Source: Candidatus Atabeyarchaeum deiterrae
GTDB lineage: Archaea; Asgardarchaeota; Atabeyarchaeia; Atabeyarchaeales; Atabeyarchaeaceae
Reading direction: 5' to 3'
Assembly (NCBI GenBank): GCA_037310415.1
Contig: CP147780.1
Span: 160,001-224,000 of the forward strand
DNA: 64,000 bases
The translations under genes were made by a program, and so were the position numbers. Positions 1-64,000 of the stretch are shown here, one piece after another. The notes below the pieces were generated by a model, which saw nothing but the letters and a program-made list of their open reading frames with translations, had not been told where the DNA came from and made no database searches. How positions within the stretch are numbered: the stretch's first letter is position 1; every line of letters starts with the position of its first letter.

Positions 1-570
1 TGGATCTCTCATTGCATAAAGTTCGCCTTTGTTGTTAAGGAGAACCATTGAGTATGATCCATCGAGGATATTCATGCTTTCTTTGAGCGCTTCAATGTAG
101 CTGGCAGTCTGTTTTGTATTTGAAGCAATCAATCGAGCGAGAACTTCCGTATCTGTGTCTGTTGCGAAGGTTTCACCCTTCGCCTTGAGTGATTCTCTGA
201 TTTGCAGGTAGTTGGTTATCGTTCCATTGAATGCCAACGCAAAGTTGGCGTTGGGAGACTTCAGAAAGAAGGGTTGAGCATTAGCGATATTGCTTTCTGA
301 CGTGGTACTATATCTAACATGACCTATTGACACATTGCCAGATAATGCGTTGAGTATGCTCTTATTGAATACCTGTGTGACCAAACCCATACCCTTATGA
401 CCCGTCAACTGACCTTGTGAACCATCTTTGAATATGTATATGCCAGCGCTTTCCTGACCGCGGTGCTGCAGAGATACGAGTCCATTATAGGTGTGGTGGG
501 GAACTTCTTCAGGATACTTCCTAGAGTAGATGCCGAATACCCCACAAGATTCTCTTAGACCGCCACTCAC
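1..570 (-). CDS. purF: Amidophosphoribosyltransferase, N-terminal part (runs off the left edge)
   Basis: Not in the ORF track. Manual translation from GTG at 570 gives MSGGLRESCGVFG...LQHRGQESAG...GHVRYSTTS, the class II GATase motifs of PurF; directly downstream of purL. Confidence 0.95.
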   Translation of the reverse strand, partial: MSGGLRESCGVFGIYSRKYPEEVPHHTYNGLVSLQHRGQESAGIYIFKDGSQGQLTGHKGMGLVTQVFNKSILNALSGNVSIGHVRYSTTSESNIANAQPFFLKSPNANFALAFNGTITNYLQIRESLKAKGETFATDTDTEVLARLIASNTKQTASYIEALKESMNILDGSYSMVLLNNKGELYAMRDP

Positions 571-574
571 CCTT

Positions 575-2800
575 CTAGCAACCTCCCATGGATCTCGGTA
601 TGGAGTCAGACCATGCTTTGCGCATGATTTCGACAGCGCTATTCAGCACCCTTTTACCGCCTTCTAACATCGCCAATTCTCCCGTATCGGTCACTCTTCC
701 AATCTCAGCCACTTTCGCTCCAATTCTAGATGCCAAAGAAAGGAACTCATCAAGATTCTTTCTTGAGACAGTCATTATGAACCTTGAGTTACTTTCAGAG
801 AATAGCAGCTCATCGATCCTCATTCTATCCCTCGGAATATGTGCCAAGTCTATCTCAGCACCCAATCCACTCAGGATGCACATTTCAGCAATTGCGACAG
901 CTAGTCCGCCGTCAGAACAGTCATGAACGGTCTCAGTGAGACCTCTACTGATTGACTTGTATGCTAATGTGATTGACCGCTTTTCCTCAGATCCGGCGAA
1001 TCTTGGGGGCTGTCCTTCCTGCACATTGTGTATGTAGTTATAGTATTCTGAACCACCTAATTCGCATCTTGTTTTACCCACAATGTAAATTGACTCACCA
1101 TGCTCCTTCCATGGAATGGTAGCCAAGTGATTCATATCTTCGATCAAGCCGAGTACTGCGACAACGGGGCTAGGCTTGATTGCCTTCCCAGTTGTTGAGT
1201 CCTCGTTGTAGAAACTGACTTTCCCACCGATGCATGGCACATCTAGCGCTCTACATGCGTCAGCCATTCCTTTTACTGCTTCTCGGAACTGCCAGAAGAT
1301 GTCAGGTTTTTCGGGGTTTCCAAAGTTGCAGTGATCAACCATTGCTATCGGCTGGGCCCCAACGGCGGCCACGTTGCGACATGCCTCAGCAAGCGCGCTT
1401 GCGCCGCCATGATATGGATCCAAGTAAGTGCGTCTGGAATTGCCATCGACCTTGACAGCAAGCGCCTTGTCGGTCCCGATCAGACGAAGAACTGCGGCGT
1501 CACCATCATTCGGCTTCAGAACAGTTCTGACACCAACTTCAAAATCATATTGCCTAAAGATCCATTCCTTGCTGGCAATGTTCGGTGAAGAAAGAAGTTT
1601 AACCAATGTCTCGGAAAGATCTGATGGGATTTCTGGTTTCTTGTTTTTTCTTGCTCCTGCAAGGTAGTTCGGCTTCTTTGCTTCTCTTCTAGCAACCGGA
1701 ACTTTGGTGATCATTCTCGCTGGTATGTCTGCAACAACGTTTTCGCCATATCTCACTACGACATTGCCTGTATCAGTCACTCTGCCAATCATGGAGTAAG
1801 GTAGTTCATACTTGTCGAGTATTTCGAGGACTTTGCCTAGTCCGGACGGTTCCACGACCAACAGCATTCTTTCTTGCGATTCTGATAGCATTATTTCATA
1901 CGGAGTCATCCCATTTTCTCTTAGCCGCACCTTTGATATGTCTACATCCATTCCTGTCTCTCCGTCAGATGCCATCTCACAGACGCCACATGTCAAACCT
2001 CCTCCACCCAGATCTTTGAGTCCACGAACAAGATCTGTTTCGATCGCTGCCAATGTTGCTTCAATTATGATGTTCTTAAGAAATGGGTCACCAACCTGCA
2101 CCGCTGGTCTATCAGCATCTGATTCTCCACCCAGAATTCTAGAAGCAAACGTGACTCCATGCAAACCATCACGCCCTGTAGAGCCTCCTGCTAGTACAAC
2201 AATGTCTCTGGGATACTTGGCTCCGCCGGCTATGATTCTTTCGCGCTTGGCTATTCCCACACATCCGACTCCTACCAAGCAATTCATTTCAAATGATGGA
2301 TCAAATTCGATTTCCCCTGTAACTGTCGGAACGCCGACACTATTGCCATAGTCTGCAATACCTTTCACAACGTAGTTAAGAAGCCACCTTGATCTCCCAC
2401 TTGTAAGGTAACCAAAGCGAAGTGGGTCCACAAGGGCTATTGGTCTTGTGCCCATGCTTAGAACGTCTCTAAGAACGCCACCTATTCCCGTTCCTGATCC
2501 ATTGTACGGATCGATGGCGCTCGGATGATTGTGAGATTCGATTTTGAGAGTTGCAGCAAGTCCGTCACCTATGTCAACTACACCTGCATCGTACCCTGGG
2601 CCAATAATCACGCGGGGACCAGTCGTAGGAAGAAGTTTGATTATTGGGCGAGACGACTTGTAGCATATGTGCTCGGAGAACATCGTGTCAAACATGCCCC
2701 ATTCCACTTCATTTGGCTCTCGACCCAATGCGCCCCTAATGAACCTGATTTCCTCCTCAGTTAAGTCAACTTTGACTGGGATTGGGGCAGACACGTTCAC
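575..2800 (-). CDS. purL: Phosphoribosylformylglycinamidine synthase subunit PurL
   Basis: Motifs SEHICYKSS, KIESHNHPS, DLGGGGL, SESQERM, VSFYNE; 741 aa small-type PurL. Confidence 0.97.
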   Translation of the reverse strand: MNVSAPIPVKVDLTEEEIRFIRGALGREPNEVEWGMFDTMFSEHICYKSSRPIIKLLPTTGPRVIIGPGYDAGVVDIGDGLAATLKIESHNHPSAIDPYNGSGTGIGGVLRDVLSMGTRPIALVDPLRFGYLTSGRSRWLLNYVVKGIADYGNSVGVPTVTGEIEFDPSFEMNCLVGVGCVGIAKRERIIAGGAKYPRDIVVLAGGSTGRDGLHGVTFASRILGGESDADRPAVQVGDPFLKNIIIEATLAAIETDLVRGLKDLGGGGLTCGVCEMASDGETGMDVDISKVRLRENGMTPYEIMLSESQERMLLVVEPSGLGKVLEILDKYELPYSMIGRVTDTGNVVVRYGENVVADIPARMITKVPVARREAKKPNYLAGARKNKKPEIPSDLSETLVKLLSSPNIASKEWIFRQYDFEVGVRTVLKPNDGDAAVLRLIGTDKALAVKVDGNSRRTYLDPYHGGASALAEACRNVAAVGAQPIAMVDHCNFGNPEKPDIFWQFREAVKGMADACRALDVPCIGGKVSFYNEDSTTGKAIKPSPVVAVLGLIEDMNHLATIPWKEHGESIYIVGKTRCELGGSEYYNYIHNVQEGQPPRFAGSEEKRSITLAYKSISRGLTETVHDCSDGGLAVAIAEMCILSGLGAEIDLAHIPRDRMRIDELLFSESNSRFIMTVSRKNLDEFLSLASRIGAKVAEIGRVTDTGELAMLEGGKRVLNSAVEIMRKAWSDSIPRSMGGC

Positions 2801-3507
2801 TGTGCACCTCCCGCGTAGTCTATCACCGAACGGAGTATTGACAACCCTCCCTCAGTCTTATCAGGGCTGAGGATTGCTTCAGATGATCTTTCAGGATGAG
2901 GCATTAGACCAGCAACGTTGCCCTCTGAATTGCAGACACCAGCGATATTGTCAAGAGAGCCATTCGGGTTAGACGCCTCAGTAAGCTCCCCTGATGTGTC
3001 AGTGTATCTAAACACGATCTGGTTATTCTTCTTCAACTCATCCAGTGTTTCTTCGTCTGTGAAGTATCTGCCTTCTCCGTGCGCAATCGGTAATGAGAAA
3101 ATGGCTCCCTTCGTCAAGCCTCGCGTGAAAGGCGACTTATTGTTTTCAACACGCAGATGTATCCATTTGCAGACAAAAGTGAGACAGGAATTCCTGAGTA
3201 ATGCGCCAGGAAGGAGACCAGCTTCAACGAGGATTTGAAAACCATTGCATATCCCGAGAACAGGTTTGCCAGCTTCAGCCATCTTCTTAACGTTCTTCAT
3301 AGCAGGGCTATAAGCTGCTATGATTCCAGCACGCAAGTAATCGCCATAAGCAAAACCGCCAGGCAGAACTGCGACATCATAATCATCGTCATCAAACTCT
3401 TTGTGCCAAATCAGTTTGGCATCGACTCTCAAAACGTCCTTGAATACGTGAAGTGTATCGTAACGACAATTTGAACCCGGGAAGTCTATGATAGCAACTT
3501 TGAGCAT
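2797..3507 (-). CDS. purQ: FGAM synthase glutaminase subunit PurQ
   Basis: FPGSNC, PGGFAYGDYLRAG, GICNGFQIL, MPHPER; start set at MLKVAII; overlaps purL start by 4 nt. Confidence 0.96.
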   Translation of the reverse strand: MLKVAIIDFPGSNCRYDTLHVFKDVLRVDAKLIWHKEFDDDDYDVAVLPGGFAYGDYLRAGIIAAYSPAMKNVKKMAEAGKPVLGICNGFQILVEAGLLPGALLRNSCLTFVCKWIHLRVENNKSPFTRGLTKGAIFSLPIAHGEGRYFTDEETLDELKKNNQIVFRYTDTSGELTEASNPNGSLDNIAGVCNSEGNVAGLMPHPERSSEAILSPDKTEGGLSILRSVIDYAGGAQ

Positions 3508-3599
3508 TGATACTCCCCAACGCCTCTTATTGCAGATACACATTCAGAAGCGCTCAAGACAAGGGAATGCATATGCCAACCACCCGCAGATCTTTTCAC

Positions 3600-3860
3600 T
3601 CACACTCCCTTAACAGTTATCGAGTACGTGTGTGCTACAGGGTTGTATATTCTCAGCTCATTGACCATTTTGAAAATAGCTCTCTTCGCCTCCTCCTCAG
3701 ATGAAGCTTCCACTTTGGCCCTGAGAAGTTTGGCTGATCTAATAGATTTGACAATGTCAAATCCGCCCTTGTTCACAAGATCTCTGAGCACAGTCTCTCC
3801 TTCTGGATCCCTCGCAGCAGGCTTGTTCTCAATAGTTATTTCGACAGTGAATAGAGTCAT
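3600..3860 (-). CDS. purS: FGAM synthase subunit PurS
   Basis: DPEG and NPV motifs, 86 aa, GGAGG SD at 3871-3875, upstream of purQ. Confidence 0.93.
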   Translation of the reverse strand: MTLFTVEITIENKPAARDPEGETVLRDLVNKGGFDIVKSIRSAKLLRAKVEASSEEEAKRAIFKMVNELRIYNPVAHTYSITVKGV

Positions 3861-4149
3861 ATTTACTCTGCCTCCTGTAGCTCATGATTGAGTGAAGCGC
3901 GTATCAGCACATTTCTACCTATTCCTCAATCAAGTCAGGCACATCTTGCGGCAAAAGTAAGCACTGGATCGCTCTGTTGCCTCGCCCATCGCATAGGGAC
4001 TTGTAATAGAGTCTGCATGGAGCCGGTCCAATTCAGCATTGATGTTATTGCTAGCCAAGATAGGTCGATTGCCAACTTTGTTGTCCTTTCAGGTGACTAT
4101 AGGTGTGACATGCCCTTTTCCTCAGCAATCATTGAGAAGAAAAACCTTT

Positions 4150-4157
4150 CATATAAG
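4150..4157 (-). promoter_or_regulatory. Candidate TATA box for the pur operon
   Basis: CTTATATG on the minus strand with a purine-rich upstream stretch; best TATA-like element seen between hdrB and purS. Confidence 0.4.
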
Positions 4158-4302
4158 GTATTCTATTCTCTGTGGGCGATATACAAAATCGTGTCCATTT
4201 CGAGCCATTTTTCCGAACTGGGAAACGAAAATAGACGGCAATTTGTATAATACCACTGGGTCCAAGAAGAAACTCAACAATGCTTGCAGTCTACTGAGTT
4301 CT

Positions 4303-5202
4303 TCAGTGACCAAACCTCTGAAGCAACTGGTTGGGCGAGATAGCGTTCTTGGTTAGCCCAAGTTCTTCCTTGCTGAGTCCCATTGTTAACCCAAGCAGTT
4401 GAGTATAGTAGAATACTGGGATGTTGATGTCCTCGGCAAACTGCTTCTTTATGTCAAGTTGACCTCCTTCAAGTTGCATATGACAGAACGGGCAGCAATC
4501 GACTATGCAGTCGGCGCCTGCGGCCTTGATGTTGTTCAGTTTCTCCCGTATCATGTCTATCGCAACTGGCAGATTTGACGAGCGGACACCACCGCCTGCC
4601 CCACAACACATCATCTTGTCTTTGTAGTCCACACTCTTTGCCCCAGTCATTTCCACAAGGTCGTCAAGGAATCTTGGATTCTCAAATACGCCCCATCGCC
4701 TAATGTCACTAGGTTTGACAATGTGACAGCCATAGTGCACTGATGCATGCACTGGAATAGGATTCTCAACGAATTGACTGAGCTTATTAATTCCTATGTC
4801 AACATAAAGTGCCTCGATAAGGTGCTTGACATCGACCGTTCCTCTGTACTCCCTTACCCCAGCTTCTTTGAGTATCTTATTCACCCATTCTCTCGTTGCC
4901 TCATTATGTTTCAAAGTCTCATTGGCTTCTCTCAATGTACCGTAGCAACCATTGCACCCCGTGACTATGTCGCGCCCCATCTCTTCGGCAATTGTTATGT
5001 TTCTGGCGCCTGCAGCCAACCAGAATTTGTTGCTGAAGGATCTAATAGCGCCTGGGGCTGGACAACATGAAGCGCCCTTCATGTCAAGAAGTTCCACTCC
5101 GAGATTCGACATCACATTTCTGATTGATACTTCGATGTTTGGATACCTATCGGGTATCATGCAACCAAGAAATAGTGCGTACGTTGGATTCGAGTCACCC
5201 AT
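4303..5202 (-). CDS. hdrB: CoB-CoM heterodisulfide reductase subunit B-like protein
   Basis: Two CCG domains: FLGC, SCCPAPG, CNGC, HYGCH, MCCGAGGG, CPFCH. Confidence 0.93.
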   Translation of the reverse strand: MGDSNPTYALFLGCMIPDRYPNIEVSIRNVMSNLGVELLDMKGASCCPAPGAIRSFSNKFWLAAGARNITIAEEMGRDIVTGCNGCYGTLREANETLKHNEATREWVNKILKEAGVREYRGTVDVKHLIEALYVDIGINKLSQFVENPIPVHASVHYGCHIVKPSDIRRWGVFENPRFLDDLVEMTGAKSVDYKDKMMCCGAGGGVRSSNLPVAIDMIREKLNNIKAAGADCIVDCCPFCHMQLEGGQLDIKKQFAEDINIPVFYYTQLLGLTMGLSKEELGLTKNAISPNQLLQRFGH

Positions 5203-5209
5203 TCGAGGC

Positions 5210-5758
5210 TCACTTCCATTCGTATCCTACCAGTTTGTCAAAGTTGGTGAGTTTAGCTATTGCTCGAACTTGCTTCAGAGCTTCATCGGAACTAGCTACT
5301 GTAGGGGGTTTCTCAGGTAATCCTAAACTCTTTCTCAGGGCACCCCATTTGGGGTCGTCAATAGGTACGGCGTGACCGTACTCGATGAGTTTGTGAGCAG
5401 TGGCTCTGTGAGCTGGAAGAATATGCCCTGCCTCACATGCCATGTTACGGATTTCGATTATTGCGTTGACTGTCTCAATCTTGCGTGGACAACGTTCATA
5501 ACAAGTGTAACAAGTAGTGCAGAGCCATATATTCGGATCAGCTAGAAGCTCATCTTTAAGCCCTAAAAGAGCCGAACGTATTATCTGTCGGGTTCTGTAG
5601 GCTGTTCTTCTTCCTGAAGGACATGAAGCTGTACAGGTTCCACACTGGATGCATGCCTTGAGATGCTCAGCACCAGCATCTATTATGCGATTGATGAATT
5701 CCTGGTCAACTTGAGATGGCCTGATGGTTTTCCGTTCAATAACGGTATCGGTCGACAT
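5210..5758 (-). CDS. hdrC: Heterodisulfide reductase subunit C
   Basis: CIQCGTCTASCP and CTTCYTCYERCPR [4Fe-4S] motifs, GHAVP; 7 nt upstream of hdrB. Confidence 0.93.
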   Translation of the reverse strand: MSTDTVIERKTIRPSQVDQEFINRIIDAGAEHLKACIQCGTCTASCPSGRRTAYRTRQIIRSALLGLKDELLADPNIWLCTTCYTCYERCPRKIETVNAIIEIRNMACEAGHILPAHRATAHKLIEYGHAVPIDDPKWGALRKSLGLPEKPPTVASSDEALKQVRAIAKLTNFDKLVGYEWK

Positions 5759-5951
5759 TTCTCTCACTCTCCACAATCAGTCACACTAACGTACAGATTC
5801 TCAAATTGTAGGTCGTACAATTTGATGTAACAATCACGTCCTACAGCTAGTCTCACTACTTTGATGGGTGTATATAAACCTTAGTCACTTGATTCTCAGA
5901 GTTGACTCGCTTTTATATCTTCGAGCAGAAGCCAGCGCTGAAAACCTGACT

Positions 5952-6953
5952 CTAGAATCCTCGTTCGAATAGACCAGTGATTGCTTTGAGGTATTGATCC
6001 TTAGCCATGTGGATTTCCGTGCGCATCATGAATTCTTTGACAGCCGGAATCGTTGTAAGGCTGATTCCTCTTCTAGCATCTTTCAAGTACCCCTTGCTCA
6101 CACCTTCTATGACTTCTGATTGTAGAAGTGCATCAATCTGTCCAGGTTCTGACACCCTGATTCCAGGTATCTCCTTGAGGTAGTCTCTGGCGCCCTTCAC
6201 TATTATCTCATTCCATCTCTCTGTTTCCGTTTTCGTTGCCCATTGATAGATCTCCTGACCAACAAGGATCACGTTAGAGTAAGATTGGTGCGTGCTCAGC
6301 ATCTTCGGTCCGTGTTCCTCTGGATAGGACGAGCTTCTACTGCAAGAGACCTTTAGCAAAGTGAAAGCGTCCTTGAATGGCGTAAGAACTGTGTTGGCAA
6401 TAAGCCCACGCTCGTAACTTTGCAGAGAGGCCGGGCGGTCAATCATCGAGAGAGGTATCTCAGCAAAGAGGTCATTGAGAACTAGGGCCGAGTCTCCCTC
6501 ATAATCTTTCCTTGCGCCGTGCAACTTCTCCCAGTCTGCCGGTGAGATCAACATGTTCGTGATCTCACGAGAATCCGCAATATACATTCCTTTCTTAACT
6601 GAGAATTCTATCTGGTACAACCCAGGACCTGTCAATAGTATATAGGGAGGAGCAGCTCCGCCCTTTCCCACTATGTTCGCTGAGCTTACAGCTATTATCA
6701 CGAAGTTTCTACTGACTTCTAGCACAGGATTGCCTTGATAGAAATATGACTGCGGTGACAAGCATGATATTTTACTCCAGTCCTTGATCAAAAGAATCTC
6801 GCTGAGGGCAAACCCCAGCGTTCCTTTTCCAAATACTTCAGTCAGCTCCTTGCTGCGCAGTCTCTCCTGGATTTCTCTTAGCCTTCCTCCCACTATGCCA
6901 CTGAGTATTCTCCCTTTCTCTCCTCTGTCCTCACGTGACATTTCTCGTGACAA
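5952..6953 (-). CDS. Hypothetical protein
   Basis: 333-aa ORF with SD-like upstream AGGAGAG; no motif recognised. Confidence 0.7.
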   Translation of the reverse strand: MSREMSREDRGEKGRILSGIVGGRLREIQERLRSKELTEVFGKGTLGFALSEILLIKDWSKISCLSPQSYFYQGNPVLEVSRNFVIIAVSSANIVGKGGAAPPYILLTGPGLYQIEFSVKKGMYIADSREITNMLISPADWEKLHGARKDYEGDSALVLNDLFAEIPLSMIDRPASLQSYERGLIANTVLTPFKDAFTLLKVSCSRSSSYPEEHGPKMLSTHQSYSNVILVGQEIYQWATKTETERWNEIIVKGARDYLKEIPGIRVSEPGQIDALLQSEVIEGVSKGYLKDARRGISLTTIPAVKEFMMRTEIHMAKDQYLKAITGLFERGF

Positions 6954-7052
6954 CTCTCCTTTCTACTAACAATAAGAGTACTCACCTGTCCCCAATTCTA
7001 CCCACCCAATATCCATCATCCAATGTGATGGAAGAACCTACGATTTATAGGT

Positions 7053-8336
7053 TTAGTATTGTCTGTTTCCAGCCAACGCCTTGCCCAAGAACACAGCCAC
7101 TATTTTTGAGAAAAGGAGGACATCATCCAAATCGACAAACTCATTTGCTGCATGCGTTCCGGATCGAGCACGAGCGACACCCAGCGACATTGTTGGAATT
7201 CCGATCTTGGCGGTATAACATGCGTCGGAACAACCCAGTGAACCTCCAAGGAATGGTGCGACCCCTGTGACTTCGTTATAAGCTTTTGATAACAGTTGAA
7301 TGCCCCAGTTGTTTGGATCTGATTGGTATGACTCATGAAAGTAGCTGTACTCGACTGTCACCAAGAGGTCAGGGTCGCGCTTCTTCAGACTATATATTTG
7401 CTCGATTACTTTCTTGGCTTCCTGCTTGACATCTTCCTCAGGGATAAGCCTTCTGTCAACCAGCATTTCACACCTGTCTGGTACCATGTTCACTTTCAGA
7501 CCTCCTGAGATTACACCTATTGACACGGTTGGTCTGAGACTGGTGACTTCGAAGGATGGATGCGCAGGGATTCTTGACCACACATTTGACAGGCGTTCCG
7601 TGTATTTTGCGAGTGTATTAATCACCTTCCCCATTTTCTCTATCGCATTTACACCCATCCATGGCCTCGAGGAGTGTGCAGCCTTACCGTAAGTTACTAT
7701 CTTGAAGCGCAAACAGCCATTCGAAGCGTATTTGATGCTTTCCATACTGCTGTCGGCAACGAGACAGCAGTCACCTTTTACTAAATGCTCCCTGGCCAGA
7801 TACGAGAGCCCAGTGGCCCCTCCGATTTCCTCGTCTACCGTAACAGCAAACATGACCTTTCCTACTAGATCAGAATCTAGACTTTGTAGCGATTCAAGCG
7901 CGAATACAATCGAAGCGATTGAACCTTTCATATCTGCCGTTCCACGACCGAACATCAGGTTGTTCTTGATCGTTGCTGAGAACGGAGGATATTTCCATCC
8001 GTTCCCAGCAGGCACGACATCAATATGGCCATTCAGCAAAATGCAATGTCCTTGCGAACCCCATTCTCTAGTCGCGATCAGATTGGGTCTCGGACCCCTC
8101 AAAAGATTAGGTTGAATACCATATCTTCTCAACAAGTCTGGGTGGGGCTCGATTACCGTGCAGTCGAAGCCAATTTCCTTCATTTTTCGCTCTATGAAGT
8201 CTATGCATTCTCGGTAATTCTCCCCGGGCGGGACCACTGTCGGTATTTCTACTAAACGTTTCAGGAATGCTACCATTTTCTGCTTTGATTCGTCTATCGC
8301 GCCTTTCAATTTGATGCTACTCAATGGAGCCACCAA
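7053..8336 (-). CDS. M20 family metallo-hydrolase (ArgE/DapE-like)
   Basis: NGHIDVVP, GRGTADMKG, DEEIGG, GKAAHSS, HAANE metal-binding motifs. Confidence 0.9.
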   Translation of the reverse strand: MVAPLSSIKLKGAIDESKQKMVAFLKRLVEIPTVVPPGENYRECIDFIERKMKEIGFDCTVIEPHPDLLRRYGIQPNLLRGPRPNLIATREWGSQGHCILLNGHIDVVPAGNGWKYPPFSATIKNNLMFGRGTADMKGSIASIVFALESLQSLDSDLVGKVMFAVTVDEEIGGATGLSYLAREHLVKGDCCLVADSSMESIKYASNGCLRFKIVTYGKAAHSSRPWMGVNAIEKMGKVINTLAKYTERLSNVWSRIPAHPSFEVTSLRPTVSIGVISGGLKVNMVPDRCEMLVDRRLIPEEDVKQEAKKVIEQIYSLKKRDPDLLVTVEYSYFHESYQSDPNNWGIQLLSKAYNEVTGVAPFLGGSLGCSDACYTAKIGIPTMSLGVARARSGTHAANEFVDLDDVLLFSKIVAVFLGKALAGNRQY

Positions 8337-8403
8337 CTATGGGAAGAGAGTCAACGTTCTGGTCGTTTAGTCAGATTTACCAGGGACGAGGTTGTTCGTT
8401 ACG

Positions 8404-8613
8404 TCACATGGGCGAAGGCTCATCCTCGTCGCCTACGGGTGACGTCACCGGACGGGTGGAAGGCTCTTTCTTCTTGGGTGAAGTCTTAGCTTTCCATACA
8501 TTTTTGCATTTGTGGTTCTCCGGAAGCCTATGGTCTATACAGAAGTCTCCCTCACAGAATTGACACCTAAAAGGTAGATATACTTCCTTGTCACAGAACA
8601 GACATTTCACCAA
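8404..8613 (-). CDS. Stand-alone AN1-type zinc finger protein
   Basis: CLFC...LPFRCQFCEGDFCIDHRLPENHKC; start trimmed to TTG at 8613 behind AGGAG/GAAGGA. Confidence 0.8.
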   Translation of the reverse strand: MVKCLFCDKEVYLPFRCQFCEGDFCIDHRLPENHKCKNVWKAKTSPKKKEPSTRPVTSPVGDEDEPSPM

Positions 8614-8801
8614 TTCCTTCAGTCTCCTAATAGTAGGAATACCAAGATGACAGTTATATTGGGTCTTGCACCCTTTCTTAAATTCTTTGCGAAATAGTTG
8701 GCGAGAGACTAATTCTGTTCGCATAAACGAAAAAGGATAAGTGCTCGGAAATCAAACTATTCTTACTGATCAACTGATCTGAACAACTAAGGTGCACATT
8801 A

Positions 8802-9806
8802 ATGCCTGACGAGTTCATTCCAGCGAGTTCTATGGCGCCAATACCTAATAGCTCATACAGTATAAGAATCGGGAAAATCAAAGATACTTGGGCTATCAGG
8901 GTATTTAGGGGACCGCAAGTTCTTGCAACGCAAATCATTGGCGATCTGGATCCGAGCGTTATTGTTACAGTTGTTCAGTCTTCCATTTCGCTCCCATCAT
9001 ATTCTCCGTATCACATAGTAAGGGCGGTGTCGCCGCTGATAAGGGAGGCGAAGAGTGGCTATACTCAGCCGCCTGAAGTAGCGCCGCTTGCGCAACCAGT
9101 GGTGACTGTTGCTCAACAGAGTGAGAATACGGACAGCGGAACCTCACCTCCCCCGTCTCATTTACCAAGCGGGACAGACGAAGGATCAGAGGTTCAGTAT
9201 CCAGTTGCATCGCATGCACAAGCATCGAGTTCAGCAATAGGTAAACCTCCTTTGCGCGAATTGCGACCTCTGGAGCCATTGGAAACACCACAACCCGTGC
9301 AACATGTTGAGAAATCAAGGATCCAAAAGAGGATCGACTTGAAACCAGTTCAACCTGAGGAAGCAGCTAATCAGATTTACTCGGCGTTGATGTCCAGATT
9401 GGGACTCGTTGTAATGTATATCTCAAGCAACTACGGCGAGAAATCCACTGCAAGACTTTGGCAATACCTGTCAGAAATGGCTGAGCTAAATCAAGGGAAA
9501 AGAAAACGCGAGAGCTTTGAAGAGTTCATCACAAGAAGAGTTCAGGAAGACGTGGTTCTAGGAATCGAACATGAAACAGTTGAATTCTACGAAGACAAGT
9601 TTGCAAGCCGTGTTCAACACTGTGGACCAGTGGAAACCATTGCCGAACTTGAGAAATCGCGTACTTCCGTTCAGCGGGATCTCCCATGCAAGTTGTGCGA
9701 ATCAACCTGGCAAGGTGCCTGCAGAGCCATGGGTTTTCAATTCCAGTACAGAAGAGAGAAAGATGGGTGTACTATCAACGTGGAGAAACTTGAGGGAAGG
9801 AGATGA
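8802..9806 (+). CDS. Hypothetical protein: unknown N-terminal domain, Pro/Ser-rich linker, C-terminal V4R/ATC-hydrolase-like Cys domain
   Basis: C-terminal HCG...PCKLCE...GCTINV pattern; low-complexity linker in the middle. Confidence 0.6.
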   Translation: MPDEFIPASSMAPIPNSSYSIRIGKIKDTWAIRVFRGPQVLATQIIGDLDPSVIVTVVQSSISLPSYSPYHIVRAVSPLIREAKSGYTQPPEVAPLAQPVVTVAQQSENTDSGTSPPPSHLPSGTDEGSEVQYPVASHAQASSSAIGKPPLRELRPLEPLETPQPVQHVEKSRIQKRIDLKPVQPEEAANQIYSALMSRLGLVVMYISSNYGEKSTARLWQYLSEMAELNQGKRKRESFEEFITRRVQEDVVLGIEHETVEFYEDKFASRVQHCGPVETIAELEKSRTSVQRDLPCKLCESTWQGACRAMGFQFQYRREKDGCTINVEKLEGRR

Positions 9807-9818
9807 CTCCAATCCTCA

Positions 9819-11318
9819 TCACAGTGGTATTCCCGCCAATTTTCCAACCTCCTTGAGATACGCTTGAACAGGCAGAGGAAATCCCATGTCCTTTGCTATC
9901 CTCTTTGTAAAACCTGCTGTTCTGGAGGCTTTATCTAAGATCTTGGCAACACCTGAGCCAAACTGTACAGCGACCTTCCGCTTTGGAAGGATATCAACTG
10001 CAATACCTATTCTGCTAGCGGCTTGACGCAGTATGTGCTTACGGGAGATCGTCGCCATTCCCTTGAACAGTTTCATTTGAGGAGGGATTCCAAGCGAGAA
10101 TTCGACAACTGATGCATCAAGGAATGGAGCGAGAAGTATTGCTGAGTTCATGGTTCCTATCTGGTCAAACTGTGGCATTGTGTTTCCGAGTCCCACTATG
10201 TCATTAAGCATTTCTCTGCACAAGGCAGCATACCCACTGGAAACAAGCTTGGCTTCGTACCTTTCATATCCGCCAAATAGTTCGTCTGCACCTTGTCCAT
10301 GAAGTATTATGTGCTCGCCGCTTCTGACAGCTTCTCTCGTGGCTAGGTAGATAGGCAAGGAAGTGCTGACTGCGATCATCTCAAAACTTTCAATAGACTT
10401 CACAACAGGCAGTAGATAATTGGTGGCTTCATCAGAAGTTATGTTCTTCTCAACGAGTTGCAGACCTAGGGCTGCGGCCACTCTTCTAGCGCTAATCATG
10501 TCTCGTGATGACGATGTTCCAGCGCAGTAAAGAGTGCATTTAATTCCCAGGTCCTTTGAGAGTTTTGAGATAATTGAACTATCCAATCCACCAGAGAAGA
10601 GTATTCCCACGTTCCTGCCAGCGGAAGCGGTCATTTTCTTGACTGCGTTTGTGAGAAGAAGTACTAGTGAGTCAGTGAGCGAATTCTTTTCTGACTTGAT
10701 TGACCCCATCTTTATACCGTGGGTAATTCTCGTGACTTTGCCATCGACTATAATAAGTGGTTGGGGTAAAGCTCTGATGTCTGTCAATCCAGCTTCCCAT
10801 AGTGGTCGTCGCCTCGATGAGAAAACAAACATGTGATCATTTTCGGCAAAATAGAGGGGCTTCACTCCAATGGGGTCTCTCGCAAGGAGGAATGTATCAT
10901 CGCGCCTCAGTGCTAATGCGTATTGTCCATCGAGCGATTTCAGTAAGTTCTTGGCAGCAGATTCCAGGTTCTCAGTTCTGCCAATGTTATCCTCGAACTT
11001 GCCAATCAGTGAAGCGGGAGCATCTGGCATGTTGAATATGCTTCCAATCATGGCGACTGATCCTAACCTTGGATCCTTAGATGCCATGCAATGTTTCCTT
11101 TTCTCGCAAGAGCAGGCCGTACCTAGGACTGCAGTTGAAGAGGAAGATATTGAGTCTTCAATAACACGCATATTGTCTGCCACAAGATATTCTCCCTGTG
11201 AATTGACTACCAGATTCCTAAAATCGGAAGATTCACCATGAGCTGTTCTCAGCAATTGAAGGGCTGTCTTCGACACATCCCTTTTTGCCTTGCCCACAAC
11301 TCCCACTATAATGCACAT
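9819..11318 (-). CDS. Asparagine synthetase B-like protein
   Basis: N-terminal MC, RDPIGVKPLY, FSGGLDSS PP-loop, GQGADELFGGY; the GATase NGEIYN motif is degenerate (IGSIFN). Confidence 0.8.
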   Translation of the reverse strand: MCIIVGVVGKAKRDVSKTALQLLRTAHGESSDFRNLVVNSQGEYLVADNMRVIEDSISSSSTAVLGTACSCEKRKHCMASKDPRLGSVAMIGSIFNMPDAPASLIGKFEDNIGRTENLESAAKNLLKSLDGQYALALRRDDTFLLARDPIGVKPLYFAENDHMFVFSSRRRPLWEAGLTDIRALPQPLIIVDGKVTRITHGIKMGSIKSEKNSLTDSLVLLLTNAVKKMTASAGRNVGILFSGGLDSSIISKLSKDLGIKCTLYCAGTSSSRDMISARRVAAALGLQLVEKNITSDEATNYLLPVVKSIESFEMIAVSTSLPIYLATREAVRSGEHIILHGQGADELFGGYERYEAKLVSSGYAALCREMLNDIVGLGNTMPQFDQIGTMNSAILLAPFLDASVVEFSLGIPPQMKLFKGMATISRKHILRQAASRIGIAVDILPKRKVAVQFGSGVAKILDKASRTAGFTKRIAKDMGFPLPVQAYLKEVGKLAGIPL

Positions 11319-11455
11319 ACCAACCACACGACTTGATGAGTCCAACTAGTAAGGTTTTAAACCACGTTAAGCATTTTGATAATGAAATGGCTCCACTGAT
11401 TCACGGTAGCCGTGAAGACTCATGCTCCATTAGCCTAGAAAGGTGTTGATTTCAA

Positions 11456-12769
11456 TTGCTCGAACTAGGGGCACAATATGACAAGAGTCTTGTCAAGGAA
11501 GCTGATATTACCCCAGGGCTATTCAAGCCCAATTATAACCGCGGTATCCACATGGTTCTGCCAACGGCTCTATCATTTCTGGGTTTCAATCTACCTGAAG
11601 TCAAATACCCCTCTTTATCTGATGTCAAGAGCATCAAAAAAACAATGGAGAACAACACTTGTTTTGACGCAGACAAGATCATCATGATTGTCACCGACTC
11701 AGTTGGCATAGAACAATTCCAGAAATTCCGTCTTCTCCCAAAGGCTCATGAGAGCTTGGGAGGGCTCCAGCTTTCATCAGTCTTTCCAACAATAACATCC
11801 ACTGCTTTAGCATCGATACATCTGGCAGCCTCGCCTGGTATTCATGGCGTGTTTGGTCACAAGATCTTCTTCAAGGAACTTGGCGCTGTTGTCGACACAC
11901 TGAAAATGAGTACCTTGTCCTTTCCGTTTAGAGATGCTCTAGTGCGAGTTGGAATTGATGCGCGGGCGTTGACCTATTGTGACTCCCCCTATGATCTTGT
12001 AGAACAACAAGGCATTAGACATGTCGAGCTACTCGAGGATGAGATAGCCGGGACTGGACTGTCGAACATGATTTACAGAAGACAGGTCGCACATGGATTC
12101 AGCAATCTTATTGATGCATTCTCGACAGCGAAAACATTACTGGAGGAGGAAAGCAACAAGAAACTGATTGTGAACCTGTACACAGGTATCCTTGATTCAT
12201 TGAGCCATAAGTATGGCCCTCTAAGTGATGAGTATTCACTTGGCGCTAGGCATTTGGAAGAGAATATGAAAAGATTGATTGTGAGTGTCAGGGATAGTGT
12301 TGCAGAGAGGACGACATTTATCTTTCTCTCCGATCATGGACAGGATACAATTCATCCTGATTTGGAGATTACATTTACCAAAGATGAGTTGGACGAGCTC
12401 GGCAGGTTTCTCAGGGCTCCAATCGGAAAATCTGGCAGAGTTCTTCACTTCTACGCAAAGAAAGGATTCGAAGATCAATTGAGGAGAGCGTTGAATAACA
12501 AGGTCGAAAACCGTGGATACGTGATAACATTCGAAGAAGCCATCAAAAACTTCATCGGCAGAACACCTAACCTAGAAATGAGTAGACTAAGGCTGGGAGA
12601 CTTTCTTTTGGTTCTCAAGAAAGGAGTTAATGCTGAAATCAAAAAGAGCGAACCACCGAACGGATGGAAAGACCAATTCCTTGGCTCACATGGTTCTGCG
12701 ACGCTGAGCGAAATGATAGTTCCATTTATCGCGGTAAGACTATCCAGACTTAAGCAATGCATAACATGA
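11456..12769 (+). CDS. Alkaline phosphatase superfamily / nucleotide pyrophosphatase-like protein
   Basis: TDSVG, SSVFPTITST nucleophile motif, DSLSHKYG, SDHG, GSHGS. Confidence 0.85.
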   Translation: MLELGAQYDKSLVKEADITPGLFKPNYNRGIHMVLPTALSFLGFNLPEVKYPSLSDVKSIKKTMENNTCFDADKIIMIVTDSVGIEQFQKFRLLPKAHESLGGLQLSSVFPTITSTALASIHLAASPGIHGVFGHKIFFKELGAVVDTLKMSTLSFPFRDALVRVGIDARALTYCDSPYDLVEQQGIRHVELLEDEIAGTGLSNMIYRRQVAHGFSNLIDAFSTAKTLLEEESNKKLIVNLYTGILDSLSHKYGPLSDEYSLGARHLEENMKRLIVSVRDSVAERTTFIFLSDHGQDTIHPDLEITFTKDELDELGRFLRAPIGKSGRVLHFYAKKGFEDQLRRALNNKVENRGYVITFEEAIKNFIGRTPNLEMSRLRLGDFLLVLKKGVNAEIKKSEPPNGWKDQFLGSHGSATLSEMIVPFIAVRLSRLKQCIT

Positions 12770-12811
12770 TTCTATGATGATGCTGTCCCAGTTCCTTTGC
12801 GCTGGAAGCCA

Positions 12812-13684
12812 CTATTCTTCCTCTTTGTCTTCTTCCTTCTTTGCTCCACCCTTGAATATGTCCATTATCTCACCCAAATGCTTCTCCATTAGGGACTCAA
12901 GCGGTTCTTCAGATGAGACTTCTTCTTGTTTAGAGGATGGCTTTTCTCTTCTCCCCTTCCCTTCAAGTTTGGAAGCTTGACGAAGAAACTCAACAGCGAG
13001 TACGTGGCCATTCTCAATGATTACTCGAGGAGTGTGTTCTTCCGCCATAAAAATACCGTCTTCAAGAGGGTTAGTGACTCTTCCAATCTTATGTTCAACT
13101 TTCTCCTTTCCGAATACCCTAGTCCTAGACACTGAGACCGCAAATATGTCGTGACCAATGACGACCAGTTCTCTCTCGAATCCTTTGGGAACCTCGATTT
13201 GGCTCAGCCGTTCAATCACCCTAGTCTGATCAAGCTCGCCTCTCTGACTAATAGTCTGCGGCTGAACCACGCGCGGCGGTGAAGGGATATTCGGCACGAC
13301 AGCCACTGGTGGTGGTCTGGGCTGAGGTTGAACTCTGGGAGTAGAAACCTGAGGCGCAGAACGTGATTCACTTTTGCCGGAGGCAGAAGGAGGGGCAACC
13401 TGCGGACGACCAAGAGTGAAATTCACACCTGCTTTGAGGAAATCCGGATTCTCAGCTTCGTCGATCTGGACCATTTTGTATGAGAGACCGTGTTCGAGTC
13501 TTAAGCTTGAGGCTAGGCGGGCACCAATGAATTTGCTGCGAGTTCTTGCTTCCTTCCCACACCATAAGATTATCTGCTTCTCGTCGTCGTTGACGAACAG
13601 GTAGACTTTGCCACTATCCACATCTTCTCTTCTGAATAGGATTTCCTTCAACTCGCCGTCCTCAGTGACCTCAAGCATCCTCAT
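12812..13684 (-). CDS. Asgard single-domain gelsolin with Pro-rich linker and domain X (1DGelX-like)
   Basis: DVDSGKVYLFVNDDEKQIILWCGKEA gelsolin-domain pattern, QIDEAE, P/Q-rich linker, C-terminal beta-rich domain and acidic tail. Confidence 0.75.
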   Translation of the reverse strand: MRMLEVTEDGELKEILFRREDVDSGKVYLFVNDDEKQIILWCGKEARTRSKFIGARLASSLRLEHGLSYKMVQIDEAENPDFLKAGVNFTLGRPQVAPPSASGKSESRSAPQVSTPRVQPQPRPPPVAVVPNIPSPPRVVQPQTISQRGELDQTRVIERLSQIEVPKGFERELVVIGHDIFAVSVSRTRVFGKEKVEHKIGRVTNPLEDGIFMAEEHTPRVIIENGHVLAVEFLRQASKLEGKGRREKPSSKQEEVSSEEPLESLMEKHLGEIMDIFKGGAKKEEDKEEE

Positions 13685-13981
13685 TTTGAGAATTCCACCT
13701 TTTTGGATGAACGAAAGAGTATCTAAGACAAGTGACCGTTTCTTGCTTCGATTGTCGCTCTCTGCGACTCTAAGTATAAGTTGGATTCAGTATTTATTCT
13801 TTCCATTATCTTTTGAGCCTTGATCTGATCCCTGCCTTCCCGATTGAGCGTCAGATCTGCTTGCTTGTTCACGTTTATAGGTATTGTGAAAACGCCTAAT
13901 ATATTTTTGCCGTCTACTCTGCAATGCCAAAGCGCCATGCCACTTCCGTCACTACATCCAGCGTATTAACAAAACCATAGT

Positions 13982-14536
13982 TTATCCAATGAACCGCTCC
14001 ATTATTATCTCGTCAACATATTCGCCATTGACGTTGAACTGGCTCTTCTTTCTGCCGACTTTCTTAAAGCCGAATTTGTTGTATAGTTTCATGGCTCTCT
14101 TGTTGTTATGAAAAACGCTCAATTCTATCTTCTTGAAGCCTTTCTTCGGAGCTTCATCAATCGCTGATTCTAAGAGAGCTGCGCCGATTCCAATGCCTCG
14201 AAACTCAGATAGAACCGCTATGCCTAGTTCGCCGACATGCTGAGAGATATCCCAAATCGATTCTTCAATGGTGAGATAACCAACCGTCTTCCCCTGAACC
14301 TGGGCAACCAAGGTAATCAATCTCCTTTTGCCGCTATCACTCAGCAGGGCACGATAGTATGCGTCCAGAGCTGCATTCTCGCGAGCATTTGCAGTGTATC
14401 TTCCTTCCTTCTGAGCACTTCGAAAAACACCCCATATTTCTGCAAAATCGACCTCAGCAGCTTCTCTCACGGTTGCTTCTTGGTTCAATTTGGTTGAAAA
14501 CTGTCTTGGAAGCAAGACGATCCGACACCTTGTCAA
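13982..14536 (-). CDS. GNAT family N-acetyltransferase
   Basis: FRGIGIG acetyl-CoA motif, NKRAMKLYNKFGF. Confidence 0.88.
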   Translation of the reverse strand: MTRCRIVLLPRQFSTKLNQEATVREAAEVDFAEIWGVFRSAQKEGRYTANARENAALDAYYRALLSDSGKRRLITLVAQVQGKTVGYLTIEESIWDISQHVGELGIAVLSEFRGIGIGAALLESAIDEAPKKGFKKIELSVFHNNKRAMKLYNKFGFKKVGRKKSQFNVNGEYVDEIIMERFIG

Positions 14537-14578
14537 TAGGGTGGATATCCAGACCTCTGAGTTGACCTTTCTTCTCTA

Positions 14579-14950
14579 TTATATCCAATCCGTGGCGAGC
14601 TTTGACAACGGTATGTTCTCAAACTTGCCCCTCGGCAACTTCCTCCGGATTGTTATCGGCAACACGTTTGCTTTAAGTTCAAAATCAGCTATTGCTATTG
14701 GATCCGTTAATCCCGCTGGGATCTCTATCAGTATTGGCGCACCCAACGAGAGTTGGAGAGCCCGCGCCCCAATAATCCTTGACTTTTCATACTTAGTCAA
14801 CGGAAGTCTTAACGGCGTCAGAGGATCGAACTTCATGGATGCAATCATTCCCTTCTCAGAGTTAACTTTCTCCTCGGTCCGTGCTGGAGAGGATGGATCT
14901 GCTCCTTCATCGTTTTTCCCTTGGTTCTCCAACTTGGAGCTACCTTTCAC
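14579..14950 (-). CDS. rpoK: DNA-directed RNA polymerase subunit Rpo6/K
   Basis: LTKYEKSRIIGARALQLSLGAP...LPITIRRKLP RPB6 signature; start uncertain (about 45-aa N-terminal extension). Confidence 0.93.
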   Translation of the reverse strand: MKGSSKLENQGKNDEGADPSSPARTEEKVNSEKGMIASMKFDPLTPLRLPLTKYEKSRIIGARALQLSLGAPILIEIPAGLTDPIAIADFELKANVLPITIRRKLPRGKFENIPLSKLATDWI

Positions 14951-15372
14951 CTAGCTTTTCGCCTCCAGCATTGTATGAGTCACTCATCTTGTGAACTCAT
15001 GCCTTTCCTCCGTAAGACCCGAAAAGACATGTTATGCTTAATTCGATCCCAAATCCAGCGCGTATACTGCTAACTCTCAAATGATACCTGAAAGAACCGT
15101 CTCTCGCGCAAACTTGACACTCAAAAGTAATGCTTAAGATTAAGCTGGTTTCTATTTAAATTTTGCGTTCAGATCTGTCTCTCGTAGCTCTTTCCTAGGT
15201 TTCTTGAACGACGCGAATCTTACCACGCTTCTCTCCTTCTTCCAGCTTAGTTGCTTTAAGCGTTGACAAAGTGTCTCGGACTCTCACTCGCTTCATGCCT
15301 TTTCCCTTTAACTCTCTCCTTATCCCATGCGTCGAGAGCCTGTGGCATTCGAGACAAACAAGCGATGATCAA

Positions 15373-15936
15373 CTATTTGGACTGTTCTTCATCACGTTTG
15401 CTCATAAGGTAGGCATCTTCCCCGTCGCTATAGTAGCCTCTTAGAACCTTGGCATCCGTGAAACCCATTTTTTTGTAAAGTGAGACGGCAGGTGTGTTGC
15501 TCATTCTGACTTCGAGAACGTATTCTGAAGCTCCATAATCATGCATTGCCTCAAGTGATCTTGAGGCAAGATCATATGCTATACCGTTCTTCCTATATTC
15601 GTGCAGGACTGCAACGGAAACTATATGTCCCTTCCGCGTTAATCTAAACCCAAAGTTGGATAGACCTCTCTCTATCCGGCCCATAATGTATCCAACGATT
15701 TCTTTTCTGGACATGTATTCAGATACCAAGAATGACTTTGGGTATCTTTCATAAATATCAACAAAGAAACCGCTAGGATAATTTTCTGGGAGACACTTCT
15801 TGTTTATCATGATCACTTGGTCCAGATCCTTCACAGAGAATCGTCTTGTTCTGAACGAATTGTCATGAGTCGCGTCCATCTCTGGAGCCTCCTGCGTCAA
15901 CGCGAACGAATGCTGGCGTTCTGAAAGATTAGACAT
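15373..15936 (-). CDS. ard1: N-terminal protein acetyltransferase Ard1/RimI family
   Basis: CLPENY, GHIVSVAV, LEVRMSN, YYSDGEDAY. Confidence 0.9.
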   Translation of the reverse strand: MSNLSERQHSFALTQEAPEMDATHDNSFRTRRFSVKDLDQVIMINKKCLPENYPSGFFVDIYERYPKSFLVSEYMSRKEIVGYIMGRIERGLSNFGFRLTRKGHIVSVAVLHEYRKNGIAYDLASRSLEAMHDYGASEYVLEVRMSNTPAVSLYKKMGFTDAKVLRGYYSDGEDAYLMSKRDEEQSK

Positions 15937-16021
15937 AAAGCTTTTTAACTTTCCTCTTCACTGGTTGTTAGAAGAATAGTCTGGTCTTCCATTCATTCAA
16001 TCTAACCGGCGAGTCCTCGGG

Positions 16022-17215
16022 GTGGCGCAGCTGAATTCTGGAACAGCACCTTTCTCTTCAAGCAGTGTTTCCCAATCGATTTCTTACGCCGAATTGAGTG
16101 CTATAATCGAAAGGCTGTTCAAGATACAGCAAGGATTCGTGGATAATGTTCACGGGAGCATACCGACATTCTATATCGAGAGAGACGAAAGAACCAAGGT
16201 CAATTTCGGGAGACTGAGGGATCGTCTCGACAGCTACTCGCTCATACCAATGTTAAGAGAAGGAGAAGAGAAATCACAGTATATTCTCAGGATATTTAGC
16301 ATTAGGAATGAACTTGCCGCACAATTGCAGCAACGGAAGAAGAGAAAGATACCAGTGCAACTAATCCTTCTAGTAACAACTTTGGTAACGGTTACTATCG
16401 CTGGATACTTCATATCTGACGCATGGTTCCAATCATTTGGCGGAGGCTCACTGTGGGAAATCCTACCCGCAACTGCTGCGTATGCGGCATCATTGATGGC
16501 AATACTGACTGTGCATGAGCTTGGTCACGTTATCGTCTGCAGAGCCCGTGGGATAAAATCTACGCTACCATACTTTATTCCCGCGCCACCTTGGTTGGGA
16601 GCGGGACTCTACACACCTGGAACCTTCGGTGCCTTGATAGTCGAGAAGAGTCCGCCCACCAACAGGGACGAACTGTTCGATCTAGGAATTGCTGGACCTC
16701 TGTCTGGATTTATTGTGGCCATAATCGTGACAGTTATCGGAGTTTCGCTATCGGTCAATCTGCCCGTCACCGGACCATTAGCGGGCATTTACCCTCCTCC
16801 AATAATGTACCTAGTACTCAGTTTGTTCCCTGGGTTGGCTGTTCCTGGAACATACATTTCACTTCATCCAGTTGCTCAGGCGGGCTTCCTAGGACTCATA
16901 ATCACTTCTCTTAATCTGTTTCCTGTTAGTCAGCTGGACGGGGGACACGTCTCGAGGGCAGTGTTTGGTGTGAGAGGATATAGAAAAGCTTCTGCGGTAT
17001 CTATGATTTTGCTTCTGTTCCTCGCACTGATAAGTGTCTTCTTTCTCCCGTTCGCTATATTGATACTCTTGTTCTCATTTGCTGGGGGGCATCCAGGACC
17101 TCTAGACGATGTATCCGTGATAGGAAAAGGAAGAAAGCTCATCATGGTATTGGGATTTGTCGTACTATTTCTTTCGTTGCCAATGGAGTACCTGAAGCTC
17201 ATATTTCCATCCTAA
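16022..17215 (+). CDS. Site-2 protease (M50 family) intramembrane metalloprotease
   Basis: HELGH, GTFGA, AGP, NLFPVSQLDGGH, multiple TM segments. Confidence 0.92.
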   Translation: MAQLNSGTAPFSSSSVSQSISYAELSAIIERLFKIQQGFVDNVHGSIPTFYIERDERTKVNFGRLRDRLDSYSLIPMLREGEEKSQYILRIFSIRNELAAQLQQRKKRKIPVQLILLVTTLVTVTIAGYFISDAWFQSFGGGSLWEILPATAAYAASLMAILTVHELGHVIVCRARGIKSTLPYFIPAPPWLGAGLYTPGTFGALIVEKSPPTNRDELFDLGIAGPLSGFIVAIIVTVIGVSLSVNLPVTGPLAGIYPPPIMYLVLSLFPGLAVPGTYISLHPVAQAGFLGLIITSLNLFPVSQLDGGHVSRAVFGVRGYRKASAVSMILLLFLALISVFFLPFAILILLFSFAGGHPGPLDDVSVIGKGRKLIMVLGFVVLFLSLPMEYLKLIFPS

Positions 17216-17356
17216 TCGCGACAGACTGACACTCCTAATTTTCTCGAATGTTTCTGTTCTCAATCGTTATTACTTGAGGATAACGCTTTTTAGTTTTCTC
17301 AGACCTTCACGTCTTATGTGTCAACAGCATGAGTTTCTCATGGAGGAGATAAGATC

Positions 17357-18046
17357 ATGGATGCATGGAAGAAGGTACTGATTGAGCTCATAGTTGAGAA
17401 GAATGGTCTGTTATTTGGTGAGTTTCAACTCAAGAGCGGCAGAATATCCCCGTATTTCTTCAATTTGGCTTACGTGGTAAGCGACGGACAGGGAATTGCC
17501 AAAGTCTCTGAGGCTTACGCGTTGGCAATGCGCGACCAGATTGGCTTGAATGCCTTCGATTATATTCACGGACCCGCATACAAGGCGATAGCCCTAGCAG
17601 GTTCGGTCGCTTTGGAGCTGTATCGGGAATTCAAGGCGAATAAAAGATGGGGATTCGACAGGAAGCAACCAAAGGAGTACGGTGTTCAGAAGGAAAAGTG
17701 GTTGGTCGGTGAGATCCGAGACAACGATCGGATCTTGATAATCGATGATACTGTTACCACAGGAGAAGCGAAGATGGAGAGCATGGAAAAAATCAATGCA
17801 TTCTCCGAGTGCAAAGGATTGAAGTTCGTAGCAACTCTTGTCATGTTGGATAGAATGGAGAAAAGTGTGCAAGGAGCCTCAGCCTCCTCTGATCTTAAAC
17901 AGAAAGGTTTGGGCCTATACTCAATAGTGAGAATTAGGGACGTGTTTGAATATCTCAAAGAAAGAAAAGTCAAAGGGAAGATCTATGTTACCAAGGAGAC
18001 TTGTGATTCATTTAACCAGTATTTCGAGAAGTACGGCGTCTCCTAG
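17357..18046 (+). CDS. pyrE: Orotate phosphoribosyltransferase
   Basis: FGEFQLKSGRISPYFFN, GPAYKA, IIDDTVTTG PRPP motif. Confidence 0.93.
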   Translation: MDAWKKVLIELIVEKNGLLFGEFQLKSGRISPYFFNLAYVVSDGQGIAKVSEAYALAMRDQIGLNAFDYIHGPAYKAIALAGSVALELYREFKANKRWGFDRKQPKEYGVQKEKWLVGEIRDNDRILIIDDTVTTGEAKMESMEKINAFSECKGLKFVATLVMLDRMEKSVQGASASSDLKQKGLGLYSIVRIRDVFEYLKERKVKGKIYVTKETCDSFNQYFEKYGVS

Positions 18047-18231
18047 TCTTCAGCTGACGACATAGGCAAAATGACTTGTTTGTGAACGGTTACCTTACAT
18101 AGGGGCGGAAGACATTTCTGGATATACGAACTCCCCTGATGGCTTGGAGTCATTAACCTTAATAGTGTATTAAACAGAAAGATAATTGAGTGGCATCAGA
18201 TATTCTTATGGGTTTAAAGGGCTGAGAGTCA

Positions 18232-18783
18232 ATGGCATACGACTATCTGTTCAAAGTGATTGCTGTCGGTGATGGAGCAGTCGGAAAGACTAGCATCACC
18301 CTTCGTTTCAGCACAGGAACCTTCAGAGACTCATATATCATGACTATTGGAGTAGACTTTGCGGTAAAGACGATTAATGCGGCTACTTCAGATGGTACGA
18401 AGAATGTGAAGCTGCAGATCTGGGATACAGGTGGGCAGGAAAGGTTCTCTTATGTTCGTCCTCTCTACTATAAGGGAGCGATGGGGGGAATAGTCGTCTT
18501 CGATGTCACTCAGCCAGAGAGTTTTGAGAACGTTCCAAAATGGTTTGAAGAGGTCAGGAAAAACCGGGGCAACATCCCTTTGGTCTTGGTCGGAAACAAA
18601 GTCGACCTTCCCGATCGCAGGATCTCTTCCGAGCAAGCGATCGCAATGGCTGAGAAATACTGCCCAAGGAACCCCAGGTACTTCGAGGCAAGCGCCAAGA
18701 CGGGTGAAAGCGTACAAACAATATTCCTTGAACTATCAAAGATCATGGTAGATTACGCGAAGCAAGTTGAAACAGAAGGATAG
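18232..18783 (+). CDS. Rab-like small GTPase
   Basis: G1 GDGAVGKT, G3 WDTGGQE, G4 NKVD, G5 EASAK; RabF-like IGVDF, KLQIW, RFSYV, YYKGA, VFDVT. Confidence 0.93.
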   Translation: MAYDYLFKVIAVGDGAVGKTSITLRFSTGTFRDSYIMTIGVDFAVKTINAATSDGTKNVKLQIWDTGGQERFSYVRPLYYKGAMGGIVVFDVTQPESFENVPKWFEEVRKNRGNIPLVLVGNKVDLPDRRISSEQAIAMAEKYCPRNPRYFEASAKTGESVQTIFLELSKIMVDYAKQVETEG

Positions 18784-18916
18784 CAGAAATCAGCGACTAT
18801 TGGCGGTCACTTGTTAGTCATACATGACTTGCTTGGCTCAATGAATACATCAAACTTAATTGGCCTTGAGCAATGTCGTCTCAGCTTCTGTGATTGTCAC
18901 GGAAAGGCTGGATCAC

Positions 18917-19684
18917 ATGGTCGTATCAGATGGTTACTGTGGCTTTTCTGTTTCTGGTGGAATGAGAAGCTACTATGGGAGATTCGGTTTAGTAGAGATT
19001 CAAAGTACGTTCTACAATGTCCCTCGCCTCGAAACTATTGAAAAGTTGAGAACTGACGCGCCAAACATTTTCGAGTTTGCGCCAAAGATGTTCCAAGGAA
19101 CAACGCATCCGACCTCAAGCCTGACATGGAGAAGGTTTCGAGGAAAACTTTTCAACGTGCACAAAGACAGCGAGAAATACGGGTTCCTGAGACCAACTGA
19201 TGAAGTACTTGACTGTTGGAACATGATGACAGAAATCTGCACAAGACTGAAATCTCAGGTGACATTGATACAGACCCACCCAGCTCCAACTGCTCCCAAA
19301 CCAACATCAAGAACATGGACTCGCTGTTGACGACCGCAGATAGAAAGAAGATTGTTATCTGTTGGGAACCTCGAGGAGGCTGGGATGAGAATCCTGACAA
19401 GATAAGAAAGCATCCGCTCCAAGCTCGACTTGCTTCACGTTATAGACATAATGAAAAGGGAACCACTTTCCTCACATGAGGTGAGTTATCTGAGGTTACA
19501 TGGACTTAACCCTCGTGAGTTTGACCATAGGTATGAGTACAATGATGAGGAACTGCTCGACTTTAGAGAAAAGGTTCTTAAAATCGATGAGAATAGTAGG
19601 AAGGTATACATTCTGTTCAACAATACCAATATGGCTACTGATGCCAGTCGGTTCAAGAAGATGATCCTTCCGGCAAGCAAATAG
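18917..19684 (+). pseudogene. DUF72 family gene broken by two frameshifts
   Basis: DUF72 motifs (VEIQSTFY, QT-PPS, WEPRG, YLRLHG, YILFNN) lie in three successive ORFs; shifts near 19275 and 19408. Confidence 0.8.
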
Positions 19685-19783
19685 AGAAAGACGAAAATGA
19701 CTCAGAAGCACCAACATATTGACCACTCTCATGGCACTGTGATCTTTGTCTGATACACTGAGCAAATGAGGTGAATCAGTTAC

Positions 19784-21514
19784 TTGAGCAAAAAGGCGAA
19801 GGGCGGAGCACTGCCACATTTGATAAGAAGACATGCTTTGATAAACGCAGTCAAACATGAGGGGAAAGCGGACATAAAGACAGTGATAGGTCGAGTTATG
19901 GCTGACGCTCCGGAGGCAAGAAGTAAGATCACCGAAGTGAACAGGCTGGCTAGCGAGATCGTGTCAGAAGTCAACACGCTTTCGCTCGATGCACAAAAAG
20001 AAATGGTTGAGAGGATAGCTCCAGAGTATCTAGCCGATCGGAAGAAGGCTGGAAAGAAGGAATTACCGCCATTACCTGAAGCAGTTGAAGGAAAGGTTGT
20101 TACAAGGCTGGCTCCAGAGCCCAACGGCTACATGCATCTCGGACACGCAATGTCGTTCTTCTTCAACTATCTGTACGCTGAGAGGTACAAAGGGATACTG
20201 TGGCTGCGCTTTGAAGATACGAATCCCAGAAAAGAGAAGGCTGAATACTACGATGCGATCAGGGAAGACATCTCTTGGCTGGGAATAAAATGGAACAAGG
20301 AGAAAAGCAACTCAGATGACATGCTAACTTTCTACGAGTACGCCAAGAGGCTGCTTGAACAAGGGAAAGCCTATGTTTGCTCCTGCCCCTTGGAGGAGAC
20401 AAGAAAGAATAGGGCTACTGGCGAGATATGTCCTCACAGAGACAGTCCGCCTGAGAATAACCTCAGGCTATGGGAAGGAATGCTAGATAATAAGTTCAAG
20501 GAGGGCGAAGTGGTGTGGAGAGTCAAAGGGGACATGCGGAGCATGAACTACGTGATGCGTGACCCAACACTTTTCAGGATAGTAGACTCTCCTCACGCCT
20601 TCAAGGGTTCCAAGTACGTGGTGTGGCCGACATACGACTTCGCCGTCGCCGTTCAGGATAGCTTATGTGGAGTAACGCATGTCCTAAGAAGCAATGAGTT
20701 CGCTCCTCGAGGCGAACTACAGAACTACATTAGAAAGCTACTTCGTTTGAAAGACCCAATAATAATAGAGTACAGCCGATTCAACTTCGAAGGTACGCCA
20801 ACTGGAAAAAGGCTGATCAGACCGCTCATCGAAAATGGAACTGTCTCTGGGTGGGATGACATAAGACTATCTACAATCAGAGGGATTAGACGCCGAGGGA
20901 TCATTCCAAAAGCGATTGAGGAGTTCACTGTCCAAGTTGGGATCAGCCATGCCCAACCAGTCTTTTCGTGGGAACTGCTCCTTAGCTTGAATCGAAAAAT
21001 ATTGGATCCTCTGGCCAAGAGATACTTCTTTGTCAAAGACCCATTTAGACTAAATGTCGAAGACGCTCCGAGACTTTCAGTAAAACTCAAGCATCATCCT
21101 GAAGCTGACCTCGGATACAGGGAAATTGAGACACGGAGTGTATTCTTCATATCTCGCAATGACTTGCCGAAAATCAATGACCTAATGAGACTAAAAGATC
21201 TCTACAATGTGAAGATAACAGAATTGAGTGACGATGGAATTATCGGCAGATTTGCAGGCAGAGAGATGCAGGAAGGAATTACTAAGGTTCAGTGGACCAC
21301 CGACCAGCACATCGATGTTGAGGTTCTGGTTCCTGATCTCCTTTACAGGGGAAACTCCCTCAACGAAAACAGCTTAACAACCGCCAAGGGTTACGGCGAA
21401 GCCGCATGCAGAAACCTAGAAGTCGGCGATCACATCCAGTTCGAAAGATTCGGCTTCTGCAGAATTGATCAAAAGACTCAGAATAGCGTAATCGCATGTT
21501 TTTCTCACAAATAG
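19784..21514 (+). CDS. gltX: Glutamate--tRNA ligase (archaeal type)
   Basis: RLAPEPNGYMHLGH, RFEDTNP, WPTYDF, GWDD, QFERFGF. Confidence 0.96.
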   Translation: MSKKAKGGALPHLIRRHALINAVKHEGKADIKTVIGRVMADAPEARSKITEVNRLASEIVSEVNTLSLDAQKEMVERIAPEYLADRKKAGKKELPPLPEAVEGKVVTRLAPEPNGYMHLGHAMSFFFNYLYAERYKGILWLRFEDTNPRKEKAEYYDAIREDISWLGIKWNKEKSNSDDMLTFYEYAKRLLEQGKAYVCSCPLEETRKNRATGEICPHRDSPPENNLRLWEGMLDNKFKEGEVVWRVKGDMRSMNYVMRDPTLFRIVDSPHAFKGSKYVVWPTYDFAVAVQDSLCGVTHVLRSNEFAPRGELQNYIRKLLRLKDPIIIEYSRFNFEGTPTGKRLIRPLIENGTVSGWDDIRLSTIRGIRRRGIIPKAIEEFTVQVGISHAQPVFSWELLLSLNRKILDPLAKRYFFVKDPFRLNVEDAPRLSVKLKHHPEADLGYREIETRSVFFISRNDLPKINDLMRLKDLYNVKITELSDDGIIGRFAGREMQEGITKVQWTTDQHIDVEVLVPDLLYRGNSLNENSLTTAKGYGEAACRNLEVGDHIQFERFGFCRIDQKTQNSVIACFSHK

Positions 21515-21563
21515 TCGACGAGAAAACCTGTCATCTAGCACTACGTGATTTGATTTGAGAGAG

Positions 21564-21659
21564 AAAATGTGGGGTCTCATCGCCATCTCGGGAGAGGGAG
21601 GAGGGCGAGGAAGAGGGAATAATTGACCCGAAAAAACTTTTCTGGCTCTACCCCCACAT
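21564..21659 (-). ncRNA. Candidate 96-nt small RNA with kink-turn and pyrimidine-rich loop
   Basis: Terminal stem AUGU-GGGG/CCCC-ACAU, K-turn geometry (UAGA-GCCA / UGGC-GAU-GA), inner stem UUUCGGG/CCCGAGA, CU-rich loop; TATA 30 nt upstream, U-tract at the 3' end. Confidence 0.6.
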
Positions 21660-21681
21660 AATAAGATTCTGCCATAGAAGC

Positions 21682-21689
21682 AATATAAA
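21682..21689 (-). promoter_or_regulatory. TATA box of the candidate small RNA
   Basis: TTTATATT, first T 30 nt before the first paired base (21659); same octamer as the tRNA-Sec promoter. Confidence 0.55.
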
Positions 21690-21773
21690 CATTTACCCAA
21701 AAGAAGGGGAGTTTTATAAAGGCCATCACACTTTCTTGCGATTACCGCAGATCTTTGCGAAGATCACAAGAAA

Positions 21774-22385
21774 TCAATAACGATTGGCTCTATGTCTGCC
21801 TCTCAAAACCTGCCCACAGTTGGAGCAGATCTTAGGGTTCGATTCAAATTCGAAGCCGCATTTGGGGCATCTACTGGGCTTTTCCATAACGGATCCGGAA
21901 GGCAAATCGCCCGCGGTTCGTTCAGCTGTCAATTCTGCCCTAATAGCGCCGCCCAAGGCTCCTGCGAGACCCATAATAAAACCGCATTCAGTTCCGATCC
22001 AGACTTTTTCCAAGATTATGCTGAGTCCACCTGCAGCTAGGATTCCGGGAAAATAGGTTCTTGTAATGTAGAGAGAAAGCAATGAGACTATTATGCCAGT
22101 GGCTATGCCTGCAAAAAGACCATCTCCCCAGCTCTTGAGGAGTAGCAAGGACAAGAGAAAAGTTGCCGGCAAAGCGACTATTAGAAAGCTGGCTGAGAGC
22201 GGAGCATGTAGAAAGATTTCTATGAAAGCAAGAACGTACGCCCGTTCTCCTTGGCTTTGATATGTTTGAAGCAGTTCTTGGTATTGAGCAGACAAGAAAA
22301 AGTAGGATAGTACAGCTAGCAACAGTATTAAGAGGATAGAAGCGCCAATTGAACGAGTCTTGTGAACTGGCAATTCTATGAACAC
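21774..22385 (-). CDS. Membrane protein with C-terminal zinc ribbon
   Basis: About four hydrophobic segments followed by CPKC...CSNC. Confidence 0.75.
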   Translation of the reverse strand: MFIELPVHKTRSIGASILLILLLAVLSYFFLSAQYQELLQTYQSQGERAYVLAFIEIFLHAPLSASFLIVALPATFLLSLLLLKSWGDGLFAGIATGIIVSLLSLYITRTYFPGILAAGGLSIILEKVWIGTECGFIMGLAGALGGAIRAELTAERTAGDLPSGSVMEKPSRCPKCGFEFESNPKICSNCGQVLRGRHRANRY

Positions 22386-22458
22386 TACCTAGTAGGAGAG
22401 TTGTGCCGACGCTGCCTCTTATTCATCTTCCTTCGGATTAATGTTACTGTCTGGAAGA

Positions 22459-22983
22459 CTACTCTCTCTTGGGACTTAATGCTCCTCCAAGTGCTCCTCC
22501 TGCTCCGGAAGCAATTACAGCCTGCAGCGCCCGAAATGACGTGAGGAACAAGAGGTACCTGATTGGATCACTTGGGATTTGGATACCAACTGTCGGAAGC
22601 GTGACCCCGATCTGGGGGGAGACCAATGCAATAAGCCAACCAATGATTATGCATATTAAGGCAGCAAGAATGCCAAGAGTGAAACCTTTGGCAACGTGCC
22701 TCGAGAGCAGACCCACAGTTATGCCACATATTAGCCACGGTAGTATAGCAAGGACTATGAACTGAATCAATGAAAGCGCTGACTGGGTGTCTAGCAGGAT
22801 GTTATTTATCAGGAACCAGACCTTGGCCACCCAGGTATATTGAGTGCTGGAGAGAATGCTGACGTAGTTAGTTGTAGCTATGTCTCCGGGCAGTTCACCA
22901 TAGATCAACAGACCCCAAGTTATCCCAAGACACACAGCGAAGCCAACGATGCTACTCACAACTGCACTGCCTTTTGATGCCAA
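22459..22983 (-). CDS. Hypothetical 4-TM membrane protein
   Basis: Hydrophobic segments; Gly-rich last helix (GAGGALGGAL) similar to the neighbour's GALGGAI. Confidence 0.7.
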   Translation of the reverse strand: MASKGSAVVSSIVGFAVCLGITWGLLIYGELPGDIATTNYVSILSSTQYTWVAKVWFLINNILLDTQSALSLIQFIVLAILPWLICGITVGLLSRHVAKGFTLGILAALICIIIGWLIALVSPQIGVTLPTVGIQIPSDPIRYLLFLTSFRALQAVIASGAGGALGGALSPKRE

Positions 22984-23045
22984 TAATGAAACCTCCAGCG
23001 AAGATGTGCTGCACGAGGGGGAATGAGATTGCTCTGTGGGTACGT

Positions 23046-24407
23046 CTATATCATCGCTAGTTCTTTAACTTCACTGTAGATCGACTCAACCTTTCTTTGC
23101 CAAGTTGCCAACTTCGCTAAACTCTTTGGGTATGCACTGTAGAGACTTTTCATTTCGCGCATTTTCTTAGAAACGACGTTGAGTTTCTTCAATAATGATA
23201 TTTTTCCTCTTCCTCTGAACAGTCGCTTAGCTTTCTCGCTGACGGAGAGTTTTAGCTCGGCGCCCATGCTCGTTTTGAGAACGTCTTCTTCGGTGATTAT
23301 CTTATTCTTCAGTCCGTAGTTCAAGTCTTCATTTGTCAAGCTCTGAAGAAGTATTCTGAATATGTCAAGGGAAGGCTGCTTGTAGCCGTAAGCATTGATG
23401 AAATCTATATTATACTTCCACAGTGATCGATAGCTATAGTCCTCTTTCTCAAGCGACTTGACCGAGACAGCCCCAGCTAGGTCCCCAGCAATCATCGAAG
23501 AGTGAATCCCGCCTCCGTGAAGAGGATTAACTTGGCAGGCTGAGTCCCCAACAAGTATGAAGCCATTTGCTACAGACGACCAAAGCGGCCGCCTGGTTGG
23601 GACAACTCCGCCTCCTCCTGTAAGCAACTTTGAATCCTTGAACATCTTCTTCTTCAGAACACTTTCATATAGGAGATTCTTCGGGTTTGGATGTCCCTTG
23701 ATCATTCGGACACCTAGACCCACGTTAACATTGTTCCCAGCTTCTGGGAAAAACCAAATGTAACCTCCAGGAGCCTTCTCCTGTTCCAAGTAGATCCTGC
23801 AACAGTCAGCTGGGTCCAGTTGCTCCTTGACGACTCGAATCTCCCGATAACAGATTTCTACATCCTCAGGGCTGACTTCAGTCTCTATTCCGTACTTCTC
23901 CGCAAAGGGCAAAGACTTTCTCAGAGCTGCATAGTACCCGCTTGCATCAATTACGATGTTACCGTAATATTCCACGGTCTCAGAAGAGTCCAAGCTCTTG
24001 GTCCTCACTCCCTGTACCATCTCGCCTTTTGTTATGGGTGCTTGAGCGAGCGTCTTGTCAACCAGACTTGCACCTGCGTCCACAGCTTCATTAACTAGTC
24101 TTTGTCCAAAACTCGATCTGTCAATCGTGAAGCCTTCACCCATTATACGCATGCGTGATTCCTCATCCGGAGAGTAGAGATCAAACCCGTTTATTGGCCG
24201 CTCTAGTTCTTCTCCACTTGGGTACTTCAGTTTCAATTTGTCGAAAGCTTCCTTGGAGACACCGTCCCCACATACTTTTGTACCTATTTCTTTGCGGGGT
24301 TTGCTGTCAATGAGCACAACCTTGTAGCCAGCCTTAGCTATGCGCTTAGCTGCAAGCGTACCTCCTGTACCAGCGCCCACAATTAGGACGTCATATTTCT
24401 CAGTCAA
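23046..24407 (-). CDS. Geranylgeranyl reductase family (digeranylgeranylglycerophospholipid reductase-like)
   Basis: VGAGTGG FAD motif, KVCGDG, PGGYIWFFP, GDSACQVNPLHGGGI. Confidence 0.9.
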   Translation of the reverse strand: MTEKYDVLIVGAGTGGTLAAKRIAKAGYKVVLIDSKPRKEIGTKVCGDGVSKEAFDKLKLKYPSGEELERPINGFDLYSPDEESRMRIMGEGFTIDRSSFGQRLVNEAVDAGASLVDKTLAQAPITKGEMVQGVRTKSLDSSETVEYYGNIVIDASGYYAALRKSLPFAEKYGIETEVSPEDVEICYREIRVVKEQLDPADCCRIYLEQEKAPGGYIWFFPEAGNNVNVGLGVRMIKGHPNPKNLLYESVLKKKMFKDSKLLTGGGGVVPTRRPLWSSVANGFILVGDSACQVNPLHGGGIHSSMIAGDLAGAVSVKSLEKEDYSYRSLWKYNIDFINAYGYKQPSLDIFRILLQSLTNEDLNYGLKNKIITEEDVLKTSMGAELKLSVSEKAKRLFRGRGKISLLKKLNVVSKKMREMKSLYSAYPKSLAKLATWQRKVESIYSEVKELAMI

Positions 24408-24739
24408 GGTAATAACGCCTCTGGAGATGAGTCACCTAATGATTATTGTTAATATATATTTCCATACTTGTCATAATCGGGCTTACGAAGCTCTTGGAAG
24501 GTCGATCGGATCCATTTTGTATCGGTTGACACCCAATGAGGTAGATTCCGCAGATAATGTCTTGGATATCATTAAACCATCGATTGACATTTCTATCAGC
24601 CAAGCCAGCGAGTATTGCCTAAGAGAAGGCAAGATTTGGAAGATCTGCCCGAGAAACTTCGAGAATGAAATAGAAAGATATTTCAGTGTATGGGACGTTT
24701 TCAAGACAGAGTTCTTACGGAAGTCGGAGGTCCTAAACA

Positions 24740-25684
24740 ATGAAGTTAAAGTGCGCTGTCATAGGGGCCGGATGGTTCGGCAGAGCTCATTGCCGGGTCT
24801 ACAGAGATTTGGATAATGCGCAGCTGACGTCCATAGCTGACCCTGATTATTCACGGGCGATGGAAGTCTCCAGTCTGTACGGGTGCAAAGCATATGCTGA
24901 TTTTCATGAGATGCTAGAGAAGGAGAAACTTGACGCCGTAAGTGTCGTCGTGTCTCCTCAAAACTTGTCCAAGGTGGCATCAGAGGCTGTTGAATTTGAC
25001 ATCAAGGCAGTTCTAGTTGAAAAACCTGTGGCCATCAACCCAACAGAGCTTGCGGAGCTCTCGCGCAAGAGCAAGAAGAATGATGTTCCAGTGATGCCAG
25101 GATTCATTGAGCTCTTCAACCCATCCATCCAAAGAATTGAAGAGATGATCCGAAAGAATGGGGAAATCGGGCAACCCTATGTGGCAAGTTCAAAGAGGAT
25201 TGGCAGGAATCCGAAAAGAGGATGGGAAATAGGAGTATTGCTGGATCTTGGTATCCATGAGATCTATGTTCTGCGGAGACTTTTCGGAGCACCTAGAAGA
25301 ATATTCTGCCAGACCAGAAGCTTTGCTGGCGGCAAAACTGAGGACATGGCAAACATACTACTGGAATTCCAAAATGGTGTACTGGGAATGATCGAAACCA
25401 ATTGGCTTACACCCATAGGCATTAGAAACATGATTGTAACAGGTTCTGAAGGGAGTATAGAAACTGATTATGTAACGCAAGAAGTAAGGATAATCAAGAA
25501 AGACCAGACCATTAAACCGCATTCGGTCTTCGAAGAGCCATTGAAACGTGAATTGATGGCGTTTCTCGAAAGTGTGGAGAAAGGTGATGCGCCCCCTGTT
25601 AATCTGAATGACGCCGAAGAGACTCTAAAAATCGCCTCTGCAGCCCTCAGTTCCTCGAAGAAGATGGAAACCATCACAATGTAG
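24740..25684 (+). CDS. Gfo/Idh/MocA family oxidoreductase
   Basis: IGAGWFG, VEKP, DLGIHE. Confidence 0.9.
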   Translation: MKLKCAVIGAGWFGRAHCRVYRDLDNAQLTSIADPDYSRAMEVSSLYGCKAYADFHEMLEKEKLDAVSVVVSPQNLSKVASEAVEFDIKAVLVEKPVAINPTELAELSRKSKKNDVPVMPGFIELFNPSIQRIEEMIRKNGEIGQPYVASSKRIGRNPKRGWEIGVLLDLGIHEIYVLRRLFGAPRRIFCQTRSFAGGKTEDMANILLEFQNGVLGMIETNWLTPIGIRNMIVTGSEGSIETDYVTQEVRIIKKDQTIKPHSVFEEPLKRELMAFLESVEKGDAPPVNLNDAEETLKIASAALSSSKKMETITM

Positions 25685-25845
25685 TTTGATATCCACCCGA
25701 GCAGAGCATTTGCTTCAATCAACTCCCGAAGGTAGAGGGTGTTGAGTGCTCAAATCGCTTAGTTCATAGCTGCTAAAGAATTTGTCACTTCACAAAATCT
25801 TATATTTGGATGGCGTATATCGTATGTAGGAGGTAGAAATCTCCT

Positions 25846-26058
25846 GTGCTTATCGACGAGAATGACATCCCTCCATCAGCCCGAAAAGTATTCAGAATTC
25901 TGCAAAACAGTGGCCCACTTACACCTAAAGCAATCTCGAATCAGACGACTTTCTCATCACGAACGGTGAGGTATGCACTGAAGATACTTCTGAAGCTTGG
26001 GCTGATAAAGAAACTTCCGAATCTAGAGGATGCAAGGCAGTTTATCTACAAGACTTAG
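25846..26058 (+). CDS. Small winged-helix DNA-binding protein
   Basis: PPSARKV...GPLT...SSRTVRYALKIL...DARQ archaeal wHTH pattern; GGAGG SD upstream. Confidence 0.8.
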   Translation: MLIDENDIPPSARKVFRILQNSGPLTPKAISNQTTFSSRTVRYALKILLKLGLIKKLPNLEDARQFIYKT

Positions 26059-26257
26059 AGGCTTTCTGGCTCTAATTTTCTTATTTTCTGACGACCGTCC
26101 TGATTCTCATAGCGCTCCCCCATAAATGGGATTTGAGACAGATCAACGCTTTTATATTTCATAGTCAGATTTAGTAGTTATAAGATATTACAATCTTATC
26201 TCAGCCAAATGGGAATGATAATCCACTATCTGAGAGATTTCGCATGAGGGAACTCAA

Positions 26258-27691
26258 ATGTCAAGCAATGGTGAAGCTGCGTACAAGGAGAGCATTTCGA
26301 ATGCTCAGAGAATACTGAAGGGTAAGAAAGAGAACTTCGCCCGTCTGCAGAGAGAAGTCATTAACACAGGGGCATGCGTTTCTTGTGGAGCTTGTGTCGC
26401 AAGTTGCGACCAGTTGGCTTTTGAAGAAGGAAAGCCCAAGCTCGTCGGCAAGTGCACAGTTTGTGGCGTTTGTTATAATCAGTGCCCTCGCACATCTACG
26501 ATGACAGCCGATCTAGTGGGCAACTACGCTGCTGCCTTCCAAGGCAAATCTAAACTCGACAAAGTGAAAGGGCAAGATGGAGGGGTAGTCACATCCTTGC
26601 TACTTTATGCCCTGGGCAGAAAACTGATCGATGCTGCTGTCGTTACGTCAAGGGATCCTCAACAGCCTTGGAAGCCCGTAGCCAAAATTGCCACATCTGA
26701 GAAAGATATCTTGGAAGGCTCGGGATCGGTATACACCCATAGCCAAGTTGTTCCGGCGCTTAGCAACGCGCTTAAGAAAGGATTCAAATCCATAGCATTT
26801 GTTGGAACACCTTGCAACATCGATGCAATCTACAAGATGCAGTATTCAGACGTTGGGCTCGTTCACCTTTTCAAGGGAGCCACTGTTATCAGAATCGGCC
26901 TTTTCTGCATGGACTCATTCTCCGAAAAGGGTCTGCGGACTTTCTTCGAGAAGAAGAATGGCACTCCACTGGAGAATATCAGTAAAATGAATATCAAGGA
27001 AGGAAAATTCAGAATCACAATCAAGAACAATGGTGAGAAAGAGTTCGTCATTGCAGACCTTGACAATTACAGGTCGAGCAGCTGTGATTTCTGTACAGAC
27101 TTCACTTCTGAGAAAGCTGACATCTCCGTAGGAAGCGTTGGATCCCCGCTGGGTTTGTCGACTATCATCGTCAGAACGAATACCGGTATGGACCTGCTAA
27201 ATGGAGCGGCGAAGAGCGGAAACATCGAATTCAAACCCCTGAGTGAAGAGGATTTGACAAAGGTACTGAACATAGCGAGAATTAAGAAGAATCATCGCTA
27301 CACACCCAAAGAGAAAATCACATACGTGCTGGATTCACCGCCATTGAAAGTTGGGGAGCCCAAGACTGCTGAGCCTCAAGCCAAGTCGCTGATCAAGTCT
27401 GGTGAGACAAAGCTAGTAGGCGCTGAACAAAACCGAGTCAAGATGACCCTTAGAAATGATGCGGTAGACTGCCTCGAAGACTTACGAATCAAGATAACTC
27501 ACAAGGGGGAAGCACCGAAAGACACTGTTGGATGGGAACTCAAGGTTGACGAGTGGGCACCTTCAGAGACGATTGAGCTCGAGTACCCTAGAATCAAGGA
27601 CGACAAGGAGTACAATATTGAAGTTCAAAGTGAAGTGAATGGCACCATGTTCACAAAAAGGATTCTAGCCGCTGAGTTAAACAAGAAGTGA
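26258..27691 (+). CDS. Coenzyme F420 hydrogenase/dehydrogenase beta subunit (FrhB) family protein with N-terminal ferredoxin domain and C-terminal extension
   Basis: CVSCGACVASC and CTVCGVCYNQCP, QDGGVVT, VGTPC, GLFC, CDFCTD, ADISVGSVG. Confidence 0.88.
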   Translation: MSSNGEAAYKESISNAQRILKGKKENFARLQREVINTGACVSCGACVASCDQLAFEEGKPKLVGKCTVCGVCYNQCPRTSTMTADLVGNYAAAFQGKSKLDKVKGQDGGVVTSLLLYALGRKLIDAAVVTSRDPQQPWKPVAKIATSEKDILEGSGSVYTHSQVVPALSNALKKGFKSIAFVGTPCNIDAIYKMQYSDVGLVHLFKGATVIRIGLFCMDSFSEKGLRTFFEKKNGTPLENISKMNIKEGKFRITIKNNGEKEFVIADLDNYRSSSCDFCTDFTSEKADISVGSVGSPLGLSTIIVRTNTGMDLLNGAAKSGNIEFKPLSEEDLTKVLNIARIKKNHRYTPKEKITYVLDSPPLKVGEPKTAEPQAKSLIKSGETKLVGAEQNRVKMTLRNDAVDCLEDLRIKITHKGEAPKDTVGWELKVDEWAPSETIELEYPRIKDDKEYNIEVQSEVNGTMFTKRILAAELNKK

Positions 27692-27807
27692 ACGCCAAGC
27701 CAGATCAACTCTTTTTCTATTTTTCAGCATGTTTTTGCTTGCTTCTACTCAGGCTTGGCTTTTCCGTTCAAAGAAAAGAGAGAGGAAAGGACTGACACGC
27801 TCATTTC

Positions 27808-28584
27808 CTAGTGGGACGCAAAGAATATTGACACTAGTTCGACAAAACTTGGCTCGTTGGTCCATACTGAGATCCAGGGACCTTTGTAGTTGCTGATACA
27901 TCCTGAAGAGAGTAATGCCTCTTTCCCGTCAGCTAGAATCATTATGGCAGGGATATCATCCTTTCTTACCAGTTTGATACTCTCATCCATTGTTGGCATT
28001 GCAGCCTCAGGATTGCCTCTTTGACTTACCATGAGTCTGATGCTCACGTTTCGACCTGACGCCTTTTCTATGACGGATTTGATTCGCTCAAGAACTTGGG
28101 TGGGAACTGCAATGAGAAGCCGCTCCTCAGCAGAGCTGATCATTTCCTCGATTTTGTTGATTATGTTGGTTTCGCCTTTCAGAGTCCACAATTCTGCCAG
28201 TGACCGCTCATAACCATATCTTGATGCGAATTCCTCCACGGCAAGTTCCGTTTGCGCTTTCAAACCTTTCTCCAAACGTTCAAAGGCAACTTTAGGCGGA
28301 ACCGCGCGGTAGATTTTAGGTCTTCCCTCTTGCGTCTCAACTAGTCCCTTCGACTCGAGATTGGCCAAGGTATCGTATGCTCTTGGCTGAGGGATCCCAG
28401 CGACTCTGCAGATCTCTCCGACTGAAGCTGACCCAAGCTGCACCAAAGTCGCATATGCTTTTGATTCGTACTCACTTATGCCGTATTTCTTCAACACTTC
28501 ACGTGCACTATCGCTAACACCCAATTCTTGTTCTCCCCCTTGGCTATAAAGTTCAAGAGCCACTCTTGTCTTACGTTGCGACAA
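27808..28584 (-). CDS. TrmB family transcriptional regulator
   Basis: GISEYESKAY...IPQPRAYDTL..LESKGLV...PKIYRAVPP. Confidence 0.9.
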   Translation of the reverse strand: MSQRKTRVALELYSQGGEQELGVSDSAREVLKKYGISEYESKAYATLVQLGSASVGEICRVAGIPQPRAYDTLANLESKGLVETQEGRPKIYRAVPPKVAFERLEKGLKAQTELAVEEFASRYGYERSLAELWTLKGETNIINKIEEMISSAEERLLIAVPTQVLERIKSVIEKASGRNVSIRLMVSQRGNPEAAMPTMDESIKLVRKDDIPAIMILADGKEALLSSGCISNYKGPWISVWTNEPSFVELVSIFFASH

Positions 28585-28801
28585 GTGTAGTAGTTTGTTC
28601 GATGTTGGGAAGTCTTCTCACTTTCGTTACAACGGTGTCAAGCTTACCGAAGCTTTCCGTTTGCACGGTCACTACGATATCCCAAGCGCCGTAGCATACT
28701 CTAGCATCGACTACGTCTTCTATCTTCTTAATCTGCTCAGCAACATCATGTTCGCTTCCAGCTGCAGCCAAGGCAAGCACATAGGCGACTACCTTCGGCA
28801 C
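28571..28801 (-). CDS. Stand-alone Lrp/AsnC ligand-binding (RAM) domain protein
   Basis: AYVL...YGAWDIVV...TTTL pattern, no HTH; overlaps the TrmB gene start. Confidence 0.85.
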   Translation of the reverse strand: MPKVVAYVLALAAAGSEHDVAEQIKKIEDVVDARVCYGAWDIVVTVQTESFGKLDTVVTKVRRLPNIEQTTTLVAT

Positions 28802-29000
28802 TTATTTTAACACCTCAAGTTTATTCCAATCTCGTTAGAGTAAACATACTTCAATCTATTCTTATTATATGTAGGCGTTTTGAATCCATTGTTTTCTCTC
28901 TGCAGATTGTTTATTTAAGCCAATTTGATTGTCAGGTCAAGCGTTCTCCGCTCACCGTGACTACTAGTTGGTGTTGAACATCGATAGTGCTTGCGTATAT

Positions 29001-30176
29001 TCACTCGGTTCGTCGGGCGTTCTGACCAAGAGCCTTCAAGTTCTCTACTGGGATTTGTCCATACGCATGCAAAACCAGACCATCAGCTTCGTTAGAAATC
29101 GATTGCATGATTTTCACCGTCTCGCTTGGAGATACAGAAGGACTCATGATGGCGATTGGATAGATTTTCACTTCTCTAAGAACTCCTCCAAGCTTCCGTC
29201 TGAGCGCCCTGAGCTCATTTGTTATAGCGTTTACTCCTTTGTGGACTACAATCTCATCTAATATTGGATATAGGCAATCAAGGTTCTTGCCCAATGCCCT
29301 ATCATCATGCCCTGCGATCCACGACACCTCATCTGGACATAAGTCTATTCCGACCATCGCGTCTGGGTTTGCCTGGCGTGAGGCAATCATGATTCTCCCA
29401 CTTATTTCCGAAACCATGTGTCGTCTATGTTGAAACCATGAGCTTAAGCCCAGCAATTGGGTCCAAGACCTTACCAGTTTTATGTTCATTGAAAACGGAC
29501 TGCTACTGGAAGCTTCCATGATCTTCTGCGGCTGCGCAAATGGTTTAGGAAAGAATCTCAGTCTGCTTTTGACGCCATCTATGTTTATTCCTTGATTGCG
29601 TGCCTCAGCTTTGCAGTATTTGCAGAAGCATGTAAGGTTGCCCGTTTTGAAGGTTGGGGTCACGGAGTAGTGAAGTTTCTCAATCTCGATACCAGCCACC
29701 TCGTAGTTTGAGAGGATGTCTGTTGCCAAACTGAGTATGTATCTCTCAACACTAGGATTAACGAAACACATTAAGGGATAGATCTCATCGCTCTGCGCTC
29801 CACTACTACTCACTTGAGCGTACTCAGGTCTTCTCTTGAGGAGAGCTGGATTAACTAGACAATTCAATACGGCATAGACCTGGATCTCCTTCTTCTTGGC
29901 TTCTTTGCAGACTTCTCCGAGAACATCCATGTCTTTGAACTGCTTTGCTCTCGTTGGTTTGATCTTTGATTTTTCATAGAAGTGGGGATTCGGATTGAAA
30001 GAGAGCGCGCCTTCATCGGTGGAGGAGCTAACAAATGGTGTTGGCTTCTGGAAAGAATCCACCGAAAGATGAATGAATTCGACATGAGAGGAGCTGCTAA
30101 TCTTGGCGACAGCTTCTTTTATTCCCTCACTCGCCAGCGTATCGGAGTAACATCGAATCCCGAAATGCAAGACCAA
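29001..30176 (-). CDS. Putative TIM-barrel glycoside hydrolase-like protein (GHL10-like)
   Basis: RPEYAQV...MCFVNPSV...NYEVAGIEIE and TCFCKYC motif. Confidence 0.55.
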   Translation of the reverse strand: MVLHFGIRCYSDTLASEGIKEAVAKISSSSHVEFIHLSVDSFQKPTPFVSSSTDEGALSFNPNPHFYEKSKIKPTRAKQFKDMDVLGEVCKEAKKKEIQVYAVLNCLVNPALLKRRPEYAQVSSSGAQSDEIYPLMCFVNPSVERYILSLATDILSNYEVAGIEIEKLHYSVTPTFKTGNLTCFCKYCKAEARNQGINIDGVKSRLRFFPKPFAQPQKIMEASSSSPFSMNIKLVRSWTQLLGLSSWFQHRRHMVSEISGRIMIASRQANPDAMVGIDLCPDEVSWIAGHDDRALGKNLDCLYPILDEIVVHKGVNAITNELRALRRKLGGVLREVKIYPIAIMSPSVSPSETVKIMQSISNEADGLVLHAYGQIPVENLKALGQNARRTE

Positions 30177-30418
30177 TCACCATGACAATCCAGCAAGTAA
30201 CGAACTATACTACAGTCGATAATCAAGCAGAAACTCAATGTTACCTTAAATACTCTAGTGATTGACCACAACATATCTGAATTCACAAAACGTCTTGGAA
30301 TTGAGTTTTTGTTTCCCCGCTCCGAGGACCACTAGAAGATCTGGCACATCGGTCGACGTCAAAAGAAAATGAGGTTGTTGGGAGAACCACCTTAATCGCT
30401 CAAAATGGAGGAGCTCAG

Positions 30419-30766
30419 CTATTTTCCGCCTTTCTTCTTGTCTTTTTCTTTCCTTGCCCCTTCTTGTTTCTTGCCTATTGTAGCCTTGGGTCGACTTTTC
30501 GGAGCAGCACCTTCTTTCACTGTTTTGAATCCCTGTTCTCGCAAAGCCTTAACATTGAAATCGTGAATACTCCTACGCATTCGATCAATCGGCAAATCTG
30601 CTGACTTCACATCATGAACGGATACTCGAGCTTCTCCAATCTCGCCGTAGCTGAAACCTCTGCCGCGCCTGAGTACACCCACCTTAAGAGAAGTGGATCT
30701 AGGCTTAACCAAAGGAATTCTATTAGCATTATTGTTATCCTGTGACATAGGACCTGACAACTCCAT
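30419..30766 (-). CDS. rpl13e: Ribosomal protein eL13 (L13e)
   Basis: RRGRGFSYGEI...IDRMRRSIHDFNV eL13 signature; basic tail. Confidence 0.88.
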   Translation of the reverse strand: MELSGPMSQDNNNANRIPLVKPRSTSLKVGVLRRGRGFSYGEIGEARVSVHDVKSADLPIDRMRRSIHDFNVKALREQGFKTVKEGAAPKSRPKATIGKKQEGARKEKDKKKGGK

Positions 30767-30921
30767 CCAATGACTCGATTGAACCTAGGAATAGCATTGA
30801 AGGGCTTAAAAACCTCTCTCAACAGAAATCGATTGGCCATTACGGAGAAAAAAGAGAAGCATTATTGTGCCTAACCAAAGAATAGAAAAGGGGAGGTTTT
30901 GTAGTCTACGTCCGAGAGAGA

Positions 30922-32754
30922 CTAGCTCTTTTTCTTTCTTTTGCCAGCTTTTTCGAGTTCCTCTATCTCTTTTCTTATCAAATCTGTTTCCTCAACCGGC
31001 TCCAGTTCCTCTTTGGCTCCGAGACTCTCAAGCTCCTTGGCTATTGCATCCACTTCCGATTCGGCCGGCTCAGAAACACCAGCTGGTTCCGCTTCGACTT
31101 GTTTGACTCCTACCGTTCCAGCCTTGGCATCTTGAGCTGCGACTCCCTCGAATTCAATCTTTCCCTTACCAAGTTCTTCTAGCCTCTCCCTTGAGAGTAT
31201 TGACAACTTCGCTTGATAGATGGTTTCAAGTGCTTGAGCTCTGCTTCTCACTGGAATAGGTGACGTGACCTCGCCTCTGCTGATTAGCTTGATGCTCTGA
31301 TCGATCTTCTTGATCACAAAGGGGATTCTAGCTCTCTTGGCGAAAACGTAACCGACGATCAACAGGAATGCCGCCCCTCCGCTGCCTCCCACAGCAAAAA
31401 GGGTGACCATCAAAGGATCCAGAACAGCAACGTTGAAAGAACCCATACTCATATTCCCAGTGTTGCCGGCGTTATCTACCGCGTAGACACGCCAATACCA
31501 CAAACCATTGGCAAGTCCAAAGAAAGGAGTGTAATGAGTCAAGTTCCAGTAAGGCTCCAAGATCATCTGTTCAGAATTGAATGCAGTCGATCTGTCAATC
31601 TCGATCACATAATGACTTACCCCGCTTAGTAGATCAGAGGAGGGATCCCAAATGAGAGTCGGTTTGTCTCCGACCGAGCTTCCTTCGGGAGGGTTTGCAG
31701 GCGCCATCACTGGCGCAGAAGGTCCATGTGAATCATAGATGATCGTGGAATTCACAGGGCCTGCGATTCCCACAGTATTGTTTGCTTTGAAATAGATAAT
31801 CCTGTTTCCATCATTACCAGAACTGAGCGTCCAATTATAGAGTGAGGTTTGATATGGAGACCAACTATAATTCAAATTGTCGTTACTGAAGCCTGCATAC
31901 GACAAACTAGTTCCTGCAGCAGACAATCCTATAGATGTAGTGTTCACGTACCGAGACAACTGCGCAGGCGTGGCGTTCACGGCAGTAGTACGGCCGTATA
32001 GGAACAGGCGTAGATCGGATGGGCGGCTCTTTGCAGGATGAACTATGGTTATCCCTACGTCGTCCCAGTACGTGTAAAAGGATCCGGTTCCACCGCTTTG
32101 GGTGACGGCATTGTAGCGCATCGTAATTCTATATGTGCCGTTTCCACCTTGTGTGATGTAGTTATTCAAGTCAACAGATACAAGGATCCACTGGCTCGTG
32201 GGTGTTGTGAAGTTCCTGGACCAGACTTGACAGATTGTATTGTTGGGCAGTTTCAACCTAGCACTAAGGTAGCTCCCAATTGCACGGGTCACAGTTGGGC
32301 AGTAATAGCGGAAAGTCAGCGAAGTTGAATTGGGTGCTTCTCCTTTGAAAGTTCCATTGTAGAAGAAGTTCTGCCACAAATCAACTCTCCAGGATCCGCT
32401 ACTGGAGGTGGAGAGGTAAATTTGGACAGCTGATGGGCCGGAAAAATAGGTAGAATTTTGGTTTCTGTACGTATATGATGCCCCCGAACCGCTCGGCACT
32501 GTAGAGGAAAACGTCCAGTTTTTCGGTAGGTACCTGTTTGGGGTTAAGGTCGAGTTCCAGATGGAAGTGCTGAAGTTCCGATATGTGGGGAAAACGTCGG
32601 TTACTTCATTTCCTGGGGAACGGTGCGCCGTGATTGTTGGCGTTGACGGTTCTGCCATATTTCCAGCTGTTGAATTGGGGAGAAAAACTAGATTCGTTCC
32701 CATAATTGCCAATAAGGAGATAAGCAAAATCATTGTTGCCGGTCGTTTCCTCAA
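30922..32754 (-). CDS. Single-pass cell-surface glycoprotein (beta-sandwich/FN3-like ectodomain, TM helix, acidic cytoplasmic tail)
   Basis: Signal peptide, many N-x-S/T sequons, WYWRVYAVDNAGN FN3-like motif, hydrophobic TM region, charged tail. Confidence 0.8.
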   Translation of the reverse strand: MRKRPATMILLISLLAIMGTNLVFLPNSTAGNMAEPSTPTITAHRSPGNEVTDVFPTYRNFSTSIWNSTLTPNRYLPKNWTFSSTVPSGSGASYTYRNQNSTYFSGPSAVQIYLSTSSSGSWRVDLWQNFFYNGTFKGEAPNSTSLTFRYYCPTVTRAIGSYLSARLKLPNNTICQVWSRNFTTPTSQWILVSVDLNNYITQGGNGTYRITMRYNAVTQSGGTGSFYTYWDDVGITIVHPAKSRPSDLRLFLYGRTTAVNATPAQLSRYVNTTSIGLSAAGTSLSYAGFSNDNLNYSWSPYQTSLYNWTLSSGNDGNRIIYFKANNTVGIAGPVNSTIIYDSHGPSAPVMAPANPPEGSSVGDKPTLIWDPSSDLLSGVSHYVIEIDRSTAFNSEQMILEPYWNLTHYTPFFGLANGLWYWRVYAVDNAGNTGNMSMGSFNVAVLDPLMVTLFAVGGSGGAAFLLIVGYVFAKRARIPFVIKKIDQSIKLISRGEVTSPIPVRSRAQALETIYQAKLSILSRERLEELGKGKIEFEGVAAQDAKAGTVGVKQVEAEPAGVSEPAESEVDAIAKELESLGAKEELEPVEETDLIRKEIEELEKAGKRKKKS

Positions 32755-33060
32755 CTCGTCTCCACCACGTCTGAGATGTCGCTGTTGGTTCTTACTTATT
32801 GGGACTTACATAAATGTCTTATTGCTGTTTTGCGATATTTTTGGAGATAAATGTCTCATCCTTCTAAAACGCTTCTCTCGATTGAGGAAAGGAGAGCGGA
32901 CACCCCCTATGACTCTCCTAACTCACACCTAATGTCGCTATAATGCGCCTGTTGTAGAACGTAAAGAGCTGTGGATCAGACTTGTGAATGATTGAAGAAA
33001 CAAGTACAATCTCTTGCTAAACTACATCGTGAGGACAAGTGGTCCTCGGTCATGTCTTAT

Positions 33061-33471
33061 TCATACAGCTGTCTCTTCTCTCGGCAGGCCTGCGGTCATG
33101 CTGTCGAGAAGTTCTTCGAGTTTGTCCTTGGTTAGAGAATCTCTAGTTTTCATGATGGACGTGGCCTTTAATTCATTCCTCTCTATTGTTTCTATTGTTC
33201 CCTCAATTGCTTGTTTCTTGATTTCCTTGAGCCCTTTGACGTTGAACCGGTAGGTATCCTTTGTCTTTCTACATCTAGAGTACTTTGTCAAAGAGACATG
33301 CGTGCAAAGACCTTGCTCCTCCCATTTTCTGAGAATATCCTTCACAATGCGATGGACTATCGGGAACCCAGTTCTGCCAATCCGTGCCGCAGTCATTATG
33401 GTTTTTGCGAGTTGGGAGCTTGTAAATTCGTTTGCACGGTATTTAGAGTTTACCTTGGTAATATACTCCAC
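33061..33471 (-). CDS. Hypothetical protein, possible winged helix
   Basis: FTSSQLA...VKDILRKWEEQGLC pattern; the frame stays open about 28 codons upstream without ATG/GTG/TTG. Confidence 0.6.
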   Translation of the reverse strand: MEYITKVNSKYRANEFTSSQLAKTIMTAARIGRTGFPIVHRIVKDILRKWEEQGLCTHVSLTKYSRCRKTKDTYRFNVKGLKEIKKQAIEGTIETIERNELKATSIMKTRDSLTKDKLEELLDSMTAGLPREETAV

Positions 33472-33558
33472 AATTGTGGACCTGAACCCGCTAATCAGCG
33501 CCTCACGAGCAGCTTCTCTATCTTTGGTGTCTATTTCTGTCGTCCTGAATCCCCCTCC

Positions 33559-34692
33559 TTAGCTTATCTTCTCAGGTTTTGCTTTCCGAGGAATCCCAGT
33601 AACCATGCTGAATTCTTCTTTCAAAATTTGTAGATATTTGATCGCCATCCCTTTAGAGAGTTCTCCCGAAGTCCACTTTTCTCTAATGTTGTCTATCATG
33701 TATTCAGGGAAGAATAGCAGGATTTGTGGGTCAGCTTTGAGCAAGTACTTGTTACCATCGTCTCCTCTGCCAGGCACCTCACTTACTATTCCGGATTTCA
33801 TTAGGCTTTTGATGAGTTTCTCAACTTCCTTCATCGACTTGTCAAAAGCTGTGGCAAGCTGTTCTTTCTTCGCCAAGTTATCTCTGAGCAGAGTCACTAA
33901 TTTGTAGAGATTCGTGTCACCAAGTATCTGAGCTACTTCGCCGACTGCGTCATCAGAGACCTTGTATTGCTTGAAGAAGTCGGCAATTTCACCCCTCACA
34001 GATTTTCCCAAGTTTCCCTTTATTTCGCCTTTCAGTATTCTCGTCATTACTGTCTCTGGTGGCGCGAATGTTGCAAACATATCTCTGATTAGAAAAATGC
34101 AGTCGCCTGTCACACCTTCAACAACTGCTTTTCTAATGAGATTAGTCCTTATCAATGGCACGAGGAGGAGGTCTATGTCAGATACCGAAGTTCCAAGTTC
34201 TTGTTCAAGCCATTCTTGCAGCTCGATCTTTGCCATACATCCTTCTGCCAATTTCTTGAAGATAAGTTTCCTTGCGGGATCGAGAAGTATCAAGGCAAGT
34301 CTTTGTTCGAGGGATAATTTCACATAGACTGAGAGTGACTCATAATTCTTCATGAGGAGGTCTTGGAAATCGTTCGCAGCTATTCTCTTAACGAGTTCCC
34401 TGGCGGATTCCGTTAATGGTTCCTCGAATATTCCTGCATCTTCCTCAGCGCTTAGAAGAAGTGCTATGTAGTATTGAGCTTCTCCTCTGGCTGCCAGACC
34501 AGTGTAGTAGCTTGCAACATTCATGGTTTCGAGCTTCATGGACATGAAGCCAGCTTTTCCCTCCCCCATGGCATGTGAGGTGAATATTCTCATCATCTCG
34601 TCAGGGGTCAGTTGGAGGTCCCCAGGGTGTTTCGCCCTTAGTACTGTGCCTTTGGTGTCGTCCCATTTGACGGCAATGATTCCTTTTGGCAT
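33559..34692 (-). CDS. uDENN/longin-like N-terminal domain protein with winged-helix-like C-terminus (NPRL2-like architecture)
   Basis: MPKGIIAVKWDDTKGTVLRAKHP N-terminus; LLVPLIRTNLI and IKSLMKSGIV wHTH-like segments. Confidence 0.6.
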   Translation of the reverse strand: MPKGIIAVKWDDTKGTVLRAKHPGDLQLTPDEMMRIFTSHAMGEGKAGFMSMKLETMNVASYYTGLAARGEAQYYIALLLSAEEDAGIFEEPLTESARELVKRIAANDFQDLLMKNYESLSVYVKLSLEQRLALILLDPARKLIFKKLAEGCMAKIELQEWLEQELGTSVSDIDLLLVPLIRTNLIRKAVVEGVTGDCIFLIRDMFATFAPPETVMTRILKGEIKGNLGKSVRGEIADFFKQYKVSDDAVGEVAQILGDTNLYKLVTLLRDNLAKKEQLATAFDKSMKEVEKLIKSLMKSGIVSEVPGRGDDGNKYLLKADPQILLFFPEYMIDNIREKWTSGELSKGMAIKYLQILKEEFSMVTGIPRKAKPEKIS

Positions 34693-34968
34693 TTGCTTTA
34701 GACCCCTTCCGACTTCGTGGATCATACTATTAGGTTAAATCTGCTTTCCGGTCTTATCGCTTCGGAACGCTTCGTTGACCCAGTCCTGCAGTCGTTTTTT
34801 CTACAGAAGTAATGTAGGGAAAGTAGAATATCAAGATTCCGTTTTGATTAGGGAAATCGCAACACGGCAAATCAGCGGGTTGCTATCAGTAGATCATAAG
34901 AACCTCGTTTCGGGACACAAGAGAGTAGAATCTTACCAGATTCTCTCATGCTACAGCAGTCTGGTCAA

Positions 34969-35415
34969 TCAAGCCAGTTCCCTTTCTAGTGTATCAAGCT
35001 GTTTCTTAGTTTCCCCTGTGTTCTTTACTTCTCCTGAGTCAATCCGTACGCGGAGGGATATCCATTTGAATGAATCAGTCAATAGCTTCGGGAAGCTTTC
35101 CTGAGTCCGACGCGCAATTAGTTTGCCCGATACCCTGTCAAGCGCGTCTCTATATTTCTCACCGTTTTCGTCTTGTCTAAGTACTATGGCGACCATGTAC
35201 TGTGGTCTTCCTCTCACAGCCATTCCTGTGTAGAAGCTTGCAATGTTAGAGTTTCCTATTCTTAGGGTTTGGAAACCCGTTGTCCCAGCCATTGCGGCGC
35301 TGCTGAAGGCTGTAATCAAGTTGCCTTCATTATAGAAACGTTCATTCGGATAGTGCTCTCCTACAACTGGCCCCGTGGCGTCATCCCAGTGCAGTATCAC
35401 CAATCCTTTAGGCAT
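34969..35415 (-). CDS. Stand-alone uDENN/longin-like protein, paralog of the downstream gene's N-terminus
   Basis: MPKGLVILHWDDATGPVVGEHYP...NIASFYTG...QY aligns by eye to the neighbour. Confidence 0.6.
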   Translation of the reverse strand: MPKGLVILHWDDATGPVVGEHYPNERFYNEGNLITAFSSAAMAGTTGFQTLRIGNSNIASFYTGMAVRGRPQYMVAIVLRQDENGEKYRDALDRVSGKLIARRTQESFPKLLTDSFKWISLRVRIDSGEVKNTGETKKQLDTLERELA

Positions 35416-35609
35416 GGATAGTTAGTTCCTCCCAACCATACGTTAAGGTATTAATAGCGCGAGAATCCATCTTGCGAATCTCACAAGTTGTGCGCAAACG
35501 CTGACAAGTGTAGTATTGTTTCCCGACTTTAAAATCTTTTACCGAAAGTCAAAGGAATTCGGGGTCTACTTGCGAACTCGGAGCAAGCCGTTGAGGACGC
35601 CAAGTTGGG

Positions 35610-36383
35610 CTATAGGAGGATGTAGGATGAGGAATTGGCCTTGATGAAGTCGAGTGTTCGTTTGTACTCACCTGTTAATTGACTAAATCCGTCCTCTGGC
35701 TCACTTCGTTCAGAGCTTTGTTCGATGATGCTCCACTCCGAAAGAGACTGCTTCGAAGGCGAAATTAGTTCCCGTTTGTCAACCCACAGAATTCTCACCT
35801 TGTTTGCGTCGTCATACCTGCCTTTCAATAGATCATCTGTAAAGGGTGCATAGATTTTCCTGTGAACTCCGCCCAATGTAAATCTCGCTTTGGCCAAACC
35901 ACTTGTGAATCTAATCTCAAGTTTCACTTTTGAGGTTGTTGTGTATTCGACTTTCGGGATTGTGGCCAGAGGTTTGACCTCTGCAATCTTCTTTTCGACG
36001 AGGGGGTTTCCTCGCGCCATCATGACTCTCTTTACGTAACTTTCTATTTCCGCCTTTGACGACTCTGTCAGGGGATCTATAACCTCAGGCGAGATTATGT
36101 TCACGAGAGGAAGAGGTTCCCAAGGTCTAAGCTCAGTTGGATCGAATATTACTCCAGAAATCGCTTGGTCGAAGTCAATTTCTCCTGTGGTCTTCTTGAT
36201 GGTTCCCTTGACGTAGCCTGGACCGATTAGTGCCGATCTTACTCGTTCTTCCAAGATCAGCGTCCAGAGTTGTCTGGAGGCAACCAAGAGCTTTCCATCG
36301 AGCCTATCTCGCCCAAATCGCGACGTGAAATTTGGAATAGTGAAGTCTACGAGCCAGTACACAACTTTCTGCTGACGGGACAA
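35610..36383 (-). CDS. Hypothetical protein
   Basis: 257-aa ORF with GGGGAG SD; no motif recognised. Confidence 0.7.
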   Translation of the reverse strand: MSRQQKVVYWLVDFTIPNFTSRFGRDRLDGKLLVASRQLWTLILEERVRSALIGPGYVKGTIKKTTGEIDFDQAISGVIFDPTELRPWEPLPLVNIISPEVIDPLTESSKAEIESYVKRVMMARGNPLVEKKIAEVKPLATIPKVEYTTTSKVKLEIRFTSGLAKARFTLGGVHRKIYAPFTDDLLKGRYDDANKVRILWVDKRELISPSKQSLSEWSIIEQSSERSEPEDGFSQLTGEYKRTLDFIKANSSSYILL

Positions 36384-36448
36384 CTTTAACTCCCCTGAAT
36401 AATATACTGTCCTTTTCCTATGGGTCTACTCGGATATAACATATGGCA

Positions 36449-37762
36449 CTAGTTTTGGTTCTGATCTTTTGTACTGATCTCCCCCACGACGGCACTCTTT
36501 GGTTTGAAGAAGTTATCAAGGAAGTAGTCTGTCATGAAGTCGCATAATGAGTCTAAGTCAACCCTCTCTGTTGATTTCGGGTCTTCCATTTGCTCCTTGT
36601 GCACGAAACGCTCTAACTTTGGGAGCAATTCCTCTACCCTTGGTTTTTTATTCATGGTGAAACGGTCATGCATTTGAAGTATCATATCAACAGCTACCTC
36701 GATAGGTTGCTTGGTTTCACCCGCCAATATCCTATGGACCTTCTGAACTGTCTTCTGAAGAAACTCATGCGAGTCTTCTCTTTGCTTAGCTAGTCTAATG
36801 TCCCGCTCCAAGAAATCATAGGGATTTCCCAGTAGTGGATGGAGTTCACCGTGACTTGGAATTGGTGACGTGACAACTAGATAACTCCCCTTCTCGATTG
36901 ATGCAGAAGAGGCTGCTTCCTTTACCATCAGTTGTACGATGAGTTCGGCTAGGCTCTCCTTGGACATTGACTCAAGCGGTAGTTCGATGTCAGATAGAGC
37001 TTTCTCCACTTCAAGCGCGATCTTTTTCACTGGTTCGACTTCTCTGCTGGACCAAGATTCTAAATTGACTGCGCCCAAAGCTGATTTCAACTTGCTCAGC
37101 ATTGATCGGACTTCTTCTACTTTCCTTGAAAGGAAAAGTTTTGCTTTTTCCAGTTTGTTGGGGCTTTTCAGAATTGCTTCGACTATCACCAACGACCCAA
37201 GAAGTGCGTTACCTTGTCTATGGGAGGTAATCCATCGGTGGATGACTGGTGTTATGAGACCTCGTGTGATCTTCCGTCTGTCATAAATGATTAAAGAGAC
37301 CTTTTCAAACGGGATCTCTTTTGAAGTAAGAAGCGATTCTAATGTACTGAGGGTTGCTGTCTGGTCACTTATCTGTCGGCTGAATCTTCTGTAAAGGTAT
37401 TCTATCCATTCTCCCTCTCTGATGGCGAAGTCAAGCTGGGATGATTCTATGGGTGGTACGGGGTAGTCTACAGAGTTTAGTCTTCCATACTCTCTTTTTA
37501 GAAGCTCACATACGGTTTCGGCGGAGAGTATTCCATCTTGGTCGATCTGGTATGAAACAAGTCCGAGGGCGAGAGGCACGCCATGGTTTTCAGCTATTTT
37601 CTTCGCGAATGATATGGGGACCTTCAGAACCTTCTGGCTGAGCTCACCATAAATTACTTTGAACTCTTCATTCAGGTCGTGAATATTTTTATCGACTTGG
37701 ACTTCGTCTCCCCCCGGATAATGCTTTCCGCCCTTCAGTTCCTTCTTAATCCAGCTACTCAA
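36449..37762 (-). CDS. Hypothetical, largely helical protein
   Basis: 437-aa ORF with SD; no motif recognised. Confidence 0.75.
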   Translation of the reverse strand: MSSWIKKELKGGKHYPGGDEVQVDKNIHDLNEEFKVIYGELSQKVLKVPISFAKKIAENHGVPLALGLVSYQIDQDGILSAETVCELLKREYGRLNSVDYPVPPIESSQLDFAIREGEWIEYLYRRFSRQISDQTATLSTLESLLTSKEIPFEKVSLIIYDRRKITRGLITPVIHRWITSHRQGNALLGSLVIVEAILKSPNKLEKAKLFLSRKVEEVRSMLSKLKSALGAVNLESWSSREVEPVKKIALEVEKALSDIELPLESMSKESLAELIVQLMVKEAASSASIEKGSYLVVTSPIPSHGELHPLLGNPYDFLERDIRLAKQREDSHEFLQKTVQKVHRILAGETKQPIEVAVDMILQMHDRFTMNKKPRVEELLPKLERFVHKEQMEDPKSTERVDLDSLCDFMTDYFLDNFFKPKSAVVGEISTKDQNQN

Positions 37763-37900
37763 TGTTTCTCCCCTCTTCTTCTGAAACGATGATAAGAGTG
37801 ACCTAGTTTGTGTTCTGGCACAGAATTGAGTGATGATATGTGAGACGGCAAATAAGACTAGGATCGTTCCTTAGTATAAGTGTCATTTCCCCTTGTCGTG

Positions 37901-38089
37901 CTAGAAATATGAAGAAACCAGAATGAATTGAATGCCGAATCCTAGCAGTAGAGACATGATTGTGACTGTCGCGGATGTCTTGAACAAGGAGAATTTGACA
38001 GTGTACTCTACTTGCATTACTAGCCAAATCACCATGATTATGCCAAAGAATATGAATAACATGCCTAGACCTGATATTAGTGCGGACAT
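37901..38089 (-). CDS. OST5/TMEM258-like two-TM protein
   Basis: G-x5-W...TVK..LFK...SLLLGFGIQFIL resembles the TMEM258 pattern (SLFMGFGVLFLL) as recalled. Confidence 0.6.
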   Translation of the reverse strand: MSALISGLGMLFIFFGIIMVIWLVMQVEYTVKFSLFKTSATVTIMSLLLGFGIQFILVSSYF

Positions 38090-38208
38090 TTTTGGTTCAC
38101 CAAGCAACCATGATAGGTTTGCGATCAGCAGATACTTCCCTAAAAGGTGATCCTTTGGTTCAATTTTAACTTTTTGTTCAAGTAAGTATTTAAAGGCTTG
38201 GAAGCTCG

Positions 38209-39177
38209 TTAGATTTTGAATCCGTATTCTTCCTCGAAGATCTTCCTCAGGAGGAAGTAGGCTCCTTGTGGAGGGATCACTCCTCGTTCAGTTATTATAG
38301 CATCGATGTATTCTGCAGGGCAGACGTCGAACTGAGGGTTCCTGATCGTAAGGTTCTCCTGTCGCTCCTCATCGTATATCTTAGAGGGGTCTTCTTCTTC
38401 TATCGTGATTCGCTGTCCAAGTATCGATTCGGGATAGAATTTGTAGGTCCCAGCTGCTACCAACGTTCTCACTCGGGCCTCATGTGCTACCGTGGCTATC
38501 ATTGATGTGCCGATCTTGTTGACTATTGCACCATTCACCGCGATGGCTTCAGCGCCCACAAGGACGTTATCTGCATCGTGCATGAATACCCTCGCCGCGA
38601 TGTCGATTATGAAAGTCACTGGGAAGCCGATTCTCAGGATCTCTTGAGTCATCTTCTTGCCTTCAAGTGCAGGTCGAGATTCAGTAACAATGGCCTTCAC
38701 TTCTTTTCCTTCCTCTTTGACTTTCTTCAGTATCGAAAGAACTGAGGTACTGTAACAATGAGTGAAGACAACGTCACCATTGCTTATTCTCTTCGAACCT
38801 ATTTCCCCTATCTTCGCTTTGGCCTCATCAATTCGAATTCGAAAGGTCTTGGCTGCATCTACCGCTGATTGTCTTACATCTTCCACCGTACCACTGTTTT
38901 TTGCCGCTAACGTAGCTCTATAGATGACGTACCGAGTTGAGTTCTGAAGAGAAGCAGAGGTTTGACGAGATTCTGAAAGTATCTTTGCCGTCTTCTTGAG
39001 CTCATCCAAGTATTCTTCGGGACTATTCTTGGTGATCGCCAGTGCTGACCTTTGCAGAGCATATGCTGCCGCATTGGCCGTATCGTCTGCCGTAGAGATC
39101 TCTCTACTTCTTATTCTTTTTACGATGTCACTTATTGTACTGGACGCCTCGTCTCGCACTTGCCTAGCCCCCTTCAA
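38209..39177 (-). CDS. eIF-2B alpha/beta/delta family protein, divergent R15P-isomerase paralog
   Basis: THCYS, TESRP, VGAEAI..NGAIVNKIGT, NPQFD, ITERG; lacks the IRGA motif. Confidence 0.85.
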   Translation of the reverse strand: MKGARQVRDEASSTISDIVKRIRSREISTADDTANAAAYALQRSALAITKNSPEEYLDELKKTAKILSESRQTSASLQNSTRYVIYRATLAAKNSGTVEDVRQSAVDAAKTFRIRIDEAKAKIGEIGSKRISNGDVVFTHCYSTSVLSILKKVKEEGKEVKAIVTESRPALEGKKMTQEILRIGFPVTFIIDIAARVFMHDADNVLVGAEAIAVNGAIVNKIGTSMIATVAHEARVRTLVAAGTYKFYPESILGQRITIEEEDPSKIYDEERQENLTIRNPQFDVCPAEYIDAIITERGVIPPQGAYFLLRKIFEEEYGFKI

Positions 39178-39340
39178 TCAAACAGGTGCATGCCACTCGA
39201 AAAAGTGGAGTGGGGATTACCTTGAAGAGTAATATATCTTTTGTATGTTGAGCATCTTTTAATAAGTTATCTGATGATCTTACACCTAGGAATCGCTAGA
39301 TTTTTGACCAGGGATATTTCGAGAAAGAAGAGGTGGCAGG

Positions 39341-40303
39341 TTGACTTTGGATGAAGAAGTTGAACGTATTGCCCGAGACATTGAGTCTATGAAAATAAGA
39401 GGTGCGGGTAGAATAGCGATGGCTGCCGCGAGTGCTCTTGCTATCACATCTTCGAAGTCGATTGCGACTAGCCGGGAGGAGTTTGTTGAAGAAATGCTAA
39501 TGGCTGCAAGAAGGTTGATAGCAACTCGACCTACTGCTGTTTCTCTTCCCAATAGCGTGAGGTTTGTCATGAAGAAACTAAGAGAAGGCGTTAATGCCAG
39601 CTATTCGCTTGAGGAGCTCAAGAGACACGTCATAAGCACTAGCAAGGAATTCATCAAGAACTCGGAAGAGGCTGTGACGAAGATAGGGGAGTATGGGAGC
39701 AAGCTCATAGAGAAAAATGAGACGATAATGACTCACTGTAATTCTGCGACTGCTATTGAGATCATTAAAACAGCCAATAGGCAAGGTAAGAGTATCAAGG
39801 TTTTCGCTACAGAGACTCGACCTTTGTTTCAGGGGCATATTACTTCTCAGATTCTTAGTAGAGAAGGTATCGATGTTACTTTGATATGTGACAATGCTGT
39901 GAGGCATTTCATTGACAAAATCGACAAGGTTATTGTGGGAGCTGACGCTATCGCCGCGAATGGCGCGCTCGTGAACAAGATCGGAACTTCACTAGTAGCT
40001 CTGGCAGCCAAGGAGGCCTCGATCCCATTTATTGTTGGAACTGAGACAATTAAGTTCAGTCCTGAGACGATCATAGGGGAGCTAATCAAGATAGAAGAGA
40101 GACCTTGGAGTGAAGTAATTAACGCAGACATCCTGAGCAATATTGGAAACATAAAAGTTCATAACCCAGCTTTCGACATAACCCCACCCGAATACGTTGA
40201 CATGATTGTCACCGAAAAAGGCGTGATTCCACCTCAAGGCGCGATTCAAGTTCTCTCAGAAGAATATGGATGGCTGACTCCAGAAGAGTTATACATCTTG
40301 TAG
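39341..40303 (+). CDS. Ribose-1,5-bisphosphate isomerase
   Basis: MKIRGAG, RPTAVSL, THCNS, TETRP, VGADAI, NKIGT; directly upstream of RuBisCO. Confidence 0.9.
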   Translation: MTLDEEVERIARDIESMKIRGAGRIAMAAASALAITSSKSIATSREEFVEEMLMAARRLIATRPTAVSLPNSVRFVMKKLREGVNASYSLEELKRHVISTSKEFIKNSEEAVTKIGEYGSKLIEKNETIMTHCNSATAIEIIKTANRQGKSIKVFATETRPLFQGHITSQILSREGIDVTLICDNAVRHFIDKIDKVIVGADAIAANGALVNKIGTSLVALAAKEASIPFIVGTETIKFSPETIIGELIKIEERPWSEVINADILSNIGNIKVHNPAFDITPPEYVDMIVTEKGVIPPQGAIQVLSEEYGWLTPEELYIL

Positions 40304-40324
40304 AATACGAATGGTTGATGACAG

Positions 40325-41617
40325 GTGAACAGTGTTATGGGCAACATCGATAGTGTCGATCCAACCTTCGTGACAGAACCCTCTGACGTGGATCCAGACA
40401 ACAACGTGATAGCGACTTACTACGTTGATGCAGATTTCTCGACTCTGAAAGCGGGCGAACAAATCGCCATCGAGGAGAGCACAGGCACCTGGACCGAGGT
40501 CTCAACTTCTAAGGAAAATGTGAAGAGACTTTCAGGCAAGGTCTTTGAGTACCAAAAAGGAAACGAAGGTACAATCAAGCTAGCCTTCCCACTTGAGCTC
40601 TTTGACGTTGAGTCCGGTATCCCCAACCTGCTGAGCGTAATTGCTGGCAACCTATTCGGACTCGCACCACTGAGAAATGTCAGGTTACAGGATGTTGAGT
40701 TACCCAAAGACTACATAAAGAGCTTCTCTGGGCCAAGATTTGGAATTGATGGAATTAGAAAAATAATCGGAACGACTAAAGAAGGGAGACCGCATGTTGG
40801 AACCATAATCAAACCTAAAGTGGGCTTAAGTCCGCGGCAGACCGCTGAAGTTGCTTATCAAGCAGCTATGGGTGGAGTCGACCTGATCAAAGACGATGAG
40901 ACTCTCACGAACCAGTCTTTCTGCCCCCTTGAAAAAAGGGTGTCTTTTGTGATGGAGAAGCTTGACAGAGTTAAGGGAGAGACTGGCAGAAAAGTCCTCT
41001 ACGCTGTAAACGTGTCGGCATATCATGAAAGAATGATGAAGCTAGCTCAAGTGGCAATAGACAACGGAGCAAACTGCCTGATGATTGACTTCCTGACTGC
41101 AGGATTCTCGGCACTACAAGCATTGTCATCCGAGGACTCCTTCAATGTTCCAATACATGTTCACAGAACCATGCATGCAGCACTTGACAGAAACCCGAAA
41201 CATGGCATAGCCATGATGGTCTTAGCTAAGCTTGCTCGGTTAGCGGGAGGAGACCAACTGCACACTGGAACAGCAGCGGGAAAAATGGACAGGGGAGGCG
41301 AGGCGGTGAGAGAAACGAACGACTTCCTTCGCTCCGAATGGGTTGGAATCAAAACCACATTTCCCGTCGCGTCAGGTGGAGTGCACCCCGGCATAGTTCC
41401 TGACAATGTTGAAGCGTTAGGGAAGGACTTGGTTATCCAAGCAGGAGGAGGAATCCACGGACATCCGATGGGAACCAAGAGCGGGGCAATGGCAATGAGA
41501 CAAGCCATTGACGCAGTTATGAAAAATGTCTCCTTAGAGGATTACGGGAAGACTCATAGCGAGCTTGCTTTAGCCCTAGAAAAGTGGGATAAGAGATATG
41601 GAAAAGTAACAGACTGA
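40325..41617 (+). CDS. rbcL: Form III RuBisCO large subunit
   Basis: ESTGTW, GNLFG, IKPKVG, DLIKDDE, HVHRTMH, HTGTAAGKM (loop-6 Lys), SGG, QAGGG all intact. Confidence 0.92.
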   Translation: MNSVMGNIDSVDPTFVTEPSDVDPDNNVIATYYVDADFSTLKAGEQIAIEESTGTWTEVSTSKENVKRLSGKVFEYQKGNEGTIKLAFPLELFDVESGIPNLLSVIAGNLFGLAPLRNVRLQDVELPKDYIKSFSGPRFGIDGIRKIIGTTKEGRPHVGTIIKPKVGLSPRQTAEVAYQAAMGGVDLIKDDETLTNQSFCPLEKRVSFVMEKLDRVKGETGRKVLYAVNVSAYHERMMKLAQVAIDNGANCLMIDFLTAGFSALQALSSEDSFNVPIHVHRTMHAALDRNPKHGIAMMVLAKLARLAGGDQLHTGTAAGKMDRGGEAVRETNDFLRSEWVGIKTTFPVASGGVHPGIVPDNVEALGKDLVIQAGGGIHGHPMGTKSGAMAMRQAIDAVMKNVSLEDYGKTHSELALALEKWDKRYGKVTD

Positions 41618-41713
41618 ATCTAATTAAGGAAAACACTAATACACATGTAATTCGTTGTCTGTCTGAATCCAGAAACCGATGCTGACCACTGCTACCAGAG
41701 GTGTTGAGACGAT

Positions 41714-42358
41714 TTGCCCAAGGTGAAGAAATCCCAAATGAAGGAAGCAGCCAAAATCATCTTGCTTTTTGTGATCATTGGTGGCGGGGTTTTCGGGGCG
41801 AATGTAGCACTACAAGTAGCGATGGGCACTCCGATTCCTGTTGTGGTAGTGGTTTCTACGAGTATGGTGCCAACACTTAACGTTGGAGATGTATGCGTAA
41901 TCCGGAACGTTTCCGCTGACCAATATGTCGTTGGAAATCATACTACACGAACGGGCGACATTATCGTAATCGATGTCCACGAATGGGAAATAGCTCATAA
42001 CCTTCCGACAGATCCAGTCATACATAGAATTATCGACCGGATATATGACAATGGCACCTACTGGTTCAGAACACAGGGGGACAATAATCAGCCGCCAGAT
42101 GGCTGGGACTACGGCAAAGGCTCGGGATGGGTCGACCAGGATAGGGTCTACGGCAAAGTAATTCTCACAATACCTTGGATTGGATACATATTCCTGTTCT
42201 TAAGGGATGGAGGAGTCTTGATAGTTATCCCAATACTAGCCTTGATCATAGTTCTGATCTTCAGGGAAGAAGCATCCAAGATGCGCGAAAAAGCAAAATC
42301 GGGTTCCAACCTGACGACATTAGTTACGGGTGGCTGCCTATTGTTGGAAGTCGCGTAG
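41714..42358 (+). CDS. sec11: Signal peptidase I, archaeal/Sec11 type
   Basis: VVSTSMVPTLNVGD, IHRI, TQGDNN, IPWIG. Confidence 0.9.
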   Translation: MPKVKKSQMKEAAKIILLFVIIGGGVFGANVALQVAMGTPIPVVVVVSTSMVPTLNVGDVCVIRNVSADQYVVGNHTTRTGDIIVIDVHEWEIAHNLPTDPVIHRIIDRIYDNGTYWFRTQGDNNQPPDGWDYGKGSGWVDQDRVYGKVILTIPWIGYIFLFLRDGGVLIVIPILALIIVLIFREEASKMREKAKSGSNLTTLVTGGCLLLEVA

Positions 42359-43481
42359 GCCAGACGAATTCCTCTTGAGGTTTCAGCTCGCCCGTTCCTA
42401 CTACAACCCTGTAGTGGCCGACTCTCCCTGTTTCAGTCTCCTCTACCGCCTCAAGTGACCCTGATACTTTCATTTTGTCTCCTATGGAGCCGATTCCCCT
42501 GAATTCTCCTATCATGGACACTACCTCAGAGGGTTTCTTGTTGTCTTCGATCTCTGACTGTTCATCAAGGGGTTCATATTGCGAGATCCTGTAAATTGCT
42601 GGGCGGAACACGGACTCCCAGTCTTCCGTCACTTCGCATAGAAATGAGAGATTAAGACCAGTTGACAGATAGGTGAACTGACCGAATTTTTCCCTTATTT
42701 CTTCATGTTTTCTGATGGCATTGAGTACGACTCTCTTCCCATTCCAGAGAAAACGATTTCTTCTCAATATATCGAACATGTTTTCCTCGAGTAAGACAAA
42801 CTGGTTTCCTTTTCCACGAACTTCGTGCAGATAGCTCATGACCTCACGGTAGTTACCAGCACCATACACTGCAATATCGATATCGCTCTGTGGATTATGC
42901 ATCCCTAGGGAAATCGAGCCATGTATGCCAAAGCTACTCATGAGTACTCCGGTCTGCTTTGAGAGATACTCGATCATCTCGATGGCGGCAGTCTCCAAGC
43001 TGTCGAGGGTCCCCTTGTTCTTCCTTTCAAGCAGTTTGGCGAGGCTTAAAGATGGTTCATACACTGCCTCAATCGAGGATTTCGGAGTCATTAAGATCGA
43101 TTTCTTGAGGTTTGGATCATAAACTACATATTCGGGGTGATAGTCTTCAAAGACTTTGATTATGCGTCCATAGTTGTCAGGTGTATAGAGCTTTTCTGGC
43201 CTGACCAGTTTTACGTTATCTAGGTTCCATTCGTAGGGGAGCCATCTTAATTTGAATTCCTTCGCCAGCTTCTTCGGAACATATTTCAGATATGAGACAA
43301 CCCGTTCTATTGGATGAAGATACCCTATCACGTAGAAAATGAATCCTTCTTCGGTCAGCATTGCGTCTCCATCACGAGGGATCCACTGTTGAATTCCTTC
43401 GGCGTGACTCTCGGTGGGTAGCAGGCTAGGTTCGCCCCCGGATAAGCTCGCTGACTCTCTTTCTGAATTCTTGCTCGGCAT
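42324..43481 (-). CDS. Pol-beta superfamily nucleotidyltransferase (archaeal, COG1665-like)
   Basis: RDGD...EGFIFYVIGYLHP, GIHGS...SDIDIAVYG; overlaps the pstK stop; start uncertain. Confidence 0.8.
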   Translation of the reverse strand: MPSKNSERESASLSGGEPSLLPTESHAEGIQQWIPRDGDAMLTEEGFIFYVIGYLHPIERVVSYLKYVPKKLAKEFKLRWLPYEWNLDNVKLVRPEKLYTPDNYGRIIKVFEDYHPEYVVYDPNLKKSILMTPKSSIEAVYEPSLSLAKLLERKNKGTLDSLETAAIEMIEYLSKQTGVLMSSFGIHGSISLGMHNPQSDIDIAVYGAGNYREVMSYLHEVRGKGNQFVLLEENMFDILRRNRFLWNGKRVVLNAIRKHEEIREKFGQFTYLSTGLNLSFLCEVTEDWESVFRPAIYRISQYEPLDEQSEIEDNKKPSEVVSMIGEFRGIGSIGDKMKVSGSLEAVEETETGRVGHYRVVVGTGELKPQEEFVWPTRLPTIGSHP

Positions 43482-44241
43482 CTGCTATACTCATGGGTTC
43501 CTTGGATATCTCACTAATGAATGCTCTTCTAAGTTTGCTAGCTTCCTTGGAGAGTCTCACTTGGAGACTTCCAGCTGAGATCATGCCATTCAAGATCCTC
43601 CTTGTCGATTTGTCCAGATTCCTTTTGAAGGGGGATTTCTGAGCATGGCCTTCGTCATGAGTTGAACCGGAAATGTGCTCTGTTCCTTTTCGGCGAACTG
43701 ATTTCTCCTTAATCTTTGAGAGTACCATACGAATAACTTGCTCTACTGCGTCTTCTGCAGTGGATTTTTCGGAATCTATGACTAAAGCTGGTCTGTCCCA
43801 TTTGTACTTAGTGCCCGGTTGATCGAAGTTCTTCGCTGTCTCCGAGATTATTTCAATAGGTATAGGTTTGTCCCTTGCTGCATTACGTTCTTGTGCAACT
43901 TCGAGAGACACTGTCAGGTACACGATGATGTACTTCGCTCCATGTCTTGTAGCAACTTGTGCGAGTCTATGCCGAGTCGATTCATAGTAGTTCATATCAT
44001 CACTAATCACAATGTTGTCATGCTTCAAACCTTCCTCGATTAGAAGCAGATTGAGAGAGTATACAAAAGGCTCTCTTTTTGGGTCGTAGTGTTGCTCCAT
44101 GGCGGGAACCATTTCTCTAATTCTGTCTGGATCAACTACTAATGTGGGCAATCCGTAGTTAGACTCCAGTTTCCTTGCCAGTAGAGTAGCAACTTTAGTC
44201 TTGCCTGAACAAGGTAATCCACAGAGAATGATCATTAGCAT
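43426..44241 (-). CDS. pstK: O-phosphoseryl-tRNA(Sec) kinase (PSTK/KTI12 family)
   Basis: GLPCSGKT P-loop, DDMNYYESTR, RN..R, FDQPGTKYKWDRP, C-terminal LDKSTRRI helix; Sec-gene context. Confidence 0.88.
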   Translation of the reverse strand: MLMIILCGLPCSGKTKVATLLARKLESNYGLPTLVVDPDRIREMVPAMEQHYDPKREPFVYSLNLLLIEEGLKHDNIVISDDMNYYESTRHRLAQVATRHGAKYIIVYLTVSLEVAQERNAARDKPIPIEIISETAKNFDQPGTKYKWDRPALVIDSEKSTAEDAVEQVIRMVLSKIKEKSVRRKGTEHISGSTHDEGHAQKSPFKRNLDKSTRRILNGMISAGSLQVRLSKEASKLRRAFISEISKEPMSIADAEQEFRKRVSELIRGRT

Positions 44242-44413
44242 CTTTGATCCTCTGACCCAGAATGGGAATTATGAACGCGTGTACTACATTTTCAGGCGAT
44301 ATATTATCTTCTCTTGCAGAGGCACAAAAAAATCGCAACAAGCAGATAGCAGTCAAGAGGAGGGAAGGAAGAGATGTTAAGAATGAAAAAATGACACCTC
44401 TAGACGACAGCTC

Positions 44414-45409
44414 TCAGACCTCAACCTTCAGGTTGAGTTTCTGAACCATCTCTTTGTACCTGTTCCGCACGGTGACTTCAGTTATGTGAGCTGCTGCCGC
44501 CACTTCCTGTTGAGTTCTTCGTTCTCCCTCTATGAGGCCCGCTATGTAAAGCGCTGCAGCCGCCATGCCTGTTGGATCCTTTCCCGCAGTCAGACCCATG
44601 ATCTGAGCTTTGTCTATTACTTCCACAGCGCGTCGCTGAGAATTCACTGACATACGAAGATCCTCACCAAATCTCGGAATGAAATCCTGTGGCTTCGGTC
44701 TTGGAATCGCTATTCCTGACGTGTGGAGGATCAACCTTATGCTTCTACCCAACTCCTTGCGTCCTGCATGCGTATGGGTAGCTATCTCTTCAAGCGCTCT
44801 GGGAACATGGTGCAACCTGCAAGCCAGGTAAACTGCTGCCGCAGTGACACCATCAATGGTTCTTCCTCTCACAAGTCGTCTCTCAAGGGCTTTCCTGTAG
44901 ATGATTGCTGCAGTCTCCTTGATATCTCTGGGTATGCCGAGCTGACTTGTAAGTCTGTCAAGTTCGCTCATAGCGGTCGCCAAGTTCCTCTGAACTGAGT
45001 TGTGAACCATCGACCTAATTTGCCACTTTCTGAGCCTGTATATTTGCGCTCTTCTGCTCGGAACCAACTTGTTTCCGTAGACATCTATGTCTCTTCGATC
45101 TATGACAGTGCTGAGACCTTTGTCATGCATTGCAAATGTAGTTGGCGCTCCTACTCGACTTCGTCCTTCCTTCTCTTCGGATGAGAAGGCTCTCCACTCA
45201 GGACCTTGGTCTATATATCTCTCAGATATGACGATTCCACAATTTCCACAAATGATTTCTCCTCTAGTTGGGTCCCTGTAGATTACCGTGCTGCCGCATT
45301 CAGGGCAAGCCTCGATTGTTGTCGTCTGGTCCTTTTCCTCTGCTGCCTCTGGTTTACTGCCGATCACTTCGCCAGCCATCTCCTTTTCTACACCTCCTGT
45401 GTCTTTCAT
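44414..45409 (-). CDS. tfb: Transcription initiation factor IIB
   Basis: CPECG...CGNCG Zn ribbon, IDQGPEWRAF B-reader, RGRT, GKDP, TEVTVRNRYKE. Confidence 0.96.
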   Translation of the reverse strand: MKDTGGVEKEMAGEVIGSKPEAAEEKDQTTTIEACPECGSTVIYRDPTRGEIICGNCGIVISERYIDQGPEWRAFSSEEKEGRSRVGAPTTFAMHDKGLSTVIDRRDIDVYGNKLVPSRRAQIYRLRKWQIRSMVHNSVQRNLATAMSELDRLTSQLGIPRDIKETAAIIYRKALERRLVRGRTIDGVTAAAVYLACRLHHVPRALEEIATHTHAGRKELGRSIRLILHTSGIAIPRPKPQDFIPRFGEDLRMSVNSQRRAVEVIDKAQIMGLTAGKDPTGMAAAALYIAGLIEGERRTQQEVAAAAHITEVTVRNRYKEMVQKLNLKVEV

Positions 45410-45559
45410 GGGTTATCTCCTCTCTCAACAGGGGTTCAGCGATGCTCAAGTGTACTCGATGAAATACACTACCACCCGAGTTGCATCTCACTCTAAAAAC
45501 CTAGTCTTCGAGAGTATTGACCCTAATGATTCAAGTAACCTTTACCGCGGAGGGATAAG

Positions 45560-45574
45560 TATATAAAGCTTTCG
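45560..45574 (-). promoter_or_regulatory. BRE-TATA of tfb
   Basis: CGAAAGC followed by TTTATATA on the minus strand. Confidence 0.6.
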
Positions 45575-45625
45575 GTTCTCGCATATAAATATATGAAATC
45601 CAACCCCAGATAGTATTCGTCGATA

Positions 45626-46195
45626 CTATTCGAAGATCTTTGATACCAGCCACTTCAATGGAGCTTCTATGTTCTGACCCAACCTTGCTGATGTCTCAAA
45701 GTACTGCAATCCCAATCTTGAGGCTCGCGCTTCTGCGGTTGAACGATCTGCCAACCTCTTGTCTTTCAAGTCGATCTTGTTTCCAATTAACACTGCCGGA
45801 ACACGGCTCATTACACTAAAACACTCTTTGACCCAGTCATCGATTTTCCCCAGCGTATGTGGTAGAGTAACATCGAACATGAAGACTACCCCTGCAGACC
45901 CCTTGTAGTAAGACGGGCGGACTATCTTGAACTGAGGTTGACCCGCGAGATCCCACATTAATAGCGTTGTCTGTGTTTTGCCAATATTCATCTTCTTTAC
46001 AGTTATCTCCACTCCCAGTGTAGGGATATACTCGTCATGCAACTGTTTTCCCGTGAAATTTCTCACCAGCGTGGTCTTTCCCACGGCGGGCTCACCAACG
46101 ACAGTTATCTTCAGCTGAGGGCCTTTCAAGAATGGATATTCAACCTTGTACTCTACTTCTTGCCGGCTCAAATCGCTGAACACCTTCACCAGCAT
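45626..46195 (-). CDS. Rab/Ras-like small GTPase
   Basis: GEPAVGKT, PTLGVE, WDLAGQ, YYKG, NKID, ETSAR. Confidence 0.9.
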   Translation of the reverse strand: MLVKVFSDLSRQEVEYKVEYPFLKGPQLKITVVGEPAVGKTTLVRNFTGKQLHDEYIPTLGVEITVKKMNIGKTQTTLLMWDLAGQPQFKIVRPSYYKGSAGVVFMFDVTLPHTLGKIDDWVKECFSVMSRVPAVLIGNKIDLKDKRLADRSTAEARASRLGLQYFETSARLGQNIEAPLKWLVSKIFE

Positions 46196-46237
46196 TTGAT
46201 TTGCGAAACGGATTCTGCGGACAGTTACAATTGAGAA

Positions 46238-46963
46238 TTAACCTATTCGTTCAATATCTGAATCCTTACCTACTGATTCTTCTTCAGGTTTGGATTCTTC
46301 TTCTTTGCCTAGATCTTGTTTCACTTCCGCCAATTCTGGTTTCTCGACGGACTCTTCTTGAGTCGCTCCAGTTTCCTCCTCTGGCACGGCTGGCGCTGGC
46401 TTCAGTTTCATTATTCCAAGATCCATAAGGGTCTTCCTAACGCTGTCGACAGCTCTGTACACATCTTCTTCCTTCTTTGCGCCTGTACAGACTAGCTTTC
46501 CTGACCCAAAGAGTAGAATGACAACTTTTGGCTCCTTCATCCTATAAATCAGACCAGGAAATTGCTCTGGTTCATACATGACATTTTCCAAGCTGTATGC
46601 GGCCAGCTCAAGGTTCAACTCGGCGCCTAAAGAAGCAGATGCTACAATATTCTGAACGGTAATAATGGGTTCGCCAGTTATCTGGATCCCAGCTTCGCGT
46701 AGATGCTCCACTATCCTATGTACGGCTCTTCCTGCCTCCGCCTCGCTCTTTGCCCCAGTGCAAACCATTTTGCCGGAACTGAAAATGAGAGTCGCCGTCT
46801 TTGGTTTCTTGAGACGATACACTAATCCTGGAAACTGCTCGGGGTCATATTCTACATTGAGTAGTGAACGGGCAACTTTGTCAAGATCAATTCTTTGATT
46901 AACAGCTACTGAAGCAACCACGTTTTCTATTCTTATCTTCGGTTTAGGAAGTGACTGTAACAA
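46238..46963 (-). CDS. tbp: TATA-box binding protein with acidic C-terminal tail
   Basis: Two repeats NVVAS..YDPEQFPGL..LIFSSGKMVCTGAK / NIVAS..YEPEQFPGL..LLFGSGKLVCTGAK; TTG start behind AGGAGG. Confidence 0.96.
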   Translation of the reverse strand: MLQSLPKPKIRIENVVASVAVNQRIDLDKVARSLLNVEYDPEQFPGLVYRLKKPKTATLIFSSGKMVCTGAKSEAEAGRAVHRIVEHLREAGIQITGEPIITVQNIVASASLGAELNLELAAYSLENVMYEPEQFPGLIYRMKEPKVVILLFGSGKLVCTGAKKEEDVYRAVDSVRKTLMDLGIMKLKPAPAVPEEETGATQEESVEKPELAEVKQDLGKEEESKPEEESVGKDSDIERIG

Positions 46964-47057
46964 CAGATATTCCTCCTTTTGGCCCAAATGCAGGAATCTG
47001 CTCCTCAAATCAAGACGTCTTCGCTGCAATTGAAGCTCTTAAAACGATTTGTTTCTC

Positions 47058-47100
47058 CCTTATAAAGATCATTTATAAAGCATTAGAGAGCTTTATAAAG
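47058..47100 (-). promoter_or_regulatory. Three tandem TATA boxes upstream of tbp
   Basis: CTTTATAAAG (47100-47091), CTTTATAAAT (47080-47071), CTTTATAAGG (47067-47058). Confidence 0.7.
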
Positions 47101-47245
47101 CTACTCCCTCAAATCCCCAAAATACGACACCGAGTCATGAAACACCCGACGAATAATGCTACCTCTGATGCAAAAAGGATTTGGAAGAAAGAGCGATCTT
47201 TCGCTTGTGTCGAAACATTAGCATGAATTAGGGATTGCTATTTCT

Positions 47246-47518
47246 CTAGAATGGTTTTTCGAACCTCAGCGACTCGACTTTCCTTGTCTTCTTCAACTTC
47301 TTCTTCAAGCGTTTGTAATGCCTGTCGCATATGAAAAAGCGATTTCCCGGACTTTTCACTTCAAGACCAGCGTCACTCAAAGAGCCGCCTGCAGATGACT
47401 TTGACAGCGATCTGACGGCAATCTCGTTACAGCCATCAACGTCGCAATGAGCGCCCTTCTTGACTTTTCCCATTTTCCCGAGCACCACATTCATGCAGTC
47501 GGTTTCGCCTTCAGACAC
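47246..47518 (-). CDS. Small archaeal zinc-finger-like protein
   Basis: MGKVKKGAHCDVDGC...RSLS...ICDRHYK (C-x4-C ... C-x2-H); true start may be at MGKV. Confidence 0.7.
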   Translation of the reverse strand: MSEGETDCMNVVLGKMGKVKKGAHCDVDGCNEIAVRSLSKSSAGGSLSDAGLEVKSPGNRFFICDRHYKRLKKKLKKTRKVESLRFEKPF

Positions 47519-47599
47519 AAGACACCTTCTGAGTTAAGACTTCTCCCTTTTTAAGGCTATCCTCATAAGCAGAGAAACCGCCGCGCCTATCTTCTATGG

Positions 47600-48595
47600 T
47601 CAGTCTGATGGCTTCCCTGAAAGTTTGTCTATATTGAAGTCGAAGACCTCGACTGAGGATTCACCATCCGAAATGAGAAGTTTTCTTGAATTAACGACCT
47701 TGCCTATAAGCTTGGAGACGACTCCGTGCTTTGAGAGAATAGAGACGCATTGATCTGCTTTCTTCGGGTCTGACGTCAATATCACCCCAAAACCAGGGTA
47801 CGCCTTCAACCATTGATCCATGTCAACGCCTGGTGGCTTTGGGATGTTGGTCAGGTCTATTTCTCCTCCGAGGTTGCTCGAATCTAGGAGCATCCCTAGC
47901 GTTCCAACGATACCCGGGTTGCTTATGTCTTTCGCGGCGGTCGCCAAATTGTCCTTCGCAATTTCGCGCATCGCTCTCAAACGATCTTCAACCTCTGCTT
48001 TCGATTTATGGGTGGTGGTGTCCCAGGCAGTCTTGAAGGCTTTATGAAAACGCCCATCTAGGTCAACAGCCGCTATTATCAGGTCATCTGGCTGCGCGGT
48101 ATTGCTTCTGATCAAAGACTTCTTGCGAACCATGCCTATTATTGAAACGCTGAGTCTATTTGCCGATGCTTCTGGGCTAAGGTGCCCCCCAACCATTGGG
48201 ACATTGAATTTCGAGCAGCCCTCCGTAATACCTTCAACAATTTTGTTTCTGATGTCACTGGATGTCGCAGCTAACGTGTTTACCATCGCAATTGGAGTGC
48301 CACCTTTGGCGGTAATGTCGTTGACGCTAACCAAGACCGAACAGTATCCAGCAAATGTTGGATCAGCATCTATCAGTCTGTCCCATATTTCTTCGGCTTT
48401 GAAAAGCAAGTAGTTATCTTTGTACCCGATATCTATCACGGCGCAGTCTTCACCAAACGATTCAATCACCTTTGCACCGAAAGGAATTGCGGCACTAATC
48501 GTGGATTTCATCCTTCTAGTGACTTCCACAATTGGCGTTTTCCTCTTCACGCCAACATAACTCTTGATAGACTCGGCTATGGGTTTCAAGTTCAT
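47600..48595 (-). CDS. PurM/AIR-synthase superfamily ATP-utilising protein (methanogenesis marker 2-like)
   Basis: GVKRK, FGEDCAVI, VNDITAKGG, VGGH, AKDISNPG, YPGFG. Confidence 0.8.
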   Translation of the reverse strand: MNLKPIAESIKSYVGVKRKTPIVEVTRRMKSTISAAIPFGAKVIESFGEDCAVIDIGYKDNYLLFKAEEIWDRLIDADPTFAGYCSVLVSVNDITAKGGTPIAMVNTLAATSSDIRNKIVEGITEGCSKFNVPMVGGHLSPEASANRLSVSIIGMVRKKSLIRSNTAQPDDLIIAAVDLDGRFHKAFKTAWDTTTHKSKAEVEDRLRAMREIAKDNLATAAKDISNPGIVGTLGMLLDSSNLGGEIDLTNIPKPPGVDMDQWLKAYPGFGVILTSDPKKADQCVSILSKHGVVSKLIGKVVNSRKLLISDGESSVEVFDFNIDKLSGKPSD

Positions 48596-48714
48596 TTTGT
48601 CATTTATCCTCCGATTTTTGGAAAGGACAAGAATTTGGACATGATGTTCAGATTCGAGATAAGTTTGCTACCTGTTTGTGAATATTCAAGTTTCTAGGAT
48701 AACGAGGAAACGAC

Positions 48715-48722
48715 TTTATATT
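48715..48722 (+). promoter_or_regulatory. TATA box of the tRNA-Sec gene
   Basis: GGAAACGAC then TTTATATT, 42 nt before the mature 5' end. Confidence 0.65.
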
Positions 48723-48777
48723 ACTATGGCATCTCACGTGTTGACTGAAAGCACTTGGCGCCCGACAGCGGGGGTGG

Positions 48778-48815
48778 AAGCATTCAATCCGGCATCGAGA
48801 TTGGATGTTGCCTAT
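48778..48815 (+). other. tRNA-Sec intron 1 (38 nt, D-loop)
   Basis: BHB: central helix GGGT/GCCT, bulges GGA and ATT, inner helix AGCATTCAATC/GATTGGATGTT, outer GG/CC. Confidence 0.82.
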
Positions 48816-48852
48816 TCCCAAGCACTGGACTTCAAATCCGGTACACCAGAAA

Positions 48853-48876
48853 AACCTTGCGTATGATGGTTCTGAT
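48853..48876 (+). other. tRNA-Sec intron 2 (24 nt, variable-arm loop)
   Basis: Relaxed BHB: central helix CAGA/TCTG, bulges AAA and ATT, inner helix ACC/GGT; product is a 6-bp stem with GAAA tetraloop. Confidence 0.78.
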
Positions 48877-48892
48877 TGGTGTGGAGTTCGAT

Positions 48893-48917
48893 TCGCCCGA
48901 CAATGCGGGAGCGAGAG
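48893..48917 (+). other. tRNA-Sec intron 3 (25 nt, T-loop 59/60)
   Basis: BHB: outer GGAG/CTCC, central TTCG/CGAG, bulges ATT and AGT, inner CCCG/CGGG. Confidence 0.85.
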
Positions 48918-48939
48918 TCTCCTCGGGCGCCGCCAACCT

Positions 48940-49623
48940 TCAATTTGCGAGATGAGGCGTGCCATCCACTATCCTAGAGATTCTCCTCCTCCAGTCTAGC
49001 GCCTTGACTGCTACTACCCTGGATCTGTCATTGTCCAAAGGAATGCCCTGAGGGTGGGTGTGTAGCATCTCCATTACCTCGCACGTCTCAATGTGTATGG
49101 GGTCAAATCCTTCAAGCGTCCTGATCAGAGTCTCCCTGATAATGCCAATCGTCGGGTATATAATGCCAACGAGTGTTTTTGATAAGATACTGTCTATGGC
49201 TTTGTCCAACTTCATTTCGACTTTTATTATTTCGAATAGTCTTCCCTTTTCCGTTTCATCCATTTTCTTTACTTTCTCCGTCAGGGTCTTTATTCTCTCC
49301 TTGTACTCGGCGAGTTGGTGTTGCGGTTCTTCGGGTTCGTCTGAGCATACCATCAGCTCGATTCCACCGCTCGAAGTTGTGAAGAGCTTTACCAGAAGTT
49401 GCCGATCTGAGGCTGTTTTTGAGGATATGATCGCCTCGCCTACAAAAGAAGATCGATCACCAGTTACTGTCCCTACATTCTCATAGCACCTGCTTCTAAT
49501 CGACGTCACGGAATGATAGGTGATTGCGAAAATACATTGCGCACCAAGATCATCAATCGGGAAAACCTCAGTTTTGCAGGCGAACCCAGACGTGATCCTA
49601 TTCCAATCAGGAGCCTCCGACAC
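48940..49623 (-). CDS. Hypothetical protein (alpha/beta N-domain plus helical C-domain)
   Basis: 227-aa ORF with GAGGAG SD, downstream of SepSecS, convergent on tRNA-Sec. Confidence 0.7.
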   Translation of the reverse strand: MSEAPDWNRITSGFACKTEVFPIDDLGAQCIFAITYHSVTSIRSRCYENVGTVTGDRSSFVGEAIISSKTASDRQLLVKLFTTSSGGIELMVCSDEPEEPQHQLAEYKERIKTLTEKVKKMDETEKGRLFEIIKVEMKLDKAIDSILSKTLVGIIYPTIGIIRETLIRTLEGFDPIHIETCEVMEMLHTHPQGIPLDNDRSRVVAVKALDWRRRISRIVDGTPHLAN

Positions 49624-49690
49624 GATCTTCCACTCCTCTCTATTCCTGTTGAATGAGGAAATGCAATTCGCGTGAAATCAGTAATTGATG

Positions 49691-51082
49691 TCACGTGCTT
49701 TTTCCCTGGATCTTCTTCTTCAAAGTCTGATTTATCCCTTGCCTCAGCTTTTCTACTGCCAATGTTATGTCATTTTCTTGTGATCCTATGGCAGCATTCA
49801 TCACTACATACTGGCACGGGTAATTGTTGCAGCAGGAACCCCAATTCCCCGCTGGAACCACTCTTGGTCCGCTCAACCTCAAAGAGTATAAGATCCCTCC
49901 GAGAACACTCGGATCGACCCTGGAAATCGTCATCGCACTCGCGATGGGGTTATTAGTGTTAAGAAGGCGTTCTCCAAGAGAGTCAGCCATCTCTGCAAGG
50001 AGTTTCTGAAGAAGCTTCTTGTTTAACTGCTGAATATCACGGAGTTTCTCATATTTGTCGATTCCAAGCGAGAGGATGGCGGCTAAGAACTGGTAGATAG
50101 GAGCAGAAGAAGCCCGTCCCGCATAATGTGATGCCACTTTCTCAACAAATTTCTCATCTGGGGATGCCACAATTGCTCCTCCGACAGGTGTTAAGAAGTT
50201 CTTGTCCGTACTCTGTATTACCGCATCTACTCGTCCAGCATTCATTGCGAGATTGATTTCTCGCATGATTTCTCTGCTCTGCACTCCATATGCGTTGTTT
50301 ATAACGTGGAAGATATTCTTCTCCGAGGCAATCCTAGCGATCTCCTTGATGGAGTCCTGTTCTCTTGGCGGGAAGAAAGTTGTCGTAGAGAGAATTGCAC
50401 AGCACTGATCGTCGATGGCTTTAGTTACATCTTCTGGCGGGACGCGCACGGCGTCTCCATAAACTTTTCCTTCAACAGTTCTGGGTTTCATGTTCACAAG
50501 GCTCAAGGCTTTCAGAGGTGAGTCATGGTCTATTCTTGGATATACCACAACGTTTTGTCCTCCGTTGGTCGAGTCTCTCACCGTTGCCAAGGTAAGTGCT
50601 ATTGACATGCCAGTAGCCATGGGAATCACAATGGCTGACTTAAGATTAGGAGCACCAAACCTCTTCATTGCATCCAAGGCCAAGATATTCGACAACTCGT
50701 AGAGAACTGACGCACCAGGAGCCTTCGGCTGTGGAGCCAAGAGTGCACCACTTCGTCCAACGCCGTGACAGAACCCTGACGCCAACTCGGAGGTCAGGGG
50801 CGAAGCGACTCTCGCTTCTCGTTCGCCCACTCGCACATTCTCGAGATCCTTATCAACGTCCATCATTGATAGAAGCTTGAGAAAGAAGGCGATGATATCA
50901 TCGCCCCAGCCTGACTTCGGAATTCTCCTTTGTTGAAGAAGTTCTCTAACGAGGTCAAGTTGCGTATTAAGGGCCATGAATGAGCGTTTCAGCATGTTTT
51001 GAGGTATGAGCCCCTTAAGGTAATCCTCAAACTTGTCCAAATCAGGTACCTCAGTTGACCTTTCTATACTAATAGTTCCCAT
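49691..51082 (-). CDS. spcS: O-phosphoseryl-tRNA(Sec) selenium transferase (SepSecS)
   Basis: MDVDK, VGEREARV, FCHGVGRSG..LAPQPKAPG, PMATGMS, NNAYG, QSTDKNF PLP-Lys motif, YAGRAS. Confidence 0.95.
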   Translation of the reverse strand: MGTISIERSTEVPDLDKFEDYLKGLIPQNMLKRSFMALNTQLDLVRELLQQRRIPKSGWGDDIIAFFLKLLSMMDVDKDLENVRVGEREARVASPLTSELASGFCHGVGRSGALLAPQPKAPGASVLYELSNILALDAMKRFGAPNLKSAIVIPMATGMSIALTLATVRDSTNGGQNVVVYPRIDHDSPLKALSLVNMKPRTVEGKVYGDAVRVPPEDVTKAIDDQCCAILSTTTFFPPREQDSIKEIARIASEKNIFHVINNAYGVQSREIMREINLAMNAGRVDAVIQSTDKNFLTPVGGAIVASPDEKFVEKVASHYAGRASSAPIYQFLAAILSLGIDKYEKLRDIQQLNKKLLQKLLAEMADSLGERLLNTNNPIASAMTISRVDPSVLGGILYSLRLSGPRVVPAGNWGSCCNNYPCQYVVMNAAIGSQENDITLAVEKLRQGINQTLKKKIQGKST

Positions 51083-51115
51083 CTAACTGAAAGTCAGTCT
51101 CTAAGATAATGATCT

Positions 51116-52504
51116 TCAACCTAAAATCAATTCCCGATAGCGCTTCAGTGACACTTTCTCTCCAAGGTTAGGCATCTCACCAAACTCAGCCACTACCAGC
51201 CCCCTCGTTCCGAAAGTTGAAGATACTATGCCTTTGACACCCCTTTCGGTGGTGATTCCCTCTCCTATGATCCTTTCTCCTCCGATCTTGCTCTTTGACA
51301 GACCTCCGATCAGTACGCTCCCCGCACGAAGGACCCTGGCAACGATACCAGTTTTCTCATCAAAGATACACAGTTGAGGCTGCGAGGGCAATCTTTCCAA
51401 GACAATGCCACTAGCGGCTATCCTTAGGGCTGTCGGCGACAAACTCAGCAATGAAAGCAGAATCTTATCTCCAGGCTCAGCGATTATTGGTTGCCGCGGT
51501 CTCAGATACATCTGGAACTCAACACCCCCCTGCGCAGACGTGATCATTTCCTTGTTCTCTTCAGACCGGTAAGGGTATACTTCTGCTTGAACCGATGACA
51601 TACCTACAGTCATATGCATGGCCAGTCCTGGTTTTACCTCGCGGTTGAAGAACCTGTTGATCTTAGCTTTGGCTATTATGTGACTAGTTGGCTTCAGGGA
51701 ACCAAGTAGACAAGCGTAGTATCCTCTGTGAACGGCTCTGTGATCAACGCCTTGCAGCGCCATGCCAACCCGATCACCAGCTTCAGCCATTTTCCTTGGT
51801 TCTTTAAATGTTTGAATCGATTTCACGCGGCTCCTGATGTTTGCAGGCGATATCTCAACCTCCTCATCCACCCTTATCGTTCCACGAACAATTGTACCTG
51901 TCACGACTGTTCCAACACCCTTTATTGGAAAAGCATGGTCTATGACCATTCTGAACTTGCCCAGAGGATCTCTTTTCGGAATAGTTAGTATCGACAAAAG
52001 AAGATCTTTCAGCTCTGAAATCCCTGAGCTTCTCAGAGACGAAACAGGCGCGATAGGTGCATTTCTGAACCTGGAATCAGATAGTATGTTTTGGATTGAT
52101 TCTTTGACTGCGGTCACCTTTGTTTCATTTACGAGGTCAATTTTAGTCAAAGCAACTAGTACACTCTGTATTTCCAAGCTCTCTAATAGGACCAAGTGTT
52201 CACCCGTCTGTGTCTGAGGGCCTTGCGTTGCAGACACAACAAGTATTGCAGAGTCGATTATACTCGCACCACTCACTGCGGTTCTTATCAGGTCTGCATG
52301 TCCCGGAACGTCCACTAGGGTTACCAAGTAATTGGCCAACGTGAATGCTGTGAAGCCTATGTCGATGCTCATTTGCCTTCTCTTTGCTTCTGGATGTCTA
52401 TCCAAACCGGCAGTCGAGACTTTCTCGCTTAGTGCTCTCGCTAGTTCGGTTTTACCATGATCAACGTGACCGAACAGTCCCACGTGTACGGAGGTTAATC
52501 CCAG
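51116..52504 (-). CDS. selB: Selenocysteine-specific elongation factor, archaeal type
   Basis: GHVDHGKT, SIDIGF, DVPGH, TKID, DHAFPIKGVGTVVTG, AGDRVG; start extended to CTG at 52504 (see findings). Confidence 0.93.
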   Translation of the reverse strand: MGLTSVHVGLFGHVDHGKTELARALSEKVSTAGLDRHPEAKRRQMSIDIGFTAFTLANYLVTLVDVPGHADLIRTAVSGASIIDSAILVVSATQGPQTQTGEHLVLLESLEIQSVLVALTKIDLVNETKVTAVKESIQNILSDSRFRNAPIAPVSSLRSSGISELKDLLLSILTIPKRDPLGKFRMVIDHAFPIKGVGTVVTGTIVRGTIRVDEEVEISPANIRSRVKSIQTFKEPRKMAEAGDRVGMALQGVDHRAVHRGYYACLLGSLKPTSHIIAKAKINRFFNREVKPGLAMHMTVGMSSVQAEVYPYRSEENKEMITSAQGGVEFQMYLRPRQPIIAEPGDKILLSLLSLSPTALRIAASGIVLERLPSQPQLCIFDEKTGIVARVLRAGSVLIGGLSKSKIGGERIIGEGITTERGVKGIVSSTFGTRGLVVAEFGEMPNLGEKVSLKRYRELILG

Positions 52505-52540
52505 ATTGTTTTCCCTCCTCGACTACGAGTTTGGTCTTGC

Positions 52541-53641
52541 TCAATGGAAATCGGAGGAAGATACTGACTTTAGAACTTGCTTATAGTAATTCGGTACCCT
52601 TGTCAGCGTTACCTGGTAAGTTTTGCCCCTAGCGTCATTGACTTCCTCCAAGTTACCTTCGACGAGTACTTTCTCTCCCACATCTGCTTGTCCTCTAAAC
52701 TCCTCAACAAACGAATTGATTTTTTCTATGGGACCATAGTGTGGTCCACTGATGAGTTTTATCACTTCAATAGTGTAGATTGATGGAATGAAAAATGAAT
52801 CTGAGTCATCCAGAATCTCAGCAATTGCTCTTACCCAACCTACACTCCTAATCCGAGCGCCTGAGCCATATTCTTCGTTGATTTCACTCCATCCCCTTAC
52901 AGGTTCAAATTCTACCTTAAAGTCTCTCCCAACGTTAGGTGGCTTGTATATCGAATATATCATCTTTTGTTTTGATCGTTCGCAGAACTCTTTCAGGGAA
53001 ATATCTCTGAAGAACCAGTGTCTACCTTCTGCCCATTCCGTCCAATAGTCAAATTCGTTAATAAGATTCAGGCTCTGGTCGCGGTATATTTCTCTTAACG
53101 TGTCTCTCAGAATCTTGGTGGCCTTTCTCCCATAGATTACGAGGTCGATGTCGCTAAAGTCAACGTGATAGAAGTCATGTAGCATTGATCCGAATACACC
53201 GAAATCTGATACATGGAGACTAGAGTGCTCAGTGAGGATGTCCAAGACATCTTGTAAGGAATGCAGCAACTTATCCCCGTGTATCTGGCTTCTTTCTAGA
53301 AGTGAGACGAGTTTTTCTTCGGGTTTTCGCAATTCTGTTATTTGGTCTGATGTTAGTCCAACCAGTCTTCTCTGAAGTGGTTCGTAGTTCAATTGATACT
53401 GAGGGTAGTTCTTCGCTACGAATCTGAGACCACCATCTACAAAAAACTTGTAGTAGTTCCCCGACGATGACTTGCGAATAGAACGAGGATCGTCCGTGCG
53501 ATAGATTTCCTCTGGGGCATATTCAACGTCACATACACATCCTTTTGGAGGATGTTGGTACCCATAAACTCGGAATATGAGCCCTTCTTTCGTAACAGGG
53601 GAGTCTCTATCTCTCACTCTAAAGTTTTTCCGTCTGACCAT
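52541..53641 (-). CDS. Pol-beta superfamily nucleotidyltransferase (paralog of 42324-43481)
   Basis: RDRD...EGLIFRVYGYQHP, GVFGS...SDIDLVIYG, EFRGQA...VEGNLEEV. Confidence 0.8.
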   Translation of the reverse strand: MVRRKNFRVRDRDSPVTKEGLIFRVYGYQHPPKGCVCDVEYAPEEIYRTDDPRSIRKSSSGNYYKFFVDGGLRFVAKNYPQYQLNYEPLQRRLVGLTSDQITELRKPEEKLVSLLERSQIHGDKLLHSLQDVLDILTEHSSLHVSDFGVFGSMLHDFYHVDFSDIDLVIYGRKATKILRDTLREIYRDQSLNLINEFDYWTEWAEGRHWFFRDISLKEFCERSKQKMIYSIYKPPNVGRDFKVEFEPVRGWSEINEEYGSGARIRSVGWVRAIAEILDDSDSFFIPSIYTIEVIKLISGPHYGPIEKINSFVEEFRGQADVGEKVLVEGNLEEVNDARGKTYQVTLTRVPNYYKQVLKSVSSSDFH

Positions 53642-53664
53642 CTTCGATTGGATCTCGATAATTG

Positions 53665-54060
53665 CTACTCCCCTTCAAATCCATTTGATTCAATTCTTCT
53701 GAGGATCTTTGGTTTGGGAGCATTCATCGCGTCGATGACCATTCTCAGGTAGTTTTCCTGCTTACTCGTATTATACAATACTGTCGCAGATCTGGGGGCG
53801 ATTCTCTCTACTGGGACACCAGAGTTGTCTGGCTTCAGCTTACCCTTTGCATAAACAGCATAGACGCATCTCGATCCTTTGAATGAGTCGTCAACCCCCT
53901 CGTAAAGCATCTTCGATGGGTTGCGATTCCCCATGCTCTCAGGCATTTTTCTTTGACCGCATCGACAAAACCCGCAGAAAGGGACACATAACTCGTCTTT
54001 CTGATCCAAGTTCAACCCCACCTGGTTCCCTCGGCCCTTCAAGCTGGGGTCGCTTTCCAT
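53665..54060 (-). CDS. Hypothetical Cys-containing protein, possibly degenerate
   Basis: CVPFCGFCRCGQR N-terminal cluster; later positions look eroded. Confidence 0.45.
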   Translation of the reverse strand: MESDPSLKGRGNQVGLNLDQKDELCVPFCGFCRCGQRKMPESMGNRNPSKMLYEGVDDSFKGSRCVYAVYAKGKLKPDNSGVPVERIAPRSATVLYNTSKQENYLRMVIDAMNAPKPKILRRIESNGFEGE

Positions 54061-54135
54061 GCAGATTCGAGGCTAGCTACTTTTCGCTAATAATATAGGT
54101 TTTTCTAACACCAGAAAAACACGCAACGACTGTGA

Positions 54136-54864
54136 TCATTTTGTCGGCAAGAGAAACTTCTTGAGAAAGTCAACCCCAAACTCTGTGACCATTAGTCTGT
54201 CTTCAAGTTTCTTTTTCTCTTCAGTGTAGTCCTTGTCAGGAAGTTCTCCAACTGCCTGCTTCGCTGACAGAATATCTAGTCGCTTCTTAACAGAGTTTCT
54301 TTCAATGCCTAGGAGATTGACCCACTCCTTGAGGTTGTTGGTGTCAGTAATTATCATGTTTTCAAGGTCCCGCTTTTTCAGCTGGTACTCTCTGCTTAGA
54401 GATTTGTAGGCTTCGTCAGTGATCTGCTTCGCTGATCGCAATTTCTCCAGTTTGCCGATTTTCTCTCTGAGTTCGTCTAGCTGTGTCTTGTCTTGTTCAA
54501 ATGGGAATGCCTTCTTCTTGTCTTCGAGCTGGGTTCTCTGCTCTTTGAGCGATGTGTTCTCATCTCTTATCTTCGTTATGCGTTCCTTGTATTCGCTTGG
54601 CGGAATGTCAGCATTTTTCAGTAGGGAATCCATCTCAGCAACTTCTTCCTTGAAAGCTTTCTGTTTACTTTCAATCGATCCAAGCTGAACTCGGATGTCG
54701 ATCTGCTCAAGCACATCCTCTGGAACTGCTGATTGCGCAGAAGTCTCTTCCTCAAATCCGGGTGCTGAGGATTTTCCTTTAATCAAACGACCACAGTACC
54801 TACAGAAGTTCTCATTTCCCTTGACCGGAGTCCCGCAGTACGGGCAAGAAAGTCTAGTCTCCAA
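54136..54864 (-). CDS. Zinc-ribbon plus coiled-coil protein (CdvA-like coiled coil)
   Basis: CPYC...FCRYC then long heptad region with LEKLRSAKQITDEAY and AVGELPDKDY helical-hairpin motifs. Confidence 0.65.
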   Translation of the reverse strand: METRLSCPYCGTPVKGNENFCRYCGRLIKGKSSAPGFEEETSAQSAVPEDVLEQIDIRVQLGSIESKQKAFKEEVAEMDSLLKNADIPPSEYKERITKIRDENTSLKEQRTQLEDKKKAFPFEQDKTQLDELREKIGKLEKLRSAKQITDEAYKSLSREYQLKKRDLENMIITDTNNLKEWVNLLGIERNSVKKRLDILSAKQAVGELPDKDYTEEKKKLEDRLMVTEFGVDFLKKFLLPTK

Positions 54865-55027
54865 TTGGCAACACCAAGTCCGAACTCTCCTAAGTTCCAT
54901 ATTAGTCCAAATCTGTGAATAAGGATAACGGTGTTCTCAACACTCAAGACAACTATAAGTAAAATTTTTGATCCATCTTAGTAAACGGACTTACTTCACG
55001 TATCTCAAGTAGGTCGATCAGTATAAG

Positions 55028-55354
55028 CTACTTCATAACGCTCCTGACCTGCGAAATGGCCTTCTCAAACGAATCTTTGTCTTTCACTATAGGCAAGTCG
55101 AAGTACGATGCTAATCCTTCCACGATCTCTTTAATCAAGTACATTATGGCATCTTTTGAGCTCAGTTCCTTTTTGTCGATTGTCCCATCAGGAGTTATGA
55201 AGGACACTTCTAACCACTTGTCTCCCGAAGGGTTAGTCGGAAACATTGTGTAGACGTAGTCCTCTGTGAACGTTATTATACTTGGAGGAGATCCGTATGC
55301 CTTCTGTAGAATGTTCAACATCTCTTGAGCGTTCTTGGATTTGTCTGTCGGCAT
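55028..55354 (-). CDS. Hypothetical protein
   Basis: 108-aa ORF with GGGAG SD and upstream TTTATAAA. Confidence 0.7.
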   Translation of the reverse strand: MPTDKSKNAQEMLNILQKAYGSPPSIITFTEDYVYTMFPTNPSGDKWLEVSFITPDGTIDKKELSSKDAIMYLIKEIVEGLASYFDLPIVKDKDSFEKAISQVRSVMK

Positions 55355-55529
55355 TTCAACAACACTCCCCGATTATGCAGCTGTCATATCCTCTTTGGCG
55401 TTTCATTCTTACCTTGCACTATGATTTCCTAGTAGCACAGATGCTATTTATAAATAGTCATAAAGAAGGCGCTCGGCGAAATGGAGCTTGAGAGATTCGT
55501 AAACCAACTAATCCGTTTCGAAGGTAAGT

Positions 55530-56162
55530 CTACATTTTCCTCCACTCAAAAATCAGATAGTTCACAATGCCTGAGGGAGGAATCGTTGCTATTATGAACT
55601 TCTTTCTCACCGTGGTTGCCAGTCTTCCTGCTCTCACTGTTTCTATTGGGTTGATTGTCGTGCCTTTTGGTAGAGCATGGACTATGAAGGGTGCGTGATC
55701 TATTCCTGGACCGTGCTGGTAGACTCCAAAGTCTGCACCGAACTTCAGTCCCGGTCTAACCACATAGCCTCTTTCCCTAAGATCTTTGTAGACAACGTAT
55801 TTATCATCAAATTCGAAGTAGACTTTTGTTGCATAATCCTGCAGCTCTCGGGCAGTCATCTGATTCTTTGTCTTGCTGTTTATCAGTTTTATTCTCTCTT
55901 TCTCGAGCAGGTAGAGAGCTTCAAGAAGTGAGAGCTCGACTGGGCACGTAAAGTCGAATGTCTTCGGCTTTCTTATTGAGATCGGCTGTCCGTAATAACC
56001 TTCCTTGTAGAGTTTTGATCCTTCTTTTGGATTCCACACTACGATGTGTGCCCCAATCAATTCGGCGGTAACCGGCTCGGTAAGCGCTTTCTCCTTCGAG
56101 ACTTTCTGCGCATCTTCCTTGGACAAATCACCGTGCCAAGATGTTTCGGTTGATCCTGTCAT
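55530..56162 (-). CDS. endA: tRNA-splicing endonuclease, catalytic subunit
   Basis: LSLLEALYL, YVVYKDLRERGY, GLKFGADFGVY..GPGIDHA, VRK (catalytic Tyr/His/Lys); start uncertain. Confidence 0.93.
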   Translation of the reverse strand: MTGSTETSWHGDLSKEDAQKVSKEKALTEPVTAELIGAHIVVWNPKEGSKLYKEGYYGQPISIRKPKTFDFTCPVELSLLEALYLLEKERIKLINSKTKNQMTARELQDYATKVYFEFDDKYVVYKDLRERGYVVRPGLKFGADFGVYQHGPGIDHAPFIVHALPKGTTINPIETVRAGRLATTVRKKFIIATIPPSGIVNYLIFEWRKM

Positions 56163-56242
56163 TAGACTGTCACCAATATATTGGCTAGTGTAGATACCCT
56201 GATCTGCCATATGCCCTGAGATAGTTGGAGTGGGATTTCGCC

Positions 56243-56920
56243 TCATTTGCTTCTTGACATCGCAACTATTCGTATCGCGTCTGCTGCCCGTTCAGCCGTA
56301 TCTGCCATCTCTTCAAAATGAGCTATTAATTCTTTCAGCATTATGAGGGTTCTCGGTTCCATCTTCGACATGTAAGAGGAACGACCTATTCGTCTCTGTA
56401 CTATGTCCGCCTCTTTTTCAAGAGCATCAACTTCATCTGCCAGTTCTATAGCCTTGCTGGGGTTCTGTGTTAACATGAATATTGAAAGCCGAAGTTTATC
56501 CGTAGCCATGATGAGTTTCTCCACGAGCAATTGCATCTCTTTTCTCAAGTTTATGTCTGGCTTCCAATCTTGAATGGCTAGAATGCGAAATCCGGTGCCT
56601 TCAGCCACGTCGGCTATTTCATCAACCACAAGCGCTAGCCGCATTAGGTCTTCTCGGTTAACCATAGTGGTTGCCTTTGATAGTTGGTCAAGCAATTCAT
56701 GCTTCAGTTCGTTGGCATCACTCTCAATTCTTGATATTCTGTCAAGCCTCTCTTCAGCCTCCTTGTAGTCGCCCTCAACCCAGTCATCGTATAGGAGGCT
56801 GAGCTCTTTGACAACCGAAACAATTTTGCGGCAGTGATCCTGAGCAATGTCAATAGCTTTTTGCTCTGCTGAAGCATCATAAGGATCAATTGTCGACGTA
56901 GCTAGCTCCACCTCAATCAA
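56243..56920 (-). CDS. DUF47/PhoU-like phosphate transport regulator
   Basis: IESDANELK, REDLMRL...DEIAD, LEKEADIV, EEMADTAE repeats. Confidence 0.85.
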   Translation of the reverse strand: MIEVELATSTIDPYDASAEQKAIDIAQDHCRKIVSVVKELSLLYDDWVEGDYKEAEERLDRISRIESDANELKHELLDQLSKATTMVNREDLMRLALVVDEIADVAEGTGFRILAIQDWKPDINLRKEMQLLVEKLIMATDKLRLSIFMLTQNPSKAIELADEVDALEKEADIVQRRIGRSSYMSKMEPRTLIMLKELIAHFEEMADTAERAADAIRIVAMSRSK

Positions 56921-56997
56921 TCTAAGTTAAAATAACAGCATAACATGGACACTTAATAATTTGTCGCTCACCGAGACGTGTTCATTGAATCAGCTAT

Positions 56998-57762
56998 TCA
57001 CGTTTTCCAGAGATATTCAAAGTAGTTGTTTGCGATGACTGCTAGTCCGATATGCTTAGCCCAGATCCCTATGTTAATCACGTTATCTCCTTTTGTAGTC
57101 TGCTCAGTGAGTATAATCATGGCTTCACGCCCATCAATGATCGCTCCACCTCCATATAGAGATTCTCGAACCCGCGTTTCTGCAAGTTCGCTTAGTCTTG
57201 AAATGGTTCTTGAATCAATCTTTGACGTGAGCAACCTTACTTTCACATTTGATGATCTCAATCTGCCCAAAACTGGGAAAAACACTGAGAATTCCCTATT
57301 TCCAAAGTTCGGCAGTGCTAGCAAAATGTACTTCTCAGCTTTCTGAATACTTTCCTCTATCTTCTTCAGCACGTTATCTTCGCCGTAAAGAATATAAACC
57401 TCAGGTCTCTCAGACTTGCCGCCCCGCTCATAGACGGGTTGAAGATCAGCTATCACTTCCTTTTCCAACTCTTCGATTCGTCCCTGAATTTCGAGTTTTG
57501 CAGCGCGAACGGCTCCAAGAGGTGGTTTGGGCGCATACTTGGTTGGTTTGGATTTCTGGGATTCTATCCAGCCTTTCCTCTCAAGTCTGCCTAGAACATC
57601 GTAAATCCTGCTGTATGGAACTTCAGTTAGTTGACTCAACTCGATCGCTGTTGTAGTTCCTTTGCTAACCAAGGCTATGTAGATTCTTGACTCGTACTCC
57701 GTTAAGCCAAGCTCATGCAGAGCACCGTAGACTCTTGAGTCAAAGCTGAATTCGATCCCCAT
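56998..57762 (-). CDS. TrmB family transcriptional regulator
   Basis: LGLTEYESRIY...VPYSRIYDVL..LERKGWI...PTKY. Confidence 0.9.
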   Translation of the reverse strand: MGIEFSFDSRVYGALHELGLTEYESRIYIALVSKGTTTAIELSQLTEVPYSRIYDVLGRLERKGWIESQKSKPTKYAPKPPLGAVRAAKLEIQGRIEELEKEVIADLQPVYERGGKSERPEVYILYGEDNVLKKIEESIQKAEKYILLALPNFGNREFSVFFPVLGRLRSSNVKVRLLTSKIDSRTISRLSELAETRVRESLYGGGAIIDGREAMIILTEQTTKGDNVINIGIWAKHIGLAVIANNYFEYLWKT

Positions 57763-57837
57763 CTAATCAACTCCTACCATCCTTCAGATCAATTAAGATC
57801 TAGTATAATATGTTGCACACTAATTAATAGTAGCGTT

Positions 57838-58326
57838 TCAGGGATACTTCGAGCGATCCAATGGTTTCAGCCCTGCTTTCAGGTGAGCTTCAATAATGGT
57901 TCGGACTGCTCTATTCAAGTTAGTCCCCAAATAGGCTAAGTGACTTGAGCATGAGCAGTCGCTTGAGCCAAACCAGTCTATGCGATGAAGAACCTCGGCC
58001 GATTCGTTTAGCAACATTGCGACTTCACACTCCTTGCGCTTTTCCAGAGTCGCTGATGTTACTACGCGCTTTACCTCAACGTCAGGACGGTCAAGAAGGT
58101 AGTCAATGTGCCACCTGATCTTCTTCTGCTCTGATCTTAGGTGGCGGGAGATCCTGTTTCTCAGGTTGGTACTACCCTTGCCCATAGCCGAACCGGTATA
58201 TCCACAGAGACCCGAGAACTTGAGTTCGCCTAGCCTGCCGACTTTCACTTGAATTAGCGCACATATTTTGATTAGTAGGGTATAGATTCCTTTGTCGTCG
58301 GATAGGCAATTCGACTCGACAGACAT
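57838..58326 (-). CDS. GIY-YIG (Uri superfamily, DUF123) nuclease-like protein
   Basis: GIY..YTGSA, RISRH, WHIDYL, FGSSDCSCSSHL. Confidence 0.85.
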   Translation of the reverse strand: MSVESNCLSDDKGIYTLLIKICALIQVKVGRLGELKFSGLCGYTGSAMGKGSTNLRNRISRHLRSEQKKIRWHIDYLLDRPDVEVKRVVTSATLEKRKECEVAMLLNESAEVLHRIDWFGSSDCSCSSHLAYLGTNLNRAVRTIIEAHLKAGLKPLDRSKYP

Positions 58327-58510
58327 ATTCTCTCTCCCCTTGAAGACAGGTCTTTTTATCTTAGAAAGATGCTCATAAACCTGATATAAAGGATAACTGG
58401 CTTCAGTAGTGCTAACGACGAGAATTTGATCGAAAGGTTATTCTGCGAGTGGCCATATTTCTTACAATTGGACGTTTCATGATCTTGCGCTATTAGGGGA
58501 CACGCGAGAA

Positions 58511-58996
58511 ATGGCATGCACATATTCCAGTGTAGAGATCCAAAGAAGCCCTGAACTCAGAGTTCTGAAGAAATGCATGTTCTTTGATAAACCATGCGCA
58601 GAGATCCGAGCAGCTAAAAAGTGTCCGTTGATAAATCGAGCAACACGTCCTGCAGAGAGACCTACACCAACCTCCGGTCGTCAGACAGGTTACAGTGATG
58701 TTTTAAACGAAGAGCTTCAGAAGTTTGAGTCAATTCCTGCTGTCGGCGGAGAATTCAAGTCAGGCGAAGAAGCTGCAGCAAGAGCTGGTCGAGCAGCTGA
58801 AAAGCCACAAGTCACAAGGGGACCAAGTGACGCTGAATTGCTGGAAGCAGAACTATCAGACTTCATGGACAAGTTTGGAGCCAAGTCAGAGAAAATGGCC
58901 GAGGAAGCAGCAGGAAGACCACCAGTCACAGAAACAAAGCGAAGCAGCACAAAGACCCAAACTGCGGCAAGGAGAAAGCAAGCAGAAGGGGTATAG
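58511..58996 (+). CDS. Hypothetical protein with N-terminal four-Cys cluster and disordered C-terminus
   Basis: C...C-x5-C-x7-C then low-complexity acidic/Ala-rich region. Confidence 0.6.
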   Translation: MACTYSSVEIQRSPELRVLKKCMFFDKPCAEIRAAKKCPLINRATRPAERPTPTSGRQTGYSDVLNEELQKFESIPAVGGEFKSGEEAAARAGRAAEKPQVTRGPSDAELLEAELSDFMDKFGAKSEKMAEEAAGRPPVTETKRSSTKTQTAARRKQAEGV

Positions 58997-59164
58997 AGCC
59001 ATAAACTGATGGCAGCCCTACATCAATGGTCGATATCAATTTGCTCGGTTATCCGCCAGCTGACTGTGAAATAGTGTTACTTGAACTGTCGCATAGGGGG
59101 TTTATGTCGATTGAGACGTGAGTCCAAACAAACTGCCGAGTATGAAGGATCACATGAAGAAACC

Positions 59165-60829
59165 ATGAGAACGCATGGTCCGCGAGTCATTAGAGCAAAT
59201 AGAGGAAACAGATTGGAGTGCAAAGGATGGCAACAGGAAGCTGCCCTCAGAATGCTTCAGAACAACCTAGATCCAGATGTGGCGAAGGATCCAGACAACC
59301 TGGTTGTCTACGGAGGAGCGGGAAAAGCAGCCAGAAACTGGGAGTGTTTTGACAATATTGTCGAGTCTCTTAAGCTACTGGAAAATGATGAGACCTTACT
59401 GATCCAGTCTGGCAAGCCTGTCGGAATACTTGAAACGCATGAGGATGCTCCGCGAGTTCTCATATCGAACGCAATGTTGGTTCCAAAGTGGGCAACCCTG
59501 GATGAGTTCAGAAGACTGGAGCAACTTGGATTGACAATGTACGGGCAGATGACTGCTGGAAGCTGGATATATATTGGGACTCAGGGAATACTCCAAGGAA
59601 CCTACGAAACGTTTGCAGCCTTAGGTAAGAAGCATTTCGGTGGAAGTCTGAAGGGTAAGCTAGTGCTCTCCGCGGGTCTGGGTGAGATGGGTGGAGCACA
59701 ACCACTCGCAGTCACAATGAATGAAGGAGTGGCTCTCGTAGTTGAGGTTGACAAGAACCATATTGAAAGAAGAATTAAGAAACAGTACTGCGACACGATG
59801 GTAGAGGGCATTGATGAAGCCATCTCAATTGCAGAGGAAGCTCTTGAGAAGAAAGAAGCGAGATCAATAGGGTTGCTCGGCAATGCAGCAGAAGTTCACC
59901 CAAAACTACTTGAAATGGGCATCAGGCCCGATGTGGTGACTGATCAGACAGCAGCACATGACCCACTGAACGGATACATACCAATGGAGATGAATCTTGA
60001 ACAAGCGACCGAACTAAGACGAGAAAACCCCGAAGAGTACATTAGGAAAGCTAAGATGTCGATGGCGACACAGGTCAAAGCCATGCTGGAGTTTCAGCGG
60101 AGGGGAAGTATAGTTTTCGATTACGGCAACAACATTCGGCAGCAAGCCCGCGATGAAGGCATCGAAGATGCATTCAAGATACCCGGATTTGTGCAGGCGT
60201 ACGTGCGCCCATTATTCTGTGAGGGCAGAGGTCCCTTCAGATGGGTCGCGCTTTCGGGTGATCCTGGAGACATCCACAGGCTCGACGACGTAGTTGCCAA
60301 GGAGTTTGCTTACAATGAAGGACTCGTGAGGTGGATCAAACTCGCAAGAGAGAAGGTCCAATTCCAAGGTCTGCCTGCCAGGGTATGCTGGCTGGGACTT
60401 GGTGAAAGAGCTAGATTCGGAAAGATAATCAATGACATGGTCAGAAAGAAGCAGCTCAGAGGTCCAATCGTGATAGGCAGAGACCACCTAGACTCAGGTT
60501 CAGTAGCATCACCTAACCGTGAGACGGAAGGAATGATTGACGGCAGTGACGCGATCGCTGATTGGCCGATCCTTAACGCGTTACTTAATGCTGTCAGTGG
60601 CGCTACATGGGTGTCAGTTCACCACGGTGGCGGAGTCGGTATAGGTTATTCTATTCATGCTGGCATGGTTATTGTGGCTGATGGAACCAAGGAAGCGGAA
60701 AAGAGACTAGAGAGAGTATTGACGGCTGACCCGTGGACTGGAGTAATACGACACGCCGATGCAGGATACCAAGACGCAATAAAAACGGCGCGGAGATTCA
60801 AACTCAAAGTTCCGATGCTTAAGGAATAA
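59165..60829 (+). CDS. hutU: Urocanate hydratase
   Basis: [53 protein letters not shown]; start set at MRTHGP. Confidence 0.97.
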
Positions 60830-60853
60830 GCTGGTACAAGGGAAAATTGGACC

Positions 60854-61162
60854 CTAGATCTTGCTCAGTACAGAGTCCACTTTCCCTCTCATTCTTTCAC
60901 CAGACACGTCTCTTCTATCATCTATCTTGATGATGGTGCTCACTCGCTTGGCACCAGCCTTGAACAGGGCTTCGTGGGCTTCCTTAACCAAGCTCAGAAG
61001 TTTGTCGAGCGAATCAGTCTCAATTATCGTCCCCATGGGCGTTAGTTGCCACTTCACTCCCTTTGTTTGTTTGATCACTTTTAGAGCCTCAGCGATATAG
61101 GTAGACAACTCCGTGGAACTTGTTCCGAGCGGAGCAACTGACAACTCAGCCATGACTGTCAA
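60854..61162 (-). CDS. Thiamine-binding protein (MTH1187/YkoF family)
   Basis: AELSVAPLG, LTPMGTIIE, RVSTIIKIDDRRD. Confidence 0.88.
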   Translation of the reverse strand: MTVMAELSVAPLGTSSTELSTYIAEALKVIKQTKGVKWQLTPMGTIIETDSLDKLLSLVKEAHEALFKAGAKRVSTIIKIDDRRDVSGERMRGKVDSVLSKI

Positions 61163-61262
61163 GGTTCATCTTATCCTCCAATCTGAGCACAAGTCGATTT
61201 CTCTTCTCTCAGAGAGTTATTTAAGCTGTTTCAACCCTTTTTATGATTTTGGTGTCCAACCA

Positions 61263-62228
61263 TTGAGACCTCCATGCGAACTAGTCGTCAAGCACTACCT
61301 ACCAGTGATACGCTCACTCATAGCGAGGGAGCTAATGAATACTCACAAGCTGAATCAGACGCAGATCGCTAAGCTTCTCGGGATAACCCAGCCAGCCGTG
61401 AGCAACTACCTTTCCTTGATCAGAGGCGAAGCCGACAAGACCTTCGATCGAAGGGAAGTCAGGGAAGTAGCACAAGAAATGGCTGGAGACTTGGTGAAAG
61501 GCAAGCTCTCGCTATCAGACTCAATCTACACGGTCTGCAAGCTATGCGTGAAGCTAAGGAGCGCTGGAGTCACTTGCAGCCTTCACAAGGAATCAGTGCC
61601 TGAACTGTCGGAAGAAGAATGCAAAGTGTGCTTGAGACTCTTCACCGAGGAGACCGAACCAGTTTCTGAAAGAATGAATGTAGTCAACAACATAAGGGCT
61701 GCCGTCTCAAAGCTAAGCGAGTCAAAGGAATTCTTATCGGTCATTCCTGAAGTCAGAACTAATCTGGTGATGGCAACAAAGAATGCCAAGTCAGAGATAG
61801 AAGTCGCCGGCATACCTGGTAGAATCCTATTAGCCAGAGAGAAGCTGAAAACCATAAGTGATCCTGAATTTGGAGCATCATTTCACCTTGCAAGGGTGAT
61901 CCTAGCCGCCATGGAAAGAAGGAAGGAGATACGTGGAGCCATCAATATAGCATTCAATAAGAAGATAGAACAAGCGATGCGCGACCTTAACATGGACGTT
62001 TACAGATTTGGCAGAGCAGACCTACCTTCTGAAACAGTTGAGAAAGACCCTATTGCATGGGCTGTCAAAAAAGCGACAAGCGAACTGGGCAAGACACCAG
62101 ATGCCCTAGTTGACGAAGGGGGTTACGGGGTTGAACCCGCCACATACATTTTCGGTTCATCAGCGCTAGATGTCGCGGAGACAGCCATAAACATCGCGAA
62201 AATCGTGACTCAGAAGAGACAAGAATAG
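61263..62228 (+). CDS. thiR: HTH-ThiN fusion, ThiR-type thiamine regulator
   Basis: RPPCE...LNQTQIAKLLGITQPAVSNYL HTH, C-x2-H/C linker, IPEVRTN, PGRI, FGASFHLA, GGYGVEP ThiN domain. Confidence 0.8.
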   Translation: MRPPCELVVKHYLPVIRSLIARELMNTHKLNQTQIAKLLGITQPAVSNYLSLIRGEADKTFDRREVREVAQEMAGDLVKGKLSLSDSIYTVCKLCVKLRSAGVTCSLHKESVPELSEEECKVCLRLFTEETEPVSERMNVVNNIRAAVSKLSESKEFLSVIPEVRTNLVMATKNAKSEIEVAGIPGRILLAREKLKTISDPEFGASFHLARVILAAMERRKEIRGAINIAFNKKIEQAMRDLNMDVYRFGRADLPSETVEKDPIAWAVKKATSELGKTPDALVDEGGYGVEPATYIFGSSALDVAETAINIAKIVTQKRQE

Positions 62229-62319
62229 AAAGAGATCTCACAGCAAGTGTGACTCTTCTTATATCATCAATGTTAACATATGTTTCCTCGGATACAAGAA
62301 ACCAAAGAGGAGACCAGTT

Positions 62320-63321
62320 ATGGGCAAAGCGGCACTCTTACCGAAAGGGAAACTCAGAGGAGAAGAGCTCAAGAGAATTGTTCTTCAGCATCTTCCAATG
62401 CTTACTGAGTCAGCAACTCTAAACTTAGATTTCTCAAGGTTCTCAGCTGGAGGCAGAGATCTCATCGTATCATGCGATCCTATCATAGGTATTCCATCAG
62501 ACTACTATGGGTTCTCCGCTGTTCACGTACCAGGAGCAGATATAGCCGTTGCAGGAGTCAAGCCAAGATTCCTAGAACTGGGAGTATACTATCCACCTGA
62601 CTATCCTGCTGATTGGCTGGATCGGAACATGCGAGACTTAGGAGACGAAGCCAGAAGACTCGGGATCAAGATAGTTGGCGGACATACTGGTGGCTATGAT
62701 GGACTTTCTCTTCCACTAATATCATCAACCTGCATTGGCATCGTTGAGGATAGGTTATTGTCTCCCTCGCAGATAATGGCCGACGATAGACTATTGGTAT
62801 CTGGTCCCACAACACTCGAGTTGGCAGTATTCCTCTCATTTGTCGAATCCACAAAAATGGAGAAGCTTCTTGGAACCAAGAAAGTAGGCGAACTAAGAAA
62901 GGATATGAGAAAGATGACTGTCATCGAGCCAGCCCTTGCAGCAGCTGATGCTGGCGCTCGAGCAATGCATGACGTAGCCGAAGGAGGAACGTCACAGGCA
63001 TTAAAGGAGTTGTCAGAAGCCTCCAAGCTTGGCATCAAGTTGGACTACAGCAAGATACCGTGGAGCGCAGAAGGGCTTGCCGCTGCCGAAGCATATGGCG
63101 CCGATCCCCTTTCGACCTCATCTTTCGGAACCCTTCTAATAGCTGCTTCTAAAGAGAACGTTGACAGAATAATCAAAGCATTAAGTGAATATGGGAGACC
63201 TGTCAAGGAGGTGGGTCATTTCCTGGAAGGCAGCAGCATCACTGTGAAGAAGGGTGGAAAGGAATCTCGACTAGAGGTCAAAGAGGATATCTATGGGAAG
63301 TTTACGGCAAAACTCTCATGA
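62320..63321 (+). CDS. PurM/AIR-synthase superfamily protein (HypE/ThiL-like)
   Basis: GK.., SCDPI, IVGGHT, AMHDVAEGG, SFGTLL. Confidence 0.82.
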   Translation: MGKAALLPKGKLRGEELKRIVLQHLPMLTESATLNLDFSRFSAGGRDLIVSCDPIIGIPSDYYGFSAVHVPGADIAVAGVKPRFLELGVYYPPDYPADWLDRNMRDLGDEARRLGIKIVGGHTGGYDGLSLPLISSTCIGIVEDRLLSPSQIMADDRLLVSGPTTLELAVFLSFVESTKMEKLLGTKKVGELRKDMRKMTVIEPALAAADAGARAMHDVAEGGTSQALKELSEASKLGIKLDYSKIPWSAEGLAAAEAYGADPLSTSSFGTLLIAASKENVDRIIKALSEYGRPVKEVGHFLEGSSITVKKGGKESRLEVKEDIYGKFTAKLS

Positions 63322-63460
63322 TTGACATGCCCAATGAATACTGAGCGCTGAGCCTGCGAAGAGACCCTCCTCTTTTCCAAATCAGAACATTGCGAAAGGC
63401 ATAAATATATGCGACTTATATAACACCCAAATATCCCAGTCTTCGGCGGTGAAAAGTCTG

Positions 63461-64000
63461 ATGAATAGAAGCACTAAGATTTCTTCGACTTCGGAAGGGG
63501 CAAGATCCAAGATAGTTGCACTGTCAGGAATCCTTTCAGCAGTCGTGGCTCTACTAACATTCTTGTTTGTTCCTGCAGCCATTCCTCTGGGAGGATTCGA
63601 TTCCTCTTCGATACTAATCCTTTCATTGCCAATTCTATTAGGACCAGAACTCGGAACAATAATAATATGCACGGGAGAATTCATTGGGACAGCATTTCTT
63701 CTGGCAGTGATGGGCGGACCATTATTCTTCCTTCCCGGGATAGTCGCAGTCAGGGGACCGGAGGCTTACTTTGTAGGCAAGATTGCTCGTGGCAAGTTCC
63801 TCGGCGGTTCTGGAGGCAAGGGAAGAGAGACGTTAGCCGCAATCATGGGTCCGATCTGGGAGACAGTTGGGTTTATCGCTGCAGATTACTACGTCTACTA
63901 CTTGATGTTTGGACTTCAAGTGGCGATCATTAATACCTTGATTGTCGCGTGGACGATTATTGACTTGATCTGGGTTGTGCCTTCCATAGCAGTCATATCA
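63461..64000 (+). CDS. Membrane protein, probable ECF transporter S component (runs off the right edge)
   Basis: Not in the ORF track. Manual translation MNRSTK...IVALSGILSAVVALLTF...LLGPELG... is open to the window end with 5-6 TM segments. Confidence 0.7.
   Translation, partial: MNRSTKISSTSEGARSKIVALSGILSAVVALLTFLFVPAAIPLGGFDSSSILILSLPILLGPELGTIIICTGEFIGTAFLLAVMGGPLFFLPGIVAVRGPEAYFVGKIARGKFLGGSGGKGRETLAAIMGPIWETVGFIAADYYVYYLMFGLQVAIINTLIVAWTIIDLIWVVPSIAVIS

Follow-up and report, generated by a model that had tools for sequence, protein, structure and literature searches.

The small RNA locus lies on the minus strand of the window (the whole 64-kb stretch of DNA that was analysed) between two genes whose convergence had already been proposed from the sequence alone: gltX, ending at 21514 on the plus strand, and a minus-strand gene at 21774-22385, ending at 21774, which encodes a membrane protein of 203 aa whose C-terminus carries a zinc ribbon (CPxCGxEFxSNPxxCxxCG) and represents the syntenic upstream gene of the small RNA. 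The stop codon of the latter is overlapped by a palindrome at 21730-21775 (minus strand; TTCTTGTGAT..TCGCAA..TGCGG..ATCGCAAGAAAG) carrying a TCGCAA/TTGCGA motif. The promoter at 21682-21698 on the same strand consists of a BRE-like A-rich stretch (gggtaaatg) and the TATA box TTTATATT at 21689-21682, the first T of which is placed 30 nt ahead of A21659. The candidate mature small RNA, ~93 nt in length, occupies positions 21567-21659 of the minus strand, its 5' end being set by the TATA spacing and its 3' end by the closing helix and a U-tract. This tract (UUUU, then CUCU; 21560-21567, minus strand) comes directly after the closing helix and is read as an archaeal termination signal.

Along the minus strand, the RNA starts with AUGU (21659-21656) and continues with the non-bulged strand of a kink-turn (K-turn; 21647-21655), made of the NC-stem GGGG(G) (GGGGG at 21655-21651) and UA-GA (21650-21647), in which the GA at 21648-21647 is invariant. 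The C-stem strand GCCA at 21643-21646 has its partner UGGC at 21582-21585, while the inner helix assigned by the constrained fold joins UUUCGGG at 21628-21634 with CCCGAGA at 21586-21592. Enclosed by the latter is a large single-stranded loop of ~35 nt, UCAAUUAUUCCCUCUUCCUCGCCCUCCUCCCUCU (21593-21627), delimited from the sequence and the constrained fold; this C/U-rich loop includes the core CGCCCUCCUCCC at 21596-21607, identified as invariant by homologue comparison, and the loop motif CCUCCUCCC at 21604-21596. The bulged strand of the K-turn (21571-21585) is formed by the C-stem UGGC (21585-21582), the 3-nt bulge GAU (21581-21579), the tandem GA (21578-21577) and the GA-CCCC of the NC-stem, the last part belonging to the terminal stretch GA-CCCC-ACAU at 21576-21567. 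All sequence features named in the sequence-only reading were recovered at the minus-strand positions it gave, including the TATA box 30 nt before the 5' end.

The search of the host genome with covariance model R1 produced a sole match of 60.1 bits (E ~1e-11) at G000:C1:181567-181658, equal to window positions 21567-21658, and a repeat search likewise found one copy of the locus. A repeat or mobile element was thus ruled out, because the locus is single-copy. The overlapping minus-strand ORFs (21416-21700 and 21577-21729) were rejected as coding genes because indels of 1 and 30 nt between the f1 genomes break the frame and Pfam gave no match. Viral carriage was also dismissed: the 16 exact pattern matches in IMG/VR were close to the number expected by chance, itself a rough estimate based on the size of the collection, and only one weak R1 match (17.6 bits) was obtained. 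Nothing in the whole 64-kb window reached the gathering score of any Rfam family, and at E up to 10 the region 21300-21950 yielded unrelated noise only, including two weak C/D-type matches (E 4.6 and 7.3) located inside gltX at 21425-21484 and not in the small RNA.

Homologues were found by R1 in six Asgard families, i.e., in 3/3 genomes of f1, 5/5 of f7, 1/1 of f8, 3/4 of f14, 6/6 of f18 and 2/3 of f32, with zero matches in the remaining sampled families. The RNA is therefore carried by every or nearly every sampled genome of each of these families. In f1, f7, f8 and f32, exactly 24 nt separate the TATA box (8 nt) from the first G of the closing stem; the spacing is 26-29 nt in f18, and an A-rich stretch lies ahead of the box in every family member. 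Most homologues have a U-run ~5-12 nt past the stem; there is no immediate run in genomes G002 and G001 and in the f32 members. The own BRE/TATA box, the U-tract and the homologues in six families bear out the proposed separately promoted gene and show that the small RNA is a separate non-coding gene, predicted to be independently transcribed as an RNA of ~93 nt and present here in a single copy. It had been described as unannotated. The K-turn and the loop are conserved in relatives, no known family is matched and the locus is not a repeat. The RNA belongs to a family shared by Asgard archaea and listed in no catalogue.

Unconstrained folding of the locus was not significant (z = -1.46) because the energy model is ignorant of K-turns. 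When the K-turn helices were imposed, the minimum-energy fold was exactly the structure drawn in the sequence-only reading, including the UUUCGGG/CCCGAGA helix, and the core was ~78% unpaired in the constrained ensemble. The evidence beyond chance comes from the comparison with homologues, not from the fold. The counts for the K-turn were taken from alignment A3, fitted to the covariance model and cleared by hand of the false positives L074 and L079, instead of the MAFFT alignment A2, in which the K-turn of the own sequence was one column out of register. The GA of the 5' strand of the tandem was invariant in 22/22 distinct homologues, and the bulged strand read GAUGA in 20 and AAUGA in 3 distinct homologues, together 23/23. 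The 3b-3n position of the K-turn covaried (U-A, C-G, G-C, U-G), as did the C-stem (C-G to U-A; A-U to G-C; U-A/G-C/A-U). The flanking helices had 95.5% standard pairs with compensatory changes, compared to 19-49% in slid-register controls, and the observed covariation score was reached by 0/500 shuffles. The motif possesses every element of a standard K-turn, i.e., the Watson-Crick C-stem GCCA/UGGC, the GAU bulge, the tandem GA/GA pairs and the NC-stem, so that the K-turn recognized earlier in a single sequence proved perfect in sequence and, among 22-23 distinct homologues, invariant in its GA and covarying in its helices. The genome encodes two L7Ae-family proteins (PF01248 genes, at G000:C1:412156-412434 and 553729-554007), and we infer from the motif that the K-turn is bound by L7Ae. 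The inner helix is kept in G002 as UUGGGA/UCCCGA but missing in G001 and the other families, and for this reason does not belong to the family consensus.

The core CGCCCUCCUCCC was identical across all K-turn families. It also appeared on two scaffolds without a K-turn: in f12, where a long K-turn-less helix displays the same 12-mer at the same syntenic spot, and in the Loki-type f9. The closing helices of these RNAs (a long GC-rich stem GCCGG..GGGGCAGC in f12 and GACUCCUGCC in f9) lack tandem G.A pairs. Both have in common with the K-turn RNAs a loop that is closed by end pairing and displays (U)CGCCCUCCUCCC(C), a separate promoter and a U-tract, and the f12 RNA additionally shares the upstream gene and the TTGCGA element; they differ in being longer (120-190 nt) and in having extra hairpins. 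Because at least three scaffolds display the same invariant core, the core is, judging from its conservation, the functional centre, with the K-turn as one of the scaffolds presenting it. Each RNA has 2-4 C-triplet blocks. The own 16S rRNA ends at the 3' side with GGAUCACCUCCU, and the core resembles its 3' tail UCACCUCCU, in accordance with the earlier description of the loop as C/U-rich and anti-Shine-Dalgarno-like, and with its exposure in the constrained fold.

In two lineages, Atabeyarchaeia-1 (G001) and f18 (probably Freyarchaeia), the core is split by insertions of 29-30 nt at two different positions, and excision of the insert in silico restored the consensus core exactly in both. The unconstrained fold contained a CCCU/AGGG helix of 4 bp, an inner helix of 9-10 bp and a bulge of 3 nt (CC|A or CC|G) with the 5' junction in it, while the 3' junction (AA|U or AC|U) was located 2 nt past the 4-bp helix. 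The standard bulge-helix-bulge (BHB) criterion demands a 4-bp helix with a 3-nt bulge on either side, each bulge containing a cut site; since no outer helix was predicted, the inserts correspond to a relaxed form and are regarded as putative BHB-type introns. In these intron-rich lineages, the precursor appears to depend on the tRNA splicing endonuclease for the restoration of its core. To our knowledge, introns of the tRNA (BHB) type inside a regulatory small RNA represent a rare case. Here, the putative introns sit exactly in the core, in lineages known for extreme tRNA intron loads: Atabeyarchaeia and Freyarchaeia have been reported to be extremely rich in tRNA introns (PMC11291895; bioRxiv 10.64898/2026.10.13.758758).

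A homologue of the membrane/zinc-ribbon gene was present directly upstream of the RNA and on the same strand in six families (f1, f7, f8, f14, f32 and f12), with the RNA 115-200 nt downstream of it. The other flank varied: depending on the family, it was occupied by gltX, a TrmB-like gene, an AAA ATPase or an aminotransferase, in convergent orientation in f1, f14 and f32. The conserved syntenic neighbor is, therefore, the upstream membrane/zinc-ribbon gene and not gltX, as had been assumed. A C/U-rich RNA was also sought downstream of the membrane/zinc-ribbon homologues in f2, f5, f6 and f9, with none found; only f12 has one. The protein itself produced weak DZR/Zn_Ribbon matches only in Pfam and NCBIfam, and the nearest Atlas clusters were Asgard-specific hypothetical proteins. 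The palindrome at 21730-21775 is kept in three f1 genomes, folds at -20.9 kcal/mol and may be either an operator or a 3' stem-loop. The TTGCGA/TCGCAA motif was located upstream of 16/20 family promoters. The strong BRE/TATA promoter, the recurrent TTGCGA element and the fixed place after the membrane/zinc-ribbon gene point to a regulated expression of the RNA.

Since the invariant C/U core resembles the mRNA-docking tail of the ribosome, the RNA probably acts on translation. The mechanism which we favor, tentatively and at a little short of an even chance, is that the K-turn-clasped RNA binds L7Ae and masks Shine-Dalgarno sites via its exposed core, thereby affecting the translation of a set of mRNAs. 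In such a particle, the 5' and 3' ends of the RNA would pair as the NC-stem of a standard K-turn, and L7Ae bound to the latter would fix the short closing helices in place, shield the termini and keep the C/U-rich loop of 35-60 nt open. The loop would present the core together with further CCCUC/CCUCC blocks, copies of the CCUCC found in the 3' tail of 16S rRNA. Being exposed, the core might then pair with purine-rich sequences of the Shine-Dalgarno type (GGAGG and longer) on mRNAs in competition with the 30S subunit, which would lower translation initiation, or alter the stability, for a set of messages.

The target prediction suggested along with the earlier claim was carried out by scanning the entire genome for duplexes grown from seeds. 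The 5' gene regions, as judged from crude gene starts, made up 10.7% of the top 150 predicted duplexes and 6.4% of all seeded sites, a mild 1.7-fold enrichment of the kind that any CCUCC-rich probe should give. A specific mRNA target conserved among relatives did not emerge. The top predicted sites were mostly antisense strands of other C/U-rich intergenic RNAs. The whole genome, searched also for exact 11-mers complementary to the loop, contained no extended perfect complement to the core except for the antisense strand of the gene itself. Within the own rRNA operon and pre-rRNA, the complementarity did not rise above the genome background, the best duplex having -29.7 kcal/mol compared to -33 to -47 kcal/mol elsewhere.

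The 12-nt core with its invariant G, constant in the six K-turn families and on the f12/f9 scaffolds, is stricter and longer than generic Shine-Dalgarno pairing needs, and would be explained at least as well by a protein, or by one fixed RNA, as the partner. The RNA might accordingly act as a sponge or scaffold for a single-strand RNA-binding protein, in which the C-rich blocks and UCGCCCUCCUCC would mimic the 16S tail UCACCUCCU, the RNA would titrate or deliver the protein, and the K-turn with L7Ae would serve as a stabilizing clasp. We consider this option serious although somewhat unlikely. It is favored by the letter-for-letter constancy of the core, the several C-triplet blocks per RNA, the failure to find a conserved complementary RNA in the genome and the rRNA operon, and the tolerance of introns only where splicing restores the exact core; CsrB, which titrates CsrA, provides a precedent for such a sponge. 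Candidate partners would be Pno1/Dim2, a factor with a KH domain, and the endonuclease Nob1, but synteny links no candidate protein to the RNA, the sole conserved neighbor being the membrane/zinc-ribbon protein. The L7Ae particle might also be a snoRNA-like chaperone of ribosome biogenesis, whose C/U core would pair with purine-rich pre-rRNA, e.g., near the 16S 3' end or in a spacer, and guide its folding or processing. The spacer just after the own 16S 3' end does contain a CCCCUCC/GGAGGGG hairpin with a purine arm able to pair with the core, and most of the known archaeal L7Ae small RNPs act on rRNA; yet the background-level complementarity of the rRNA operon and the absence of a box C/D or H/ACA guide architecture make this role unlikely.

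The constant position behind the membrane/zinc-ribbon gene on the same strand in six families, with a variable opposite flank, would also be expected from a cis element of that gene, be it a structure in the 3'-UTR, a terminator or a fragment processed from its mRNA. This is quite improbable, however, considering that the RNA has a BRE/TATA box of its own at a constant 24 nt from the 5' stem, that f18 genomes have two RNA copies each while no full-length homologue of the gene was found in them, and that the f9 version is placed on contigs other than those holding the membrane/zinc-ribbon homologue. A snRNP-like particle of U4-like architecture, combining the K-turn and an L7Ae/Snu13-type protein with a U-rich tract inside an archaeal Sm ring, is suggested by the U4-like AAU bulge in the f14 K-turn and by the U-rich runs next to the core (GUUUUUUCG in f1, AAUUUUUCG in f14 and AGUUUUUGUG in f18). 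These runs, however, vary in place (preceding the core in f1, f14 and f32, following it in f7 and f18, missing in f8) and are common in AT-rich spacers in general; together with the lack of homology to any snRNA in Rfam, this makes such a particle very improbable. A wider scheme, possible but doubtful, would be an Asgard-wide riboregulator system, in which at least three structurally unrelated scaffolds (the K-turn/L7Ae clasp, the long helix of f12 and the Loki-type multi-hairpin RNA) would show an invariant 12-13-nt mimic of the 16S tail, (U)CGCCCUCCUCCC, and BHB introns would be tolerated only where splicing rebuilds the mimic. Such RNAs would compete globally with the small ribosomal subunit for mRNA, or else for a factor that binds the 16S tail, and the K-turn version with the U-runs next to its core would make up a snRNP-like RNP with L7Ae and possibly Sm.

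Very few regulatory RNAs of Asgard archaea are known to us, and none was found described in the literature searched. The new features brought out by the present comparison are the core on the K-turn-less f12/f9 scaffolds, the putative BHB introns, the common upstream gene and the TTGCGA motif. In this RNA, the predicted L7Ae/K-turn module would be used outside the classical rRNA-modification RNPs, and the displayed core copies the mRNA-docking tail of the ribosome. As the Asgard archaea are the closest prokaryotic relatives of eukaryotes, the RNA could give a view of global translation control and RNP evolution near the eukaryote root.

Compared to the known L7Ae K-turns (the C'/D' of archaeal box C/D sRNA and the U4 5' stem-loop), the motif agrees in the C-stem, the 3-nt bulge ending in U (GAU, with the U4-like AAU in f14), the tandem G.A/A.G pairs and the NC-stem. 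Its strands follow each other as in a D'/C' pair, GA on the 5' side and (R)UGA on the 3' side. In contrast to box C/D RNAs and U4, there is a single K-turn, in which the RNA termini form the NC-stem and not the C-stem, and which encloses a C/U loop of 35-60 nt instead of a guide; a second box pair, a guide placed upstream of the D box and a fixed Sm site are all absent. The misfit with both classical guide classes, already pointed out in the sequence-only reading, was confirmed by the architecture tests and Rfam. A box C/D sRNA was rejected on account of the reversed order (GA strand 5', GAUGA strand 3'), the lack of a second box pair in any member, the lack of rRNA complementarity above background and the lack of a Rfam C/D match at threshold. 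A H/ACA sRNA was rejected since the K-turn occupies the base of the structure instead of the upper stem, and since an ACA after the stem is a feature of the own sequence that the homologues lack.

The L7Ae-binding K-turn operators in the 5'-UTRs of Sulfolobus and Archaeoglobus demonstrate K-turns outside the classical sRNPs and L7Ae-mediated translational control (PMC5539422, PMC6298567). These operators act in cis from the leader of the gene that they regulate, whereas the RNA described here has its own promoter and terminator and is followed by no gene in the same orientation: gltX, which comes next, is convergent, and the downstream gene differs between the families, which excluded such an operator. 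Among trans-acting archaeal RNAs, sRNA41 from Methanosarcina mazei reportedly masks ribosome-binding sites, its C/U-rich part pairing with the SD regions of several mRNAs; it comes from a different phylum, has no K-turn clasp and no sequence in common with the present RNA and is not known to be conserved beyond its genus. The cuckoo RNAs of Alphaproteobacteria (CcsR1-4/RSs0680, alpha-r14/NfeR1) expose anti-SD motifs of the CCUCCUCCC type in unpaired loops, often several per RNA, and have been proposed or demonstrated to base-pair with ribosome-binding sites. These bacterial, Hfq-related RNAs present the motifs in hairpin loops instead of an end-to-end clasp, and are not known to contain a K-turn or introns. 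No homology to cuckoo/CcsR/alpha-r14 was detected in Rfam, either at the gathering score in the 64-kb window or at E up to 10 in the region 21300-21950. The likeness to cuckoo/CcsR and Y RNAs proposed earlier stands as an analogy and not as homology: what the RNA shares with the cuckoo RNAs is functional only, an unpaired anti-SD motif of the same type, here at 21604-21596 within the predominantly unpaired core.

The 259-nt gap between gltX (19784-21514, plus strand) and the convergent gene of a 203-aa protein (21774-22385, minus strand) houses what is very probably a real, conserved K-turn RNA gene. When the minus-strand sequence was re-read, every coordinate of the sequence-only reading proved right: the TATA box TTTATATT (21689-21682) follows directly upon an A-rich stretch; the 5' strand of the clasp, AUGU-GGGGG-UA-GA-GCCA (21659-21643), starts 22 nt past this box and is succeeded by a region containing UUUCGGG, a C/U-rich loop of 35 nt with CCUCCUCCC at 21604-21596, and the 3' strand CCCGAGA-UGGC-GAU-GA-GA-CCCC-ACAU (21592-21567), after which comes a U-tract. 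Unconstrained thermodynamic folding of the locus gave no significance (z = -1.46). With both K-turn helices imposed, the minimum-energy structure was identical to the one drawn in that reading, and the loop core CGCCCUCCUCCC was 78% unpaired.

The whole window contained nothing at Rfam gathering scores, and around the locus only unrelated noise at E up to 10; no description of the family was found in the papers searched. A repeat was rejected, the element being single-copy in the 2,756,679-bp one-contig genome, and so was a protein-coding gene: the overlapping minus-strand ORFs had no Pfam match and were disrupted by 1-nt and 30-nt length differences among close relatives.

Homologues were detected by BLASTN in both other genomes of the source family (f1) and, unexpectedly, in further Asgardarchaeota families. 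A pattern search of 400 genomes of the phylum and the covariance model R1, built for the family, defined the distribution: R1 matched 3/3 genomes in f1, 5/5 in f7, 1/1 in f8, 3/4 in f14, 6/6 in f18 (four of these genomes carrying two copies) and 2/3 in f32, and none in f2 (0/4), f4 (0/14), f6 (0/26), f9 (0/25), f21 (0/7) and f31 (0/7), while the 19 f12 genomes searched yielded one weak false positive. Among the 23 distinct sequences left after two false positives were taken out, the 3' strand of the K-turn read GAUGA in 20 and AAUGA in three, and the 5' GA was invariant (22/22 distinct sequences). Standard pairs made up 95.5% of the helix cells in the homologue alignment; the 3b-3n position alternated between U-A, C-G, G-C and U-G, and the C-stem showed substitutions of C-G to U-A, A-U to G-C and among U-A/G-C/A-U. 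The observed covariation score was matched by none of 500 shuffles, with few independent lineages behind it, and slid-register controls paired at only 19-49%; these figures are supportive and no formal test, because the alignment leans towards the model to which it was fitted. The kink-turn proposed initially is thereby borne out by its invariant GA, its GAUGA/AAUGA strand and helices covarying across families: judged by sequence, the RNA holds a perfect standard K-turn, with the NC-stem apparently formed by its own termini. The source genome encodes two L7Ae-family proteins.

As far as promoter and terminator signals go, the RNA appears to be its own gene. In f1, f7, f8 and f32 the distance from an 8-nt TATA box (TTTATAWW-like) to the first G of the closing stem downstream is exactly 24 nt, and an A-rich BRE-like stretch comes ahead of the box; in f18 this spacing is 26-29 nt. 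Archaeal TATA boxes keep a usual spacing to the transcription start, which therefore would fall 0-2 nt before the stem, at ~21659 in the source genome. Most family members have a U-run within ~5-12 nt past the stem. A scan for bacterial-type promoters and terminators, a type not applicable to an archaeal locus, found nothing. A second TATA-like box, CTTTATAAAAC (21712-21720, minus strand), precedes the main box by 30 nt and is conserved in f1 genomes. Moreover, 16 of the 20 family promoters (f1, f14, f18, f32 and one f7 member) had TTGCGA or its complement TCGCAA in the 110 nt ahead of them, with a chance expectation of ~0.06 per such stretch, and the f12 promoters examined had it too. In all three f1 genomes a palindrome containing TCGCAA/TTGCGA is kept, TTCTTGTGAT..TCGCAA..TGCGG..ATCGCAAGAAAG (21730-21775, minus strand); its folding energy is -20.9 kcal/mol, and it reaches into the stop codon of the 203-aa gene. 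The recurrent motif and the palindrome suggest regulated transcription.

The core is identical in all K-turn families and probably outlives its scaffold. In f12 the RNA that shows it is longer, and its closing helix, GCCGG..GGGGCAGC, is GC-rich and lacks G.A pairs; in the Loki-type family f9 the core appears as UUUCGCCCUCCUCCCCCUAUUUU on a third scaffold, closed by GACUCCUGCC/GGCAGGAGUC (G217, G274, G275, G278 and G286, loci L149-L153; ~125 nt, two inner hairpins and U-rich runs). Since the core also stands on scaffolds lacking a K-turn, the K-turn is one means among several of clasping the loop, a plurality consistent with L7Ae serving to stabilise the structure. Genome G008 additionally carries, ~6.4 kb from its K-turn RNA, a GC-rich 14-bp helix GCGGGGGCGGCCCAG/CUGGGCCGCCCCCGC without a K-turn (L079, G008:C3:371180-371282, minus), closing a 60-nt loop of nearly all CCUCC/CCCUC repeats. 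Elsewhere in the source genome, beyond the window, a pair of intergenic paralogues (G000:C1, ~1938770-1938900 and ~1058590-1058720) is closed by GGAGGCGCGG/CCGCGCCUCC-type helices; both contain an inner UUCUUC/GAAGAA hairpin, leave a AUCCCCUCCCCUCCUCC strand exposed and may represent additional K-turn-less small RNAs of the C/U-display kind. Another C/U-rich intergenic tract is present at ~1273639.

In G001 and the second f18 copies the core is split between GCCCUCC and UCCCC by inserts of 29-30 nt (3 nt further upstream in G028), whose removal restores the consensus exactly. Folded without constraints, each insert forms a 4-bp helix of exon CCCU with intron AGGG, with the 5' junction within a 3-nt bulge, an inner helix of 9-10 bp and the 3' junction 2 nt past the 4-bp helix: a predicted relaxed bulge-helix-bulge motif. 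Two EndA genes (PF01974) are present in the source genome (window 55557-55811, minus, G000:C1:215557-215811; and G000:C1:625628-625888), as in two-subunit enzymes (bioRxiv 10.64898/2026.10.13.758758). In the lineages with these core introns, 92-95% of the tRNA genes are reported to be intron-bearing, with non-canonical positions frequent (PMC11291895), and the text of the tRNA-intron survey has zero occurrences of 'non-tRNA', 'sRNA' or 'small RNA' (bioRxiv 10.64898/2026.10.13.758758).

The best-supported reading is an RNP clasped by L7Ae at the K-turn, whose single-stranded core would pair with Shine-Dalgarno-type purine runs on mRNAs and might compete with the small ribosomal subunit, the evidence for this last step being weak. 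The pairing itself has somewhat less than an even chance. The core, (U)CGCCCUCCUCC, resembles the 3' end of the organism's own 16S rRNA, GGAUCACCUCCU, and shares its CCUCC; ~12% of crudely called starts have GGAGG in the 25 nt before them, and, with gene starts equally crude, 16 of the top 150 sites in the seeded duplex scan fall at 5' ends (10.7% vs 6.4% of all seeds). Many top sites are antisense to other C/U-rich intergenic RNAs, and extended complements to the core were absent from the genomes searched apart from the RNA genes themselves. Outside the window (G000:C1:2429859-2429877; L002:1501-1519), 19 nt of the loop, UAUUCCCUCUUCCUCGCCC, recur exactly between two convergent genes, where they sit in what may be a hairpin closed by CUUGG/CCAAG; this copy could be a paralogue remnant or, if the opposite strand is the one read, a 19-nt target of perfect complementarity.

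So strict a core, its G invariant, is equally compatible with a protein partner, in which case the RNA would be a sponge for a factor recognising the 16S tail or C-rich RNA; this reading ranks second to mRNA pairing, at roughly one chance in four. A role in rRNA biogenesis is improbable given that the rRNA operon has no special complementarity to the RNA. Right past the 16S 3' end (G000:C1:461607-461650, outside the window) the spacer forms a CCCCUCC-UCCAU-GGAGGGG hairpin, where an SD-like purine run pairs with an anti-SD-like run beside the real anti-SD. Slightly less probable still is that the RNA is a cis element belonging to the gene upstream of it. This gene encodes an Asgard-specific hypothetical membrane protein of ~190-240 aa, with the zinc-ribbon motif CPxCGxxFxSNPxxCxxCG at its C-terminus, and immediately precedes the RNA on its strand in f1, f7, f8, f14, f32 and f12. 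In f18 and f9 the RNA is present without this gene alongside, and full-length homologues of the protein also exist in families without the RNA at that spot. The downstream gene varies by family (gltX, TrmB-like gene, AAA ATPase, aminotransferase). Downstream of the homologue in two 1.4-Mb f2 genomes (G003 and G024; L093 and L094, ~100-400), TTGTGCGAA, a TATA box and, past it, long-range pairing CUGGCGG..CCGCCAG without a C/U core may mark another RNA gene in the corresponding place. An Sm/snRNP-like particle would be the least expected.

Compared with known systems, the RNA is neither a box C/D nor an H/ACA sRNA, as initially proposed, each class lacking one of its defining features here, and the 5'-UTR K-turn operator likewise differs in one defining feature, while the K-turn itself agrees with the standard one in all sequence criteria. 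The likeness to Cuckoo/CcsR RNAs and M. mazei sRNA41 is one of functional analogy and not of relationship.

Follow-up and report, generated by a model that had tools for sequence, protein, structure and literature searches.

A selenocysteine tRNA gene interrupted by three insertions

The window, by which we mean the whole 64,000-nt stretch of DNA that was analyzed, covers positions 160,001 to 224,000 of the forward strand of contig CP147780.1, from the closed genome of Candidatus Atabeyarchaeum deiterrae (Atabeyarchaeia-2). It contains a 179-nt segment bounded by a 9-bp acceptor stem, in which the 5' strand GGCGCCCGA faces its perfect complement TCGGGCGCC, followed by GCCA (Table 1). G73 and the pairs G2:C71 and C3:G70 are visible in the letters of this segment, and the anticodon arm ACTGGA CTTCAAA TCCGGT combines a 6-bp stem with a 7-nt loop containing U33 and A37. 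Relatives carry a one-sided change in the anticodon stem, from U.G to C-G. The original prediction, made from the letters alone, was that the segment is a tRNA-Sec(UCA) gene with introns in the D-loop, the variable arm, and the T-loop.

An exhaustive search of deletions recovered the predicted 92-nt product by removing 38, 24, and 25 nt from the 179 nt. The placement of the deletions is unique for introns 1 and 2, while three equivalent registers exist for intron 3 because of a repeated T. The minimum free energy (MFE) fold of the product is the archaeal 9/4 cloverleaf; its D-loop reads UGGU, its T-loop reads UUCGAUU, and GAAA caps the 6 bp of its variable stem. ARAGORN called the product tRNA-SeC(tca), and fold and call together bear out the identity assigned to the 179-nt segment. 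Removal of intron 1 leaves a D-stem and loop in a 7 + 4 + 7 layout around UGGU, and removal of intron 2 leaves the variable arm ACACCA GAAA TGGTGT. A 7-bp D-stem and a 4-nt D-loop are among the published criteria for archaeal tRNA-Sec (PMC4989117, PMC5330540). Standard pairing in the D-stem extends to 5 of the 7 positions here, where there are two G.A mismatches, and to 6 of 7 in relatives, where there is one mismatch.

Table 1 Features of the tRNA-Sec locus of Atabeyarchaeia-2. Positions refer to the window.
Feature	Position	Strand	Description
PSTK	43540..44241	-	PF08433, 114.6 bits; coordinates are the extent of the KTI12-family match
AIR-synthase-family protein, methanogenesis-marker-2-like (mm2-like)	47600..48595	-	TIGR03267, 371 bits versus cut-off 365
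TATA-like box CTTTATATT, putative promoter	48714..48722	+	about 35-43 nt upstream of the mature 5' end
Pre-tRNA-Sec(UCA) gene	48757..48935	+	179 nt; G73 and CCA encoded
Exon 1	48757..48777	+	acceptor 5' strand (9 nt), CA, D-stem 5' strand, D-loop UGG
Intron 1	48778..48815	+	38 nt, D-loop UGG|U; hBHBh' motif
Exon 2	48816..48852	+	D-loop U, D-stem 3' strand, anticodon arm (CUUCAAA), variable-stem 5' strand, GAAA loop
Intron 2	48853..48876	+	24 nt, after the final loop nucleotide of the variable arm and before its 3' stem strand
Exon 3	48877..48892	+	variable-stem 3' strand, T-stem 5' strand GGAG, T-loop UUCGAU
Intron 3	48893..48917	+	25 nt, T-loop position 59/60 (TTCGAT|T)
Exon 4	48918..48935	+	T-loop U, T-stem 3' strand CUCC, acceptor 3' strand, GCCA
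Sel_Asgard, putative selenocysteine-system protein	48940..49623	-	227 aa; NCBIfam NF045535, 134 bits versus cut-off 132
SepSecS	49691..51082	-	PF05889, 397 bits
Archaeal SelB (EFsec)	51116..52483	-	TIGR00475, 286 bits; aSelB_III domain
EndA, tRNA splicing endonuclease	55530..56246	-	PF01974 and PF02778, TIGR00324

Genes of selenocysteine synthesis and tRNA splicing

The tRNA-Sec gene lies among genes of the selenocysteine (Sec) pathway. The stop of the Sel_Asgard reading frame, which had no Pfam match, is 5 nt from the 3' end of tRNA-Sec. Sel_Asgard is syntenic in the orthologous loci of Atabeyarchaeia and also occurs in Freyarchaeia, at 24% identity, and the gene order mm2-like, tRNA-Sec, Sel_Asgard, SepSecS recurs at the orthologous loci as well as in Freyarchaeia. 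The gene that we assign to PSTK is annotated as such in PMC11291895. A SelD homolog (237 bits) is encoded at genome positions 899256-900152 (+), so that PSTK, SepSecS, SelB, and SelD are all found in the genome. The SelD reading frame has one in-frame TGA, which is consistent with a Sec-containing selenophosphate synthetase and with active UGA recoding.

As for splicing enzymes, the genome carries two EndA paralogs, at window positions 55530-56246 (-) and at genome positions 625628-625888 (+), with PF01974 scores of 103.9 and 70.4 bits, respectively. The pair is consistent with a two-subunit, broad-specificity alpha-beta endonuclease. The paralog in the window has an extended N-terminus (238 aa in all). 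One gene for the RtcB ligase is present in the genome.

Other features of the region are reported here as side observations. A Ras/Rab-family small GTPase (45626-46195, -) and TBP (46238-47029, -) lie between PSTK and the tRNA-Sec cluster. The mm2-like protein is found in a lineage described as non-methanogenic, and it adjoins tRNA-Sec in two Asgard classes, at 53-68% identity; as it is distantly SelD-like, a selenium-related role is conceivable. Two open reading frames that overlap the tRNA, 48648-48965 (-) and 48755-48955 (+), were taken as spurious.

Detection by gene finders and profile models

Run on the window and on the unspliced segment with intron search on, ARAGORN called no tRNA in either, and an Rfam scan at gathering thresholds did not detect the gene either. 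A sensitive scan of the unspliced DNA with the Rfam tRNA-Sec model RF01852 gave 25.9 bits, below the gathering cut-off of 47, with an alignment that covers the anticodon, variable, and T arms and pairs the acceptor wrongly. In the published annotation of this genome, tRNAscan-SE assigned the gene 0 introns, R2DT assigned it 3, and the gene itself was found by Secmarker only (PMC11291895). The expectation that standard finders may miss this gene is borne out by these results.

RF01852 was applied to the unspliced DNA; the spliced product was scored with ARAGORN and with an nhmmer profile instead. With this sequence HMM, for which 28 Asgard tRNA-Sec genes free of introns served as the input, the product reached 47.6 bits over its full length (E = 6e-16) versus 13.2 bits for the precursor. 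When the junctions were shifted by -3 to +3 nt, the proposed register scored highest.

No other tRNA-Sec was found in the closed genome. ARAGORN reported a tRNA-SeC at genome positions 246125-246215, which we rejected: it is a 7/5 class I tRNA-Arg(TCG) with an intron misplaced by ARAGORN, and the table of PMC11291895 enters it as Arg TCG. The other sub-threshold RF01852 matches in the genome were likewise set aside, as they are tRNA genes for other amino acids according to ARAGORN or the published table. A misplaced 13-nt intron turns this tRNA-Arg(TCG) into tRNA-SeC(tca) and, in the same way, tRNA-Arg(CCG) at 243848-243938 into tRNA-Trp(cca). Over the whole genome, ARAGORN called 24 tRNA genes versus 43 in the curated table.

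Bulge-helix-bulge motifs at the exon-intron boundaries

Strict scans for bulge-helix-bulge motifs with loose helix thresholds return many chance matches within 179 nt; a motif was therefore accepted only if it recurred at the homologous sites of orthologs. At all three introns, the central helix has 4/4 bp and is kept in all orthologs. In intron 1, the central helix GGGT/GCCT (precursor G16-T19 with G54-T57) is flanked by the bulges GG|A and AT|T, an inner helix of 11 bp, and an outer helix of 2 bp. In intron 2, the central helix CAGA/TCTG is flanked by the bulges AA|A and AT|T(G) and a 3-bp inner helix (the AAC../..GTT region). Its outer helix has 1 bp with a strict 3-nt 3' bulge, and the register of the mature variable stem needs a 4-nt bulge, with G122 also unpaired; we describe this motif as a slightly relaxed bulge-helix-bulge. 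In intron 3, the central helix TTCG/CGAG (TGAA in relatives) is flanked by the bulges AT|T and AG|T, its outer helix is the 4-bp T-stem, and its inner helix here has one G.A mismatch, with 1 bp before the mismatch and 4 after it. Each motif has at least one flanking helix of at least 2 bp, the inner/outer lengths being 11/2, 3/1, and 1 (+4 after the mismatch)/4.

A cut after the second nucleotide of each bulge, the rule applied in the original prediction, fits all three motifs, those of introns 1 and 3 in strict form (GGA/ATT and ATT/AGT). Shuffling the introns with the exons kept produced a canonical motif at the fixed boundaries in a fraction of 0.060, 0.004, and 0.064 of cases for introns 1, 2, and 3, respectively. 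The intron sites also emerged from an approach that makes no use of the motifs: alignment to the 28 intron-free Asgard tRNA-Sec genes opened one gap at TGG|T, a second within the loop of the variable arm, and a third at TTCGAT|T, the three sites named in the original prediction.

Folding energies qualify this picture. The bulge-helix-bulge conformer has a free energy of -61 to -65 kcal/mol versus -78.3 kcal/mol for the MFE fold of the naked precursor and is hence 13-17 kcal/mol less stable, so that thermodynamics alone does not predict the motifs and protein binding or co-transcriptional folding would be needed. Each boundary can form a bulge-helix-bulge motif with a 4/4 central helix, intron 2 being the slightly relaxed case, and the MFE fold of the naked precursor lacks these conformers. 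A search for sequencing runs turned up no RNA data for this stretch, one run labeled as a metatranscriptome gave no contigs on it, and no spliced joints were seen in three public DNA runs; these results speak neither for nor against splicing.

Conservation among orthologs

Orthologs with all three insertions were found in two genomes of the same family and in three metagenome contigs, one of these copies being cut at the contig end. Across the five complete copies, 87/92 exon columns (95%) are invariant, exon 1 being unchanged save for a 2-nt linker, and the 9-bp acceptor and the 4-bp T-stem are both 100% paired. Among intron columns, 8/39, 10/24, and 11/25 (21-44%) are invariant in the same five copies, and the sequences on either side of the gene are unrelated. 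Intron positions that do not vary belong to the motifs, as TTCTGA in intron 2 does. A/T boxes like the TATA-like box CTTTATATT precede several orthologs; from its sequence, this box may function as the promoter.

The helices of the modeled pre-tRNA are paired in 98.8% of cells over six sequences (the one cut at the contig end included), compared to 38-48% in a control in which the 3' partners were slid by 1-3 columns. One-sided changes that preserve pairing occur in central helices 1 and 3 (G.U to G-C, U.G to U-A, and CGAG to TGAA). A covariation shuffle test on the six orthologs was not significant because the orthologs are close relatives. The third nucleotide of the 5' bulge of intron 3 varies between T and G among orthologs, as expected if it is intronic by the cut rule. 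In DNA contigs of relatives from public runs, differences fall almost only within the introns, and no intron-free allele was found.

Introns in other Asgard tRNA-Sec genes

A survey with RF01852 gave above-threshold matches in 38 of 151 Asgard genomes, and among the matches listed nearly all of those above threshold are uninterrupted genes of 87-89 nt. We extracted 30 intron-free genes, 28 of them unique. The TTCGATT T-loop and an encoded GCCA are present in 30/30, and the TGGT D-loop in 29/30 (TGGA in one). The spliced product aligns with these genes end to end and shares TGGT, CTTCAAA, TTCGATT, and GCCA with them; they differ in lacking all three insertions, and the best pairwise match to the product reaches about 65/92 positions. 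The other Asgard tRNA-Sec genes examined have short variable arms with loops of 4-6 nt.

Interrupted genes also occur beyond Atabeyarchaeia. The tRNA-Sec gene of a Freyarchaeia genome (C1:810384-810536, -) is 153 nt long and has two canonical bulge-helix-bulge introns, of 28 nt in the D-loop and 32 nt in the T-loop, at the same sites as introns 1 and 3. The published entry for Freyarchaeia gives 810415-810536 with one intron (Supplementary Data 4 of PMC11291895); on our reading, that span seems to omit 31 nt (810384-810414) and one intron. In one genome of family f9 (G134), a single 29-nt intron with a 3/4 central helix lies at T-loop position 59/60, the site of intron 3, and in another (G146) a single 24-nt intron, parsed by eye, lies at the canonical 37/38 site. 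The D-loop intron at TGG|T is common to Atabeyarchaeia and Freyarchaeia, with a central helix GGGT/[GA]CC[CT]. Among the tRNA-Sec genes examined, a variable-arm intron is found only in the Atabeyarchaeia-type orthologs.

The intron at T-loop position 59/60 might be ancient and orthologous across Asgard classes, and perhaps that of the D-loop might be too, a tentative view that we think somewhat doubtful. It is based on the T-loop intron occupying the same TTCGAT|T site in Atabeyarchaeia, in Freyarchaeia, and in one f9 genome (G134), on the T-loop intron of the published Lokiarchaeota gene, and, for the D-loop intron, on the shared TGG|T site and central helix. Alternatively, introns may have inserted repeatedly and independently at the few positions whose exon sequence allows the motif to form, and independent insertion is favored for tRNA introns in general (bioRxiv 10.64898/2026.10.13.758758).

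Alternative readings of the locus

Could the 24-nt variable-arm insertion be kept in the mature tRNA, with only the D-loop and T-loop insertions spliced? The result would be an extended arm of 6 bp, an internal loop, and an AACC/GGTT helix. A long variable arm is natural to tRNA-Sec, exactly such an extended hairpin is drawn in the MFE fold of the precursor in place of a bulge-helix-bulge, and under the strict 3-nt bulge model intron 2 is left with an outer helix of only 1 bp. Comparison among orthologs nevertheless favors removal. The CAGA/TCTG central helix is 4/4 paired in 6/6 orthologs, and TTCTGA is invariant while the interior of intron 2 diverges, an invariance that the extended hairpin does not explain because CTGA is unpaired in it. 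The third pair of the inner helix, moreover, is broken in 2/6 sequences. The other Asgard tRNA-Sec genes examined are short-armed, and removing the insertion gives back a GAAA loop of the GNRA type, comparable to the GCAA of those genes; in shuffles of intron 2, the canonical motif appears in only 0.4%. We therefore regard retention of the insertion as very unlikely. Much the same low probability attaches to a reading in which the introns are real and at least one junction lies 1-3 nt off, such as a cut that follows position 22 or 23 of the precursor and would give a larger D-loop. Cuts of intron 1 at these two positions also produce 4/4 central helices, in this genome alone, and a +1 shift scored only 2.6 bits lower in the HMM test. 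Against this, the sole intron-1 register found here that recurs at the homologous place in the two same-family genomes (G001 and G002) is 21|60, which restores the TGGT D-loop of 29/30 intron-free genes, and the invariant TTCGATT T-loop is restored as well.

Another possibility is that the locus is a decaying tRNA-Sec pseudogene with insertions, Sec decoding having been lost or being served elsewhere. The Rfam score of 25.9 against a cut-off of 47, the two G.A mismatches in the D-stem, and a Secmarker score of 36.3, just over the threshold of 35 (PMC11291895), would all suit such decay. Decay would be hard to reconcile, however, with exons that are 95% invariant in five complete orthologs, against divergence in the flanks and in the interiors of the introns. 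The Sec machinery as a whole is intact and lies adjacent, SelD has its in-frame TGA, and the closed genome offers no alternative tRNA-Sec. Introns are also the norm for tRNA genes of the Atabeyarchaeia-2 genome (PMC11291895). We consider a pseudogene extremely improbable. On the evidence of all the preceding sections, it is very probable that 48757-48935 is the single functional tRNA-Sec gene of Atabeyarchaeia-2, spliced at three bulge-helix-bulge motifs. The present analysis shows the gene, the fit of its product to tRNA-Sec, the motifs, their conservation, and the genes of the enzymes.

Proposed processing route

From the features above, we infer how the gene would be transcribed, where its transcript would actually be cleaved, and how the product would be ligated and charged. 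Transcription of the 179-nt precursor would probably start from the TATA-like box at 48714-48722, and RNase P and 3'-end processing would trim the precursor ends. Three separate bulge-helix-bulge motifs would form, in the D-loop, the variable-arm loop, and the T-loop, each by pairing between four exon nucleotides that closely precede the 5' cut and four near the 3' end of the intron. EndA, probably heteromeric, would cut two nucleotides into each bulge, and RtcB would join the four exons into the 92-nt archaeal-type tRNA-Sec. SerRS, PSTK, SepSecS, and aSelB make up the established archaeal and eukaryotic route to Sec. By this route, SerRS would serylate the tRNA-Sec, PSTK and SepSecS would convert Ser to Sec, and aSelB would deliver it to UGA codons.

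Discussion

The gene has a published record. In Supplementary Data 4 of Valentin-Alvarado et al. 2024 (PMC11291895), whose rows for SRVP Atabeyarchaeota_2 agree with the tRNA coordinates that ARAGORN gave for this genome, a SeC UCA gene of Atabeyarchaeia-2 is entered at 208757-208932, which corresponds to window positions 48757-48932 and is the same gene with the same anticodon. The Atabeyarchaeia-1 ortholog (locus 196286-196460 of G001) is also listed there with 3 introns. For Lokiarchaeota, a tRNA-Sec with a non-canonical 31-nt T-loop intron was described by Mariotti et al. 2016 (PMC4989117). With the gene and its three introns tabulated in 2024 and the T-loop intron reported in 2016, the finding is therefore already known. 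The original prediction had rightly noted that insertion-bearing tRNA-Sec genes were known in some Asgard lineages, as they have been since 2016 (PMC4989117), and had left the novelty of the triple arrangement open; the count of three introns was in print by 2024 (PMC11291895). The SeC rows of that table come without intron coordinates, positions, or motifs, and the main-text passages of the paper on Sec or on introns do not discuss introns in the Sec tRNA. Relative to those rows and passages, the present analysis adds the exact intron sites, the anatomy of the motifs, and the comparison across lineages.

Several known tRNA genes invite comparison. The Lokiarchaeota gene resembles the present one in its 9/4 fold, 7-bp D-stem, 4-nt D-loop, G73, and T-loop intron, and it differs in having one intron instead of three, with none in the D-loop or variable arm (PMC4989117). 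Canonical introns have been reported in the tRNA-Sec of Daphnia (Santesmasses et al. 2017). Hidden tRNA introns of Asgard archaea have been surveyed, insertions in the variable region included, and most of the genomes were found to have two EndA paralogs (bioRxiv 10.64898/2026.10.13.758758). The multi-intron tRNA genes of Atabeyarchaeia and Freyarchaeia (PMC11291895; bioRxiv 10.64898/2026.10.13.758758), and those of Thermoproteales as described in the two papers, likewise have several short introns at non-canonical sites and bulge-helix-bulge motifs built partly from exon, along with two EndA paralogs, consistent with an alpha-beta enzyme. What distinguishes the present gene from these is its host, a Sec tRNA with a 9/4 fold, and the position of one intron in the loop of a long variable arm.

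The suggestion that splicing could gate Sec decoding did not hold up, in that no feature distinguishes tRNA-Sec from the other tRNAs of this genome that carry introns. PMC11291895 reports introns in 92-95% of the tRNA genes of three complete genomes, Atabeyarchaeia-2 included, with over half of the genes having several; by that account tRNA-Sec is not special, and gating is without support.

The exact intron sites and motifs described here can be used for junction probes and EndA assays. ARAGORN, Rfam, and, as reported in PMC11291895, tRNAscan-SE can miss the very tRNA that decides whether UGA encodes selenocysteine, and annotation of Asgard genomes can therefore wrongly call the Sec trait incomplete. 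If the T-loop intron, and perhaps the D-loop intron, should prove ancient, tRNA-Sec would be a marker locus with which the gain and loss of introns could be dated in the lineage closest to eukaryotes.
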